NCBI RefSeq assembly: GCF_011745625.1
Contig: NW_027191491.1
Span: 124,001 to 177,764, forward strand
Origin: Cladosporium halotolerans
Taxonomy: Eukaryota
Direction of reading: 5' to 3'
Length of the DNA: 53,764 nucleotides
The notes beneath the pieces are model-generated. The model was not told the origin of the DNA. It did no database searches and saw only the letters and a list, made by a program, of their open reading frames with translations. Numbering within the stretch: the first letter of the stretch is position 1; each line of letters opens with the position of its first letter. Shown here in pieces: positions 1 to 53,764 of this stretch. The position numbers and the translations under genes were made by a program.

Positions 1-376
1 GTGTCGGCACGCGCATGTTGAGATGAGGTTGACTTTAGCATCGAGAAGCGCGGCGACAGGTATAGATGTCACGTGCGCAGCTTGGCGGTCGGGGGCTTGC
101 GACGCGGTCGAGAGTCCGGGGTGAGAGGGTCAAAGAACACTCCACCGTCTTAGGCTGGCGAGGCACCAGCACAAACATCCACTCCCGCTATCCCTATTCC
201 GCCCTTTACTGTCCAGTACCACCCCGCGCAAGACCGCTTGCTCAAAACTTGTCCACCGATCCGCATCCGCAGCTCCAGGATACTGCGCCCGCTCTGCGAA
301 CAGCTAATCTGTCCGCCGTTGCGTAACCCCTCCACCGCTCTGCCACGAACCCCCTCCCCAACACAACACCGCGACC

Positions 377-1176
377 ATGGCCAACGACGAATACGATGTA
401 TGCACGCATATCCTCCCGCACTCTTGCGCTATTCATCGCTGCTGTCTTGCAGCACATTTATGACGCAGCACTAACAGCTGTCCCTAGTTCCTCTTCAAGG
501 TGGTCCTGATTGGAGACTCCGGCGTTGGTAAATCCAACCTGCTCTCGCGCTTCACCCGTAACGAGTTCAACCTCGACAGCAAGTCCACGATCGGCGTCGA
601 GTTCGCCACTCGCAGCATCCAGGTCGACAACAAGACGATCAAGGCTCAGATTTGGGATACCGCGGGCCAGGAGCGCTATCGCGCCATCACCAGCGCCTAC
701 TACCGCGGCGCAGTCGGCGCCCTCCTCGTTTACGATATCTCCAAGCACCAGACCTATGAGAACGTCACCCGCTGGTTGAAAGAGCTTCGCGACCATGCCG
801 ACACGAACATCGTCATCATGCTGGTGGGAAACAAGAGCGATTTGAGGCACCTTCGCGCCGTGCCCACAGAGGAGGCCAAGGAGTTCGCTAGCCAGAACGG
901 ACTCAGCTTCATTGAGACTTCGGCCTTGGACGCAAGCAATGTCGAGCTGGCATTCCAGAACGAACTTACTGGTAAGTGGGACATTGATGGATAAGAGCTC
1001 GCTGGAAGAGCTTCGAAGAGCAGCGCACTGACAACGCAACAGAGATCTACCGCATCGTTTCCTCGAAGGCCCTCGATCAGGGCGAAGCGAGCAGCGCTCC
1101 CGGCCCCGGCACATCAGTTCCCCTCGGCCCGAGCAACCCGCCTGGCGATGCAAGCAAGAAGGGCCAGTGCTGCTGA
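377..1176 (+). CDS. YPT31: Rab11/Ypt31-family small GTPase, 212 aa, 3 exons (377-397, 488-971, 1043-1176)
   Basis: Spliced product starts [29 protein letters not shown]. It has the effector loop [27 protein letters not shown] and a C-terminal CC prenylation motif. Introns gtatgc..ctaac..tag and gtaagt..ctgac..cag keep the frame. Confidence 0.96.
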
Positions 1177-1648
1177 ACCCACAACTTCAGGGAGACGTTC
1201 TTCACAGCATATGAAACCAATGCGAACGCGGGAGTTAGAGGAGCTGTTTGCGCAGGCGAGCCGGGCGTACAGGCATTGCTGCCCCGATTTCACGAAGTAA
1301 TGCCAAAACAGTCCGGGCTTAGCCGACGGGGATCGAGTGATTACACAGGGTTGCCGCGACGGCGTCTGGCGTTGTGCCGTGGTAGACGGCGGCATGTCTG
1401 CGGAACTGCGGTAATCTCTTGACTATTGAACTTTTTTACTACTTTACGATAGCATGCTGCGAATGTCATTGATCACGTCGAGAAGATGGTGTTTTAGTGT
1501 TCAAAATACTTGATCTCGGTCTGTTCAAATGCTCTCTCGAATCATTCATCTGCCTTGCGTAGCATACCGACGCAGCTCTATCAGCTGGTAGCTTTCTCGC
1601 GCTCGTTGGCGCCTCTGATGATCTTGAGTCACGGCCAACAGCATATCT

Positions 1649-4413
1649 TCAAGGACCAGAGTATCGCTGCTTAATCCTTGCGAGTTTGCCTTCAATTCGA
1701 TTGACACTAGGCATCACGCCCGCGAGAAACTCGCCAATGTCCTGGCGAGCCTTCTTCTCCTGGAGCGACTCAGTTCCACGTTTCCACACGACTTCGAATT
1801 GGCGAGTGATTTCGCAAAGCATCCGGTCCACCTCATCACGAAGAAAAAAAGCGTGTCTCTCAGCGGTTGCTTCAAGAGCCTCGGAAAGCTTCTCCGTCGC
1901 TTGCCCAAGTGGATCGTTGGTTGTGAGGTGTTTGAGTAGATTAGCTGCAAGGCGTTTGCAGACACCTTTGCCTCTGTCCTGCTTGCTAACATCATAGCAT
2001 GGTTGCATTGACTGGGCAAAATGTCCTGTGCACTGATCAAGCGTTACATCAAGCTTCACGTTGGCGAGCGATTGTTGGTACTCTGCTTTGCACCTGCGGT
2101 GAGCTGCTTCGATGCCAACAACATACGCAGACAGAACACCATCGAAAGCTCCAATGGGCAGGGTGATTGAGCCTGGCAGTCGATTGAGTTGGTCAGGTAA
2201 GTCTTCGATCGCTGCAATGAGTTTCTTGACCGGGGCATCGCAGAACTGCTGCGGAGACGGGATCTTCACATCCCACTCCCACGTTATTATGTTCTTGGTT
2301 TGTCTTTCGATGAACCGCTCATTCCAGGATTCATTTCCAATGGCGCAAGTCCGATGCTGGCCACCGTTGCGGAAGAATGCGAGAAAGCTGTTGTGCCACC
2401 ACGGCTCACGGGTGATAGTGTAGTACCATTCCATCATACCGTTCTGTGAATCGCCGTGTGCGTTGCGCATGGCCTGGATAATGCCCGAGCCGAAAGCCTT
2501 GTTTACATCGGAGAGCCCATTATCGATGAGTTCTGGCCAAAGGTCGTTGGTCTTTTGGATAGTGGCAATCAGGCCAGAATGACGCTTGATAGAATAGCCT
2601 TGCGCCCAGCTATGCACACCGCTGAAGAAAACTTTGATCTTGAATAAGAGATGCTCTTCGTAGGTTTCCCAGACCCCGGGAGATGCGAGAGAGAGGGCGT
2701 AAAGCCGCAGCTCTGGGATTCCGGTGTCTTTGATGTCACCAAGTCGCTGACCTTGCGTTTCAGAGCTTTTGAACTCAGAATACTGGTGATTAGAGACGCA
2801 GACAATTCTAAGCTCTGCTCCTTGGGGCATGTATTGCCTCTTTTCGTCCTTCAGGCGTTGGGTAATGTGATGATTGCGAGCATCGATCAGGAATGCGCAG
2901 GCGCGCAGATCCTCCCTGTCAATCTTATCCGCGAGCTCGTCTCCTTCTGTGTAGAGCCTGAGTTTTGTCGATGGGTCCGCGGTTCTGCGCATACGCCTGT
3001 TATTGTCCAATCCGACTTGCAGACTAGCAACGAGGTCTTTGATCTCCCAATAGTCGCCAACACTCTGGCCCTTTGTCTCCATGTCTTCCGCAAGTTCATC
3101 TGTGACCCCTATGTCTATCTTGGTAGCAATGATGGCGAGTTTGTTATGGAAGCGCTCTGCATAGTCGCTGATGGTGCTCTCGAGGTTTTCATCGGTACAA
3201 ATGCGATCCACAGCTGCGACATACCAAAGCGCCTGGCAATTGCGGATCCAGCCATGCGTCGCTTCGACTCTCAACTTGTTAGTGTCGGTAATGCCTGCGA
3301 ACTGATTAGCGATAGAACATATTTGAGGTCATGCGTCTTGTCATACCTGGGAGGTCTACGACTGTGATGTAACGCGAGACACGAGTCGTTGAAACGCCGA
3401 CGTGGACATGATCGACCAACGGCCATAATGAGGGATCCTCATAGGAGTGGTTCGGCGAAGTAAGAGGATCTAGAGCGGACCGCAGATCACGAAGAGATTC
3501 GAATTCAAAGTTCGTGTAACCAGCATCGTCTTCCTGATCGTGAGCTCCGAGGGCTTTATCGCACGACTCGGTCATCATATCAAGCAAGTCCCTTTGGCGG
3601 TTGCTCTGATAGCTCCAAGCCAGCTGCCTTTCTGCCGCGCCTTGGGATTCAAATGAAGGTTGATTGCAGAACAAAGTCCGGAATGTTTGCATGGCAGTGT
3701 TGGCCTGTTGAGCGTATCGATTACGCATATTGTTGTCCCACGCCTCTTCGAACTCGAAGTTGAAAACGTTGTATTGTCGAATCAGCTCTTCTAGCAGCGT
3801 ACGACACTTCGATATCGGGAAGTATCGAATTTTCGCAGCATACTTCTGCGTCTGCCACTGCAGCTTGTGCGAGTAGAGGGTAGGCACGCTCGTACAACTT
3901 TCCCCTGCGGACAGCTTTTGTTTGTCAGTGTAATGTTCATCAACAATTTCGTAGAAACACGTTACCTCCTTTGCCAGACCTGGTTCATCAGTCATTCTAT
4001 TGATGAGAGAGCTTTTCCCTTCCTAGAGTTAGCAAATTATCACAACTTAAGAGCACACTAGTCCATTCCTCACCGTCGCCAGTTGCGCCAACCAGTGCCA
4101 CCATCAACCTTTTTGGGACGGGCAGCTTTTGTAAGGCGTAGGCCTTCGACAACATGTTCTCCAAGTCCTTACTGGCGTTCGTATGCTTGGATAACTCGTT
4201 TCGTGTCCGTTTCACTAAATCAACACATTCTAAGAGCAACTTGTAGACTTTTGGGTCGAAAGCAGGCCGCGTTGGAAAGCCTACTTCCGTATCGTCGCTG
4301 GGAAGGTCATTCAGAAAGTCGTCGTCAATCCCGGACGTCGCAGGCCGCTTCGCGGTGCTCGGAGCACCATCGCCTGGATGCTTGCGTTTTTTTGCTTCGC
4401 TTTTTGGCGGCAT
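1649..4413 (-). CDS. Dynamin-like / nuclear GTPase SLIP-GC-like P-loop protein, ~868 aa, 4 exons (4413-4074, 4018-3966, 3914-3347, 3294-1649)
   Basis: Splicing joins three ORF-track pieces. This gives G1 LVGATGDGKSSLIN, G2 ESCTSVPT, G3 VVDLPG and G4 ATKID, followed by a long helical C-terminus. The N-terminus is basic and NLS-like (KKRKH). Exon lengths total 2607 nt, a multiple of 3. Confidence 0.8.
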
Positions 4414-4819
4414 GCTGGGCGAAGGAAGTAGGGAGAATTCCTCGAGTGAAACGTCCTCTCAAAGCTCCCTGAAACTCTGGTAGAGCTTCTTGTGTACAGT
4501 GCCAGTGCTGGCAACCAGATGGTCAAGGTAACTGTAAGCCCTTGTATAGTCGAGCATACCCTGACAAGTGTAGTGTTGATGGAAGCCAAAGCAAAATACA
4601 AAGCAAGACTTTGGGTCTTGGAGAAGCCTTCACAAGGATGAGAAGGTCGCGGTGAGCGAAATAGGTGATTCGTCTCGTGACATGCAAGCGCCTCACCTGT
4701 ATCACATGTGCAAGCGAACATCCATCACGCTGATGGAGCGAGCCATAAGACACGACACTGAAAGACTATCATGATAGTAGTGACAGGACAACGATATGCT
4801 TTCGTTGGATTATACAGAC

Positions 4820-7800
4820 TTACAAAGCTGAAGCGCCATCAACAAGCGCCACCTTCCAACCGCCCGCAAGCCTCTCAATTTCATCCTCACCAAGAAGTCT
4901 CGACATGCGGTCCTCCAGACTCTCCATCACTTCCCGATCGCCATAAGCCCTCACACGCTTGTTGCTTGCCTCATTGATCCGCTTCACTTCGTAGCCCAGC
5001 ACGCCCGCCTCCCACTGCACGCCACATGACTTGCACGTGATATCGCTGCCTTGGCTTGAGACAACGGCCGCTCGACCGCAGCGGAAGCAGTGAAAGTCAC
5101 AGCGCTCGCAGACGCCCCGCTGCCGCTCATTGCCATCGAGGTTCGGACGAATCGGCGCCGCGCACTTCTCGCACCTAGCATGAGACCCGCCCGCGCCAGC
5201 GCGCACCTCTCACAGGCAGGAAGGCCTCGTTTCGACGGCGCAGCAGGGCCCGTACAAGCGGAGCATTTGCTAGTCAGGCCCGCCTCGGCAATCTCCGCAT
5301 TGGTCATGTCGGCTACGTCGAGAGGTTGGTGGTGAGCTCGAAGGCGCCCGGGAATGCGCTGCTCTGAGCGACGGTCGTCGGGTGCCTCGCCGTCGTCGTC
5401 CCCAGCTGGAGGGAGGTAGTTGCAATCGAGCCTGCAGCGCTGAGTCGCGTTGGCGAGCATGTTCTTTTTCCACGCGTGGCGGTCGTCGCGGAACTGTTTT
5501 TGCTGGACTGACGCTTTGGCTTCGAGAGGTTGATACTCTGCTTGGTTCTTTCGAGCCTTTTGGAGCGCACCTTGCACGACGTCGACGCGCGCTTCAGCCG
5601 CCTTCTTTGCATTTTGGTGATCGAGATTGTCCATAAGGGGAAGCATCGAGTTGAACTGTACCAAATCCGCGAGATCGATCTGTTTCTGCCGCTCGAGCTG
5701 GGCGATGTAGCCGTCCGGCGGGTTCATGAACGGACCGCTGTAGCGAGGCCCTTGAGCTGCTTGCTTCACGGGCAGAATTCCCATAGGCTTGAGCTCGATC
5801 TGGCCAGTCTTTACAAGCTCACGCGCAGTCGCGAGCTTGTCTTCAGTTTTCGGGGGGACCGGGGCCGGATAGAGATCGAACTTCTTGGCAGCCCTCACTG
5901 AGCGACCTTCTCTGTCAATGCCGAGGAGATTGAGCTGCCCCTGGTCTTCCCCAATGAGCAAGTCGCGGTAGTCCGGGCTGAAAGCACCTGACATGATGGC
6001 CGAGTTGAACGTTGCCACGTCTTTGACAAGTGCATCTTCTGTGGTCTTGTAAGGATTCCAAATTTTCAAAGTGCCGTCTGAAGAGCCAGAGTATAGACGA
6101 TTGCCGGTAGCAGACCAAGACAGAAAGCGTACGCCAGTATCAGCAAGCTCCAGATCTCGGTCGTGGTCGAGAACGTTCTTCGTCTGACCATGGGAGAATA
6201 CGTGTAACGGTGACTGATTGCGGTTCGCGTATCGCTTGTCCCAAAGGTAGACTTTCCCATCGGTTGCTCCTGCGGCGATCAAATTATCGTCATGAGGACA
6301 ATAGAGTACATCGTTGATGTCGAATGCAGGGCAATCCCACTGCAAGACACGGGAGGCGCGTCCCTGGTTCGGTGCAAAACATTGTATTGTACTGCGGATG
6401 CGTTTATTCGCGTTGGTACCTGCGACTGCGAACAAAGTCGACCCAGAACTCGGGGATGGATTCCAAGCGACATCGAAGACATTTCTCGCAGTGGGGAGAG
6501 GCATCTTCTTCTCAGCTGTGGAATCCCACAAGCAGACCTCGCCTGCGGTGACTCGGTCTTCTTCGAAAGAGTCACTCGCAAAGCCAGCGAGCAGCAAGTG
6601 ACCATAGGAGCCGGAGCCCCATTTGAGGGCGGAGGGGAAAATGGGTAGCGATGACTGGACATCCGCGCGGCCTGGCCCAATATCGCATACGGCGGAGAAG
6701 CGATCGTCAGAACAGCGTAGCACCGATATACTACTGTCGTTTGAGAGATGGCACCCTGCCGCCAGAAGACCGTTTCTATTGGTAGTCAGTAATGCGACTT
6801 CGGCATTCTGCCGATGAGTATGAAGACGACGCCCGTTCGAGGAGTCGTACATGCGTACAACGCCATCGCTGCCACCAGTATAAAGGGTGTTTCCATCCTC
6901 AGAGAAGCCAAGAGCTGCTACAGTCTTGAAGAGTCTAGGGTCTTGGGTCTCTTGCATTGCGTGGAGAGAATTCACGTTTCGTGGATCCGTGACAGCCGGA
7001 CGCTGGACGTGATGCTCCGGTAGCTCTTGCAGGCTGTTCTTGTCGACATTGCCTAGCAACAGGTTGTTTGGCCTGTTATACTGCATGCTCCGATCGTCAT
7101 CGATCGCAATTGCCCCAGCAGCAAATCGATTGCCGTCTTTTGCCCATGCAACACAAGTCACATCTCGCGAGGCACCATGAAAATATCGCCTCGGACCAAT
7201 GGAATCGAAGACGTGGTTTTGCAGTTCGTCGGATATTGTCATCCTGGAAGAAGAAGACCAGGCACGGCCACCATGGCTACCCAATTCTCGACAGCGTAGG
7301 AGTCGCCTGATGGATGAGGGATGGGTGACATCTGGAGTGTTGGCCGGAGATTGAACGGGTCCAGCTTTGCGTGCCACAGGGACATAGGAATCATCCTCGC
7401 TAGCCTCTCCATCCCATTTCTTGGATTTGATATCAGCCCAAGATACGAAGCCGTCGTTCCTGGAAGCCGTTCTCGCCTGTCGGCGTGCTCGCATTGTGTG
7501 ATTCGGGACCTCCGAGGTTGTTGCGTGGCTTGACACTTGGTCATCTGGCGAATCCCGATATCTTGCCCTCGATGCCACAGGCTTTCTGTTTTTCAGTCCT
7601 GAGTAGCGTACTTGCAAAGAGCCTCGGGTTCTCCCACTGAAATACCTGGGCATTTGGTCCCATGTGATTCCATTCTGCTCTTTCAGCATTATGAGCCGCT
7701 GGTCTTCTTCTGCACTATACCGCGTACCGAAGCCGCCACCAGGGTTACTGCTTTGCGGTTCGCAGACTTTCGGTGTAGATGTATTAGTCGCAGCGGGGAC

Positions 7801-9126
7801 GGCAGGTCGAGAATCTTGATACACTGGCTCTTTGGGTGCAAGCGGAGCTGGTGTATCCTCGTGAGTAGGTATTGGAATACTACTTGTAGGAGTCGGTTTT
7901 TCTGTAAATACAGATGCGAGAGAAGGCTGTTTTGTGGTCACTTTAGCAGGTATCACATCCGGACAATCCTCGCTGCTCTCTCTTGAGCTTGGAGGGTGCT
8001 TTTGCGCTGCAGCTTCCGTACTCATGTCGAGCTTTTGCTTGGCCTCGATGCTCTTGCGGATCGCAGAGCTGCGCGAAGCCGTTTGCTGCGATTCAACTGG
8101 AGCTTGGTATGGTTTAGCAGTCAAGTCCAAGCTTTCGCGTGACTGCCTGACGCCCTTGGAGGCACCATTGCTGCTGTTGAGCATGGACGTGGACGAAAGT
8201 CCTCCCAACGGCGCGATTACGTTCCGTTCAGTCACTCTAGTTGGTGCATAGACGACCTGCTCGCTTGCGATGAATGTGTCCTGCAGAGGTGGTTGTACGG
8301 CGGCAGGATCTGGTATCGGCGACACAGCAGCTGCGGAAACGCGACGCGCCTGTCGCACACCCTCAAAAATCTCAGTATCCTTATACCCGGTGTCCTTTGA
8401 ACGTTTAGCTACTGGCTGAGTAGCATTAGGTACAGGCGAGGAAGGCTTCCTCTTCGGCGGAACCGTAGGACCAACAGCCGTGGCTTTCGACGACGACGAT
8501 GCTGCAGTCGCTGGTGCCAAAGGTTTGCGAGAATCCCATACTGTATTTGCTGCCGGCGGCCCATCTTTTGTATCCGCGGTTGAGCCATGACCCCGTGTCG
8601 GCCGAGAACCTCCCTTTCGTGCTGTCTCTTTCTGATAATACTGTACAAATTTCCTCACACGTTGCGCATTTCCTACAATATCTGTGTTCTGACTTCTAGG
8701 CTGTTGGACCCTATTCGTGCTCGCTCGGTAGCTGTCAAGCGGTGCAGGGATGGCCCTGGCGTTCACGTAATTGTCGAAGGCATTTGGGCTAGCATAGCGC
8801 TGGTGCTGCGTCGCAAGCAGCGAATTCATACCCGAAGCGTTCTGTGCATTCTGTCGCAGAATGTCTGATATGGACTCATTCTGAGACGGATGTCGGAATG
8901 CCCCAGTCGCAGTCGGCGGCAAGGTGTTATACAAACGGGCGTCGTTGGTCGGCGGATGTGCGTGAGGCGTTTGAATTACTCCATGGTTCTGAAACGTAGG
9001 TCGAGCATGACCCGACGAGTTCTTCTCTTTCCTTGGGCCGAATGCTTGTAGCGTCGAGGTAGCTGCCTTTTGTGTCGAGGCTTCGTCCTCACTGTCGGAT
9101 ATGAGATCGATGATCTCTTGTGCCAT
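4820..9126 (-). CDS. Myb-like + WD40 protein with Cys-rich C-terminus, Raf1/Dos1/DIM-9 (DCAF)-like; apparent 1-nt frameshift near 5180
   Basis: ATG at 9126 and a disordered N-terminal half. Then a Myb/SANT-like motif (YSAEEDQRLIMLKEQNGITWDQM..FSGRTRGSLQVRY) and WD40 repeats (YNRPNNLLLG, DGKVYLWDKR, SGSSDGTLKIWNPY). CxxC pairs continue in the shifted frame of ORF 4820-5206. The family call is from memory of motifs. Confidence 0.75.
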
Positions 9127-9935
9127 TTCGGTTCATGCGTTGATGGTTGGCGGTCATGCTGCGATGTCGCGAGGTAAATTTGGGATTGCTGTGATCCAGC
9201 ACAGCGAAGAAACAATCGCTAAGCCAAAGGTACAGAATGTGCGAGGGACTTGGGTGTCGCGCATGTGAATGCACAATTCGCGAAGTTGAAGTCGCGACGT
9301 CAAGTCGCGTGAAGTGCTTCGCGGGGCACGCGCGACGGGGAGCCATCTGGCGAGAGTTCTAGAGCCTGCAACATGGAATCTTAACATCACTTCAAGCTCA
9401 CACCGTTTGGTAGGGCTACTAGTAAAATACCAGTGCTGTCCATCGTAGATATAACCGAAGTCTTTCGGTGAACTTCACGCTGCCCAAATGCAATGACCCA
9501 TGATGTGGTATAGAAACTGGCTTCGTTCAAAGAGAAACGGACATAAATTGGGGTTCTTTGAAGGCGTTATATATGCATACACACAAGAGCGTATGACTAC
9601 TAGTGCAAGAAACCCGATACCTCTTGATCTGCCTCGCAACGCTCATTCCGGCCAGCGCCTCCCTGGTTCTGAGGCATCTTCAGTAAGATTTGTATGCGAC
9701 GAAGATCAGCAGCGGTGGCCCTCGAGCGGTATTGATGCCACTGCAGAGGCTCACACACTCATCCCGTCGCTCGTGTTCGATTCAGGCCGAATCATACATT
9801 CGCGCCGTCCAGGGTTCCATCGTTCTCTCAAGCGCAAGGCGAGCCGTAGTACTCTGTTCGCAAAGTCGTCCTTTTGCGATGCTAGCCTCCCAGTCCATGG
9901 CCAATATCAGATCCTTTAACCATTGATTGGGGCCT

Positions 9936-10204
9936 TCATTTTGCAACATCTTTCTTTCCCTCTTCATCACCCATGACTTCCTTCCAAGCCAAATCAACTC
10001 TGCGCCTCAGGCTCTCTTTGGACTGCTCGAAGCTCTTGCCTTTTTCCTTCTCTTCGCGGTTGATCCTGACGGCGGCGGCGGTGATGCCCACAGACATGGC
10101 GAAGATAGGGTCCAGAGTCCTGGCGAAATGGGTTAGAACACTAGTTTGGTGATTAAGAGGAGGCTTCGGGGCGCATACTTGGAGATGAGGAATGGATAGG
10201 ACAT
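9936..10204 (-). CDS. NCE101: Non-classical export protein 1 (NCE101)-family microprotein, 69 aa, 2 exons (10204-10179, 10119-9936)
   Basis: Spliced sequence is MSYPFLISKTLDPIFAMSVGITAAAVRINREEKEKGK..., with the Y/FLISKxLDPxFA motif and one hydrophobic helix. The 59-nt intron reads gtatgc..ctaac..cag. Confidence 0.8.
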
Positions 10205-11089
10205 ATTTGCGCCGTCGGTCGCCTGACTTGTAACGTTCTTCGCTCTGGATACGCAGACAATGCCCCTGCTCTGTTTGGCCTGCGCCTGGTAAATGCTGCT
10301 CAAAAGCTCGGCGACTGACAAACGACTCCAATCGCGCCTCGGTCTGCCGAAATGGCCTCTGCTCGCCCGGCCTCACCAAGCTTGCCTCACCTCAGCTAGC
10401 GCCGGCCTTGCCCTTAGCTCCATCGCGCCGTTTTGCGGGGACGAACGAAGCGCGGATGACGCCAACGCCCAGGGTCGGAGGCTGTCACATGAGAGACTCC
10501 GAGCTAGCAGGCCGGGTCAGCGCGCCAGCCACGCGCGCGGCCAACGGCGGAGGGGAGGATGATTCACACGCGCTGGGGCAGGCGGTGTTGTGCGAGGGGA
10601 TGGCGGCACGAGGGGCCGCAAGGAAGCGTGTGATTTTGGGAGCGGGTCACGGATCTACGTCACGGACACGCTGATGGTTCGAGGGGAAGTGGACAAGGCA
10701 GAGGAATGGGCATTAACTCCAGCTACAGACTACTTCGAGCCGGATGCATCGAGGGCCAGGGAATGTTGTGAAAAGGCGGCGAATGGTCTTCTTCGCGAGG
10801 CGGTTCTGCTCCCGCCGTCCTCACCGCCTTTTCGTGCTGTGTCCTCCGCCGGCTTTGCTGGGGGTTGCTGGCATTTGGTATCGCGTATCCTCTCGTAAAA
10901 CATGTGGGTTCAAAGGCCAACATTCCTCTCTCGCACTATCCGCTCTCTCTGTCTGCATGTCCCAAGAAAGTTCAAGAAGCACGCAAGTTCTCGCAGCCCT
11001 GGTCGAACGCCTGTGTAACGCAAGGAAATCCGGTTGTTGGTAGGGTTGGGCTGAGGGCGGAGCGCGACCGTCGCAGACTCGATGGCCGT

Positions 11090-11617
<528 letters not shown>

Positions 11618-12333
11618 TGTGGTGATGGTGTTGTGGTTTGTGTTGATGGATCTGTTGAGGTAGCGGAATGTAGGTCGTAAATCGAAGTTCGGTGGTTAAT
11701 GTTGTGGTTGCTGTGGTGGTGAAGTGGTAGGTAGGTGACGGCAAGGCAGGACCGTGGGGGACGCAGCTAAGGTGGCGGAGAGCTGGCTGGAGTGGGGCCA
11801 AGCGCCTATCAGCCGCCACTTCGACTCTGCCGATAGAGAGCGGTGGTGAAGGTCAGGTACCTGGTGAGTGAGTGACTTGCACGCGCCTTAAGTGAGTGTG
11901 ACTGTGATGCTCTTCACTGGCGGATATGCCACGAAATCGGCACACTTTTCTACGACACGCCTCTGCGCACGCGATCTCTGTCACGTGAATCGTCCTGCTA
12001 TTTGCGGTCACTGAGCACAAAGGCGTCAGGCGTCATTCTGGCTGCCTGGCTTTGTCAGCCTCACCGCTCACAGCTCAGCTTCACCGCACTCCTTTGACTT
12101 CATCACCGCTCTGCCTCAGTCATTTCCGTGACAAACGGGTCTGAGACTGTAATACTGATGGTAAATCTCGTTGTGACCCTGATGATTGATCATTCTGTTC
12201 CGAATGATCGTTTCATTAATTGAAGATGTCAAGCCTACGTCCTCCTGTCTTGGACATAGAGCTGTAGTCGCGCGGAGCGATTTGTTTCCTGTGCTATCTA
12301 AGTTTTGTTTATGCAATGGTATTGGTACAACTA

Positions 12334-15300
12334 TCAGTTACCGCCCTCCTTCACCTTTTGCTTCTCCTCCTTCCCCTTCTTCCCCTTCTTCCCGGTTTTC
12401 TCGGCCTTGGCCCTTGCGGCCGCGGCCGACATCTCAGCATTAGCCAAAGCCTCAGCCTCTTTCTTCTTCTCTTCCTCCGCGAACAGCTTCAGCAAAATCG
12501 GAGTGAAATGCTGCATCTCAGCGATGTCCTTGACCTTGATGCGCATGTAATCGAACGCGACGCACACTTTCATGTCCGAGTTGAGCTTGAACTTCACGGC
12601 CTCCGGAGCGCTGGGGCGCTTGCTCGGTAGCTCGTGTTGCTCGCCTGCCGCGTCATTTGCCTCCTGTGCTGGGAGGGTCGGGGCCTCGTCGTCTTCACCC
12701 CCATCTATCGCGTCGTCGGAAACGCCATTCTCATCCGCCTCGCCGGCGTTGAGCATGGGAACGTCCTTGGTGACAGGAGCAACGCCATCGTCAGCCTCGC
12801 CCTCTTCGGCGTGCTCTAGGACAGGCAACTTCTGGTACCGCTGGCTGAAATGCGTGAGGACACACGCCTTCGCACCCATGGCCTGCGCGACGCCGAGAGC
12901 CTCGGAAGTGGTGGAGTGGTTCTTCGCGATCGCGTCGCCCTGGAGTTCGTCGTCGAAAGTCGCCTCGTGGATGCAGACGGTGGAACCCTTTCCGATTTGC
13001 GAGAAGGTCTGGTTGGGTCTGCAGTCGCCGGAGTACGATGCCTTGAAGCCGGAGTCCCAAGTTACTGAGATCGCGCGCGCGCCGTGGCAGTGCTTGACCA
13101 GGCACGCCTGGACGTCTTTCAACCCGATCAGAGCAGGCGCAATTACCTTGGAAGCTAGCTTGGCCTGGTAATCGGCGGAATCCAGGCCTCTGAGTTCGCT
13201 CGGATGAATGAACCAGTTCAAACGTGAGGGTTGGTTACGAGCTGGGTTGACAGGAGAAATTGAAAGGGGGGCGAGGCGAGAAAATCCGTAATCTTCGACT
13301 GCAGCATATTCCGCAAGCCAAGACGCCATTGCAGGCTCGCAGATGACGGATAGCCTTCCTTGATCGGCGAACAGACTTTCGATGGGAGCATCGGCTGGCG
13401 GCTTCGATGCCGGTTGGGATTTGTGAACATGGTCGTACCACGCTTTGATGACGCTGACAGTTCCCAGGTGATGGTCCGCATGCATATGGCTAATGACAAT
13501 GAGACGAAGGCCGCTGATAATTTCGTCAAACTCCTCCGCGGTGAAAGCGCGCTTCATTTGACCAAGCGTATTCTCACCACAATCAAAGAGCATGCTGCCC
13601 CAGCCAGGGACTCGAAGGAGCGTCGCAGAGACGTTGCGGTATTTAGACGGTAATGCGGAGCCAGTACCAAGTGTTGTGATCTCAACATCTTTGTCTGGAA
13701 GTGTATCCGTCCAAGCCGCTATCGAGGCGCTGTCGGCATCGATGGCTTCTTGAGTGCGCGGCAGTTCATCGAGTACTGCCTTCGACATATCGTCTTTGGT
13801 AGCCTGAACATCCAAAGGAGGCACGGCATCCCTGCAATGTACTTCCGCGTTTGGCTGGAGTTGGATAACCTGTCCTCGAACGGCAGCCTGAGCGTTCGAC
13901 GGCAACGGCAGATCGGCATGTTTCGTTGTGACTTGACCGTTCCCGTGAGTAGGTACCCTGTACCTTTTAGAGTCAACCTCTCCAAGACGAATAGTCGATG
14001 CTGCTGCTGAGTCAAGCGCAATGTCATTCGGGCAGTAGTCGCTCGAAGATACAACGTGCTCGAGGTGTGCGAACTCAGCCATGAAATTCCTGACCCTTGA
14101 ATCAAAGGCTACTCCCGGTCCACAGATCCAGACGACGGAGCCAACGCCTGCCATAACCTGTCCCTCTCGCCATTCCGGCCTGGCGAGAAGATTATCGACG
14201 TAGGTTGCGTCAGGCAGGTCAACCACAGCGAGACCGGCACCCTCTTTGCTTGGACCCAAAACTTGCTCTGGCATGATGGTCTCGCCTTCATTGTTCTGCA
14301 CGCTCTCTCCTTTTGTGAGTCTTGACCAATTCCGGCCCTTTTCGACATTGAGCGCAGTGGCCTTCTGAGGATCAAACTTTCCTCGCTGGTTGTGATTGCG
14401 AATGATGTAGCTAATGGCCTCCTTGGCAGGCTGTGTAGGCGGAAGACTGTCTACTAGAGCACCTGGCCAAGGTTTCCTTACAAGAACTTCCAAGTCGGGG
14501 TTTGGAAGGTCACTGTAGGGTCCAGGAGGCGGTCCTTGGTACCTTTCGATCTTCTTCGTCTGCGCGTTGCGAACGAAGATGGTGGCGGGCATTTTGACAT
14601 CGCAGAGGCGGGTCGGGTAAAGAGTGTCCAAGCGCCATGTAGAGTTGAACATTTCACCAACAACCGCTTTCGCCGTAAGCTGGTCGTGTTCGGACGAAGA
14701 CTGTAGGCCTGACACAACCGATCTGCCGTTCTCGTGTGCCGAACCATCGTAGACTTCTTCTATGCTTCTTTTACGGGGACTGACAGATCCAGATTTCTGC
14801 ACATTCGCCTGAGGGGTGGCCGGTGACGGACGAATCGACATTGCCCAGACCTTGACGTTGCTATCGGCCCAGTAAGGAGCCCACTTCTCTTCGCCCTGAA
14901 GCTTCCACCGGTCGTTCTGAATCTCTTGGACGTCAATGGGCATGCCCTTCCTGAACACGAATCGTCGGGCAGTTGCAAGCATGTGATTCATATTCGGAGG
15001 CGCCAGTAAAGTCAGTCCAGAAGCAGACATTTCGGCCTTCGCCTCCTCTTCGATCTCTGCCACCTTCGCCTTGTCATCTTGAACACCCAGCGACCTTATC
15101 TTTGCCGCAGCTTTCACCTTCGCTCCCTCGAGTTTTGTCGTCTGACTCGACGCAGAAGCATCGGCGAGAGTCAAAATCATTCCGATTAGACCCCCAGCGT
15201 TCTGCCATTCTGTTCGCCCTGTGACGAAACACTCGCTCACTTTCAACAACTTCGTACCCATCTGCACACATGCTCTTTGAGTCCCTTCCGCAAGGCTTCC

Positions 15301-15834
15301 AATCAGATACCGCTTGTCGTCAAAGTGAAGTAGCAGCGTCGTTCCCGGAGTGTCTGCCGTCGGCGTGGTGAGAACCTGCACGTAGGAGCGCATGTTGCGA
15401 GTCTGAATATGGTTGAGCTTGCGCTCGTGTCGAAAATGTTTCTGCGACGAAGGGATCAAGCGCTCCTTGTCCCAGTCTCGGAATAATATATTCCGGTTCA
15501 CCCAAATTCCTCGAGAATCTTGTAGCTTTGCTCTTATGTCGCTACGATTGGACCAGCGACTTTGTGTTTCTCCTAGCACATATCTAGAAGCCTTGTGGAG
15601 AGTTCCCGATGTTCGCCTGGCCTTTTCTGGAGATTCGAGGACACTTGCTTTTGCGCTTTTTTGCGGTGAATAAGCCTTATTCTGTGTATCAGATCCGTGC
15701 TCTTGGGCGGCTGCTTTCAGGCGTGGAAGCAAGTTGCCGGAATATGCACGGGTGGAGCAGAATTGTTGCTTGCGAAAACCAAGAGAGAATCGTGAAGTCG
15801 TAATGCCTTTCCCGAGGCTACGTGCCGATGCCAC
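12334..15834 (-). CDS. TRZ1: Long-form tRNase Z (ELAC2/Trz1); first AUG at 15393, in-frame extension to a GUG at 15834
   Basis: Motifs VLTTPTADT..LLLHFDDKRYL..EGTQR, TLGTGSALPSKYRNVS, DCGE, SHMHADHHLG, YSGDCRP, HEATF, HST and LTHFSQRY. Single exon. Confidence 0.93.
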   Translation of the reverse strand: MASARSLGKGITTSRFSLGFRKQQFCSTRAYSGNLLPRLKAAAQEHGSDTQNKAYSPQKSAKASVLESPEKARRTSGTLHKASRYVLGETQSRWSNRSDIRAKLQDSRGIWVNRNILFRDWDKERLIPSSQKHFRHERKLNHIQTRNMRSYVQVLTTPTADTPGTTLLLHFDDKRYLIGSLAEGTQRACVQMGTKLLKVSECFVTGRTEWQNAGGLIGMILTLADASASSQTTKLEGAKVKAAAKIRSLGVQDDKAKVAEIEEEAKAEMSASGLTLLAPPNMNHMLATARRFVFRKGMPIDVQEIQNDRWKLQGEEKWAPYWADSNVKVWAMSIRPSPATPQANVQKSGSVSPRKRSIEEVYDGSAHENGRSVVSGLQSSSEHDQLTAKAVVGEMFNSTWRLDTLYPTRLCDVKMPATIFVRNAQTKKIERYQGPPPGPYSDLPNPDLEVLVRKPWPGALVDSLPPTQPAKEAISYIIRNHNQRGKFDPQKATALNVEKGRNWSRLTKGESVQNNEGETIMPEQVLGPSKEGAGLAVVDLPDATYVDNLLARPEWREGQVMAGVGSVVWICGPGVAFDSRVRNFMAEFAHLEHVVSSSDYCPNDIALDSAAASTIRLGEVDSKRYRVPTHGNGQVTTKHADLPLPSNAQAAVRGQVIQLQPNAEVHCRDAVPPLDVQATKDDMSKAVLDELPRTQEAIDADSASIAAWTDTLPDKDVEITTLGTGSALPSKYRNVSATLLRVPGWGSMLFDCGENTLGQMKRAFTAEEFDEIISGLRLIVISHMHADHHLGTVSVIKAWYDHVHKSQPASKPPADAPIESLFADQGRLSVICEPAMASWLAEYAAVEDYGFSRLAPLSISPVNPARNQPSRLNWFIHPSELRGLDSADYQAKLASKVIAPALIGLKDVQACLVKHCHGARAISVTWDSGFKASYSGDCRPNQTFSQIGKGSTVCIHEATFDDELQGDAIAKNHSTTSEALGVAQAMGAKACVLTHFSQRYQKLPVLEHAEEGEADDGVAPVTKDVPMLNAGEADENGVSDDAIDGGEDDEAPTLPAQEANDAAGEQHELPSKRPSAPEAVKFKLNSDMKVCVAFDYMRIKVKDIAEMQHFTPILLKLFAEEEKKKEAEALANAEMSAAAARAKAEKTGKKGKKGKEEKQKVKEGGN

Positions 15835-16878
15835 GATGAATGCCGTGATAGGTGATCAAGAAGTGAAGAGGAAGTAGAACGAATGTGAATTGCTAGTCGC
15901 TGAGAATCTAAAGGGCATGGGTGACTTTTTTTCCTACTCACACTTGCGACTGCATACGGTTCTTCGATCCAGCGGTATGCTTGGCACTCGGCGTCTCGAC
16001 TCCCGCATTCGCCGCATGGTCGGCTTGCTCCTCTACCTTGTCCAAAATATCATAAACGAACCAAATTACCTCAACCTGCTGCTGATTGTCGCGCTATCGT
16101 CTGACATACTGCCGCCCATCGTGCAGACACACACTGCTCATACTTAGCTGACCATAACTCGTCCGCACAAAATAGGTCGCAACCGTGCCTTCAGAACAGG
16201 TGACCCTTGGCAAGTTGTAAAACGAGAGATGATGTCAGCTGGACTATACCGTTGCGGAGCAGAAAATGGGATCAGCTCAACGGTATCTTTTTTCTAAACA
16301 GAAACGGAGTTGTCCTCGAGCTGCTTCCGAAACGATCATCATCAACCTCCGCTTCAGCTTCGATACTTGATCTCGTTCACGGTCATATCCCATTTAAAAT
16401 CTTGTATCTGCCCACGACGAGCAGCTACTGAACAGGCTATTTGAGCGATAGCCTTATGTGATTCACAAAACGGCGGCTTCAGGCTGCAGTTCGTATATTG
16501 TCGGCAAAGCACTCCACAGGCTCCTTAAACAAAGCTTGGACCGAAAGCCAAGGCTACCTTTGCTTCAGGTTGATCAGGCTGATCTGTTTACCCTGCTACT
16601 GTGTCGCACCACACAAATGGCCTCCGTGTCATTTCGGAAGCGGGCCTCTTACGCGCTCGTTCCGGAGTCTTACTCGCGACAAGCGCACAACGCCAACACA
16701 ACTCTACGGAGCGCAATGTCTGAGATAGACACGAGGTCGCCGGATCCGTGGACATTAGGGATACATAACTCGGTACGATGCCCTAACTCATCCTCGAAGA
16801 CAATTGAAAACAGCAATCGTTCTTCGATCCTTCTATTCTCTTGACAAGCGTGTGTTTGATACCGCGTCCACCTTTGCA

Positions 16879-18125
16879 ATGCACATCTCTTCTATCGCCG
16901 TTACGGCCCTTGGTCTGGCACCGAGTGTATTCGGCGCCAACCTCTTCGTCAGCCACTTCTCTGGCACCGTCTACACGCTTTCGTACACTCCTGCAACAAA
17001 TGGCAATGGTACCCTGGCCATCAAATCTTCTGCTACCGGTTGCGGACGCATGCCATCATGGCTGAGCTTCGACTCTCCCACCAAATCTCTGTATTGCTTC
17101 GATGAGACTGGATCCTGGGGCGGTGGCAGTGTAGTCGCATCATTCTCTGTCAATGGCGATGGCTCCTTGAAACAGAGTGGCCAAGCCAAGTCTACTGGCG
17201 GTGAGGTTCATGGCTCGCTGTACGGCGGCGTGAACGGCACCAGCTTTGTTGCGATGGCCGAGTAGTAAGTTGCCATTGCATAGACCGGATGAAGCCTGTC
17301 TAACGTAACTACAGCGATCCTTCGACTGTTTCGACCTACAAGCTTCCTTTGACTTCAAGCTCTCAAGTCCTGCAGAAGGAGAAGTTCACCATGTCGCAGC
17401 CCGGCCCGGTCAGCTCTAGGCAAAACGCGCCTCACCCCCACGCCATCTTCAAAGACCCGACTGGCCAATTCCTGCTCGCGCCTGACCTCGGCGCAGACCT
17501 CATCCGCATCTTCAGCGTGGACTCCTCCAGCGGCAAGCTCACGGCCTGCCCTGCGGCTCAAGCAGGTGCTGGTGACGGCCCCCGTCACGGCGCCTGGTGG
17601 ATCCCCAACGCAGGCTCTACCAAGGGCCAGATGCTGTACACCGTGAACGAGCTCAGCAACACGGTCTCCGCCTGGACCGTCAAATACTCCAGCTCCGGGT
17701 GCATGTCGCTCAACAAGACCCAGACGCTCTCCGCTTTCGCTCCTGGCAAGACGCCCACGGCTGGCAGGCAGCCCATCAAGGCTGCTGAGGTCCACGTTGC
17801 AGGTAACTTCCTCTACGCATCCGTCCGCAATGACCAAACTTTTGGCTCCCAGCAGGATTCTCTGGCGACGTACGCTATCAGCAGCACGGGAGAGCTTTCT
17901 TTCGTGGAGTCGACCAAGGCCAATGCGTGGTACCCTCGCACGTTCTCCATCAACAAGGCTGGTGACCTTGTCGCTGTTGGTGGGCAGACTTCGGCTAACG
18001 TGGCTATTGTCTCGCGCAACCCGACCACGGGTAAGCTGGGAGGGTTGGTTGCTAGCATTCCTGTTGGCTCCAAGGGTACCGATGGTGGGGAGGACGGATT
18101 GAGCGCTGTCGTTTGGGCTGAATAA
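16879..18125 (+). CDS. Secreted 7-bladed beta-propeller lactonase-like protein (3-carboxymuconate cyclase / 6-phosphogluconolactonase family), 398 aa, 2 exons (16879-17264, 17315-18125)
   Basis: Signal peptide MHISSIAVTALGLAPSVFGA. Motifs RQNAPHPH, DPTGQFLLAPDLGAD, GDGPRH, VNEL and YPRTFSIN. Intron gtaagt..ctaac..cag. Confidence 0.85.
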
Positions 18126-18402
18126 GTACTACTGCGCTGCAAGAATGGGTTTCGGTTAACTTCTTGATACTGGGAATCGTAACGCTCACGTTCTCAAGAT
18201 GAAACGGCCAGTTGATCGAGGTTGAGGAAGTTCCACTTTTGATGTTCTCTCGTGGTAGCTTGAACAGTGGCAGGTTACTCTTCCTCTTTGGTTTCTTTGA
18301 TAGCTTCACGTATGAGATGACCCTTCCTCGATAGACCATCCCAAGATGCATTTGGGCCAAGCTCTGTTGTCATAAATGCGTGTAATTTGATTGAGGCTAC
18401 CT

Positions 18403-19190
18403 TCACGAGAGCCCTGCGTTCTCTTCGTCCCACCAACCGCGAAACTCCTGCAGTCTCCGCGTCCTCTCCTCAGCCAGCCGCCTTCCCGTCTCAGTCTTCA
18501 TCATCCCTTGCAGGTTCTCCAACTTATCGGTGAAATGTTCGATGCAGCCGTGGAGGCCCCTACCAGAAGCCTTGGCGCCACCAAAAGCAAAACACCTAGC
18601 GATTCCAACCGCACCTATGGCATCCAACCGGTCCGCATCCTGCACGACACCGAGCTCCGGATGCGCGCTCACCATCGCCTTGACGAGCTGCGGCCGCTTG
18701 ATCTCGCTCGAGAACGAGACGTGCTCGACGATCAGGGCGACTTTGCTCATGAGCCGGGGCGGGCAACCGTTCTTCTGCAGAACCTCCGTGATCATCGTCT
18801 CGGCGACCTCGCCAGGCTGCAAGTACTTTTTGTCGCCGACGTCGTGGAGCAGGGCGCCCAGGATGATCGCCTGCTCGTCGAAAGCCCTGGTGGCGGTCTC
18901 CTGCTCAGCCTCGAGGATGCGTTTGGCGAATGAAAGCACGCGGAGGATGTGATTGAAATCATGCGACATGTCGTAGCGGGACATGTATTCCTCGACATAG
19001 CTGTAGACGCCTTTGTACAGAGGCGAGCTTTCGAATTCTTCGCCGCCGGTGCCTGGCGTTACCCCATTTTTCCTATAATCAAGATGGATTAGACGCGTTG
19101 AAAGATGGTGATACAAGTCGATTGAACGGGCACGCACGCTGCAGCATGGCCGTCAACGGCTTGGACATCACGAGTCTCGCCAACTGCCAT
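18403..19190 (-). CDS. HD-domain metal-dependent phosphohydrolase, 240 aa, 2 exons (19190-19138, 19072-18403)
   Basis: Motifs YDMSHDFNHILRV, ALLHDVGDKKY, VQDADRLDAIGAVGIARCF and HFTDKL..MKTETGR. Intron gtgcgt..ctaat..tag. Confidence 0.88.
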
Positions 19191-19463
19191 CTTGAAGAAT
19201 GTTATGTTGCTAATGTAGAAGTGGGACAACAAAGTGCAAGGCTGCAGTCGAATGAAGTGAAGCACAAGCCACATGAGGCGGCAACGGTCCGCGCAGTGCA
19301 TCAGCGGCGATCATGGGCGACGACGCAACTTCGCGGCGACTTGAGCTGCTTGCTGTCTACAACGCCATACATCATCACGAGACCCGAGCGAATACCACCT
19401 GCACCCCCGACAACCCATCAACCCCCTGATTAATATCTAAACCAGCTTGGAGAGTACGCCACA

Positions 19464-20702
19464 ATGCCTGCCACCACAGCGGAAACGCTGAGCATCGTCA
19501 ACCGGACCGTCACCGTCGCGCCTCTCGTCCTTCTTTCCGCAGCAGATCACTACGGCCGCTCAGCAAAGGGCACCAAGAAGCGGGTGCTCGGTGTGCTCCT
19601 GGGACAAAATGATGGCAAGAGCGTGCGGGTATCAAACAGCTTTGCCAGTGCGTACACCCGCCAGATGCAATGAGCATCGGAACCCACCATAGCTGACGTT
19701 TGGATACAGTTCCTTTCGAGGAGGATGAGAAGGACCCATCCGTGTGGTTCATCGACCACAACTACATCGAGGGAATGAATGACATGTTCAAGAAGGTGAA
19801 CGCGCGCGAGAAGCTGATCGGCTGGTACCACTCGGGACCTAAGCTGCGCGCGAGCGATCTGGAGATCAACGAGCTGTTCAAACGATACACACCCAACCCG
19901 CTGCTCGTCATCATCGATGTACACCCGCAGGATGTCGGCGTGCCGACTGACGCATACTTCGCTGTCGAGGAGATTAAGGACGTGAGTCGGCGCATACATT
20001 CACAAGGCAGACCGGAGGGACACAAGTGCTAACAAACCGCAGGACGGCACCACCACATCGAAGACCTTTGTGCACACGCCCAGCACCATCGAGGCGGAAG
20101 AGGCGGAAGAGATCGGCGTGGAGCACCTGCTGCGCGACATCCGCGACGTGGCGGTGGGTACGCTGTCGACGCGGATAACTTCACAACTGCAGTCGCTGCA
20201 GGGCCTGCACCTGCGGCTGCAGGACATCGGCAAGTACCTGCAGAAGGTGCTGGACGGCGAGCTGCCGGTGAACCACGCGATCCTGGGCAACTTGCAGGAC
20301 GTCTTCAACCTGCTGCCGAACTTGAGCACGCCGAAAGCCACCTCGCGCGACTTGTCGACCGTCAACGGCCTGGTCAACGGCGGCGTCGGCATGTCCGGCG
20401 GCAGCTCGGAGAACACGGAGCTGTCCCACGCAATGAGCGTCAAGACCAACGACCAGCTGATGTCGATTTACCTGTCGAGCTTAATACGCTCCATCACCGC
20501 CTTCCACGACCTGATCGACAACAAGATCCAGAACAAGCGCCAGGCGGATGACGAGGACGCGAAGGTGGACGAGGAAAAAAAGGACAAGGAGATCAAGAAG
20601 GAGGAGAAGCTGATGGTCAACGGGGCGAACGAGAAATCCGACGCCGGAAGCAAGGAGGGCAAGGCGAATGAGAAGGAGCAGAAGGACAAGAAGAAGGGTT
20701 GA
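19464..20702 (+). CDS. RPN8: 26S proteasome lid subunit Rpn8 (MPN domain), 371 aa, 3 exons (19464-19647, 19710-19981, 20043-20702)
   Basis: Motifs [56 protein letters not shown] and KTNDQLM. Lys/Glu-rich tail. Confidence 0.97.
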
Positions 20703-21004
20703 GCGGTAGACGAAACGACATGTGGCGAGTGAGCGACGGCAGGCATAATGACTAGACATAGCGCGGCGCAACGGCGTCACGAGGGATGCATACCGCGGTA
20801 AACCGCGCGGTTATGGTAGTAAAAAGGTCGGCAGCATGGCGCGAAGACCGCGTGCTCGACTCGGATAGGGGTATCATGTATAGTTACACCATCAGCAACG
20901 AAAGCGAAGACCATTCGCACCCTTCACGTCCAAACCCTCAAATCAGAGCCATCCAGGTTCTCACATATCCCACACATCCCTCCGAACCGCCCTCCAAACA
21001 CCCA

Positions 21005-21709
21005 TCAATCCCCCCACCCACCACCCCAACCCGCAACCTCCTCCACCGTCACCTCCCTAACCTCAGCCCCCTCTCCAAATCCACCCCACTCCGCCAACAC
21101 ACAGGCGAGCAAATGCTTGCAAACTGGCGGCACCTCGCCCCTTCCACCCCTCGTGAGCCCTCCAAACCGCCAACCGTCCTCCCCGCCGCCCTCGTCCTCA
21201 CTCTCTCCAGCCAATCCTACAGAAGATCCAGAAGGATCCACAGGCGGGAACGCCGCGAACGCAAAAGCCGGGCACGAGCAATTCCACGCGCGCGGGCGGA
21301 CCTCGTAGACGGCCTGCGGGGCGGGGTCTGCGTAGCGCGAGCCGGAGCGGGAATGCGAGGAGTGGTGGGGTTGCTGGGCGGAGCGGACGAGGTAGAAAGC
21401 CGTTTGCGGCGTTCTCGGTCGCGACGTCGGAGTCGGTTCTTGGTCCGCGGTGCTTGTGTCGGGAGGTTGTTGGACGACGAGGCGGGTGACGAGGGTGCGG
21501 TCGAGGAGGTCGAGGGCGGGGAGGAGGTCGTTGGGGAAGAGAGTGTGGAGGGTTAGGAGGGCGGGTTTGTAGGTTTGAGAAAGGGTGGCGTGGGTTGGTT
21601 CTGCGTCTGAGGTTTTGAGTGGTTGTTCTTGGTTGGAGGAAGCGATTGTGTTGATTAGAGAGGTGAGGAGGCGGCGGGTTGATGGGAGGCGAGGGGCGGG
21701 CTCGGTCAT
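21005..21709 (-). CDS. SWIM zinc-finger protein (Sws1/ZSWIM7-like, Shu complex candidate)
   Basis: AUG at 21709 (aaaATG). Motifs LLTLHTLFPNDLLPALDLLD, YEVRPRAWNCSCPAFAF and VCKHLLAC, giving the CxC...CxH SWIM signature. Confidence 0.75.
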   Translation of the reverse strand: MTEPAPRLPSTRRLLTSLINTIASSNQEQPLKTSDAEPTHATLSQTYKPALLTLHTLFPNDLLPALDLLDRTLVTRLVVQQPPDTSTADQEPTPTSRPRTPQTAFYLVRSAQQPHHSSHSRSGSRYADPAPQAVYEVRPRAWNCSCPAFAFAAFPPVDPSGSSVGLAGESEDEGGGEDGWRFGGLTRGGRGEVPPVCKHLLACVLAEWGGFGEGAEVREVTVEEVAGWGGGWGD

Positions 21710-22314
21710 TTTGGAAAGTTGTTTGCGAACGGCGACATTGCAATTGTTCTTTCCCTTAGGGTTTTTCTTGTAAATGCCACGGTGTTGTGGAGTCGAATCT
21801 CGTGCTGAGTGTTGAGGTGAGACGAGGTGCTGTGAGGTATGAGCAGACGAGGTTTGGGAGAACGTTGATGACGGCAGGCTTCGCGTCAACACGCGCGATT
21901 GAGATCAACCATATTAGGAACACAACACTGTTCAGCCTTTGAATCGATTGATTGCGTTCACACGAAAATCAAATCGATCGGTTCTATTGCAAACGGTCGG
22001 AACTCCATCCAACTAATCGTCTGAAGACACGATTGTTCTTGGATTCGAACAGGAATTGCGAAGGTGCTGAAACGAGAGGGCCATATCAACAAAGGTAAGT
22101 CGAGTACAGGGTATATACGCAAAATGAAACCAATAACTCGAGGATTGCCCGCTCAACAAGAAGGAAATCAATAAACAATTAACACCACAACGCAAGAAAC
22201 AACCTACCACAAGCGCTCGCTCTAACAAATCGCCCAATAACATTCAAGCAAATAGCAGACTCAAACCTGCAAAGAGATCGAAATCCCAATCAGCACACAC
22301 AATCCCACAAACCC

Positions 22315-23244
22315 CTACCTCCTCTCCCCCGACCCACCCCTCCAAACCGACCTCACCTCCCAACACTCATCCACCTCCACCTCCCGCTCTCTGCCCCTCG
22401 AATGCCTCGAGCGCCGCCGACCCGACCGCACCTCAACAAACTCGCCGTCGAACGGGTAGTGCCAGCGGCCATCATCCTCATCCCAACGCCACTCATCCCT
22501 CCTCGGACTGAAAGACCTCCTCGCCTCTCTCTCAAACCCCCCATCCCGCCTCTCGCTGCCATCGCGCCGCCGCGACCCAGACAGCCGCTCAAAGCGCGCG
22601 CAGCGCTCGTCCTCCTCTCCGCGAAAACAACCCCCCTCAAGCAAGAACCCCCTCTCCCTCCTCCTTCCCCTTGGCTCCTCCAGCAGCCGAGGCTTCCACA
22701 CCTCCTCCTCCTCCTCCTCCTCCTCCTCCTCCTCCTCCTCCCTGGCCTTCCCCGACCTCGTCCCCCTTCCCTCCTTCCCCTTCCCCTCCTCAACCAACCT
22801 CTCCACGCACCCCCTCAACTCCCCCAACCCCCTCACGACCTCCTCCTGCCCCCTCCCCACCCGCCCCAACAACTCCAACCCCACCGCCGCACAGCAGAGC
22901 CCGAGATCCCTCACATGCGTGTCGAGCGCCGCCTCCAGCTCCGCCAGCGCGGCGCCCGAGAGCCGCAGGCGGTGCCAGAGCGTCAGCGGGGAGTGTTTGT
23001 CCAGCAGCTGCGCGAGCGTGGCGAGGGTTGCGTGCGTTGAGGCGAGGATGGGCTGGAGGGGGGTTTTGGACGCTGGGGAGGAGTGGTGGTGGGCGGCGGC
23101 GAGGCGCGCGAGGGGCTCCTGGAGGGCGTGCAGGCGGCGGGCGACGGCGCGGTATTTGGCGGGGGCGTCGCGCCAGCGGGCGTGGGTTTTCTGCGCGAGG
23201 CTGAGGAGGGTCAGGATGTCGAGGGGGGAGATGCCGATGGACAT
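22315..23244 (-). CDS. Protein with a fungal STAND N-terminal (SesA/HeLo-like) domain and a low-complexity R/E/G-rich tail
   Basis: MSIGISPLDILTLLSLAQKTHARWRDAPAKYRAVARRLHAL resembles the MSFGFSxGD..AP.EF..L start of this domain class. The 309-aa ORF contains a poly-Glu run. Confidence 0.55.
   Translation of the reverse strand: MSIGISPLDILTLLSLAQKTHARWRDAPAKYRAVARRLHALQEPLARLAAAHHHSSPASKTPLQPILASTHATLATLAQLLDKHSPLTLWHRLRLSGAALAELEAALDTHVRDLGLCCAAVGLELLGRVGRGQEEVVRGLGELRGCVERLVEEGKGKEGRGTRSGKAREEEEEEEEEEEEEVWKPRLLEEPRGRRRERGFLLEGGCFRGEEDERCARFERLSGSRRRDGSERRDGGFEREARRSFSPRRDEWRWDEDDGRWHYPFDGEFVEVRSGRRRSRHSRGREREVEVDECWEVRSVWRGGSGERR
22701..22741. repeat. (CCT)~13 microsatellite encoding poly-Glu on the minus strand
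   Basis: Read directly: cctcctcctc... Confidence 0.95.
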
Positions 23245-24927
23245 TTGGGGGTTGTTTTTTCTTTTAATTCGGTCTTTGGTTTTTTTCCCCCCTGAGATGG
23301 ATGGATGGGATGTAGGTTGTACAAAGATGATTATCGGGTATGCGCTGCAGTGTGCGCCGCCGACGGTGACACGACGCGAGCGCGACGGCTAGAAATACCT
23401 ACCTCTGAGGCTCTGCGCGTCGCCGTCTTCGCTGCCTCATAGTTTGTGACGTGCGAAGGCGACCTCCTCGGCGGGCCAGGGCGTTGACCGGCCTGGCCTG
23501 GCATGGCATGGCATGGCGGTGACTCCTACTGTAGAGCTAGAGCTCGAGGGAGTGTGGCCTTCACTTACGATGTTTGGGTAGGAGTCTTAGATACTGGAAT
23601 GTTTGCAGTGCTAGCAGTAGTAGATATCTCAGAGGCAGACGGGTCACCACACAGACGCAGCTGTAGTCGTGAAGAGATCCCGCGAGCATGGACGTGCAGT
23701 GCAGTGCAGCACGGTGCAGCAATCATCCACGCTCGCGGCGGGCGCTGCACATCACGCTTGCAGGCGGCAACGGCGCTTGCGTGCTTCATCGCACCCTGGG
23801 GCTGCACTTGTATGTATGCAGACCTCGGCCCGCGCAGATCTGGAGTCCCTGCGGCGCTGCGCGCGATAAGGAACGCCCCAGGCGAGAGGGAACTGCAGGT
23901 GGTCACAATGCCCGCCGCCGGACGCATGTGAGGGTCCGCTGCGAGACGGCGGGGCGTGACGCTGACGCCGATCGGGCGAAGCCTCGTGTTTGCGTGCGGC
24001 GGGAGACGGTGAAGGATGGTGGAGCGTGGAGCTCGTGGGGATGTGTCGCCTCCTGTCTGTCACAGCACAGTCAGTTCGGTCGGCGCGAGGGCGAGGGTGG
24101 ACCCGACGTGGGATGGCGGCGACGGGGTTCGCGATGGCGAATGGCGGCTCGCGAGGCAGCGCCCGAGGCAGCTTGGGCTGCAGCAGCCTTGAGCTCTCTC
24201 GCACAAGACCTCAGCCGGCGTGCAGCACCATCGGCCCCGTACTAACAGTCTAGTCTAGCTGTCTGGGTGGTATCACGCACTCACGGGCGTGATTGGCAGG
24301 GCGTGGGATGCGCGGCGGCTGAGACAGACGGCGCGATGCTTGCCTGCCTGCCTGCCTGCCTGGGTGGGCGCCCGCCTGAGGTGCCTTTCACATGCATTCG
24401 CCAGTCGCCCGTCGCCAGCCTGGGGCAGCCGGGGCAGGTGATACGCCGCGGGGTCAGCCGACCACGACGGACGTCCACGGCCATTGACGTGTGATACGGT
24501 CGGGCGGACGAGGCATTGCCCATTGACGGACGCCGCCTGCGCGGAGCTCACCGGTGGCATTGGGGTGTTGGAGGATTGGAGGGTTGGAGGATGACGAGAC
24601 AGGACTGAGGCAGTGAGGCAGCACACAACACATGCAGGAGGGCGACGCGTTTGACGTGTCCCGCAACAGCACAGCGGAGGGGATTTGTCCGACGGGGGCG
24701 CGACGACAACAAACAAAGAGAGCTCGGCGCGGCGGAGTGCAGGAGGCGCTGAGGCCGGGCCTGCGTTCCCAGCGAGCAGCAGCGAGCAATGGCACGAATT
24801 GGATGGGCGCGGCGCCATTGGAGTGCTCGCTTAGGCGCGAGCGAGGTCTGGGGCGCGGCCTCATGATGCGCGCCGGCGTGTGCCTCCACTCGCGGCCAAC
24901 AATGGAGCTACGGTATCTGCGCGAGGT

Positions 24928-24970
24928 GGGATTGGGGGATTGAGGGGATTGGGGGATTGCGGATTGGGGG
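24928..24970. repeat. Degenerate (GGGGATT)n array, five GGATTG cores
   Basis: gggattgggggattgaggggattgggggattgcggattggggg. Confidence 0.8.
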
Positions 24971-25769
24971 GCGCGAGCGGGAGTGGCAGGAGGAGGAGCA
25001 GCTGCTCGGGCTCAGGAGGACAGACGGATGCGGATGACCGTCGCCCTCGCGCCTCATGGCCTGCCCGGAGCCATTGTTGCGATTACGCCTGCATTCGCTG
25101 CGGCGGCCGAGGCTCGCGCGGGGTGCTGCTAGATGCTACCTGAACAATGCTCGGAGCGGAATGCGAGGGCACGGAGATAGCGGTGAGGGCGGCGAGAGTC
25201 AATTGCGACTGGGTTTGTCGGTGTCGCTGGCGGCAGTGCTGAATCATCGCGAGTGGCGAGGGCGGCGGTGGTGGTGGATGGCATTGGCCTGGGGCTGCGG
25301 CCTGAGGTCATCGCCGGGCGCAGCGGGCGCTGGACTTGGGTGGGCGCTTGGCCGGGCAGCGTCGCAGCGGCGTCATGAGTCACCTGCGGCCTCACTCCAC
25401 GCCCACAGCCCACACGCTCACGCTGCAGCCCAGCGCAGCAAACGCCGCCGCCCCGTCGCGAGCACGACAACAGCAGCACCAGCAGCTCCAGCTCCAGCAG
25501 CGCCCGCCCCAATGGCCCGCCGCGCGCACCCAGACGGCGCCGGCGTGAATGCGCTCGCACATTCGCTGCCCGGCTGACACACCGTCCTGCGCCCGCGCCT
25601 GGCCCTGGCCACTCGCCGCCTGCTCTCGCTGCCCTTCCACGCGCTTCTTGCGGCCAGCAATTGTCAGCCCGCCAGCCTGCGCGCGCTGCTACCGCTGGAT
25701 ATGTCGCAGCCTGTCATGCGCCCCTTGCGGCCAGCAGCAACAGCAGCTCCGGCCAGCAGGTAGCAGGAA

Positions 25770-25804
25770 GCAGATCGCAGCTCGCAGCTCGCAGCTCGCA
25801 GCTC
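25770..25804. repeat. (GCAGCTC)x4 tandem repeat plus one variant copy
   Basis: gcagatc gcagctc gcagctc gcagctc gcagctc. Confidence 0.9.
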
Positions 25805-26246
25805 GCGGCCGCCTGTCTCACGTCCTGCCTTAGTCGCCGTCTGCCTCGCATTTGCCTGCCCTCGCTTTCATCCGTCCATGTCATCTGCCGCCACCCAAAC
25901 CGCTGCCCCTTCACTCGCTCACCCACCCATTGCCGCCTAACCCCATTGACTGACTCTTAAGGCTAGGCGGTGGCACGCCCGCCTGCTCTCTCACCTTGCC
26001 TTACATTTATGCCTGCATTTGCCTTTCTCCCTCTCGCTCCGTGCTAACTAATACACCACTCCTGCTGACGCCGCGCCCTCCCGCCACTCGCCATCCTCGC
26101 CCTCCGTCCACCCAATCCTGTTGCCTCCCCGATTGGCAACTGCTCGGACTTTACGGCATCCGTCTCCACCGCCCTCTCATATATACCCACGACCACCGTC
26201 CATTGTGGCCGCCTTCCTCCATTCGATCGACACCCTCACACGACAC

Positions 26247-27431
26247 ATGGACTCACGACTCTCTCCCCAACACCAATCCTCCAACATGGCCTCGCCTCCT
26301 CAGGCAAAGGACGTCGACCGCCGGCTGCCGCCACCCTATCTTTCGCCACCAGAGGAGGCAGCCCTCTCCAACTTCTCCAAGGATGCGGGTCTCTCGCCAG
26401 CGCAGACCCCGTGGCGAACGACTAAGCTGCCGCCTATTCACACTCCTCACTCGCCACCGGCGTCGCCGACCACCTCCACTCCCGTCACTCTCGCCCCAAT
26501 CAACTCTGGCCTGCCGCAAACCGCAGCCGCACACGACCCGCCACTGTTTTCGCATTCACAGTCAGATGAGAATGCTGCGCCGCTCTTTGATGACGGCAGA
26601 CGAGATTCGGACTTTACGGCACCGCGCAACGACAGCCTGAGCCCCGAGAAGACGAATGCGAAACCTAAAAAGATCTTCGCTCGACTGCTCCACCACTTCA
26701 ACGGCGATCAGCCTGCCTTGGACTACTGGAGGATGGGCTACGAGGAGTTGTCTAGCATTCCGGGCTACGGCGCCAAGAAGCATGCCACGCTGCAGCCTCC
26801 TGTCGCCAACACCGGCCGGCTCGATGCGTACACCGCTTCTCTCAAGCACTCTCTCGACCATCCCTCCGAAGGACGCATCACCAAGGCAAAGCAGTCTCCT
26901 CCCAAGCCCAAGGCAGTCAAACCCGCCAAGGTCGCAGTGCCGCCTACCCCTTTGCCGCGCAAGCCTAGAGCTCCCGCTGTCCCGCGTGAGTCAAAGTCAC
27001 AGTCGGTCGAGCCTCAAGCACGCAAACGCGCACCGCCCTCGAAGCATGCGCCCCTGAAGGCGGAAGACAAGGATTGGGCCAAGCTGCCCGACTACTCGCC
27101 ACCCACCTCGACGCTCGACCACGGCGCAAAGCCTCTCAAGGTGACGTGGAAAGGCTCACCCAACGATCTCCGCACCGATCCCGAAGTGCAGTTCATGCAT
27201 CCTCAGGAGGTCGAGGCAGCCGCCGAGCTCAAGCTGTTCGGCGCACAATATCTGGCGAACAAGCGCCGCATCTTCATCGCGAAGGTAGGCTGTCTCCGCG
27301 AGGGCAAGAACTTCACCAAGACGGCCGCACAACAGGCGTGCAACATTGACGTAAACAAGACCAGCAAGCTGTGGGAGGCTTACGACAAGTCCGGCTGGTT
27401 CGACCGCGAGCATTTCGAGAAGTTTCTCTGA
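26247..27431 (+). CDS. SWIRM-domain protein (Fun19-like)
   Basis: Pro-rich N-terminus with LSPPE and LPPI motifs. C-terminal SWIRM region DWAKLPDYSPP..HPQEVEAAAELKL..YLANKRRIF..FTKTAAQQACNIDVNKTSKLWEAYDKSGWF. Alternative AUG at 26286. Confidence 0.85.
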   Translation: MDSRLSPQHQSSNMASPPQAKDVDRRLPPPYLSPPEEAALSNFSKDAGLSPAQTPWRTTKLPPIHTPHSPPASPTTSTPVTLAPINSGLPQTAAAHDPPLFSHSQSDENAAPLFDDGRRDSDFTAPRNDSLSPEKTNAKPKKIFARLLHHFNGDQPALDYWRMGYEELSSIPGYGAKKHATLQPPVANTGRLDAYTASLKHSLDHPSEGRITKAKQSPPKPKAVKPAKVAVPPTPLPRKPRAPAVPRESKSQSVEPQARKRAPPSKHAPLKAEDKDWAKLPDYSPPTSTLDHGAKPLKVTWKGSPNDLRTDPEVQFMHPQEVEAAAELKLFGAQYLANKRRIFIAKVGCLREGKNFTKTAAQQACNIDVNKTSKLWEAYDKSGWFDREHFEKFL

Positions 27432-28187
27432 GCGACTTTGCTTGTCGATACCCCTGCATTGTGGCATAGCATACAGCACACCGCATAGCACGCTCACTCT
27501 GCCGTCAGCCACGGCGGCATTTTTTCGCATCAGAATGATCAGGCGGCAGCCTTACGAATTGATGATGACTCACTGACGAAGGCGTTTTCGGGCATTCACG
27601 ACTTTTGGTTTTTATTCACGATTGGATTGCTTTTTGGATTTTCTTTTGTTACGGGCCATGGTTTTCACGGTCTCCAGCATTTTTCATGACTCCCCTCACA
27701 GCAAACCGCTGTTTTGCCATTCGGTGTTTGTTCCTGGCGTTAAGCGAAGGGTGGATCCATTGCATAGCATGATCTGGCATGGTAGATGATACCCACCCAC
27801 TTTCAACAGTTGGATACGTTAGATAGGTGCGACGGTGAATGAAACGATGACAGTTGTTCATATCTCAATTGCTTGTCCCAATACCCAACATCCGCCGCCT
27901 TCACACCTGACATGTCGTCTCGTCATCAAGAGTGGCGCAGTCGCAGTCAAGATCACTTACCGACGCTGCTCAATCTCACATGTGCCACGTAATTCGCAGT
28001 CGCCATACTTACCAGCACGCCTCTGCCGGGCTGCCGTCGCGACAGCGTCCGCCACGAGCCGGACCCTGACACGGGCGCTGACGAACCACCCAGCGGCTTG
28101 GGAAAGCTGCGACGCCGCGCGCGCTGGACGACGTCCCTCCCCCTCCGTCCACCACCCTCCCGTTGGCCACACGCACCGGACAGGGCC

Positions 28188-29675
28188 ATGTCGCAAACGA
28201 TGGAGCACACCGACTCGAGCAGCGTACGGGAGAACGAGGAGCCGGACAAGAAGCAGAAGAGCAGGAGGCCGCCGAGTACGCGAGAACACATCCCTCCCGC
28301 CGAACGCCGACCCGGCGCATTGAGCATGGAAAGAAAGTGAGGCAGAAGACTGATAGATGGAACACAGATACCGCCTTCCGCCAGCAGCGCTTGAAAGCCT
28401 GGCAGCCCATCCTCACGCCCAAGACCGTCCTGCCGCTGCTCTTCGGTGTGGGCATCATCTTCGCGCCCATCGGCGGCCTGCTGCTGTACGCCAGCGCCAA
28501 GGTTCAGGAGCTCTCGATCGACTACTCGCACTGCAACGCCACCGCGCCCGCCTGCAACGCGCAGGGCACTAACTTCAACCCAATCCCGACGAGTGCCGTC
28601 TCCTACTCCTTCCGCAATGAAGTCAGCGCCGACGACGCGCCCACCTGGTGCCGCGAGACGCAATACATCAGCTACGGCGGCACGACCAACGTCACAACCC
28701 CCGTCTGCCGCATGCAATTCCACGTGCCAGACGTGCTCAGCCCGCCCGTCCTCCTCTACTACCGCCTGACCAACTTCTACCAAAACCACCGCCGCTACGT
28801 CAAGTCCTTCGACATGCAGCAGCTGAACGGCGAGTACCGCTCCGCGTCCGACATCGACGGCAGCGACTGCGACCCGCTGCAGCTGGGCGAGGACGGCAAG
28901 CCCTACTACCCCTGCGGCCTGATCGCGAACTCGCTCTTCAACGACACCATCTTCCCGCCGCTGGCGCTCAACTGGCCCGGCGAGAGCGGCAACTACACCT
29001 ACGACATGAAGAACACGAGCATCGCGTGGGACAGCGACAAGGAGCTGTACAAGACGGTGACCACAGACGTCTACCCCTACGGATCGGTCGTGCCGCCGAT
29101 GTATTGGAGGGAGAAGTACCCCGTGTACAACGAGACGTTCCCCTACCCGGATCTGCACACGGACGAGGCGTTCCAGGTCTGGATGAGGACGGCCGGGTTG
29201 CCGACTTTCAGCAAGCTCGCGCGCAGGAACGATACCAGGGCCATGGAGATTGGCAGGTATCAGGTTGATGTCTACGACTGTGAGTGGGATGGATATTGAA
29301 GAAACAAGTGGGTGAGGCGCTGACGTGGCATCTTGCAGATTTCCCCGTCAACAGCTACGACGGAACGAAGTCCATCCTTCTCTCCACACGAACCATCATG
29401 GGAGGCAAGAACCCCTTCCTCGGCATCGCTTACGTGGTGGTCGGTGGGCTCTGCATCGTGCTTGGAGCTCTCTTCACCGCGACACATCTGATCAAGCCAA
29501 GGTTAGCATTTACTCGCGTCATCATTGGGTGTAATTTCCCACAAAGAACGATCACTGACCGGTGGCGAAACAATGCAGGAAACTCGGCGACCACAGCTAT
29601 CTCAGTTGGAACACAGACCAGCCGAGCACGGCAACTACAACCGGCCGCAGCGGGCGACCTGGAGAAGGGGCATAG
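28188..29675 (+). CDS. CDC50: CDC50/Lem3 phospholipid flippase beta subunit, 419 aa, 4 exons (28188-28275, 28368-29279, 29339-29501, 29579-29675)
   Basis: Motifs [74 protein letters not shown] and [13 protein letters not shown]. Confidence 0.95.
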
Positions 29676-30568
29676 GCGCTCACTCCTTCCTCTCCCGACG
29701 TACCCAAATGAATTTATTGTTGAATCATTTCCTCCATTATCAGCGTTTCTGAGATTCAGGCGTTCATGGCGTTTTCCTAGGCCCGGCATCGATCGAGGCG
29801 AAGATTAGGGGGCAATTGAGCGGAGCCTTGGCGTCACGTATGTACATCCAGACATTAGATCTCTTCCTTGACCATCTCAGCACACCCTCACGATCGTATC
29901 TCCGACGTCCAGACGACGCCTCTTCTCCAACGCATTGTCTGCCCTGTCTCAGCTCCTCCTTTGCCCCAGCACCGCTGACCTACACCCCGAGCATCTCCTT
30001 CCCTTTCTCTTCCCAACACACCAACCTTGCTAAGCCAAAGAAAAGACGCCGGCCCACGGCACGTCCATTCAGAGTGCCACGCGATGGCTGAAGCACCGCG
30101 CTCATATGACGACAGGAAAGGCCTAGACTCTGGAACGCAGACCGGGTAGCCTTGCCTCGAAGACGACTCGCGGGGACAGGGCACTCTTTGTTGTCGTTTC
30201 ATCCCCGCTTGTAGGGGCCACTGGGCCGGGACGCAAACGTCGACGTATTCTCCGAGGGCAAAGGACTGCTCCCAGGTCAGCGGTTCCGGGGCGAATCGCA
30301 TGGTTTCGTTATATAGCAGTATGGCGCTGCTGGGGGGCGATCGGATCGATCTCGACGTCTGCCGCCTTACTGGCTGCTGCCGTCAATACAGATACGACGA
30401 AAAGAAAACCCACCAAGCCAATCACGTCCAGCATTCCTGATGAGCGCCAGTTCCACGTGGTGACCCAATACCGCATTCCACGGAAGCGCCTCTCCCGCCG
30501 CTGCTGCAGGGGCCTGAGACGACCATCCACCACGAGCAGAGCCTCATAGATCTAGATCCCTCCCTGCC

Positions 30569-31518
30569 ATGCGCAGCACCATCCTCCTAGCCGCCCTCGC
30601 GGCCCTCGCGACCCTAACAAACGCCGCACGCAACACCCAACCCATCAAACCCCTCCCCCCTTCCGCCCTCAACGCAACCCACTTCCTCGACCCCCAAACG
30701 ACCAAAATCTACCGCCGCCACGCCTGCGCCGCCCACGACGACACCAACGCCACCGCCGCCTTCAAACACCTCGCCCGCGCCCTGCACGCCAAAACCCGCT
30801 CCCGCGCCGCCGGCGCCCGCGCCCCCGCCGCACCCTCCCCAACCCCCTAACCATAAACGCCTACTTCCACATCATCACCACCGCCGCCAAAGCCTCCACC
30901 GTCACCCCCGCCATGGCATCCGCGCAAGCCGCCGCCCTCAACGCGGCCTACAACCCCATCGGCATCACCATCAACCACGTCAACACCTCCTTCACAACCA
31001 ACGACGCCTGGGCCTTCGCCGAGGGCGCCGCAATGGACGAGCTCAAATTCGCCCTCCGCGCGGGCTCCTACGCCGACCTGAACCTCTACTTCCACTCCGA
31101 CCTCGCGGGCGGCATCCTGGGCACCTGCACGCTGCCCTCGCGCCTGCCGCCCGCTTCGCCGCGCGCCCTCTACGCCTCGGACGGCTGCAACATCGCCGCC
31201 GGCACGCTGCCGGGCGGCTCGATCGAGGGCTACAATTCGGGCGGGACGGCGGCGCACGAGACGGGCCACTGGCTGGGGCTCTTGCACGTTTTCGAAGGGT
31301 ACGACTGTAGTGGGGAGGGGGATCTGGTCGACGACACGCCGGCGCAGAGCGAGAGCACGGACGGGTGTCCGGTCGGGAAGGATAGTTGTCCCGGGCTGGA
31401 GGGGGGGGATAGCGTGCATAATTGGATGGATTATTCGACGGATGCGTGCTATGAGGGGTTTACGGCGGGGCAGGTGGGGAGGGTCGGGGAGATGTGGGGG
31501 TTGAGGGAGGGGCTGTGA
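30569..31518 (+). CDS. Secreted M43 (pappalysin-like, MEP1-type) zinc metalloprotease; 1-nt frameshift near 30845
   Basis: Signal peptide MRSTILLAALAALATLTNA and a prodomain Cys (RRHAC). After the frameshift come INAYFHII, LRAGSYADLNLYF, HETGHWLGLLH and the Met-turn HNWMDYS. Confidence 0.85.
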
Positions 31519-32240
31519 TGTGGGAGGGGGGATGGGGAGGGGAGGGGAGGGGGTGGGTGGGTGTTGGTGTTGGTGTCGATGTCGATGTGGTGCTGTCCTG
31601 CGTCTTGCTAAGGTTTTTCTTTGTTTGTCTGTCTATTTTCTCTTCGTTTTGACTGTGTCGCTTTTTAGTCGTTTGGATCCTGTGCGGGTGGATGTTGCTC
31701 GACTCGCGTGATTTGACATGATTTGTACACGAGAATGATGTACTGGGTTGAGCGAGTCGAAAGGCCATATATGTCATGTGGAGAATAGACTGGCAACATA
31801 GACAGATAGGCCGCATTGCATTTAGAACCACCGTTGCTCGACTCCCTTCTTACTGACAGAATATCTATGGGTGTCACGCATATTGCAAGCTTCGGTAGTC
31901 TGACGGACAGTGATATGGTTTGTACCAAGAGCGAATCAATCCTACTTGGCTTGACGTTTTGATCGATGCCCAGAACAGGATGATTGTTTGATTCGACGAA
32001 AAAAATGAGATGATATGATAATACATGCTTTCTAATAGCTACCAAGTTTCCCGGGCCCGAGCCGAATAGAAAACCAAGGAAAGCGAACAGAAGGTTGAGG
32101 TGGAGGAAATCGTTCGTGGCGCCATATCCCTCCCTCAACGCGAAGAGCCAGCCTTGCTCCTGGTCGTCACAACAAGACCTTTCACCAAATAAGATGAGGT
32201 CTCACTCTCCTTCTCCCTTCACTCCCAGCGAACGACCAAC

Positions 32241-34723
32241 CTAATCAGTCATCCGCCACGTCGGCAACCACTTCAAGTGCTTCCACTGCGTATGGCTGCC
32301 CTCCATACCAAAGCTGAACGCCCTGAAAAGCCAGAACAGCCCGACGACAGCGACATACAGCAGGGCAAAAATCCCCCACTGCACGCCCTTTCTCAGCTCG
32401 CGCGTGTACCAATCGACGCAGAAGCCCGCGCACAGGATCGCAAAATACAGCGCGGGGTAGTAGTGGTGCACGTAGGTGACGCGGGCCATGGCGACGAAGG
32501 GCAGGTAGTGCAGGAACCAGCCGAGGACGGGGTAGATGCCGGAGTAGTGGAAGTGGTCGAGCTGGGCGTAGGTGAGCTCGTCGTAGCCGCGCTGCCAGCG
32601 GATCGCGTACCAGGCGAGCATGGCGGCGAAGACGGCGAGGGAGGCCGTCGAGCCCCAGTAGACGAGCGGGTTGCCGAGCAGGAAGTACTTGACGATGTGG
32701 TCGTCCCAGCCGCACATACGCAGGCCGACGTTGAGCAGCGGCCACTGCCAGGGTTTGGAGGCCAAGTCATCTTGCTTGTCGGGGTCGGGGACGAGAGCGT
32801 TGTTGGATGTCATCATGGCGACGTTGAGGTGCACGAAATCGCGGAAGAAGGGGGATTTGTAGGAGCCGGGGTCGCTTGCAGGGACTGGGAGGTGTTAGTG
32901 GTGATTGTTAGGTGCAGGGGAAGGGAAAGGGAACTCACGCTTCTCGTTCCAGTGCGACTCGACGTTCCAGTGAGTGTAGACATCGCGAGGCTTGTTCTCC
33001 TTAACGCAAGTCGTCTCGATCTGCTTGAAACCCCACTGCGGCAGGTTGACATTGCCAGCGCGGAGGTAACATCCAAGATCGACGTGTCTAAGACGGAAGG
33101 AAGTTGTGAGCGTGCGAAGCTTCGAGTAATCCCTAGACGAAGCATCATCCACAACTTCGACCTTCCAGTGATCCTTGGTGTCACCGATGGTGAGGTTACC
33201 GTAGCAGGAGACTTCCCAGTCAGCCTTGGTCACAGGAGCGGCGACCTGGTGAGAATGAAGGTTGCGGCCGGTCTGTGCGTGGATGAGACGGATGACATCG
33301 CCGTTGCCGACGTACTTGATCTCGGGGTCCTCGGAGTTGTAGTCCGGCTGGTTCCTGTTGGGGTAGAAGAACCAGTCGTTGTTGGCATCTTTGTGGTGGT
33401 AGCAAGTGATCTGCTGCTGAGTAGAGCCCTCGGGGTAGGTCTGGACGTGAGAGTGCAGAAGTCCGCCACCGTAGCCCATGTTCTTAAGGGTTGCGCGAGA
33501 GCCAATGGCAATCTCCAGAGGGCTGTCCTTGCCGACTTCAGTGCCCCTGAGGTTGGCCTGGAAAAGAGAAGACATCTGCGCGTCGCCGGGACCGCTGTTC
33601 TCCAGGATGAGGAAATGAATGTAGAAAGAGAAAAGGTAGACAATGAGAGGGATGACAATCAGGCCGATCACTCTGAAGACGAAGTGTGCCGCAAGCTCGA
33701 CCTACAACAGCATTAGACAAACGAGTCTCACTTTCGGCAAGGCATCTTCGAAAACTCACCTTCGGCATCTTCAGATCACCAAACTTGTTCCACAGATCCT
33801 CAATCGTGTAAATACCAACAAGCGCGGTACCGAACATACCAACCCACTTGACACTGCAGACGCATCCAATGCTGACGCCCGTGCAGAAGAGCCAGAACCC
33901 CCACTCAGGCGAGAAGCTGTCGTGGCGCTGGTTGTGGAACTTGCTCCAGCAGAAGACCGTCGTAAACGTGAAGAACAACAACATACTATCGAGCAAGATG
34001 AACCTGCTGATAGTCGTGTAGCTGTTCTCGAACAGCACCATAGCCGTGACGAGCCAGACGGTCGGGCGCTTGAAGTGCAGCTCTTTCGCGGTGAAGTAGG
34101 CGAGCGGGACGCAGAGGGCGCCGAAGGCGGAGTTGAACAGGCGCATGAAGGTGTAGTTGAGCTCTTCCGGGTAGGTCTCGCCCGATTTGAACTCGAAGGA
34201 GCCGTTGTAGTTGGCCAGGTAGCCGGAGAGGCCGACGAGCATCTTGCCGAGGGGAGGGTGGACGTCGAAGTAGAATTCGCGCTTGAGGTAGTGGGAGCCG
34301 AACTTGCCGAAGCTGTTGTACGCATTGTTAGATGTCAATTCCTTTCATGGTCTCCCATGAGAGCGAGAAGGAACATACTGAGCCTCATCCCAAGTAACGA
34401 TCGGCGACAGGCCGATCTTCCACATGCGCGTGAAGAACGCCAGCGCAGTAAAGACCAGCGGCGCGATCAGAAACTCGTACTCGTCCAAGACATCGATGAA
34501 GGAGCTCGTCTGCCAAACGGAAACCCAATTGTCAGCCCCCCGCCAATCCCATCCGAACGTGTGGTCATCTTGTCCCGTGCAAACATACCTTCTGCTTCGA
34601 CTTCTCCTTCACATCCTGAGCCGTCTGTCCTCCGTTCGCTTTCGTCGCCTGCCCTGCGTTCCTCTTCCTCATGTCGCCCGTCGTGTCCGCACCGGTGGTG
34701 ACGGCTTCATCGCGGACCGCCAT
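32241..34723 (-). CDS. PMT2: Dolichyl-phosphate-mannose:protein O-mannosyltransferase, PMT2 subfamily, 741 aa, 5 exons (34723-34589, 34509-34379, 34312-33760, 33701-32939, 32884-32241)
   Basis: Motifs [49 protein letters not shown] domains ([23 protein letters not shown]), LASKPWQWP and [14 protein letters not shown]. Confidence 0.96.
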
Positions 34724-35596
34724 TGCTGAGAGCTGGAGCCAGTTCGCTCGGTTTGTTGCGGGATGAGATTCGAACCGTCGAAGGTCGAGAGAAGACACAA
34801 ATCGGTGTCAGATCGTATTTTGGCCAGATGCAATCGCGATTCGCGCCCAAGGTATCGAAAGTAGTCCTCCGATCTCCCTTCCCCAGAAATCCGCAGCGGC
34901 GCGTGTAAGGTAAACGCTCAACACCCGATCGCGCCAGGAGCGGCTGAAAGAGGGTGGAAGAAGGAAGAAGAGAACGTGACGAGAAAGCCTCGCGCTGCAC
35001 TATGCAGTCCGGTGGTGAGATCGTGAGCTCGACGGCTTCGTCGTCGCCGGCAGCGACAGCTGGAACGTCGTAAACTAGCGGGACGCCTCGAATGGCCAGC
35101 TAAGCTGCCTCCTAGCGCGGGCCGGGCAGGGCAAGGGGTCTATTTCCAGCGTTTCTGTCGCGCTTATGCAAGGCTGCGCGACCCGCGATCAAAACGTGTC
35201 CTTGACTGACTTTCGAGGCGGACACGTGAAGAGCACAAAGTCACGTGGTGGTGAATTCAGTTATGGTGATTGTGCATTTTCAGCAAGATAATTTTGTACG
35301 TTGAAGTAATTTGTGCTGTTTCCTCTGTACCAGGCCCAGGGCATACTACTAAAAAATCGCCCGCGCCCCGCAAGTATCTATACATCAGGCTGCGAGCATC
35401 AAAGGCCAACCAACCCGTCTCTATATCTCAAAAGGGGGGAAGGGAAAGATCAATTCGATAACCCGCGAGAGCTTCAGGCCCAGATAACCATGCATTTTCC
35501 TTCGAGGAAACAAACAAAAACGCTCACAGATGCACAGACACACACGCGACACGCACTTGACAAACCTTTCTCTTTCGTTCTTTCTCTCTTTCTCTC

Positions 35597-37817
35597 TTAC
35601 TCGTCGTCTTGCCCCACTTGTCGGTACTTCCCACTACCTCCACCGTTCGCGTCGCCCTTCTTGACGAGGTTGCTGATCCAGCCGCCGACGCCCTCTTCGC
35701 GCTCCGAGTCTTTGCTGAGGACCGGCTTGCCTCCCTGGATCTCGACGGCGGGCGGGTCGATGTCGAGGTCGGGCACGTTGGGGTCGACGTTGGACTCGCC
35801 CTCGCCCAGACGGAACGAGGGAACGGGCGAGCGGTTGCCGGAGAAGAGGGATTCTGCTTCCGCGAGAGTCTCTGGGGTGGGAGCCATTGTCGTGGCGTCG
35901 CCGAAGAGGGAGTTCATGTCTTCGAGGCGGACGTTGGCGGTTTCGGGGTAGATGAACCAGACTGGATCATGTTAGCGAGAGCTCAACTCAGATCTAGAAC
36001 ATGGACACATTGTAAGACTTACCAACAACAAAAGACACAGCGCAGAAGAACGCATGAACCAAATACAGCCGCCACTTGATAGCATCCTGCAAAATCGGCG
36101 TCATCTCGCCCACGAGCCAGTTGAACGACCAGTTGGCAGCAGTCGACAGACTGGCACCCTTCGCGCGAATGCTGAGCGGCAGGATCTCCGGTGGGTAGAG
36201 CCAGGGAATCGGACCCCACGAGAAACCGAACGAGGCGTTGTAGATCATGACGAAGATGACGACCAGGGTCGGCGTGAGCTTGATGTCGATGTAGATGAAG
36301 TACGAGATCGCGGACAGCGAGATGATCATGGCAGCCGCGCCAGAGAGCAGGATGAATCGACGACCGAGACGATCTACGAGGTACCAGGGCGGGACGGTTG
36401 ACATGAGGTAGGTGACGCCGTTGATGCCGGTCATCAGGATAGCGTCGCGGCCGACCCAACCGGCTTGCTCGAAGACCAGAGGCGCATAGTAGGAAATAAC
36501 GTTGATGCCGTTCAGCTGTGCGAGAGCCTGGGCGGACATAGCGATGAAGACACGCTTGTAGTAGCGCTTGAACATGTCGTAGTAGCTGCGCTCGCCTTCC
36601 TGGCGCTGCAGGAGGACGTTCATCTTGATCTCGCGGTACTCATCTCTCGCCTTGGGGTTGTGAATGTCACCCTTGCCGTACAAGTTGGCAATCACTACAA
36701 TGCCTTCCTCGTCGTGGTCATTGTCCAACAGCCAGCGAGGCGACTCCACGACCAGGAAAGTGCCGACGGCCAGAAGGGATCCCATAATGACCTGCATGAA
36801 AAGCGGCGCACGCCATGCCCAGTCATTGTTGATATAGCTGCAGCCGTAATCGACCCAGACACTGACCATGTAGCCGAAGATGTTGCCAGAAAACTCGATG
36901 CACGCCAGCTTGCCTCTGTTGTGCGGAGGCGAGATTTCCGACTGGTAGACGGGCACAATCGTAGTGAGAGCGCCCACGCCGAGACCAGCTATAATTCTCC
37001 CGAGCATCATCATGGGCATGCCCGTGGCGAATGTCTGGCAAGCTCCTCCAACAACGAAAATGAGGGCACCATATAGAATGGTCTTCTTCCTGCCAATGAC
37101 ATCGCCTATCCGTCCGGTGACGAGCGAGGCGATCAGAGCACCGATCTCAAGAATAGCTACCATGGTTCCGATCTCGGCCCTCGAAGGCTGGTTGAAGTAG
37201 TCCTTGAAGTACGGGCCCGTGATGAGGCCCGACATGACGCCCTGATCATATCCGAAGAGGAAGACGCCTAACGAGACGAAAATCGACAGGAAGTAGATCA
37301 GCTTCTTCCCGTGCAACCCGTGCATACGGGAGGGTCCATCTGCGGCGGGCATGAGGGCGGCGGCTAGGAGCTTCTCGCCCCAGTTGAGTCTTCTGGGCGG
37401 AGGCTCCGGGATGGGGATGTCCTTGGGGCTCTTAGGAACGCTGGCGAAGCGTCCGGTGTGCTGGCCTTCCTTCTCGTTGTTCGCGCTCCGAGAAGCGTAT
37501 CGCACCCTCTTCTGGTGGCCGCGGCCTCGGTGGTGCGAGCTCTGAGGGTCGTCGACGCTCACGCGTACACGTCCGGCGAGCGGGTCCTCGTCGGCAAGCT
37601 GGTCGACGAGATCGCCCGTGTCACTCCAGAGCGAGAAGTCGGAGCGGTCGTCGTCGTCGTCTGTCTCGGAGTAGGAGCCGGAGCGGCGCAGGCGCGCGCG
37701 GTCGCCGTACTTTTCGTCGAAGCTCTCGCGGTGGGAGCGGCGGGAGGAGGAACCGAGGGTGTGCAGGGGGATGTTGGCGGGCTTTCGTGTACTGTTGCTG
37801 CCGATAGTGAACGGAAT
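35597..37817 (-). CDS. MFS sugar-porter family monosaccharide transporter, 2 exons (..-36023, 35961-35597); first AUG at 37352, proposed AUU start at 37817
   Basis: Motifs LFGYDQGVMSG, DVIGRKK, GRIIAGLGVG, YQSEISPPHNRGKL, ESPRWL, QLNGINVISYYAP, SWGPIPWLYPPEI and IYPET. The start position is uncertain (see findings). Confidence 0.9.
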
Positions 37818-39086
37818 CTTGGCGGTGGTCGGGGCTGTAGCGGACCCTCTCCCGCAATGGAGGTGGTGGTGTGGGCGGCGGTGCTAAGAAAAGCAGAGCG
37901 CCGTTGGGATGGAATGCGGGTAGGGACCCGGCGGTGAGGATGGGCAAGGCACGAAGAGGTAGGTGTGTGTAGGACGGCGTCGAGGTGCGTCAGAGCTCTA
38001 CCCTGCTAGACGACGACAGCCGGCGGGCCTAGGTGACTGATAGCCGGGGGTGGAGTGGGCGGCGCGTGTGATCCACTCGGCGGCGGTGTCGCTCGGGCTG
38101 GCGGTGCGTGTGGGCTGGGGGGTGCTGGCTGGCTGGCGGGAGGTCACAGCGGGCGGGATGCTGCTCATGGGCTGCAGGCGATGCAAGGCACGTGGGAGTC
38201 AGAACGAGGGGGGCATTGAGCTGCCGGGCGGGCCAGACGGTGCGTGGGAGGCGACGGGATCGCGTGGTGAGGGCAGCTGGTGTTCTGTCAAGGTCGAAGT
38301 CTAAGCTGTCCCTAGTCCCCCCAGCGTGGTGAGCGAGCGAGGCGACGTTGATGGCGCCGCTCCCGCCCGGTGGGTCCGACCACGCATTTGCCGGGGGCCT
38401 TGGAGCGATAGCGAACCCTGAGTGCGGTAAAGGCTCGACGACCGGACCCTCTGGCCTTCCTGCCCGAGCGATCTTCGAAAAGCCTCTGCGGCACCTTATC
38501 AACACTTTTCCCGTACACAACAAAATCACCCTGGCCGATCGTCGGCGGCTGCGTTCTGTTGCCTTGCAGTATCGCCAGCCCGCCTATGCACAATTACCGC
38601 GCACTGCAGCGGCCAGGCCAAGCCAATTGCAGAACCAAAGCCAACGTGACTCTGGGAGCACTTTTAGCCGCTGCTGAGCCGACTCCCTACTGCCTAGTAT
38701 TGCTAGCTATGTTCATGTGAGCACCGCAATACGACCCCGGCCGGGGCGTGAGTGGGGGACGCGTGTTGGCATTATTCATGTTACTGCTGGCCATCATCGG
38801 ACACGCTCGCGCTGTCGCGTGGATGGCACACGTGAGGGCACTGGATAAATATTCCATTTACGGTTTGGCAGAGAAGCGTTCAGAATGGCTTTTTTGTGAG
38901 ATTCGTTCCCGTGTGTAATCACTATTTCGCTGGTTTGCCCTCGGGCTCGCCCAGCCATATTCCTAATCCACAACGCCATGCAGGAGCAAGTACGATCCAT
39001 TATCGCCGTCTTGCGTGAGATATACCATAAACAACAAGCAGAAATTCAATCATTCACATCGTCCAATTATTCCCATCGTGACCGCT

Positions 39087-40692
39087 TCATGCCTGGACGA
39101 TCTTCTCAAGACCCTCAAGGAGGATGTCGGCGTGCTTCTTCTGGAAGATCAGCATGGGCCTGAGGCGGACAGCCTCCGCGCCAGAGCCACCAATGTTGAT
39201 GCCGAAGCCCTTGGCCTTCTTGAGGAGCTCGTCGCGGCGCGGCGAGTCCCAGGCGATGAAGGTGCCCTGGCCCTTGCCACGGAGGTTCTGGAAGTCCTTG
39301 GGGAACTTCTTGGCGAGCTTCTCGAGGCCGGCGTAGAGGTAGTCACCGGTCTCGGCGGTGTTCTGGACGAGGTTCTTGCTCTCGATCTCAGCGAGGATGG
39401 CGCGGAAGAGGATGGCGCGAGCGGGGTCACCGAGCCAGCTAGAGGTTGTGTTAGCACTTGTTTCGTGGTGACGTACTAGCAGAAGTGGATTAGACTTACG
39501 TGTTGAACTGGCGGTAGGCCTTGTTGGGCCTGAGCTCGGGGTTGCCGTAGTAGTAGCCAGCGGCCTGGGCCTTCTTAGAGAAGGTGACCATGTCGGGCGG
39601 GTCCTGCATGTCCCAGTGCTCGTGAGCCCAGAACTTGCCGGTGGCACCAACACCAGTCTGGACCTCGTCGACGATCATGAGAACCTTGTGCTTGCGAGTG
39701 ATCTCACGAAGGCCCTTGAAGAAGGCCGGGGAAGCGTGGTTGTCGCCACCCTCAGACTGGATGGGCTCGACGATGATGGCGGCGGGCGGGTTGTGGAAGG
39801 TAGAGATGATCTGGTCGACCTCGTCAAGGCAGCGCTGCTCCTCGCGAGCGTTCTCCTCAGCGTGCTGCTCAAGCGGGTACTTGAGCTGGGGGAAGGAGGC
39901 CTGCGGCCAGTCGAAGGCAGGAATGTCAAGCTTGTGGATGGGCTTGGAGCGAGTGCAAGAAAGCGAGCCGAAGAGACGGCCGTGGAAGCCGCCGCGGAAG
40001 GACAGGATGGACATGTTGGGGGAGCCAGGTGCCTGGTTGTCCATTGCAGTCTTGATGTCCTCCTGGGAGAACTCGACATCGTATCCACCACGCTGCTGCT
40101 GTCTCTTCCACATGAAAGCCGCCTTGAAGGCAAGCTCGTTGGCATCGGAGCCGGCAGTCGCAGTAAGGACCTGGTCAAGGCCCTTAGGCGCAGCGCGCAG
40201 CAGACCAGTCTTCAGGATCTCGGCCCAGTCGTGGGAGGGGAAGTTGCCCATGGCGGGGCGGTTGATGAGGGAAGAGGCCATCTCGGGGCTCATGGCAGCC
40301 TGGAGGAGGGTAGGGTTGCTGTAGCCGACGGGGATGGAAGCAATCTGGGCGTAGACATCGAGCAGGACGTTGCCGTCCAAGTCCGCGATGTAGTTGCCGA
40401 AGGAGTCCTGGTAGTTGGCCATCATGTTCAAGCTCCTGGTCTCGTAGACCTTGTCGAGCTCGGCGATCGCCTTCTTGGCCTCGGGGCCAGGGATCTGAGT
40501 GCGCATGACGGGACCGGTGGGCTCGTCCGCGAAGTAGGGCTGCTCAATGGCATCGGCGACGGTCTGCTGGGCCGCAGCGGCGGAGGCAGCGCGAGGCGGG
40601 CTCTGGGTAGCCATACGGCGAGTGAAGGCAGTGCGAGTGTTGGCACGCAGAACAGGCTGCAGCCTAGCTGCGGAACGCATGAAGGAGGCCAT
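39087..40692 (-). CDS. UGA1: 4-aminobutyrate (GABA) aminotransferase, 514 aa, 2 exons (40692-39500, 39438-39087)
   Basis: Mitochondrial-type N-terminus. Motifs DVYAQIASIPVGY, GSDANELAFKAAF, FHGRLFGSLS, EPIQSEGGD, DEVQTG, the PLP lysine in TFSKK, and RQFNTWLGDP. Confidence 0.97.
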
Positions 40693-41780
40693 GTCGGTGG
40701 CACTTGTGTGATGTCGGTGTAAGAGGTTCGAAGGGAAGAGTGTGCGACTTCAATGAAGAACGCGGGGATAAGATGGAGTTATGACGCGCTTCGTTGCGCT
40801 TGATGAGATAAGAGCTTGAGACCTCTGGTGGCAAAGAAAGGAAGACTCAAGGATTGAGTATTCTGTGTGAACGAAGAGAGAGATGATGGTCAGAGGGGAA
40901 GCAAGAGGCCCAGGTGCGGAGGCGCGGCCCTTCAAATACTTCGCGGTGTCTTCTATCTCTCAAAGCTACAGATGTCGGCCGAAGCGCTAGTTCTGCTACT
41001 CCACACTCTCACGCCCTGCTTCGCATGTACCTGCCTCTTTCGGGCAGGTCCACGCGAGGAATATGACTTCCCCGTGTCAGTCCGCCGTGTTGTGTGTCAA
41101 GAATATTTGACAAGAATGGGAGTCTCCGTGGATAGAATTATCGTGCCGAGCAGCGGGCGTACGCATCCAATGTGACAGCGCCGGCAACGATTGTGAGGAG
41201 AGATAGATGAAAGCTCAAGGTGAGAGAGCCCTATCTCCTGCCATATCGAGGATGCCGATAAGCAGCCACAAATGCTTGGGATTTGAGGGGTTGAAGAGAG
41301 GGAAGATCCACGCACAACGACAACTGCCTATTGAAAACTGCCTACTGGAGATTCTGTCAACTTTGCTCATGCAAATACTCGATGTTGATGATTATCAAGG
41401 GAGAATTGGGTGCATGACGGTAGAAGCGCAGCGCAAAGAGATGACGGACTTCCACAAAGGTATGGCAAATAGACTGCTACACTGCTGAATAGTAAGTAAA
41501 TCATGAACATGTCAATTTGGATTCTGCATGAAAGAACAATAGATTTTTTTCTCTCGGTCAATGTGAGATCGCAAATGCTATGTCTCAAGCTATGGTACTT
41601 CCATTCTGAGCAGTTACTTCATAGCCCTGTGTCAGCCAATGCATCAAGCAGTTGACGATCCCATCCATCCATATGCACGCTTGAAAAGAACTACCACATT
41701 GCCATTTGCCTCAGAGAAGTATGTACAGCTCCAATTGCCCTCCTACACTAAACATTACCGCGAAGTCTGCGAACTTCGCC

Positions 41781-42594
41781 TCAGAACCTCTCAATATAAT
41801 TCTTGCGGCCAACCCCAAGCTCCTGCGTCAGCTTGCGCGGATTCAAGTACTTCTCAAGCAACGAACCCATGAAGCGGCCACCTTTCGCGGCTTTGGTCGG
41901 CGTGGTGTCTGACGTCTGCGTGCCGAAATCTCTTTCCGGCCTGGGAGGCGTACAGATGGCGCGGCTGCTGATGCGCCAGTAGTCGAGCTCGATGTTCTGG
42001 TCTAGGATCCTCAAGCGCTTGTCGATCATCAACGGCGTCAAAGTCCCTCTGAGTTCGGGGAAGACTCTACGTAGTTTGGCGACGATGGCGGCGTGCGAGT
42101 AGTTTCGAGAGTCCAACAGGCAGATGGCTCTGTCGTGCTGCGTGGTCCAAGTGTCGGGCAGTGGTGGCAAGTCAAGAAAGCGATCGTTGAAGATTGAAGT
42201 GGTGTGGAAGATTCTAGGACGCTTTGGCGAAGTCGGTGACCCGGCCAATTGAGGCTTGCTCAGAAGAGGTGCTGAGCTCGAGGTAGTTGGACGGATAGGT
42301 GAAGCATTCTCTTTGCCGAACACCGGTGAATCCTTGCCTGATGGCGTTGGTGGGAGGCCAGATGGGCTGGGAAATGCATTGACTCTGGTTCCCAATGGTG
42401 CCGAGATGGTGTAGGAACGACGGTGACGTCGAGTGCGAAAAGGGCTGGGCGAGCGCCTTGAAGAATTGTCAGTCTAGGTCCAAGACGAGGAGTGGTCTCT
42501 CGTGGACTTACGAATGTTCGGTCGCTCTCTTGACGCTAGAGCTGTCCGGCCGGCGCGTGGCCATACTATGGATCATGGGCGCGGTAGAGGACAT
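41781..42594 (-). CDS. Hypothetical protein with a short Myb/HTH-like domain, ~250 aa, 2 exons (42594 or 42564-42512, 42456-41781)
   Basis: A canonical 55-nt intron (gtaagt..ctgac..aag) joins an AUG exon in frame to ORF 41781-42395. The domain reads WTTQHDRAICLLDSRNYSHAAIVAKLRRVFPEL...IDKRLRILD. Confidence 0.65.
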
Positions 42595-43748
42595 GAGGAT
42601 GTCGGTTGCGATCTGGCAGAAAAGCGTGGTATGAGATGGAGGCGCATTGTGCGAAACGGTTGGGAAGCATTGAAGGTCCCTTGCCACCAAAGAAGGGCAA
42701 GTCCAAGTCTTCTCTCATGGAAAGGCAGGCACGCCTCTGTCATTGTCAGCTGCGCTGTCAGCGTGGAAGACGCTGTATTGCCATCACAAAGCATCGTGAC
42801 TTTGCGAGTACGAATCAAGTTGGTTTTTTGGTTATTGATTTTGTGTTACCCTCAGCGCTGATGCTATCCGTTTAACGAGGATCAGTTAGTAACATGTTGC
42901 ACTGGGTCCTCCTTAACCAAGGCGCTCCAGCTGCGGAACCACAAGCAGTGGCCATGTTACGGCGTGGCGAAGACCATTTTGTAGATTCATCCGGCAACGA
43001 TCAGAGAGCGCTCATTCATACGTCGTGGCCGAAGCTGCACCCAAAAAGGCATACAGCTCATTGATCACCGGTCGCTCGTATAGACCTCAGAGTCCATCCG
43101 CCCTTCAGAGTATCTTATGTTCTGATGCTGCATCTTATCGATCAAAAAGGGGACGAACGAAAATCCGGTGATTCGGATGTCGGGGAATTTCCATATGTAT
43201 GTCATTTGTTCCCCAGGAGTTTACATGATCAAGCTGCAATCAATGCGTCTCCGAAACTGCCGCTGAGCGAGACCATCTCCCTGCACATGGCGCCCGCGAG
43301 GGATGGAGAAATGCAAGCCTCGGCAAGTGCTCCGGCAAAAACGTCGTCCAGAGACACACAGCCTGACAACAATCCATGTCCGAACGACGGTACGAGGGAG
43401 ACATGCCGTATTTATATATTACCTGTCGCACGGACACGCCGTAGTCAGCAGTTCATCTGATTCAGATCGACCCGCACCAACGGGCGGGTGTTTGGCTGGC
43501 CTGCAAGCGTACGTACCTCCCGCGCCGGGCAAAAGGCCAAGCAAACGTTTTCCGAGGAAACGTCGGCGCTGTCGGCGAAAGCTGCAGCTCCCAGCCCGAA
43601 CCGCATTCGATATCCTGTCGCGCAAGACAGATTTCCCCATCACCACCGCATCCACCCTCCACCCTCACCACCTCACTCTCCACTCCTCTTCCTCCGTCCA
43701 TTCGCATCGCCTCGGTCAGGTCATTCCCGCGCGTCCACATCAGTCACC

Positions 43749-44691
<943 letters not shown>

Positions 44692-45302
44692 ACAATTTTC
44701 CTTTGTTGATACTGCAAACCAGCCGCAAGTGAGAGGAGGACGCTCATAGAAAGAATGGGACGGAGCCTCTCGGCTGTGATGAACTCGGAGACGGACGGGT
44801 GTCTCTGAAAAATGGCGATTGGATTGGGATCGTGTTGTTGTGGGATGACAGCGCGCCCCCTGTGAGTCCAGTGCAGGACCGCGCGCACATATGAAACGAA
44901 GTTAGGTTTTAATTCTCCAACCTGTGTATAGAAAGTATCTGAGCGCTGAGAAGACTTTTGTAACATATGCGAAGAATTAAAGCATTTACTGTTACCCTTT
45001 ACGATTAAAAGTGCATGGAATTTTCGCGGAGCCAGAGACGGCAAACGAGCAGAAGCTCCAAAACTTCGCCAAACGTAGAGTTTGGATTAGGATGAGGAAG
45101 CGAGGTGGTTGAGACACGCTCGAATTGGGTCAAGACTTCAGATACAGCTATGGACCCAACTTGAAAGAGCTACGCAGGTTCCAGTATCCAACTTGCAAAC
45201 ACATCGACAACACCAACGCCACAACTAACAAGACCAACCAAACCCACATCCAACCCAGGCAATCTCAGACCCCAGCACCACCACACCTTCCCCCCTCCCA
45301 CC

Positions 45303-45953
45303 TCAACCCCCCAGCGCCTCATCCACCGCCCCCTGCGTCTCCCTCCAACACTTCAACCCCTCCACATCCGCAATCCACCTCTGCACCTGCGGAAAATCCT
45401 GCATCGAAAACCTCTGCTTCCGCCACAAATGCACGCTCGCCGCGACGCTCAGATCCGCCACCGTGACATCCGGCCCACAAATCCAGCTCCCCGTCTCCGC
45501 CAGCCGCCCCTCCAGCACGCCCGCCAGCTCCCTCCAGCGCGGCTCCTGCGCCTTCAGGACCTCCGCGTCCGGCCGCCCGCCCAGCAGCGGCGCCGCGACG
45601 TTCTGCACCAGGTAGACGTAGCAGCTCGCGAACCAGACGCTGGCCTCCCAGAAGAGCCAGCGGTGGATGTCGGCGCGCTTCTTGGCGTCCCGCGGGTACG
45701 CGGGGGTGTCGCCGGCGAGCTCGGCGGCGTAGAGGATGATGGCGTTGGATTCGGTCAGCGTCAGGGAGCTGTCGACGACGGCGCAGGGCACGGTGCCGCA
45801 GGGGTTGATTTTGAGGTAGGAGGGGGCTTTGTGGTCGCCGGCGAAGTAGGACATTTTGTGCAGGGTGTAGGGCGTTTGCAGGTGGGCGAGGGCGGCGAGG
45901 ACTTTGCGCGAGTTGACGGTGCAGGGGTCGAGGTGGAGGTCGAGGGAGGCCAT
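45303..45953 (-). CDS. Glutathione S-transferase, 216 aa
   Basis: Motifs NSRKVL, YLKINPCGTVP, LTESNAI, IHRWLFW and GPDVTVADL. Confidence 0.9.
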   Translation of the reverse strand: MASLDLHLDPCTVNSRKVLAALAHLQTPYTLHKMSYFAGDHKAPSYLKINPCGTVPCAVVDSSLTLTESNAIILYAAELAGDTPAYPRDAKKRADIHRWLFWEASVWFASCYVYLVQNVAAPLLGGRPDAEVLKAQEPRWRELAGVLEGRLAETGSWICGPDVTVADLSVAASVHLWRKQRFSMQDFPQVQRWIADVEGLKCWRETQGAVDEALGG

Positions 45954-46798
45954 TTTGGGGTCTTGTGGGTGTGGTTGTTGGATGGATGGTTGAGTTGGAG
46001 TGTTTTTGGTCCCGGGCAGTGGGTAGACGACAGGGTTCGTCTTGGTATTTCCAGGCGCAATGCCAGGCGCTCCGCGACGGCTCTGTTATTCCAAGTGTTC
46101 GAAGCTAGGTATCCGAGGTCCCGTACAAGTCTCAAGGCGCAGCAGTACTAAGTAAACGTCTTCCAGATGAAAAGATCTCAGTAATCACCCTTCCCAAAAC
46201 CGATCTCCCGGGCCCCAGCAAGAACAAGGATTCTTATAACCCTCCCGACCCTGGTCCCTACCCGTCTCATCAGTCGGCCCACTATACCCGGGCGCAAGCC
46301 GTTGCTTTTGCAAGCTATCGAAGCGACGTCCGCAATTTGAGTTTCGTCCCTCTTCACAGCACGAACAGACTCCCCCGCACGCCTGCCAAAGCGGGGTCTG
46401 GGGTCTGGTCTCGACCTCGCGTGCGTAGCGCAGCCGCCGTTGTGGACCACGCGTGATCGTAAGCACGGTTGGGAGAGGAGGGGGGTGGAAACGGGAAACC
46501 TCCAGTCGTGCGAGGGCTGTACCCGGTGAGAGATGCCATATGGCCGGGAAATGGGGGGACTACGCAATGCGCCGGGTGTTGTGAAGTGAGAGGGGGCAAA
46601 TTTAGTGTTGATTATTTCATTTCCTCGCTCTGAAAGCTGTACATTAAGGTGCCAGTTTGTGCCGCCTTGGAGCGCGACTGTTCGCGACGAGGGAAGGGTG
46701 GCATTTTTCAGTCAATCTGTTCTTATTTCGCCCGGCACGTGCCCCGCCGTCTGCGGATGAAGGTGTCACGTCTGTCAAAAATCTTGTCCGAGCGTGAT

Positions 46799-49055
46799 CT
46801 AGAGGGTTTGTTCCAGCGCGAGGACCTGGGATGGAGTTAGCACAAGGCTCGCTGATCGATTTACGATCCAGAAAAAAGACTCACAATCGCCGTCCTGGTG
46901 GGAATGTACACCTGGATAAAGTTCTTCCTCTCATTCCACGCGAAATCCGTCGTGAAAAACCGCTGGTCCTCCTTAATCCTGCCCAAGCCACCGAACTGCG
47001 GGGAGTCCGTATTCAACACAATCTTATACGTCCCCGCCTCCTCAACACCAACCCTGTAATCCGTAAAACTGCTGCTGGGATGGAAATTGAAAATCCACAG
47101 CAAGCCCGCGCGCTCGAACGCAATGACCTTGTCGCCGTCGTGCTTGAGCGAGACGTAGGCCTGCGGGCTGTGCAGCCAGCCGTACTTTTCCTCAGTCCAC
47201 TGCATCTTGCTGTCGAACTCGTTGAGCGGCTTGTAGCGCAGCAGGTCGTCGTCCGGCAGGTTGAACTGGCGCCGCGCGTAGTGGAAGGAGTTGCCGTTGC
47301 CCTCGCGCGGGAAGTCGAGCCATTCGGGGTGGCCGAACTCGTTGCCGAGGAAGTTGAGGTAGCCTTCGCCGCCGAGGCCGTGGGTGATCAGGCGGATCAT
47401 TTTGTGCAGGGCCATGCCGCGCTCGATGACGGGCGTGAACTCGGTCAGGGTGGACATGTTGGTGTACATTTCGGCGTCGCAAAGCCAGAAGAGGAGGGTT
47501 TTGTCACCGACGAGGCTGTGGAGTGTCAGTAATGGTCCAGCGTTTGAGGTACTATGATGACTTACGCTTGATCGTGTGACTCGGCGTATGCGATCGTCTT
47601 CTCTCCGTGGCGCCTATTGGTCAGTGTAAAGACCAAGTTGCCCATGTCCCAATCGATATCCTGCTTCTCCTTCAGCCACTTGATGTACAAGTCCGGAATT
47701 GCCATAGCCAGTCTGTAGTCGAATCCTATTCCACCCAGGCTCAGCTTGATGCACAATGCCGGCATGCCACTGACATCCTCCGCGATGGTGATGCAATCAG
47801 GGTAAAGGTTGTGTAGCATCTCGTTGGCAAGCATGAGGTACACCACACCTTCCTCATCCACGTTAGGGCCGAAGTACTCGTGGTAGCCGCCGCTGAAACC
47901 AGTGCCAATGCCGTGGTGGTTGTAAAGCATGGAGGTCACACCGTCGAAGCGGAAGCCATCGAAGCGGTACTCCTCCATCCAGAAGCGTAGGTTTGAAAGT
48001 AGGAAGCGCAACACCTCGTGGTGGCCGTAGTTGAACAGTCTGCTGTCCCAGAGCTCGTGACGGCCCTTGGCGCCCTCGTGGAAGTAAAGGTGATCGGAGT
48101 TGTCGAACATGTTCAGCCCGTCAAGGACATTCTTCGACGCGTGCGAGTGAACCATGTCGAGCAATACCGTGATGCCCATGCCGTGAGCAGTATCGATGAG
48201 CTCCTTGAGATCGTCGGGAGAGCCGTAGCGGCTGCTGGCAGCGAAGAAGCTGTTGATCTGATAGCCGAACGAGGCGTAGTATGCGTGCTCCATGATAGCC
48301 ATGAGCTGGATGACGTTGTAGCCAAGGTGCTTGATGCGAGGGAGAACGTTCTGAGTGAACTCCTTGTACGTCGCAACCTTGGGCTCGGGGCTGGCGATAC
48401 CAACGTGAGCCTCGTAGATCCTAGCGCTGAGAGGCTTCGGCGGACGAGGGTTCTTCCACTGGTATTGCGTAGGAGGGTTCCAGAAACGAGCATCGTATAC
48501 CGGGCTCACGTTCAGGTCTTGTGTGACTCTCTTGATCCAAGCAGGAAGCCTCTCAGCTCTGGCGTGGTCGTTGGGTACGACCATGCTGATCTTGAGCTTG
48601 CTGTCGTGCTCGATGGCAGGCTGCCCATTGACAGGCGGGAGTGTGATCTCGAAAACACCGTATGCATCCTTCTTCATCTCATGGCTATCCCGGTTCCAGC
48701 CGTTGAAGTCGCCAATCAGGTATGCGCGGAGGGCGTTAGGAGCCCACTCTCGGTATGTGATCGTGTTGTCCGGTGCGACATTGAAGCCAAAGCGCTCATA
48801 GCCGCGTGAGAACTTCTCCAGTCCACCCTCGTCGGAGTCCAGCTTCTTGATCCATTGTTGGGCTTTGGAGTAGCGCGAGCGAAGGGCGCCCGAGAAGGGC
48901 TCGAGCCAAGGGTCGAGACGGACGACGCCTGGGGATTGTTAGCGAGGCAATGCAGTGAGAGTGTGGTTGTGCTTACCGGTGCCGTCAGTGGGGATCTCGT
49001 CGTTCGCCGGAGCGCTCTGCACACTGTTCTCGGAGGTCTGGTTGAGAGGATCCAT
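46799..49055 (-). CDS. GLC3: 1,4-alpha-glucan (glycogen) branching enzyme, GH13, 699 aa, 4 exons (49055-48977, 48928-47566, 47515-46885, 46825-46799)
   Basis: Motifs [58 protein letters not shown] and [19 protein letters not shown]. The terminal mini-exon encodes VLALEQTL*. Confidence 0.97.
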
Positions 49056-49238
49056 GGCGGTGACGTTGCTGTGGATTGTGGAGGTCGGGCGCGGTAAGGT
49101 TTGTGAGGTCGACAGCTCTCGCAGACAGCAGCACCAGCTCGAGAGGCGCACGGAGGAAGGGTATGCAGTGGTGAAGGAGGAGAAGTGGCAGCAGAACGTC
49201 GAGAGCAGACACCTACGCTCTTGTACAGCAACCGCAGA

Positions 49239-49260
49239 GCAGCAGCAGCAGCAGCAGCAT
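49239..49260. repeat. Short (CAG)n microsatellite between GLC3 and ClpX
   Basis: gcagcagcagcagcagcagcat. Confidence 0.85.
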
Positions 49261-49957
49261 TATGACGGCGGCGCGCAGGTCGCCAGATGGCTTGCCTGCG
49301 GCGATTGGCATTGCCCCGCCGCGCACTGGCTGGGCCTGGTCGTCTGGCTGCGGGCCACCTCAGCCTCGCGACGCCCCAGGCTGCCTGAGCTCTCGTCAAG
49401 CTCGTCTCATCGCAATCGCCGTGAGCTCTGCCACGTCTGCCCCAGCTGCCCGCGTCGCGCTGCCTGCTGTCGGCCCCACCGCGCTACTGCCACCAACCGC
49501 CTGCAGCCCGCCCCAGAGACGCCAGCGACGCCCTCAGCGGTCTCACCCCGTCCGCGACCCGCGCTACCACGCTGCCTGTCTGCTGTAGCGGTGGCGACGG
49601 CCCTACTATCGCCAGTATTCTTCTCGCCTTCAATTCATGCGGCTGGGTGCAGTCAACCTGGACGTGCATAGCCGCATGCATTGCAGCTGTGAGGCGCTTT
49701 TGCTTTCCCTGCCAACCTTCACCAATCGGCCCTTTCCCCAAGCTGGAGGCGGGGTGTCAACAGCTCTCGGCCAGTGCTCAGGAACCATGATGCCATGCCA
49801 CTTGCGACACCGGAGGCGCATCCATCGGTCGCGACACTGATCTCGTGCTCTCTAGATAACACAGCTGATTGAGCCTCATCACTGTGTCGTCCGGCCATCG
49901 TCTCGTCTGGCACGAGACACCACCTTGTCAACACGTCCTGCATGTAGACGTTCCGTC

Positions 49958-51835
49958 ATGCCCGCCGTGACAGCCACCGTTTCGCCGCAGGCCCGGCGCT
50001 CGTACATCGCCATCTCATATATATTCCGAAGACACTTGAGCACTTCGATCAGGCGTCCCAGCACCTACAATCGATCGGATTTCACGAATCAACCGTATAC
50101 CGGTGTGTACGAGGCAGGCGGACCAACCGAAGGTCCTCTGCGCGATGCGAGCAACATTGGCGCTCCGCGCATCACTCCCACTCTTCTGAAGCAACATCTC
50201 GATCAATTCGTCGTGGGGCAAGAGCGCGCGAAGAAGACTCTCGCAACGGCAGTCTACAACCACTACCAGCGGATTCAAGAGTTGCAGCGCCGCGATGAGG
50301 AAGAGGAAGAGCTAGCCGCGCAGGAGGAACGGCGGCGGATGAGATACAGACACCCAGTCGAAGGTAAAGAGGGAGAGTTGAAACGAGGCATAGCCGTGCC
50401 CTCGCTGACTCAAGACTTCGAAGACGAGTTCCCAGGCCAGCAGGCGACAGTGCATGTCAACACCTGGCCGCCTGTAGACCAGCAAGCACCTAAGCAGCCG
50501 GAGCCGAGCGGCTTTCAGCCTTCTCCCTTGCTTGATCAGAGTCCTCTGACCATCGATAAGAGTAACATCCTGTTGTTGGGACCCTCCGGTGTTGGAAAGA
50601 CATTGATGGTCAAGACGCTTGCTCGGAGTCTACAAGTTCCTTTCTCCATCTCTGACTGCACCCCGTTTACCCAAGCTGGATATATTGGTGAAGATGCGGA
50701 CGTGTGCGTGCAACGGCTACTGGCAGCTGCCAACTACGATGTTGAGAAAGCCGAGCGTGGTATAATCTGCCTTGATGAGATCGACAAGATCGCGACGGCC
50801 AAGGTCAGCCATGGAAAGGATGTCAGCGGAGAGGGAGTGCAGCAATCACTGCTTAAGATCATCGAGGGCACGACGCTGCAAATCCAAGCCAAACAAGAGC
50901 GAGGCAGTGGAGGATCCAACAGAGGCGGTAACAGCTCAGGATATCCCACCAACAGCCCCTTGTCGAACAACAACATGGGACAGCAGAATTCAGGCGGCGC
51001 TCAGAAAGGCGAAGTCTACAACGTCAAGACGGACAACATCCTCTTCATCTGCGCCGGCGCCTTCAACGGCCTCCACAAGATGGTCCTCGACCGCATCAGC
51101 AAAGGCAGCATCGGCTTCGGCGCCACAGTCCGCGCAGCACCCGGCTCCTCCTCCTCCGACACAGCCGCGCACGAAACCCTCCTCGAAGGCGAAGACGAGC
51201 TCTTCGAGCAGCACCTCCCCTACTTCGCGCCCAGCAAGGACGCCAAATCCTCCAAGCGCACCTACAACACGCTCGACCTCGTCGAGCCCCAGGACCTGCA
51301 GAAGTACGGCCTCATCCCGGAGCTCGTCGGCCGCATCCCGCTCTCCTGCGCCCTCAGCAGCCTCGACATCGAAGCCCTCGTCAAAGTCCTCACCGAGCCC
51401 CGCAACAGCCTCCTCAAGCAGTACGAGCAGCTCTTCCACCTCTCCTCCATCGATCTGCGCTTCACCTCCCCCGCGCTCCGCGCCGTCGCCACCACCGCCT
51501 CCAAGATGGGCACCGGCGCCCGAGGCCTTCGCACCGTCATGGAGCGCTTGCTCGCCGACGCCATGTTCGAGACGCCCGGGTCGAGCATCAAGTTCGTCCT
51601 CGTCACCGAGGCCGTCGCCGAGAAGAAGGCCGGCGCGGTCTATTTTGGCCGCGGGCAGCAGGCCAAGTTCCAGGCGGCCATTGCGGCTGAAGAGGAGGAG
51701 TGGGAGGAGCGCAGGCGGAGGGAGGAGGGGAATGGCGAGAGCGAGATGGAGAAGAGAGCGAGGAATAATTCTCGTGGAGGCGCCGCGAGGACGTTCGAGG
51801 AGTATCGGGAGAAGGCTACGGCGGCGGGGTTTTAA
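49958..51835 (+). CDS. MCX1: Mitochondrial ClpX AAA+ unfoldase, ~605 aa, 2 exons (49958-50363, 50424-51835)
   Basis: Presequence-like N-terminus (FRRHLSTS). Motifs [61 protein letters not shown] and TGARGLR. The in-frame 60-nt intron reads gtaaag..ctgac..aag. Confidence 0.93.
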
Positions 51836-52262
51836 GGGAAGGGTGAAGTCGACTTGCCTCGTCGATCCAGACCAACGACCTCATAGGATTCCACTTCACG
51901 AGCAATCCGGATCTGCATCGCCGACGCCTTTGATTCCCACGAGTATCGTCCTCCTGACTGGAGACTGGAAGCATGAACGCCAATCCAGTAGCCCCCGTAA
52001 CAATTGGCCAACAAACGGAAACCCCTCGACGACGGCAATTATCCCTCCCATCGATACCACCACCGTCTCCTCCTCCCTCCCCAACTCCAACCACCACGAA
52101 CACCTCGACCCCCGGCCAAACCTCGGCTCAACTCGGAACCCGGCCCATCGACCCGAACGGTCCCGGAAAAAAACTCCTCCCATCGCCACCAACCCGCCCC
52201 CAACGCTCCCTAGGCTCTTAACCCTCGCCGCCGCCTCCCCTTCCCATCAATCAGAGACCCTT

Positions 52263-52407
52263 GCCGGGGTAGCTCAATCGGTAGAGCGTGTGGCTCTTAC
52301 ACAGCACCGGCGATTTTCACTCACGGGCCTCCGGCACGTGAGCATGCGTCTGGTGACGACAGAAGAGATCAACCTCAAGGTCGTGGGTTCGAGCCCCACC
52401 TTCGGCT
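52263..52407 (+). tRNA. tRNA-Lys(CUU) with a 72-nt intron (52300-52371)
   Basis: Acceptor stem GCCGGGG/CTTCGGC, D-arm/A-box TAGCTCAATCGGTAGAGC, anticodon CTT at 52296-52298, intron after A37, and T-arm/B-box GTGGGTTCGAGCCCCAC. Confidence 0.93.
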
Positions 52408-52433
52408 ATTCCTATTCTAAGCTCAATGAGACC

Positions 52434-52462
52434 TTTCTTTTTTGGTGTTTTTTTTTTTTTTT
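52434..52462 (+). terminator. Oligo(dT) tracts, probable RNA Pol III terminator of the tRNA gene
   Basis: T6 and ~T15 runs begin ~30 nt downstream of the tRNA 3' end. Confidence 0.7.
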
Positions 52463-53409
52463 GGATCGTTGGAGGCCACATGGGGGAGGCGAGGGGGGAA
52501 GGGTGGTGCGGGAGTGTGTTCTTTGGGACGTGGGGTGTCTGTTGAAGGTCACGGACGTTGGGGTTTTGATCACGGATTTTCCGGCCTAGGGACGGGATGC
52601 CTCGAATGAGGCGGGAGCATTCGATATTCGAATTATTGGTCGTTGTTGTGCGACATGCGGTGGGTGGGTGGACATCGTCGTTCCATAAGCACATCTACGC
52701 CTTTTTGAGATCGGAATTGAGTTTTGATACCATACCGTTCGAATACTCATGCTAATAGGTAGATAGATGTAGCCCGTACGATATGGAAGCTTTCGGTAAC
52801 CAAACGACATCTCTCTTCTTAGACGCTCATACTGTCCACACTGGGTACCAGACTCGCCGCTTCCGTTGTGGTACTGGCGTACACACGTCCAACAACGATC
52901 TCCGCAACGAAGAAGGGACACCGACATTAGCTTCTCTCACCATTTCCCTCCTCACTACTGCGGATTCGCGACATCTTCATCTCGAAATGCCGATCATGGG
53001 GCGTTTTGAGAGGGCGATAGAGCGGAGAGTTCTCCGGGGTAGGAACGGAGTTCGACGACGAGAGATGGAGATGAGGTGGTGTAGTTGGGTATTGTCCTCC
53101 AACCAGTCTCAGCTACAACAAACTCTTCGTACTTTGCAGATAGTCATTACCGCGCACGAGGTTTCCAATCCAGACAAGACGATCACCGGAATGGGATGTT
53201 ACCTCCCAACCACACAAAGAGTGGAACCATGGACCCCAACCCTAACCCTACCAGACCCATCCTGACTCGAATGTGTCAAGTATGATCACTCACTCCGATC
53301 CGAAAGCAGAGAATCACAAGAGAAACTCCACTCCATCCTCGAACCAAAACAGGCGCACCACCTCAACAACCCTCACAACGAAACCGCCCTTTCACCATCG
53401 ACACCCACC

Positions 53410-53715
53410 ATGCTCAGCGCCCTCACCCTCGCAGCTTTCCTCGCGCTGCTGTCCCCCCTACTGGAAGCAGACTGGTCCTGGGCGAATTTCTTCTGCGGCG
53501 CGGTCATCGCACACATCCTCGTCGGCCACTTCTACTTCAGCGAAGCCGTCAGCAAGACTTATCTGGAACCGAGATCTCCGGCTTCCAGTCCTGCGCGTGC
53601 TTGGGCAGATGTAGCGATCATCGACTTGTCGGGCGCGGCGTTTTTGGGGGCTTTTGGGACGCATCTTGGAGTGTTGTTGCCAAGGGTGGTTCGACGTGTG
53701 CGTCGTTCTTCGTGA
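53410..53715 (+). CDS. Hypothetical small membrane protein, 101 aa, 2-3 hydrophobic segments
   Basis: Strong start context ccaccATG, hydrophobic helices and a basic C-terminus. It shows the same C-rich to G/T-rich polarity as neighbouring genes. No family recognised. Confidence 0.5.
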   Translation: MLSALTLAAFLALLSPLLEADWSWANFFCGAVIAHILVGHFYFSEAVSKTYLEPRSPASSPARAWADVAIIDLSGAAFLGAFGTHLGVLLPRVVRRVRRSS

Positions 53716-53764
53716 TGGGGTGAGGGTTGGGGGTTTAATTTTTATTTCTATTTTTTTTGAGGGG

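Follow-up and report, generated by a model that had tools for sequence, protein, structure and literature searches.

AUU codons in good context that start N-terminal extensions have been documented in fungi, in the portions of the literature drawn on here (PMC5487733, PMC7214817, PMC7049704). In Neurospora crassa, several near-cognate starts (CUG, AUU, and ACG) serve an N-terminal extension of cpc-1, a gene under two-uORF, GCN4-like control whose AUU (NCC7) is retained in 64 of 100 species (Ivanov et al., 2017, PMC5487733). The 6-phosphogluconate dehydrogenase (PGD) of Ustilago maydis is started at AGG-AUU to give a peroxisomal isoform (Kremp et al., 2020, PMC7214817), and the ArgRS (cccaccAUU) and LeuRS (ACG-AUU) of Cryptococcus give mitochondrial isoforms (Wallace et al., 2020, PMC7049704).

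The window analyzed here, a stretch of 53,764 nucleotides from Cladosporium halotolerans, carries on its minus strand a gene (35597–37817) that encodes a putative sugar-porter-family MFS transporter. We consider it likely that a product of 719 codons is initiated at the AUU at 37817–37815 and that leaky scanning to the AUG at 37352 yields a second isoform of 564 codons, both lengths following arithmetically from the coordinates and the RNA-shown intron. A near-cognate AUU start of a long form had been proposed in an earlier, sequence-only reading of this DNA, and it is upheld by an extension with a coding pattern, a fixed ATT, colinear RNA, and the lack of an upstream in-frame AUG. The coordinates of the locus are collected in Table 1.

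Table 1. Features of the sugar-porter locus, in window coordinates.
Feature	Position	Strand	Basis or remark
Mini-uORF MPPSF-stop	38199..38216	-	Covered by X4 and X5 contigs only
56-codon uORF from uAUG CCC ATG A, weak context	37998..38168	-	ORF's frame, closed by TAG
In-frame stop TAG	37884..37886	-	22 codons 5' of AUU; retained in X7 RNA contig
Conserved 5'-leader element, window version GCGGGAGAGGGTCCGCTACAGCCCC	37831..37855	-	Orthologue comparison
Start context ACCGCCAAG, A at -3, C at -4	37818..37826	-	Orthologue comparison
Putative AUU (ATT) start codon, long isoform	37815..37817	-	Conservation onset, codon fixed in orthologues
Rest of 155-codon extension, Ser/Asp/Arg-rich, Met-free, predicted disordered	37353..37814	-	Conservation, substitution pattern, pLDDT
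First AUG, probable short-isoform start	37350..37352	-	First ATG in any frame after ATT
Coding exon 1: extension and most of Sugar_tr domain	36023..37817	-	PF00083 match, colinear RNA contigs
Intron, 61 nt, GT..AG	35962..36022	-	Joint 35961/36023 in contigs of X7, X1, X4
Coding exon 2 including stop codon, C-terminal cytosolic tail	35597..35961	-	ORF, RNA contigs

The layout agrees in each particular with what had been read from the letters. The transporter frame had been described as open upstream of its first AUG to a TAG near 37885; no stop interrupts it from 37883 to the end of the exon, the TAG occupies 37886–37884, and the in-frame ATG nearest to the 5' end of the ORF is that at 37352–37350. 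The claim that no AUG occurs in any frame between 37353 and 38165 was confirmed as well, the minus strand being free of ATG in all frames from 38168 to 37352. No other ATG-free gap on either strand of the window is as long as these 816 nt, the runners-up measuring 704 nt (minus) and 513 nt (plus), and about 5.2 ATGs would be expected in those 813 nt from base composition against none observed. Translation of 37817–37353 returns the same 155 residues that had been quoted for the extension.

The transporter domain matches PF00083 (Sugar_tr) with an E-value of 6.1e-102, scoring 342.2 bits where the cut-off is 22.3, with profile positions 2–431 of 452 aligning with residues 200–619 of P0001, a query without exon 2, which holds the last part of the domain. 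The AlphaFold model has long helices from residue 171 to 597 and a core mostly at pLDDT 70–95, and the predicted structure is consistent with a twelve-helix MFS fold, alongside sequence matches to solved sugar porters. The nearest solved relatives are plant STP10 (E 2.2e-48) and STP6, bacterial GlcP and XylE, and human GLUT1/3. The C-terminal tail of exon 2 is conserved among full-length orthologues. Some relatives bear the names 'high affinity glucose transporter' and 'MFS monosaccharide transporter-like', which are automatic annotations.

In the proposed mechanism, the surroundings of the AUU (C at −4, A at −3), which are optimal for fungi, would lead scanning ribosomes to read it as a near-cognate start. 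An initiating AUU is decoded as Met, and the long proteins would accordingly begin M-P-F/S. Because initiation at near-cognate codons is inefficient, many of the ribosomes would scan past the AUU and, after 465 nt without an AUG in any frame, would reach the in-frame AUG at 37352. Initiation there would yield the 564-codon isoform, without the tail and with the transporter domain whole, and the part specific to AUU initiation would be a disordered, Met-free cytosolic tail of 155 residues carrying short conserved motifs.

The downstream AUG and the tract leading to it are conserved among orthologues. In 50 of 54 orthologous sequences, the first in-frame ATG precedes HGLHGK by 10 codons, and its context is mostly good (A at −3 in 37/54, G at +4 in 44/54). 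AUG depletion, which the sequence-only reading had named as a test, proved to be conserved: summed over the 54 sequences, 3 ATGs were observed on the way from the start to the first in-frame ATG, against 133.1 expected by codon-order permutation. Depletion together with a position-conserved AUG argues for leaky scanning, and from these two features we infer that two isoforms are produced; an internal promoter is another conceivable source of the short form. It is unlikely, in our judgment, that the AUU start is real but the long protein is the sole product, with the AUG at 37352 encoding no more than a conserved Met inside it and the AUG-free tract serving only to keep ribosomes from being lost to out-of-frame ORFs. 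A single product would suit the weak context of the AUG in the window (CTC ATG C, with C at −3 and C at +4), the status of the short protein as a deduction, and the conservation of the extension like a functional domain. It does not suit the fixed position of the AUG or its mostly good context in orthologues, nor the scarcity of in-frame Met in the tail (2 in 13,690 residues of 101 database proteins), an avoidance that is predicted throughout the tail by selection for exactly two products. Moreover, near-cognate starts are leaky, so that ribosomes must arrive at the next AUG.

The putative start codon of the long form was compared in 58 distinct orthologous sequences (the window and the loci, merged at 97%). 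At this place 54 of them have ATT, 2 have ATA, and 2 have ATC followed by GTG, whereas ATG occurs in none of the 58. One annotated orthologue, P0113 of Tothia fuscella, begins M-P-P, and its start may be an ATG at the homologous codon. The other Ile codons in the same extensions are mostly ATC (ATC 204, ATA 87, ATT 59, so that ATT makes up 17%), and the invariant Ile of ANIPLH is encoded by ATC in 49, ATT in 6, and ATA in 3 of the 58 sequences; these are phylogenetically related, so the codon counts are not independent events. The prediction of a conserved non-AUG codon thus held. The strong context claimed around 37817, with ATT in place of ATG, is present as ACCGCCAAG ATT CCG at 37826–37812, where CC forms the bases +4 and +5. 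Among orthologues, 53 of the 54 distinct sequences have A at −3 and 68 of 70 loci have C at −4, the remaining 2 being wrongly picked codons. Amino-acid conservation sets in at the AUU-encoded Ile, so that its 5' limit coincides with a conserved near-cognate codon in good context. None of 54 orthologous sequences has an in-frame ATG in the interval from the closest preceding in-frame stop to the start; that stop is 4 codons from the start in loci L041/42 and 6 codons in L043/44/46, L045, and L068/69/73/74. Taken together, these patterns point to initiation at the AUU itself.

Initiation of the long form at another non-AUG codon, either nearby (AAG at 37820, ATC at 37805) or, elsewhere, at near-cognates farther upstream, appears very unlikely. 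AAG-ATT does form a near-cognate tandem, comparable with the AGG-AUU reported for Ustilago PGD (PMC7214817), and other in-frame near-cognate codons lie between the upstream stop and the ATT in 47 of 56 orthologous sequences, so additional upstream starts are possible in those species. However, the codon preceding ATT varies among orthologues (AAG, AAA, ACC, AAT, AAC, ACA, ATT, ATC) while the ATT is fixed, and the AAG at 37820–37818 is the sole near-cognate codon between TAG and ATT in the window. Relative to the ATT, the leader element that precedes it is found in each of the three phases and is therefore non-coding for the main ORF, and conservation of the residues I-P-F/S runs from the ATT onward.

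The AUU start also presupposes that the reading frame is not joined to an upstream exon. The RNA evidence consists of assembled contigs of close relatives, 95–99% alike, which are blind to transcript starts, abundance, and minor spliced forms; run X7 is recorded as metatranscriptomic RNA-Seq, and X1, X4, and X5 are guessed to be RNA. A single 2691-nt contig of X7 joins 35318–35961 to 36023–38069, and a single 2688-nt contig of X1 joins 35436–35961 to 36023–38183. X4 has one contig with the same intron joint and another colinear over 37734–38266, whose outer end is no more than a hint of the transcript start, and a contig of X5 is colinear over 37542–38251. X5 lacks an intron joint and may represent DNA; the three runs with the joint (X7, X1, and X4) belong to three studies. 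No splice joint was found within 37553–38266 in the contigs of X7, X1, X4, and X5. Because the X7 and X1 contigs carry the intron joint, they represent intron-removed mRNA that runs colinear with the window past both the ATT and the in-frame TAG; no splicing affects the ATT region of this mRNA. Between X7 and the window, 26 differences were counted over 36023–38069, of which none hits the ATT or the TAG and none creates an ATG; X1 differs at 52 places in the compared stretch, 11 of them listed. The sequence-only reading had allowed that reads might show ATG at 37817–37815, or that RNA might reveal an AUG exon spliced in frame. Neither is the case in X7, whose contig is identical to the window at that codon and, though spliced at the intron, keeps the ATT and the upstream TAG with no upstream splice.

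An AUG exon spliced in frame from upstream, for instance by way of a ttcttag acceptor (37884) or of acag (37835), is accordingly highly improbable. A good pyrimidine-rich TAG acceptor does adjoin the open frame, a CAG 13–16 nt before the ATT is conserved in many orthologues, and the public orthologue gene models all invent such exons. Besides the contigs, it is opposed by an in-frame TAA between the conserved CAG and the ATT in L041/42, by the lack of any similarity among the parts of the annotated models upstream of the Ile, and by frame-shifting indels upstream of the ATT in close relatives (1, 2, 4, 5, 7, 8 nt and more). The one upstream exon that had been tried earlier, from the ATG at 38168 through a GTAGAG donor to the ttag acceptor, does give the wrong frame, since 118 nt are removed and the frame shifts. 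Read without splicing, that ATG shares the frame of the ORF, with two in-frame TAGs intervening (38000–37998 and 37886–37884).

The extension is conserved at the protein level, as the sequence-only reading had required of a translated segment. It matches 138 fungal proteins (E ≤ 0.01), all carrying Sugar_tr domains, and the named relatives belong to Dothideomycetes, lichen-forming lineages, and one leotiomycete; Aureobasidium pullulans is among the fungi with an orthologue. Its conserved motifs are RKPANIPLH, DFSLWSDTGDLVDQLA, KRVRY, and EDIxIPxPPPR. In the window and five close relatives, differences downstream of the ATT fall on the three codon positions as 173:141:617 and the indels are 3, 3, and 9 nt, every one a multiple of 3; upstream of the ATT the differences are distributed 365:307:304, with no periodicity. 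By this pattern the extension is shown to evolve as coding sequence, which indicates translation. It is scarcely conceivable that the extension is an untranslated leader conserved by RNA-level constraints, with the AUG at 37352 alone in use, because an AUG-free leader, although equally expected of a long 5' UTR selected against uAUGs, would leave unaccounted for the third-position bias, the indels confined to multiples of 3, the frame open in 54 of 54 complete sequences, and the amino-acid motifs conserved at 43–84% identity across the set.

The 155-residue tail would most likely carry sorting or regulatory signals; sorting or phospho-regulation had been suggested in the sequence-only reading. 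In the AlphaFold model, residues 1–126 have pLDDT below 50 and no confident contact links the tail with the core. No Pfam family reached its cut-off for the extension, the sub-threshold matches being CCT (E 0.022) and RED_N (E 0.075). A profile of the extension searched against 1.84 billion representatives retrieved 158 proteins at E ≤ 0.001, mostly short fragments, and no additional family, names, or taxa.

The 5' leader contains further elements upstream of the AUU. The uAUG at 38168 is within RNA contigs of X1, X4, and X5, and the 56-codon uORF peptide that it opens is not conserved in close relatives, where the frames differ and X5 has a 4-nt insertion. Nearer to the AUU, the leader element reads GGAGnnGGGCTGCTCCnnnnCAGCC in most orthologues and is hairpin-like, in the form GGAGnnGGGCUGCUCCnnnnCAGCC, its 3' arm ending 12–16 nt upstream of the AUU; compensated variants of the hairpin occur in L012, L023, L032/39, L061/67, and L071. 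A coding motif 'RAAPxQP' upstream of the Ile was considered as an explanation of this element and was rejected, given its occurrence at the nucleotide level in all three phases and internal stops in some loci. RNAalifold predicted no consensus structure on a MAFFT alignment of positions −55 to +6 (58 sequences). In a two-helix, pseudoknot-like drawing, the paired fraction of cells is 84.3%, compared with 83.1% in shuffles (a value reached by 18 of 500), and the covariation score of the same drawing is 0.112 against 0.102 (54 of 500). Since both values are close to those of the shuffles, covariation is not demonstrated on this alignment, in which divergent variants are misaligned. Slid controls were 43–55% paired, the structure itself having been drawn from these sequences, and when 16 sequences were folded one at a time, their z-scores lay between +0.87 and −3.75, the window's own being −0.14.

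It is possible, if doubtful, that the hairpin-like element acts in cis as an RNA structure that enables or regulates near-cognate initiation. The hairpin might, for example, refold at the mRNA exit channel or the eIF3 side of the 40S subunit while the AUU is in the P site, and the scanning complex might thereby dwell; in a Pleosporales-like group, it might cooperate with an AUG-stop mini-uORF located 119–166 nt upstream. The effect of a downstream hairpin on start-codon use is known, and an upstream hairpin would be its counterpart. Among the titles listed by a literature search, none was pertinent to an upstream hairpin acting on near-cognate starts.

By comparative evidence, this AUU is among the better-supported natural AUU starts known to us: one codon stays AUU across lineages while synonymous Ile codons elsewhere in these sequences are free to drift. 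Public gene models fail at this locus, a concrete test for the annotation of non-AUG starts; orthologue models invent unrelated AUG exons, start within the extension, or run the gene together with the one upstream of it. Alternative initiation would provide a polytopic transporter with an optional cytosolic tail of 155 residues, and the fixed upstream element may help to reveal which features besides the Kozak context allow a near-cognate codon to be used.

The gene would be a further case of a known kind, the non-AUG-initiated, N-terminally extended proteoform, although the cited fungal precedents are soluble enzymes or a transcription factor, unlike the transporter here. The solved sugar porters share the full 12-helix Sugar_tr domain with it, but they match P0001 only over residues ~186–618 and none spans the 155-residue tail. 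On the parts of the reports drawn on here, the locus resembles cpc-1 in that an in-frame extension 5' of the first AUG is conserved, as is an AUU in near-optimal context with A at −3, and in a depth of conservation that spans Pezizomycotina classes (PMC5487733). Unlike cpc-1, it has a single candidate codon, ATT in 54 of 58 sequences, its product is a membrane transporter, and the extension reaches a positionally fixed AUG via a tract nearly AUG-free in any frame. As in Ustilago PGD, the AUU follows another near-cognate (AAG-AUU here, AGG-AUU there); there, a short isoform begun at AUG and a long one with additional targeting information come from a single mRNA, but the PGD extension is short and holds a PTS2, whereas the extension here has 155 residues and no recognised targeting motif (PMC7214817). 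By analogy, dual localisation of the transporter isoforms can be hypothesized. The Cryptococcus ArgRS and LeuRS likewise combine an AUU and a strong −3 A with leaky scanning to a downstream AUG for the shorter form; they are soluble enzymes with mitochondrial presequences and ribosome-profiling support, whereas the present case concerns a polytopic membrane protein and is built on comparative sequence and RNA contigs (PMC7049704).

The minus-strand transporter frame is open from 37883 down to the 5' splice site of a 61-nt intron, is preceded by a TAG at 37886–37884 and has its first in-frame ATG at 37352. From 38168 to 37352 the same strand holds no ATG in any frame, an 816-nt gap that is the longest in the window on either strand and in which about 5.2 ATGs would be expected by base composition. 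The codon at 37817–37815 is ATT, in the surroundings ACCGCCAAG-ATT-CCG. The ATG at 38168 shares the frame of the ORF and is separated from it by two TAGs, and a trial splice from the 38168 exon removes 118 nt and shifts the frame. The sequence-only reading had reported the open frame, the AUG-free tract, the ATT and the frameshift from the 38168 exon, all of which are confirmed.

An upstream AUG exon spliced in frame would offer another start, and the RNA contigs bear on it. Contigs were assembled from four sequencing runs of close relatives (95–99% alike), of which X7 is recorded as metatranscriptomic RNA-Seq and X1, X4 and X5 are only guessed to be RNA; such contigs tell of presence but not of abundance, transcript termini or minor isoforms. 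The X7 contig (2691 nt) joins 35318–35961 to 36023–38069, the X1 contig (2688 nt) joins 35436–35961 to 36023–38183, one X4 contig carries the 35961/36023 joint while a second, separate one is colinear over 37734–38266, and an X5 contig is colinear over 37542–38251. The intron-spliced mRNA is thus colinear with the genome across the first AUG, all of the extension, the ATT and the TAG in its frame, with at least 250–450 nt more of upstream sequence. No splice joint within 37553–38266 was reported in the contigs of the four runs, and no AUG exon spliced in frame was seen. Over 36023–38069 the X7 contig differs from the window at 26 positions, none at the ATT or TAG, and creates no new ATG, judged on the two nearest differences (37732, 37904). 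In X4, GGT is inserted behind 37861, within the CAC/His-like repeat of the leader; in X5, GCTG inserted behind 38123 changes the reading frame within the 56-codon uORF. The upstream minus-strand neighbour has its poly(A) end marked in X4 by a loose run of T15 before 38886, so the transporter promoter must be located between roughly 38886 and 38266/38183. An X4 contig passes into Illumina adapter sequence right behind 38266, a hint of a 5' end of the transporter mRNA.

The pattern of substitution changes at the ATT. Across the window and its counterparts in five close relatives, differences 3' of the ATT are distributed 173:141:617 by codon position and the indels are of 3, 3 and 9 nt, whereas the 300 nt 5' of it give 365:307:304 and many indels of lengths not divisible by 3. 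Metagenome contigs scanned with 16 aligned extensions yielded 190 pattern matches, with 89 relatives confirmed and 80 loci retained. Of these loci, 77 include the start region and, with the window, represent 58 distinct sequences at 97% identity; 54 of these contain the whole extension, the other four being cut by the contig end. Extension differences over the 1431 pairs of the 54 sequences are 70476:61517:115695. The first in-frame ATG lies 127–166 codons past the start and is 10 codons before the HGLHGK motif in 50 of the 54 sequences, 9 in two and 22 in one (in the last, HGLHGK is off the contig). Its context has A at -3 in 37/54 and G at +4 in 44/54, and reads CTC-ATG-C in the window. Between the start and this codon only three ATGs occur in any frame in all 54 sequences together, versus 133.1 expected from permutation of codon order.

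The start codon is ATT in 54 of the 58 sequences, ATA in two (L059/60 and L065, GCCACA-ATA-GCT), ATC followed by GTG in two (L052 and L077, ATC-GTG-GCT, where the GTG is flanked by A at -3 and G at +4) and ATG in none. Two lineages have swapped ATT for other near-cognates, a drift that stays among near-cognates and never reaches ATG. The remaining Ile codons of these extensions are mostly ATC (204, against 87 ATA and 59 ATT), as is that of the invariant Ile in ANIPLH (ATC 49, ATT 6, ATA 3), so the third base of the start codon is held by something beyond the amino acid. Position -3 is A in 53/54 (L052 is the exception), and -4 is C and +4/+5 are CC in nearly all orthologous sequences. The nearest in-frame stop lies only 4 codons upstream in L041/42, 6 in L043/44/46, L045 and L068/69/73/74, and 11–12 in L016 and L039/50; no in-frame ATG falls between the nearest upstream stop and the start in any of the 54 sequences, two of which meet the contig edge first.

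Protein relatives show the same boundary. An extension-only search returned 138 matches at E <= 0.01 among 4041 candidates, those with names being the Dothideomycetes Cryoendolithus, Zasmidium, Vermiconidia, Hortaea, Lecanosticta, Acrodontium, many Pleosporales, Aureobasidium and Lasiodiplodia, as well as several lichen-forming fungi and Amylocarpus. Similarity among the displayed N-termini starts at the Ile (..AK-IPF.., ..AT-IPF.., ..FK-IPS.., ..FT-IPS..), 4–11 residues N-terminal of an R(K/R)PANIPLH motif, and the annotated models share nothing upstream of it. From ANIPLH to 10 residues before HGLHGK, 13,690 residues of 101 proteins contain two Met. In Tothia fuscella (P0113) the model reads M-P-P-N-L-S-RRPANIPLH, and this Met in place of Ile may be a natural AUG variant at the homologous codon. 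Among the odd models (P0033–P0048, P0017, P0032, P0081), those of Hortaea werneckii (P0033–P0048) are fused to an upstream PF03641 (lysine-decarboxylase-like) gene and others are named 'Ribulose bisphosphate carboxylase large chain'. In both cases an annotation error seems likely, plausibly one caused by the absence of an AUG, and the gene is systematically mis-annotated in public genomes.

Taken together, the comparative data indicate that the extension is translated. No AUG is available to it on the mRNA, and coding conservation has its 5' limit at a near-cognate codon whose identity and context are fixed; initiation at AUU is the only economical reading. Selection for leaky scanning predicts both the scarcity of AUGs in every frame and a tail that avoids Met; ribosomes would scan past the AUU to the positionally fixed AUG, and isoforms of 719 and 564 residues would be expected from a single mRNA. 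The sequence-only reading had proposed this near-cognate start and had named conservation of the extension, a conserved non-AUG codon and AUG depletion as its support; every test run, including the colinear RNA, supports it, and the finding is real.

The leader holds further features (see table). The element GGAGnnGGGCTGCTCCnnnnCAGCC is found in most orthologues with its 3' end 12–16 nt before the ATT, and its core GCTGCTC(C/T) occurs in 33/58 sequences, 28–34 nt from the ATT. The element lies outside the ORF, because the core occurs in all three phases (20:5:8) and in-frame stops fall within it or behind it in some loci. In the consensus, GGGCTG can base-pair with CAGCCC across a loop of 8 nt. 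Stems of at least 6 bp with the 3' end at -24 to -6 occur in 36/58 sequences, against 7/58 in a control segment at -110 to -61, and in shuffled sequences the best stem averages 3.8 bp. Divergent loci have variant stems (GGGACTG/CAGTCCC, TGGGTTC/GAACCCG, AGGGCTA/TAGCCCT, GAGGCAG/CTGCCTC and the 10-bp CTTCCTGCCT/AGGCAGGAGG) that are apparently compensated. RNAalifold on the unguided alignment predicted no consensus structure, and shuffle controls for covariation in the element were not significant. In the lineage of the window the stem is just 5 bp long (GCGGG/TCCGC), the window itself folding with z-score -0.14, and the element is weak there. The conserved element itself is real, and its hairpin is putative. 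The peptides of the two window uORFs are not conserved in close relatives. In 16/58 distinct sequences the nearest uAUG is an AUG-stop mini-uORF, 119–166 nt before the ATT (L021, L024, L026, L029, L030, L031, L034, L035, L040, L043, L047, L048, L049, L058, L068, L076), which is absent from the window.

Leader and intron features of the sugar-porter gene
Feature	Position	Strand	Remark
Conserved leader element	37831–37855; orthologues about -45 to -12 from ATT, e.g. L043:1474–1495	minus	noncoding
uORF MPPSF-stop	uAUG 38216	minus	weak context
uORF, 56 codons	uAUG 38168	minus	weak context
Intron	35962–36022	minus	GT..AG, removed in RNA contigs

The Pfam Sugar_tr match covers residues 200–619 of the exon-1 translation (E 6.1e-102), and alignments to the nearest solved proteins, plant STP10 (E 2.2e-48), bacterial GlcP, XylE and human GLUTs, all begin only at about residue 186. 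For the 155 residues that precede the first Met, no Pfam match passes the cut-off, and an AlphaFold model made with 64 sequences gives pLDDT < 50 for residues 1–126, the sole better-predicted piece of the extension being a short helix (146–155) directly before the Met. The extension thus looks like a disordered cytosolic tail with short conserved motifs. In yeast nutrient transporters, acidic patches of N-terminal tails recruit arrestin-type adaptors. The invariant DTGDLV of the extension resembles an acidic dileucine-like [DE]xxxL[LIV] signal for the AP-3 route to the vacuole. These points suggest, as a hypothesis only, that the long form may differ from the short one in sorting or turnover.

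To our knowledge, such a start has no precedent in this protein class, and a literature search on non-AUG starts in sugar transporters turned up no report of a sugar porter with one. The kind is already known, and this appears to be an unusually clean case of an N-terminal extension that is conserved, begins at a near-cognate codon and is coupled to leaky scanning. Fungal AUU starts in good context are described for the Neurospora cpc-1 near-cognate codon NCC7 (PMC5487733), Ustilago PGD (AGG-AUU; PMC7214817) and Cryptococcus ArgRS (cccaccAUU; PMC7049704), and these serve as precedents for the AUU of the transporter.
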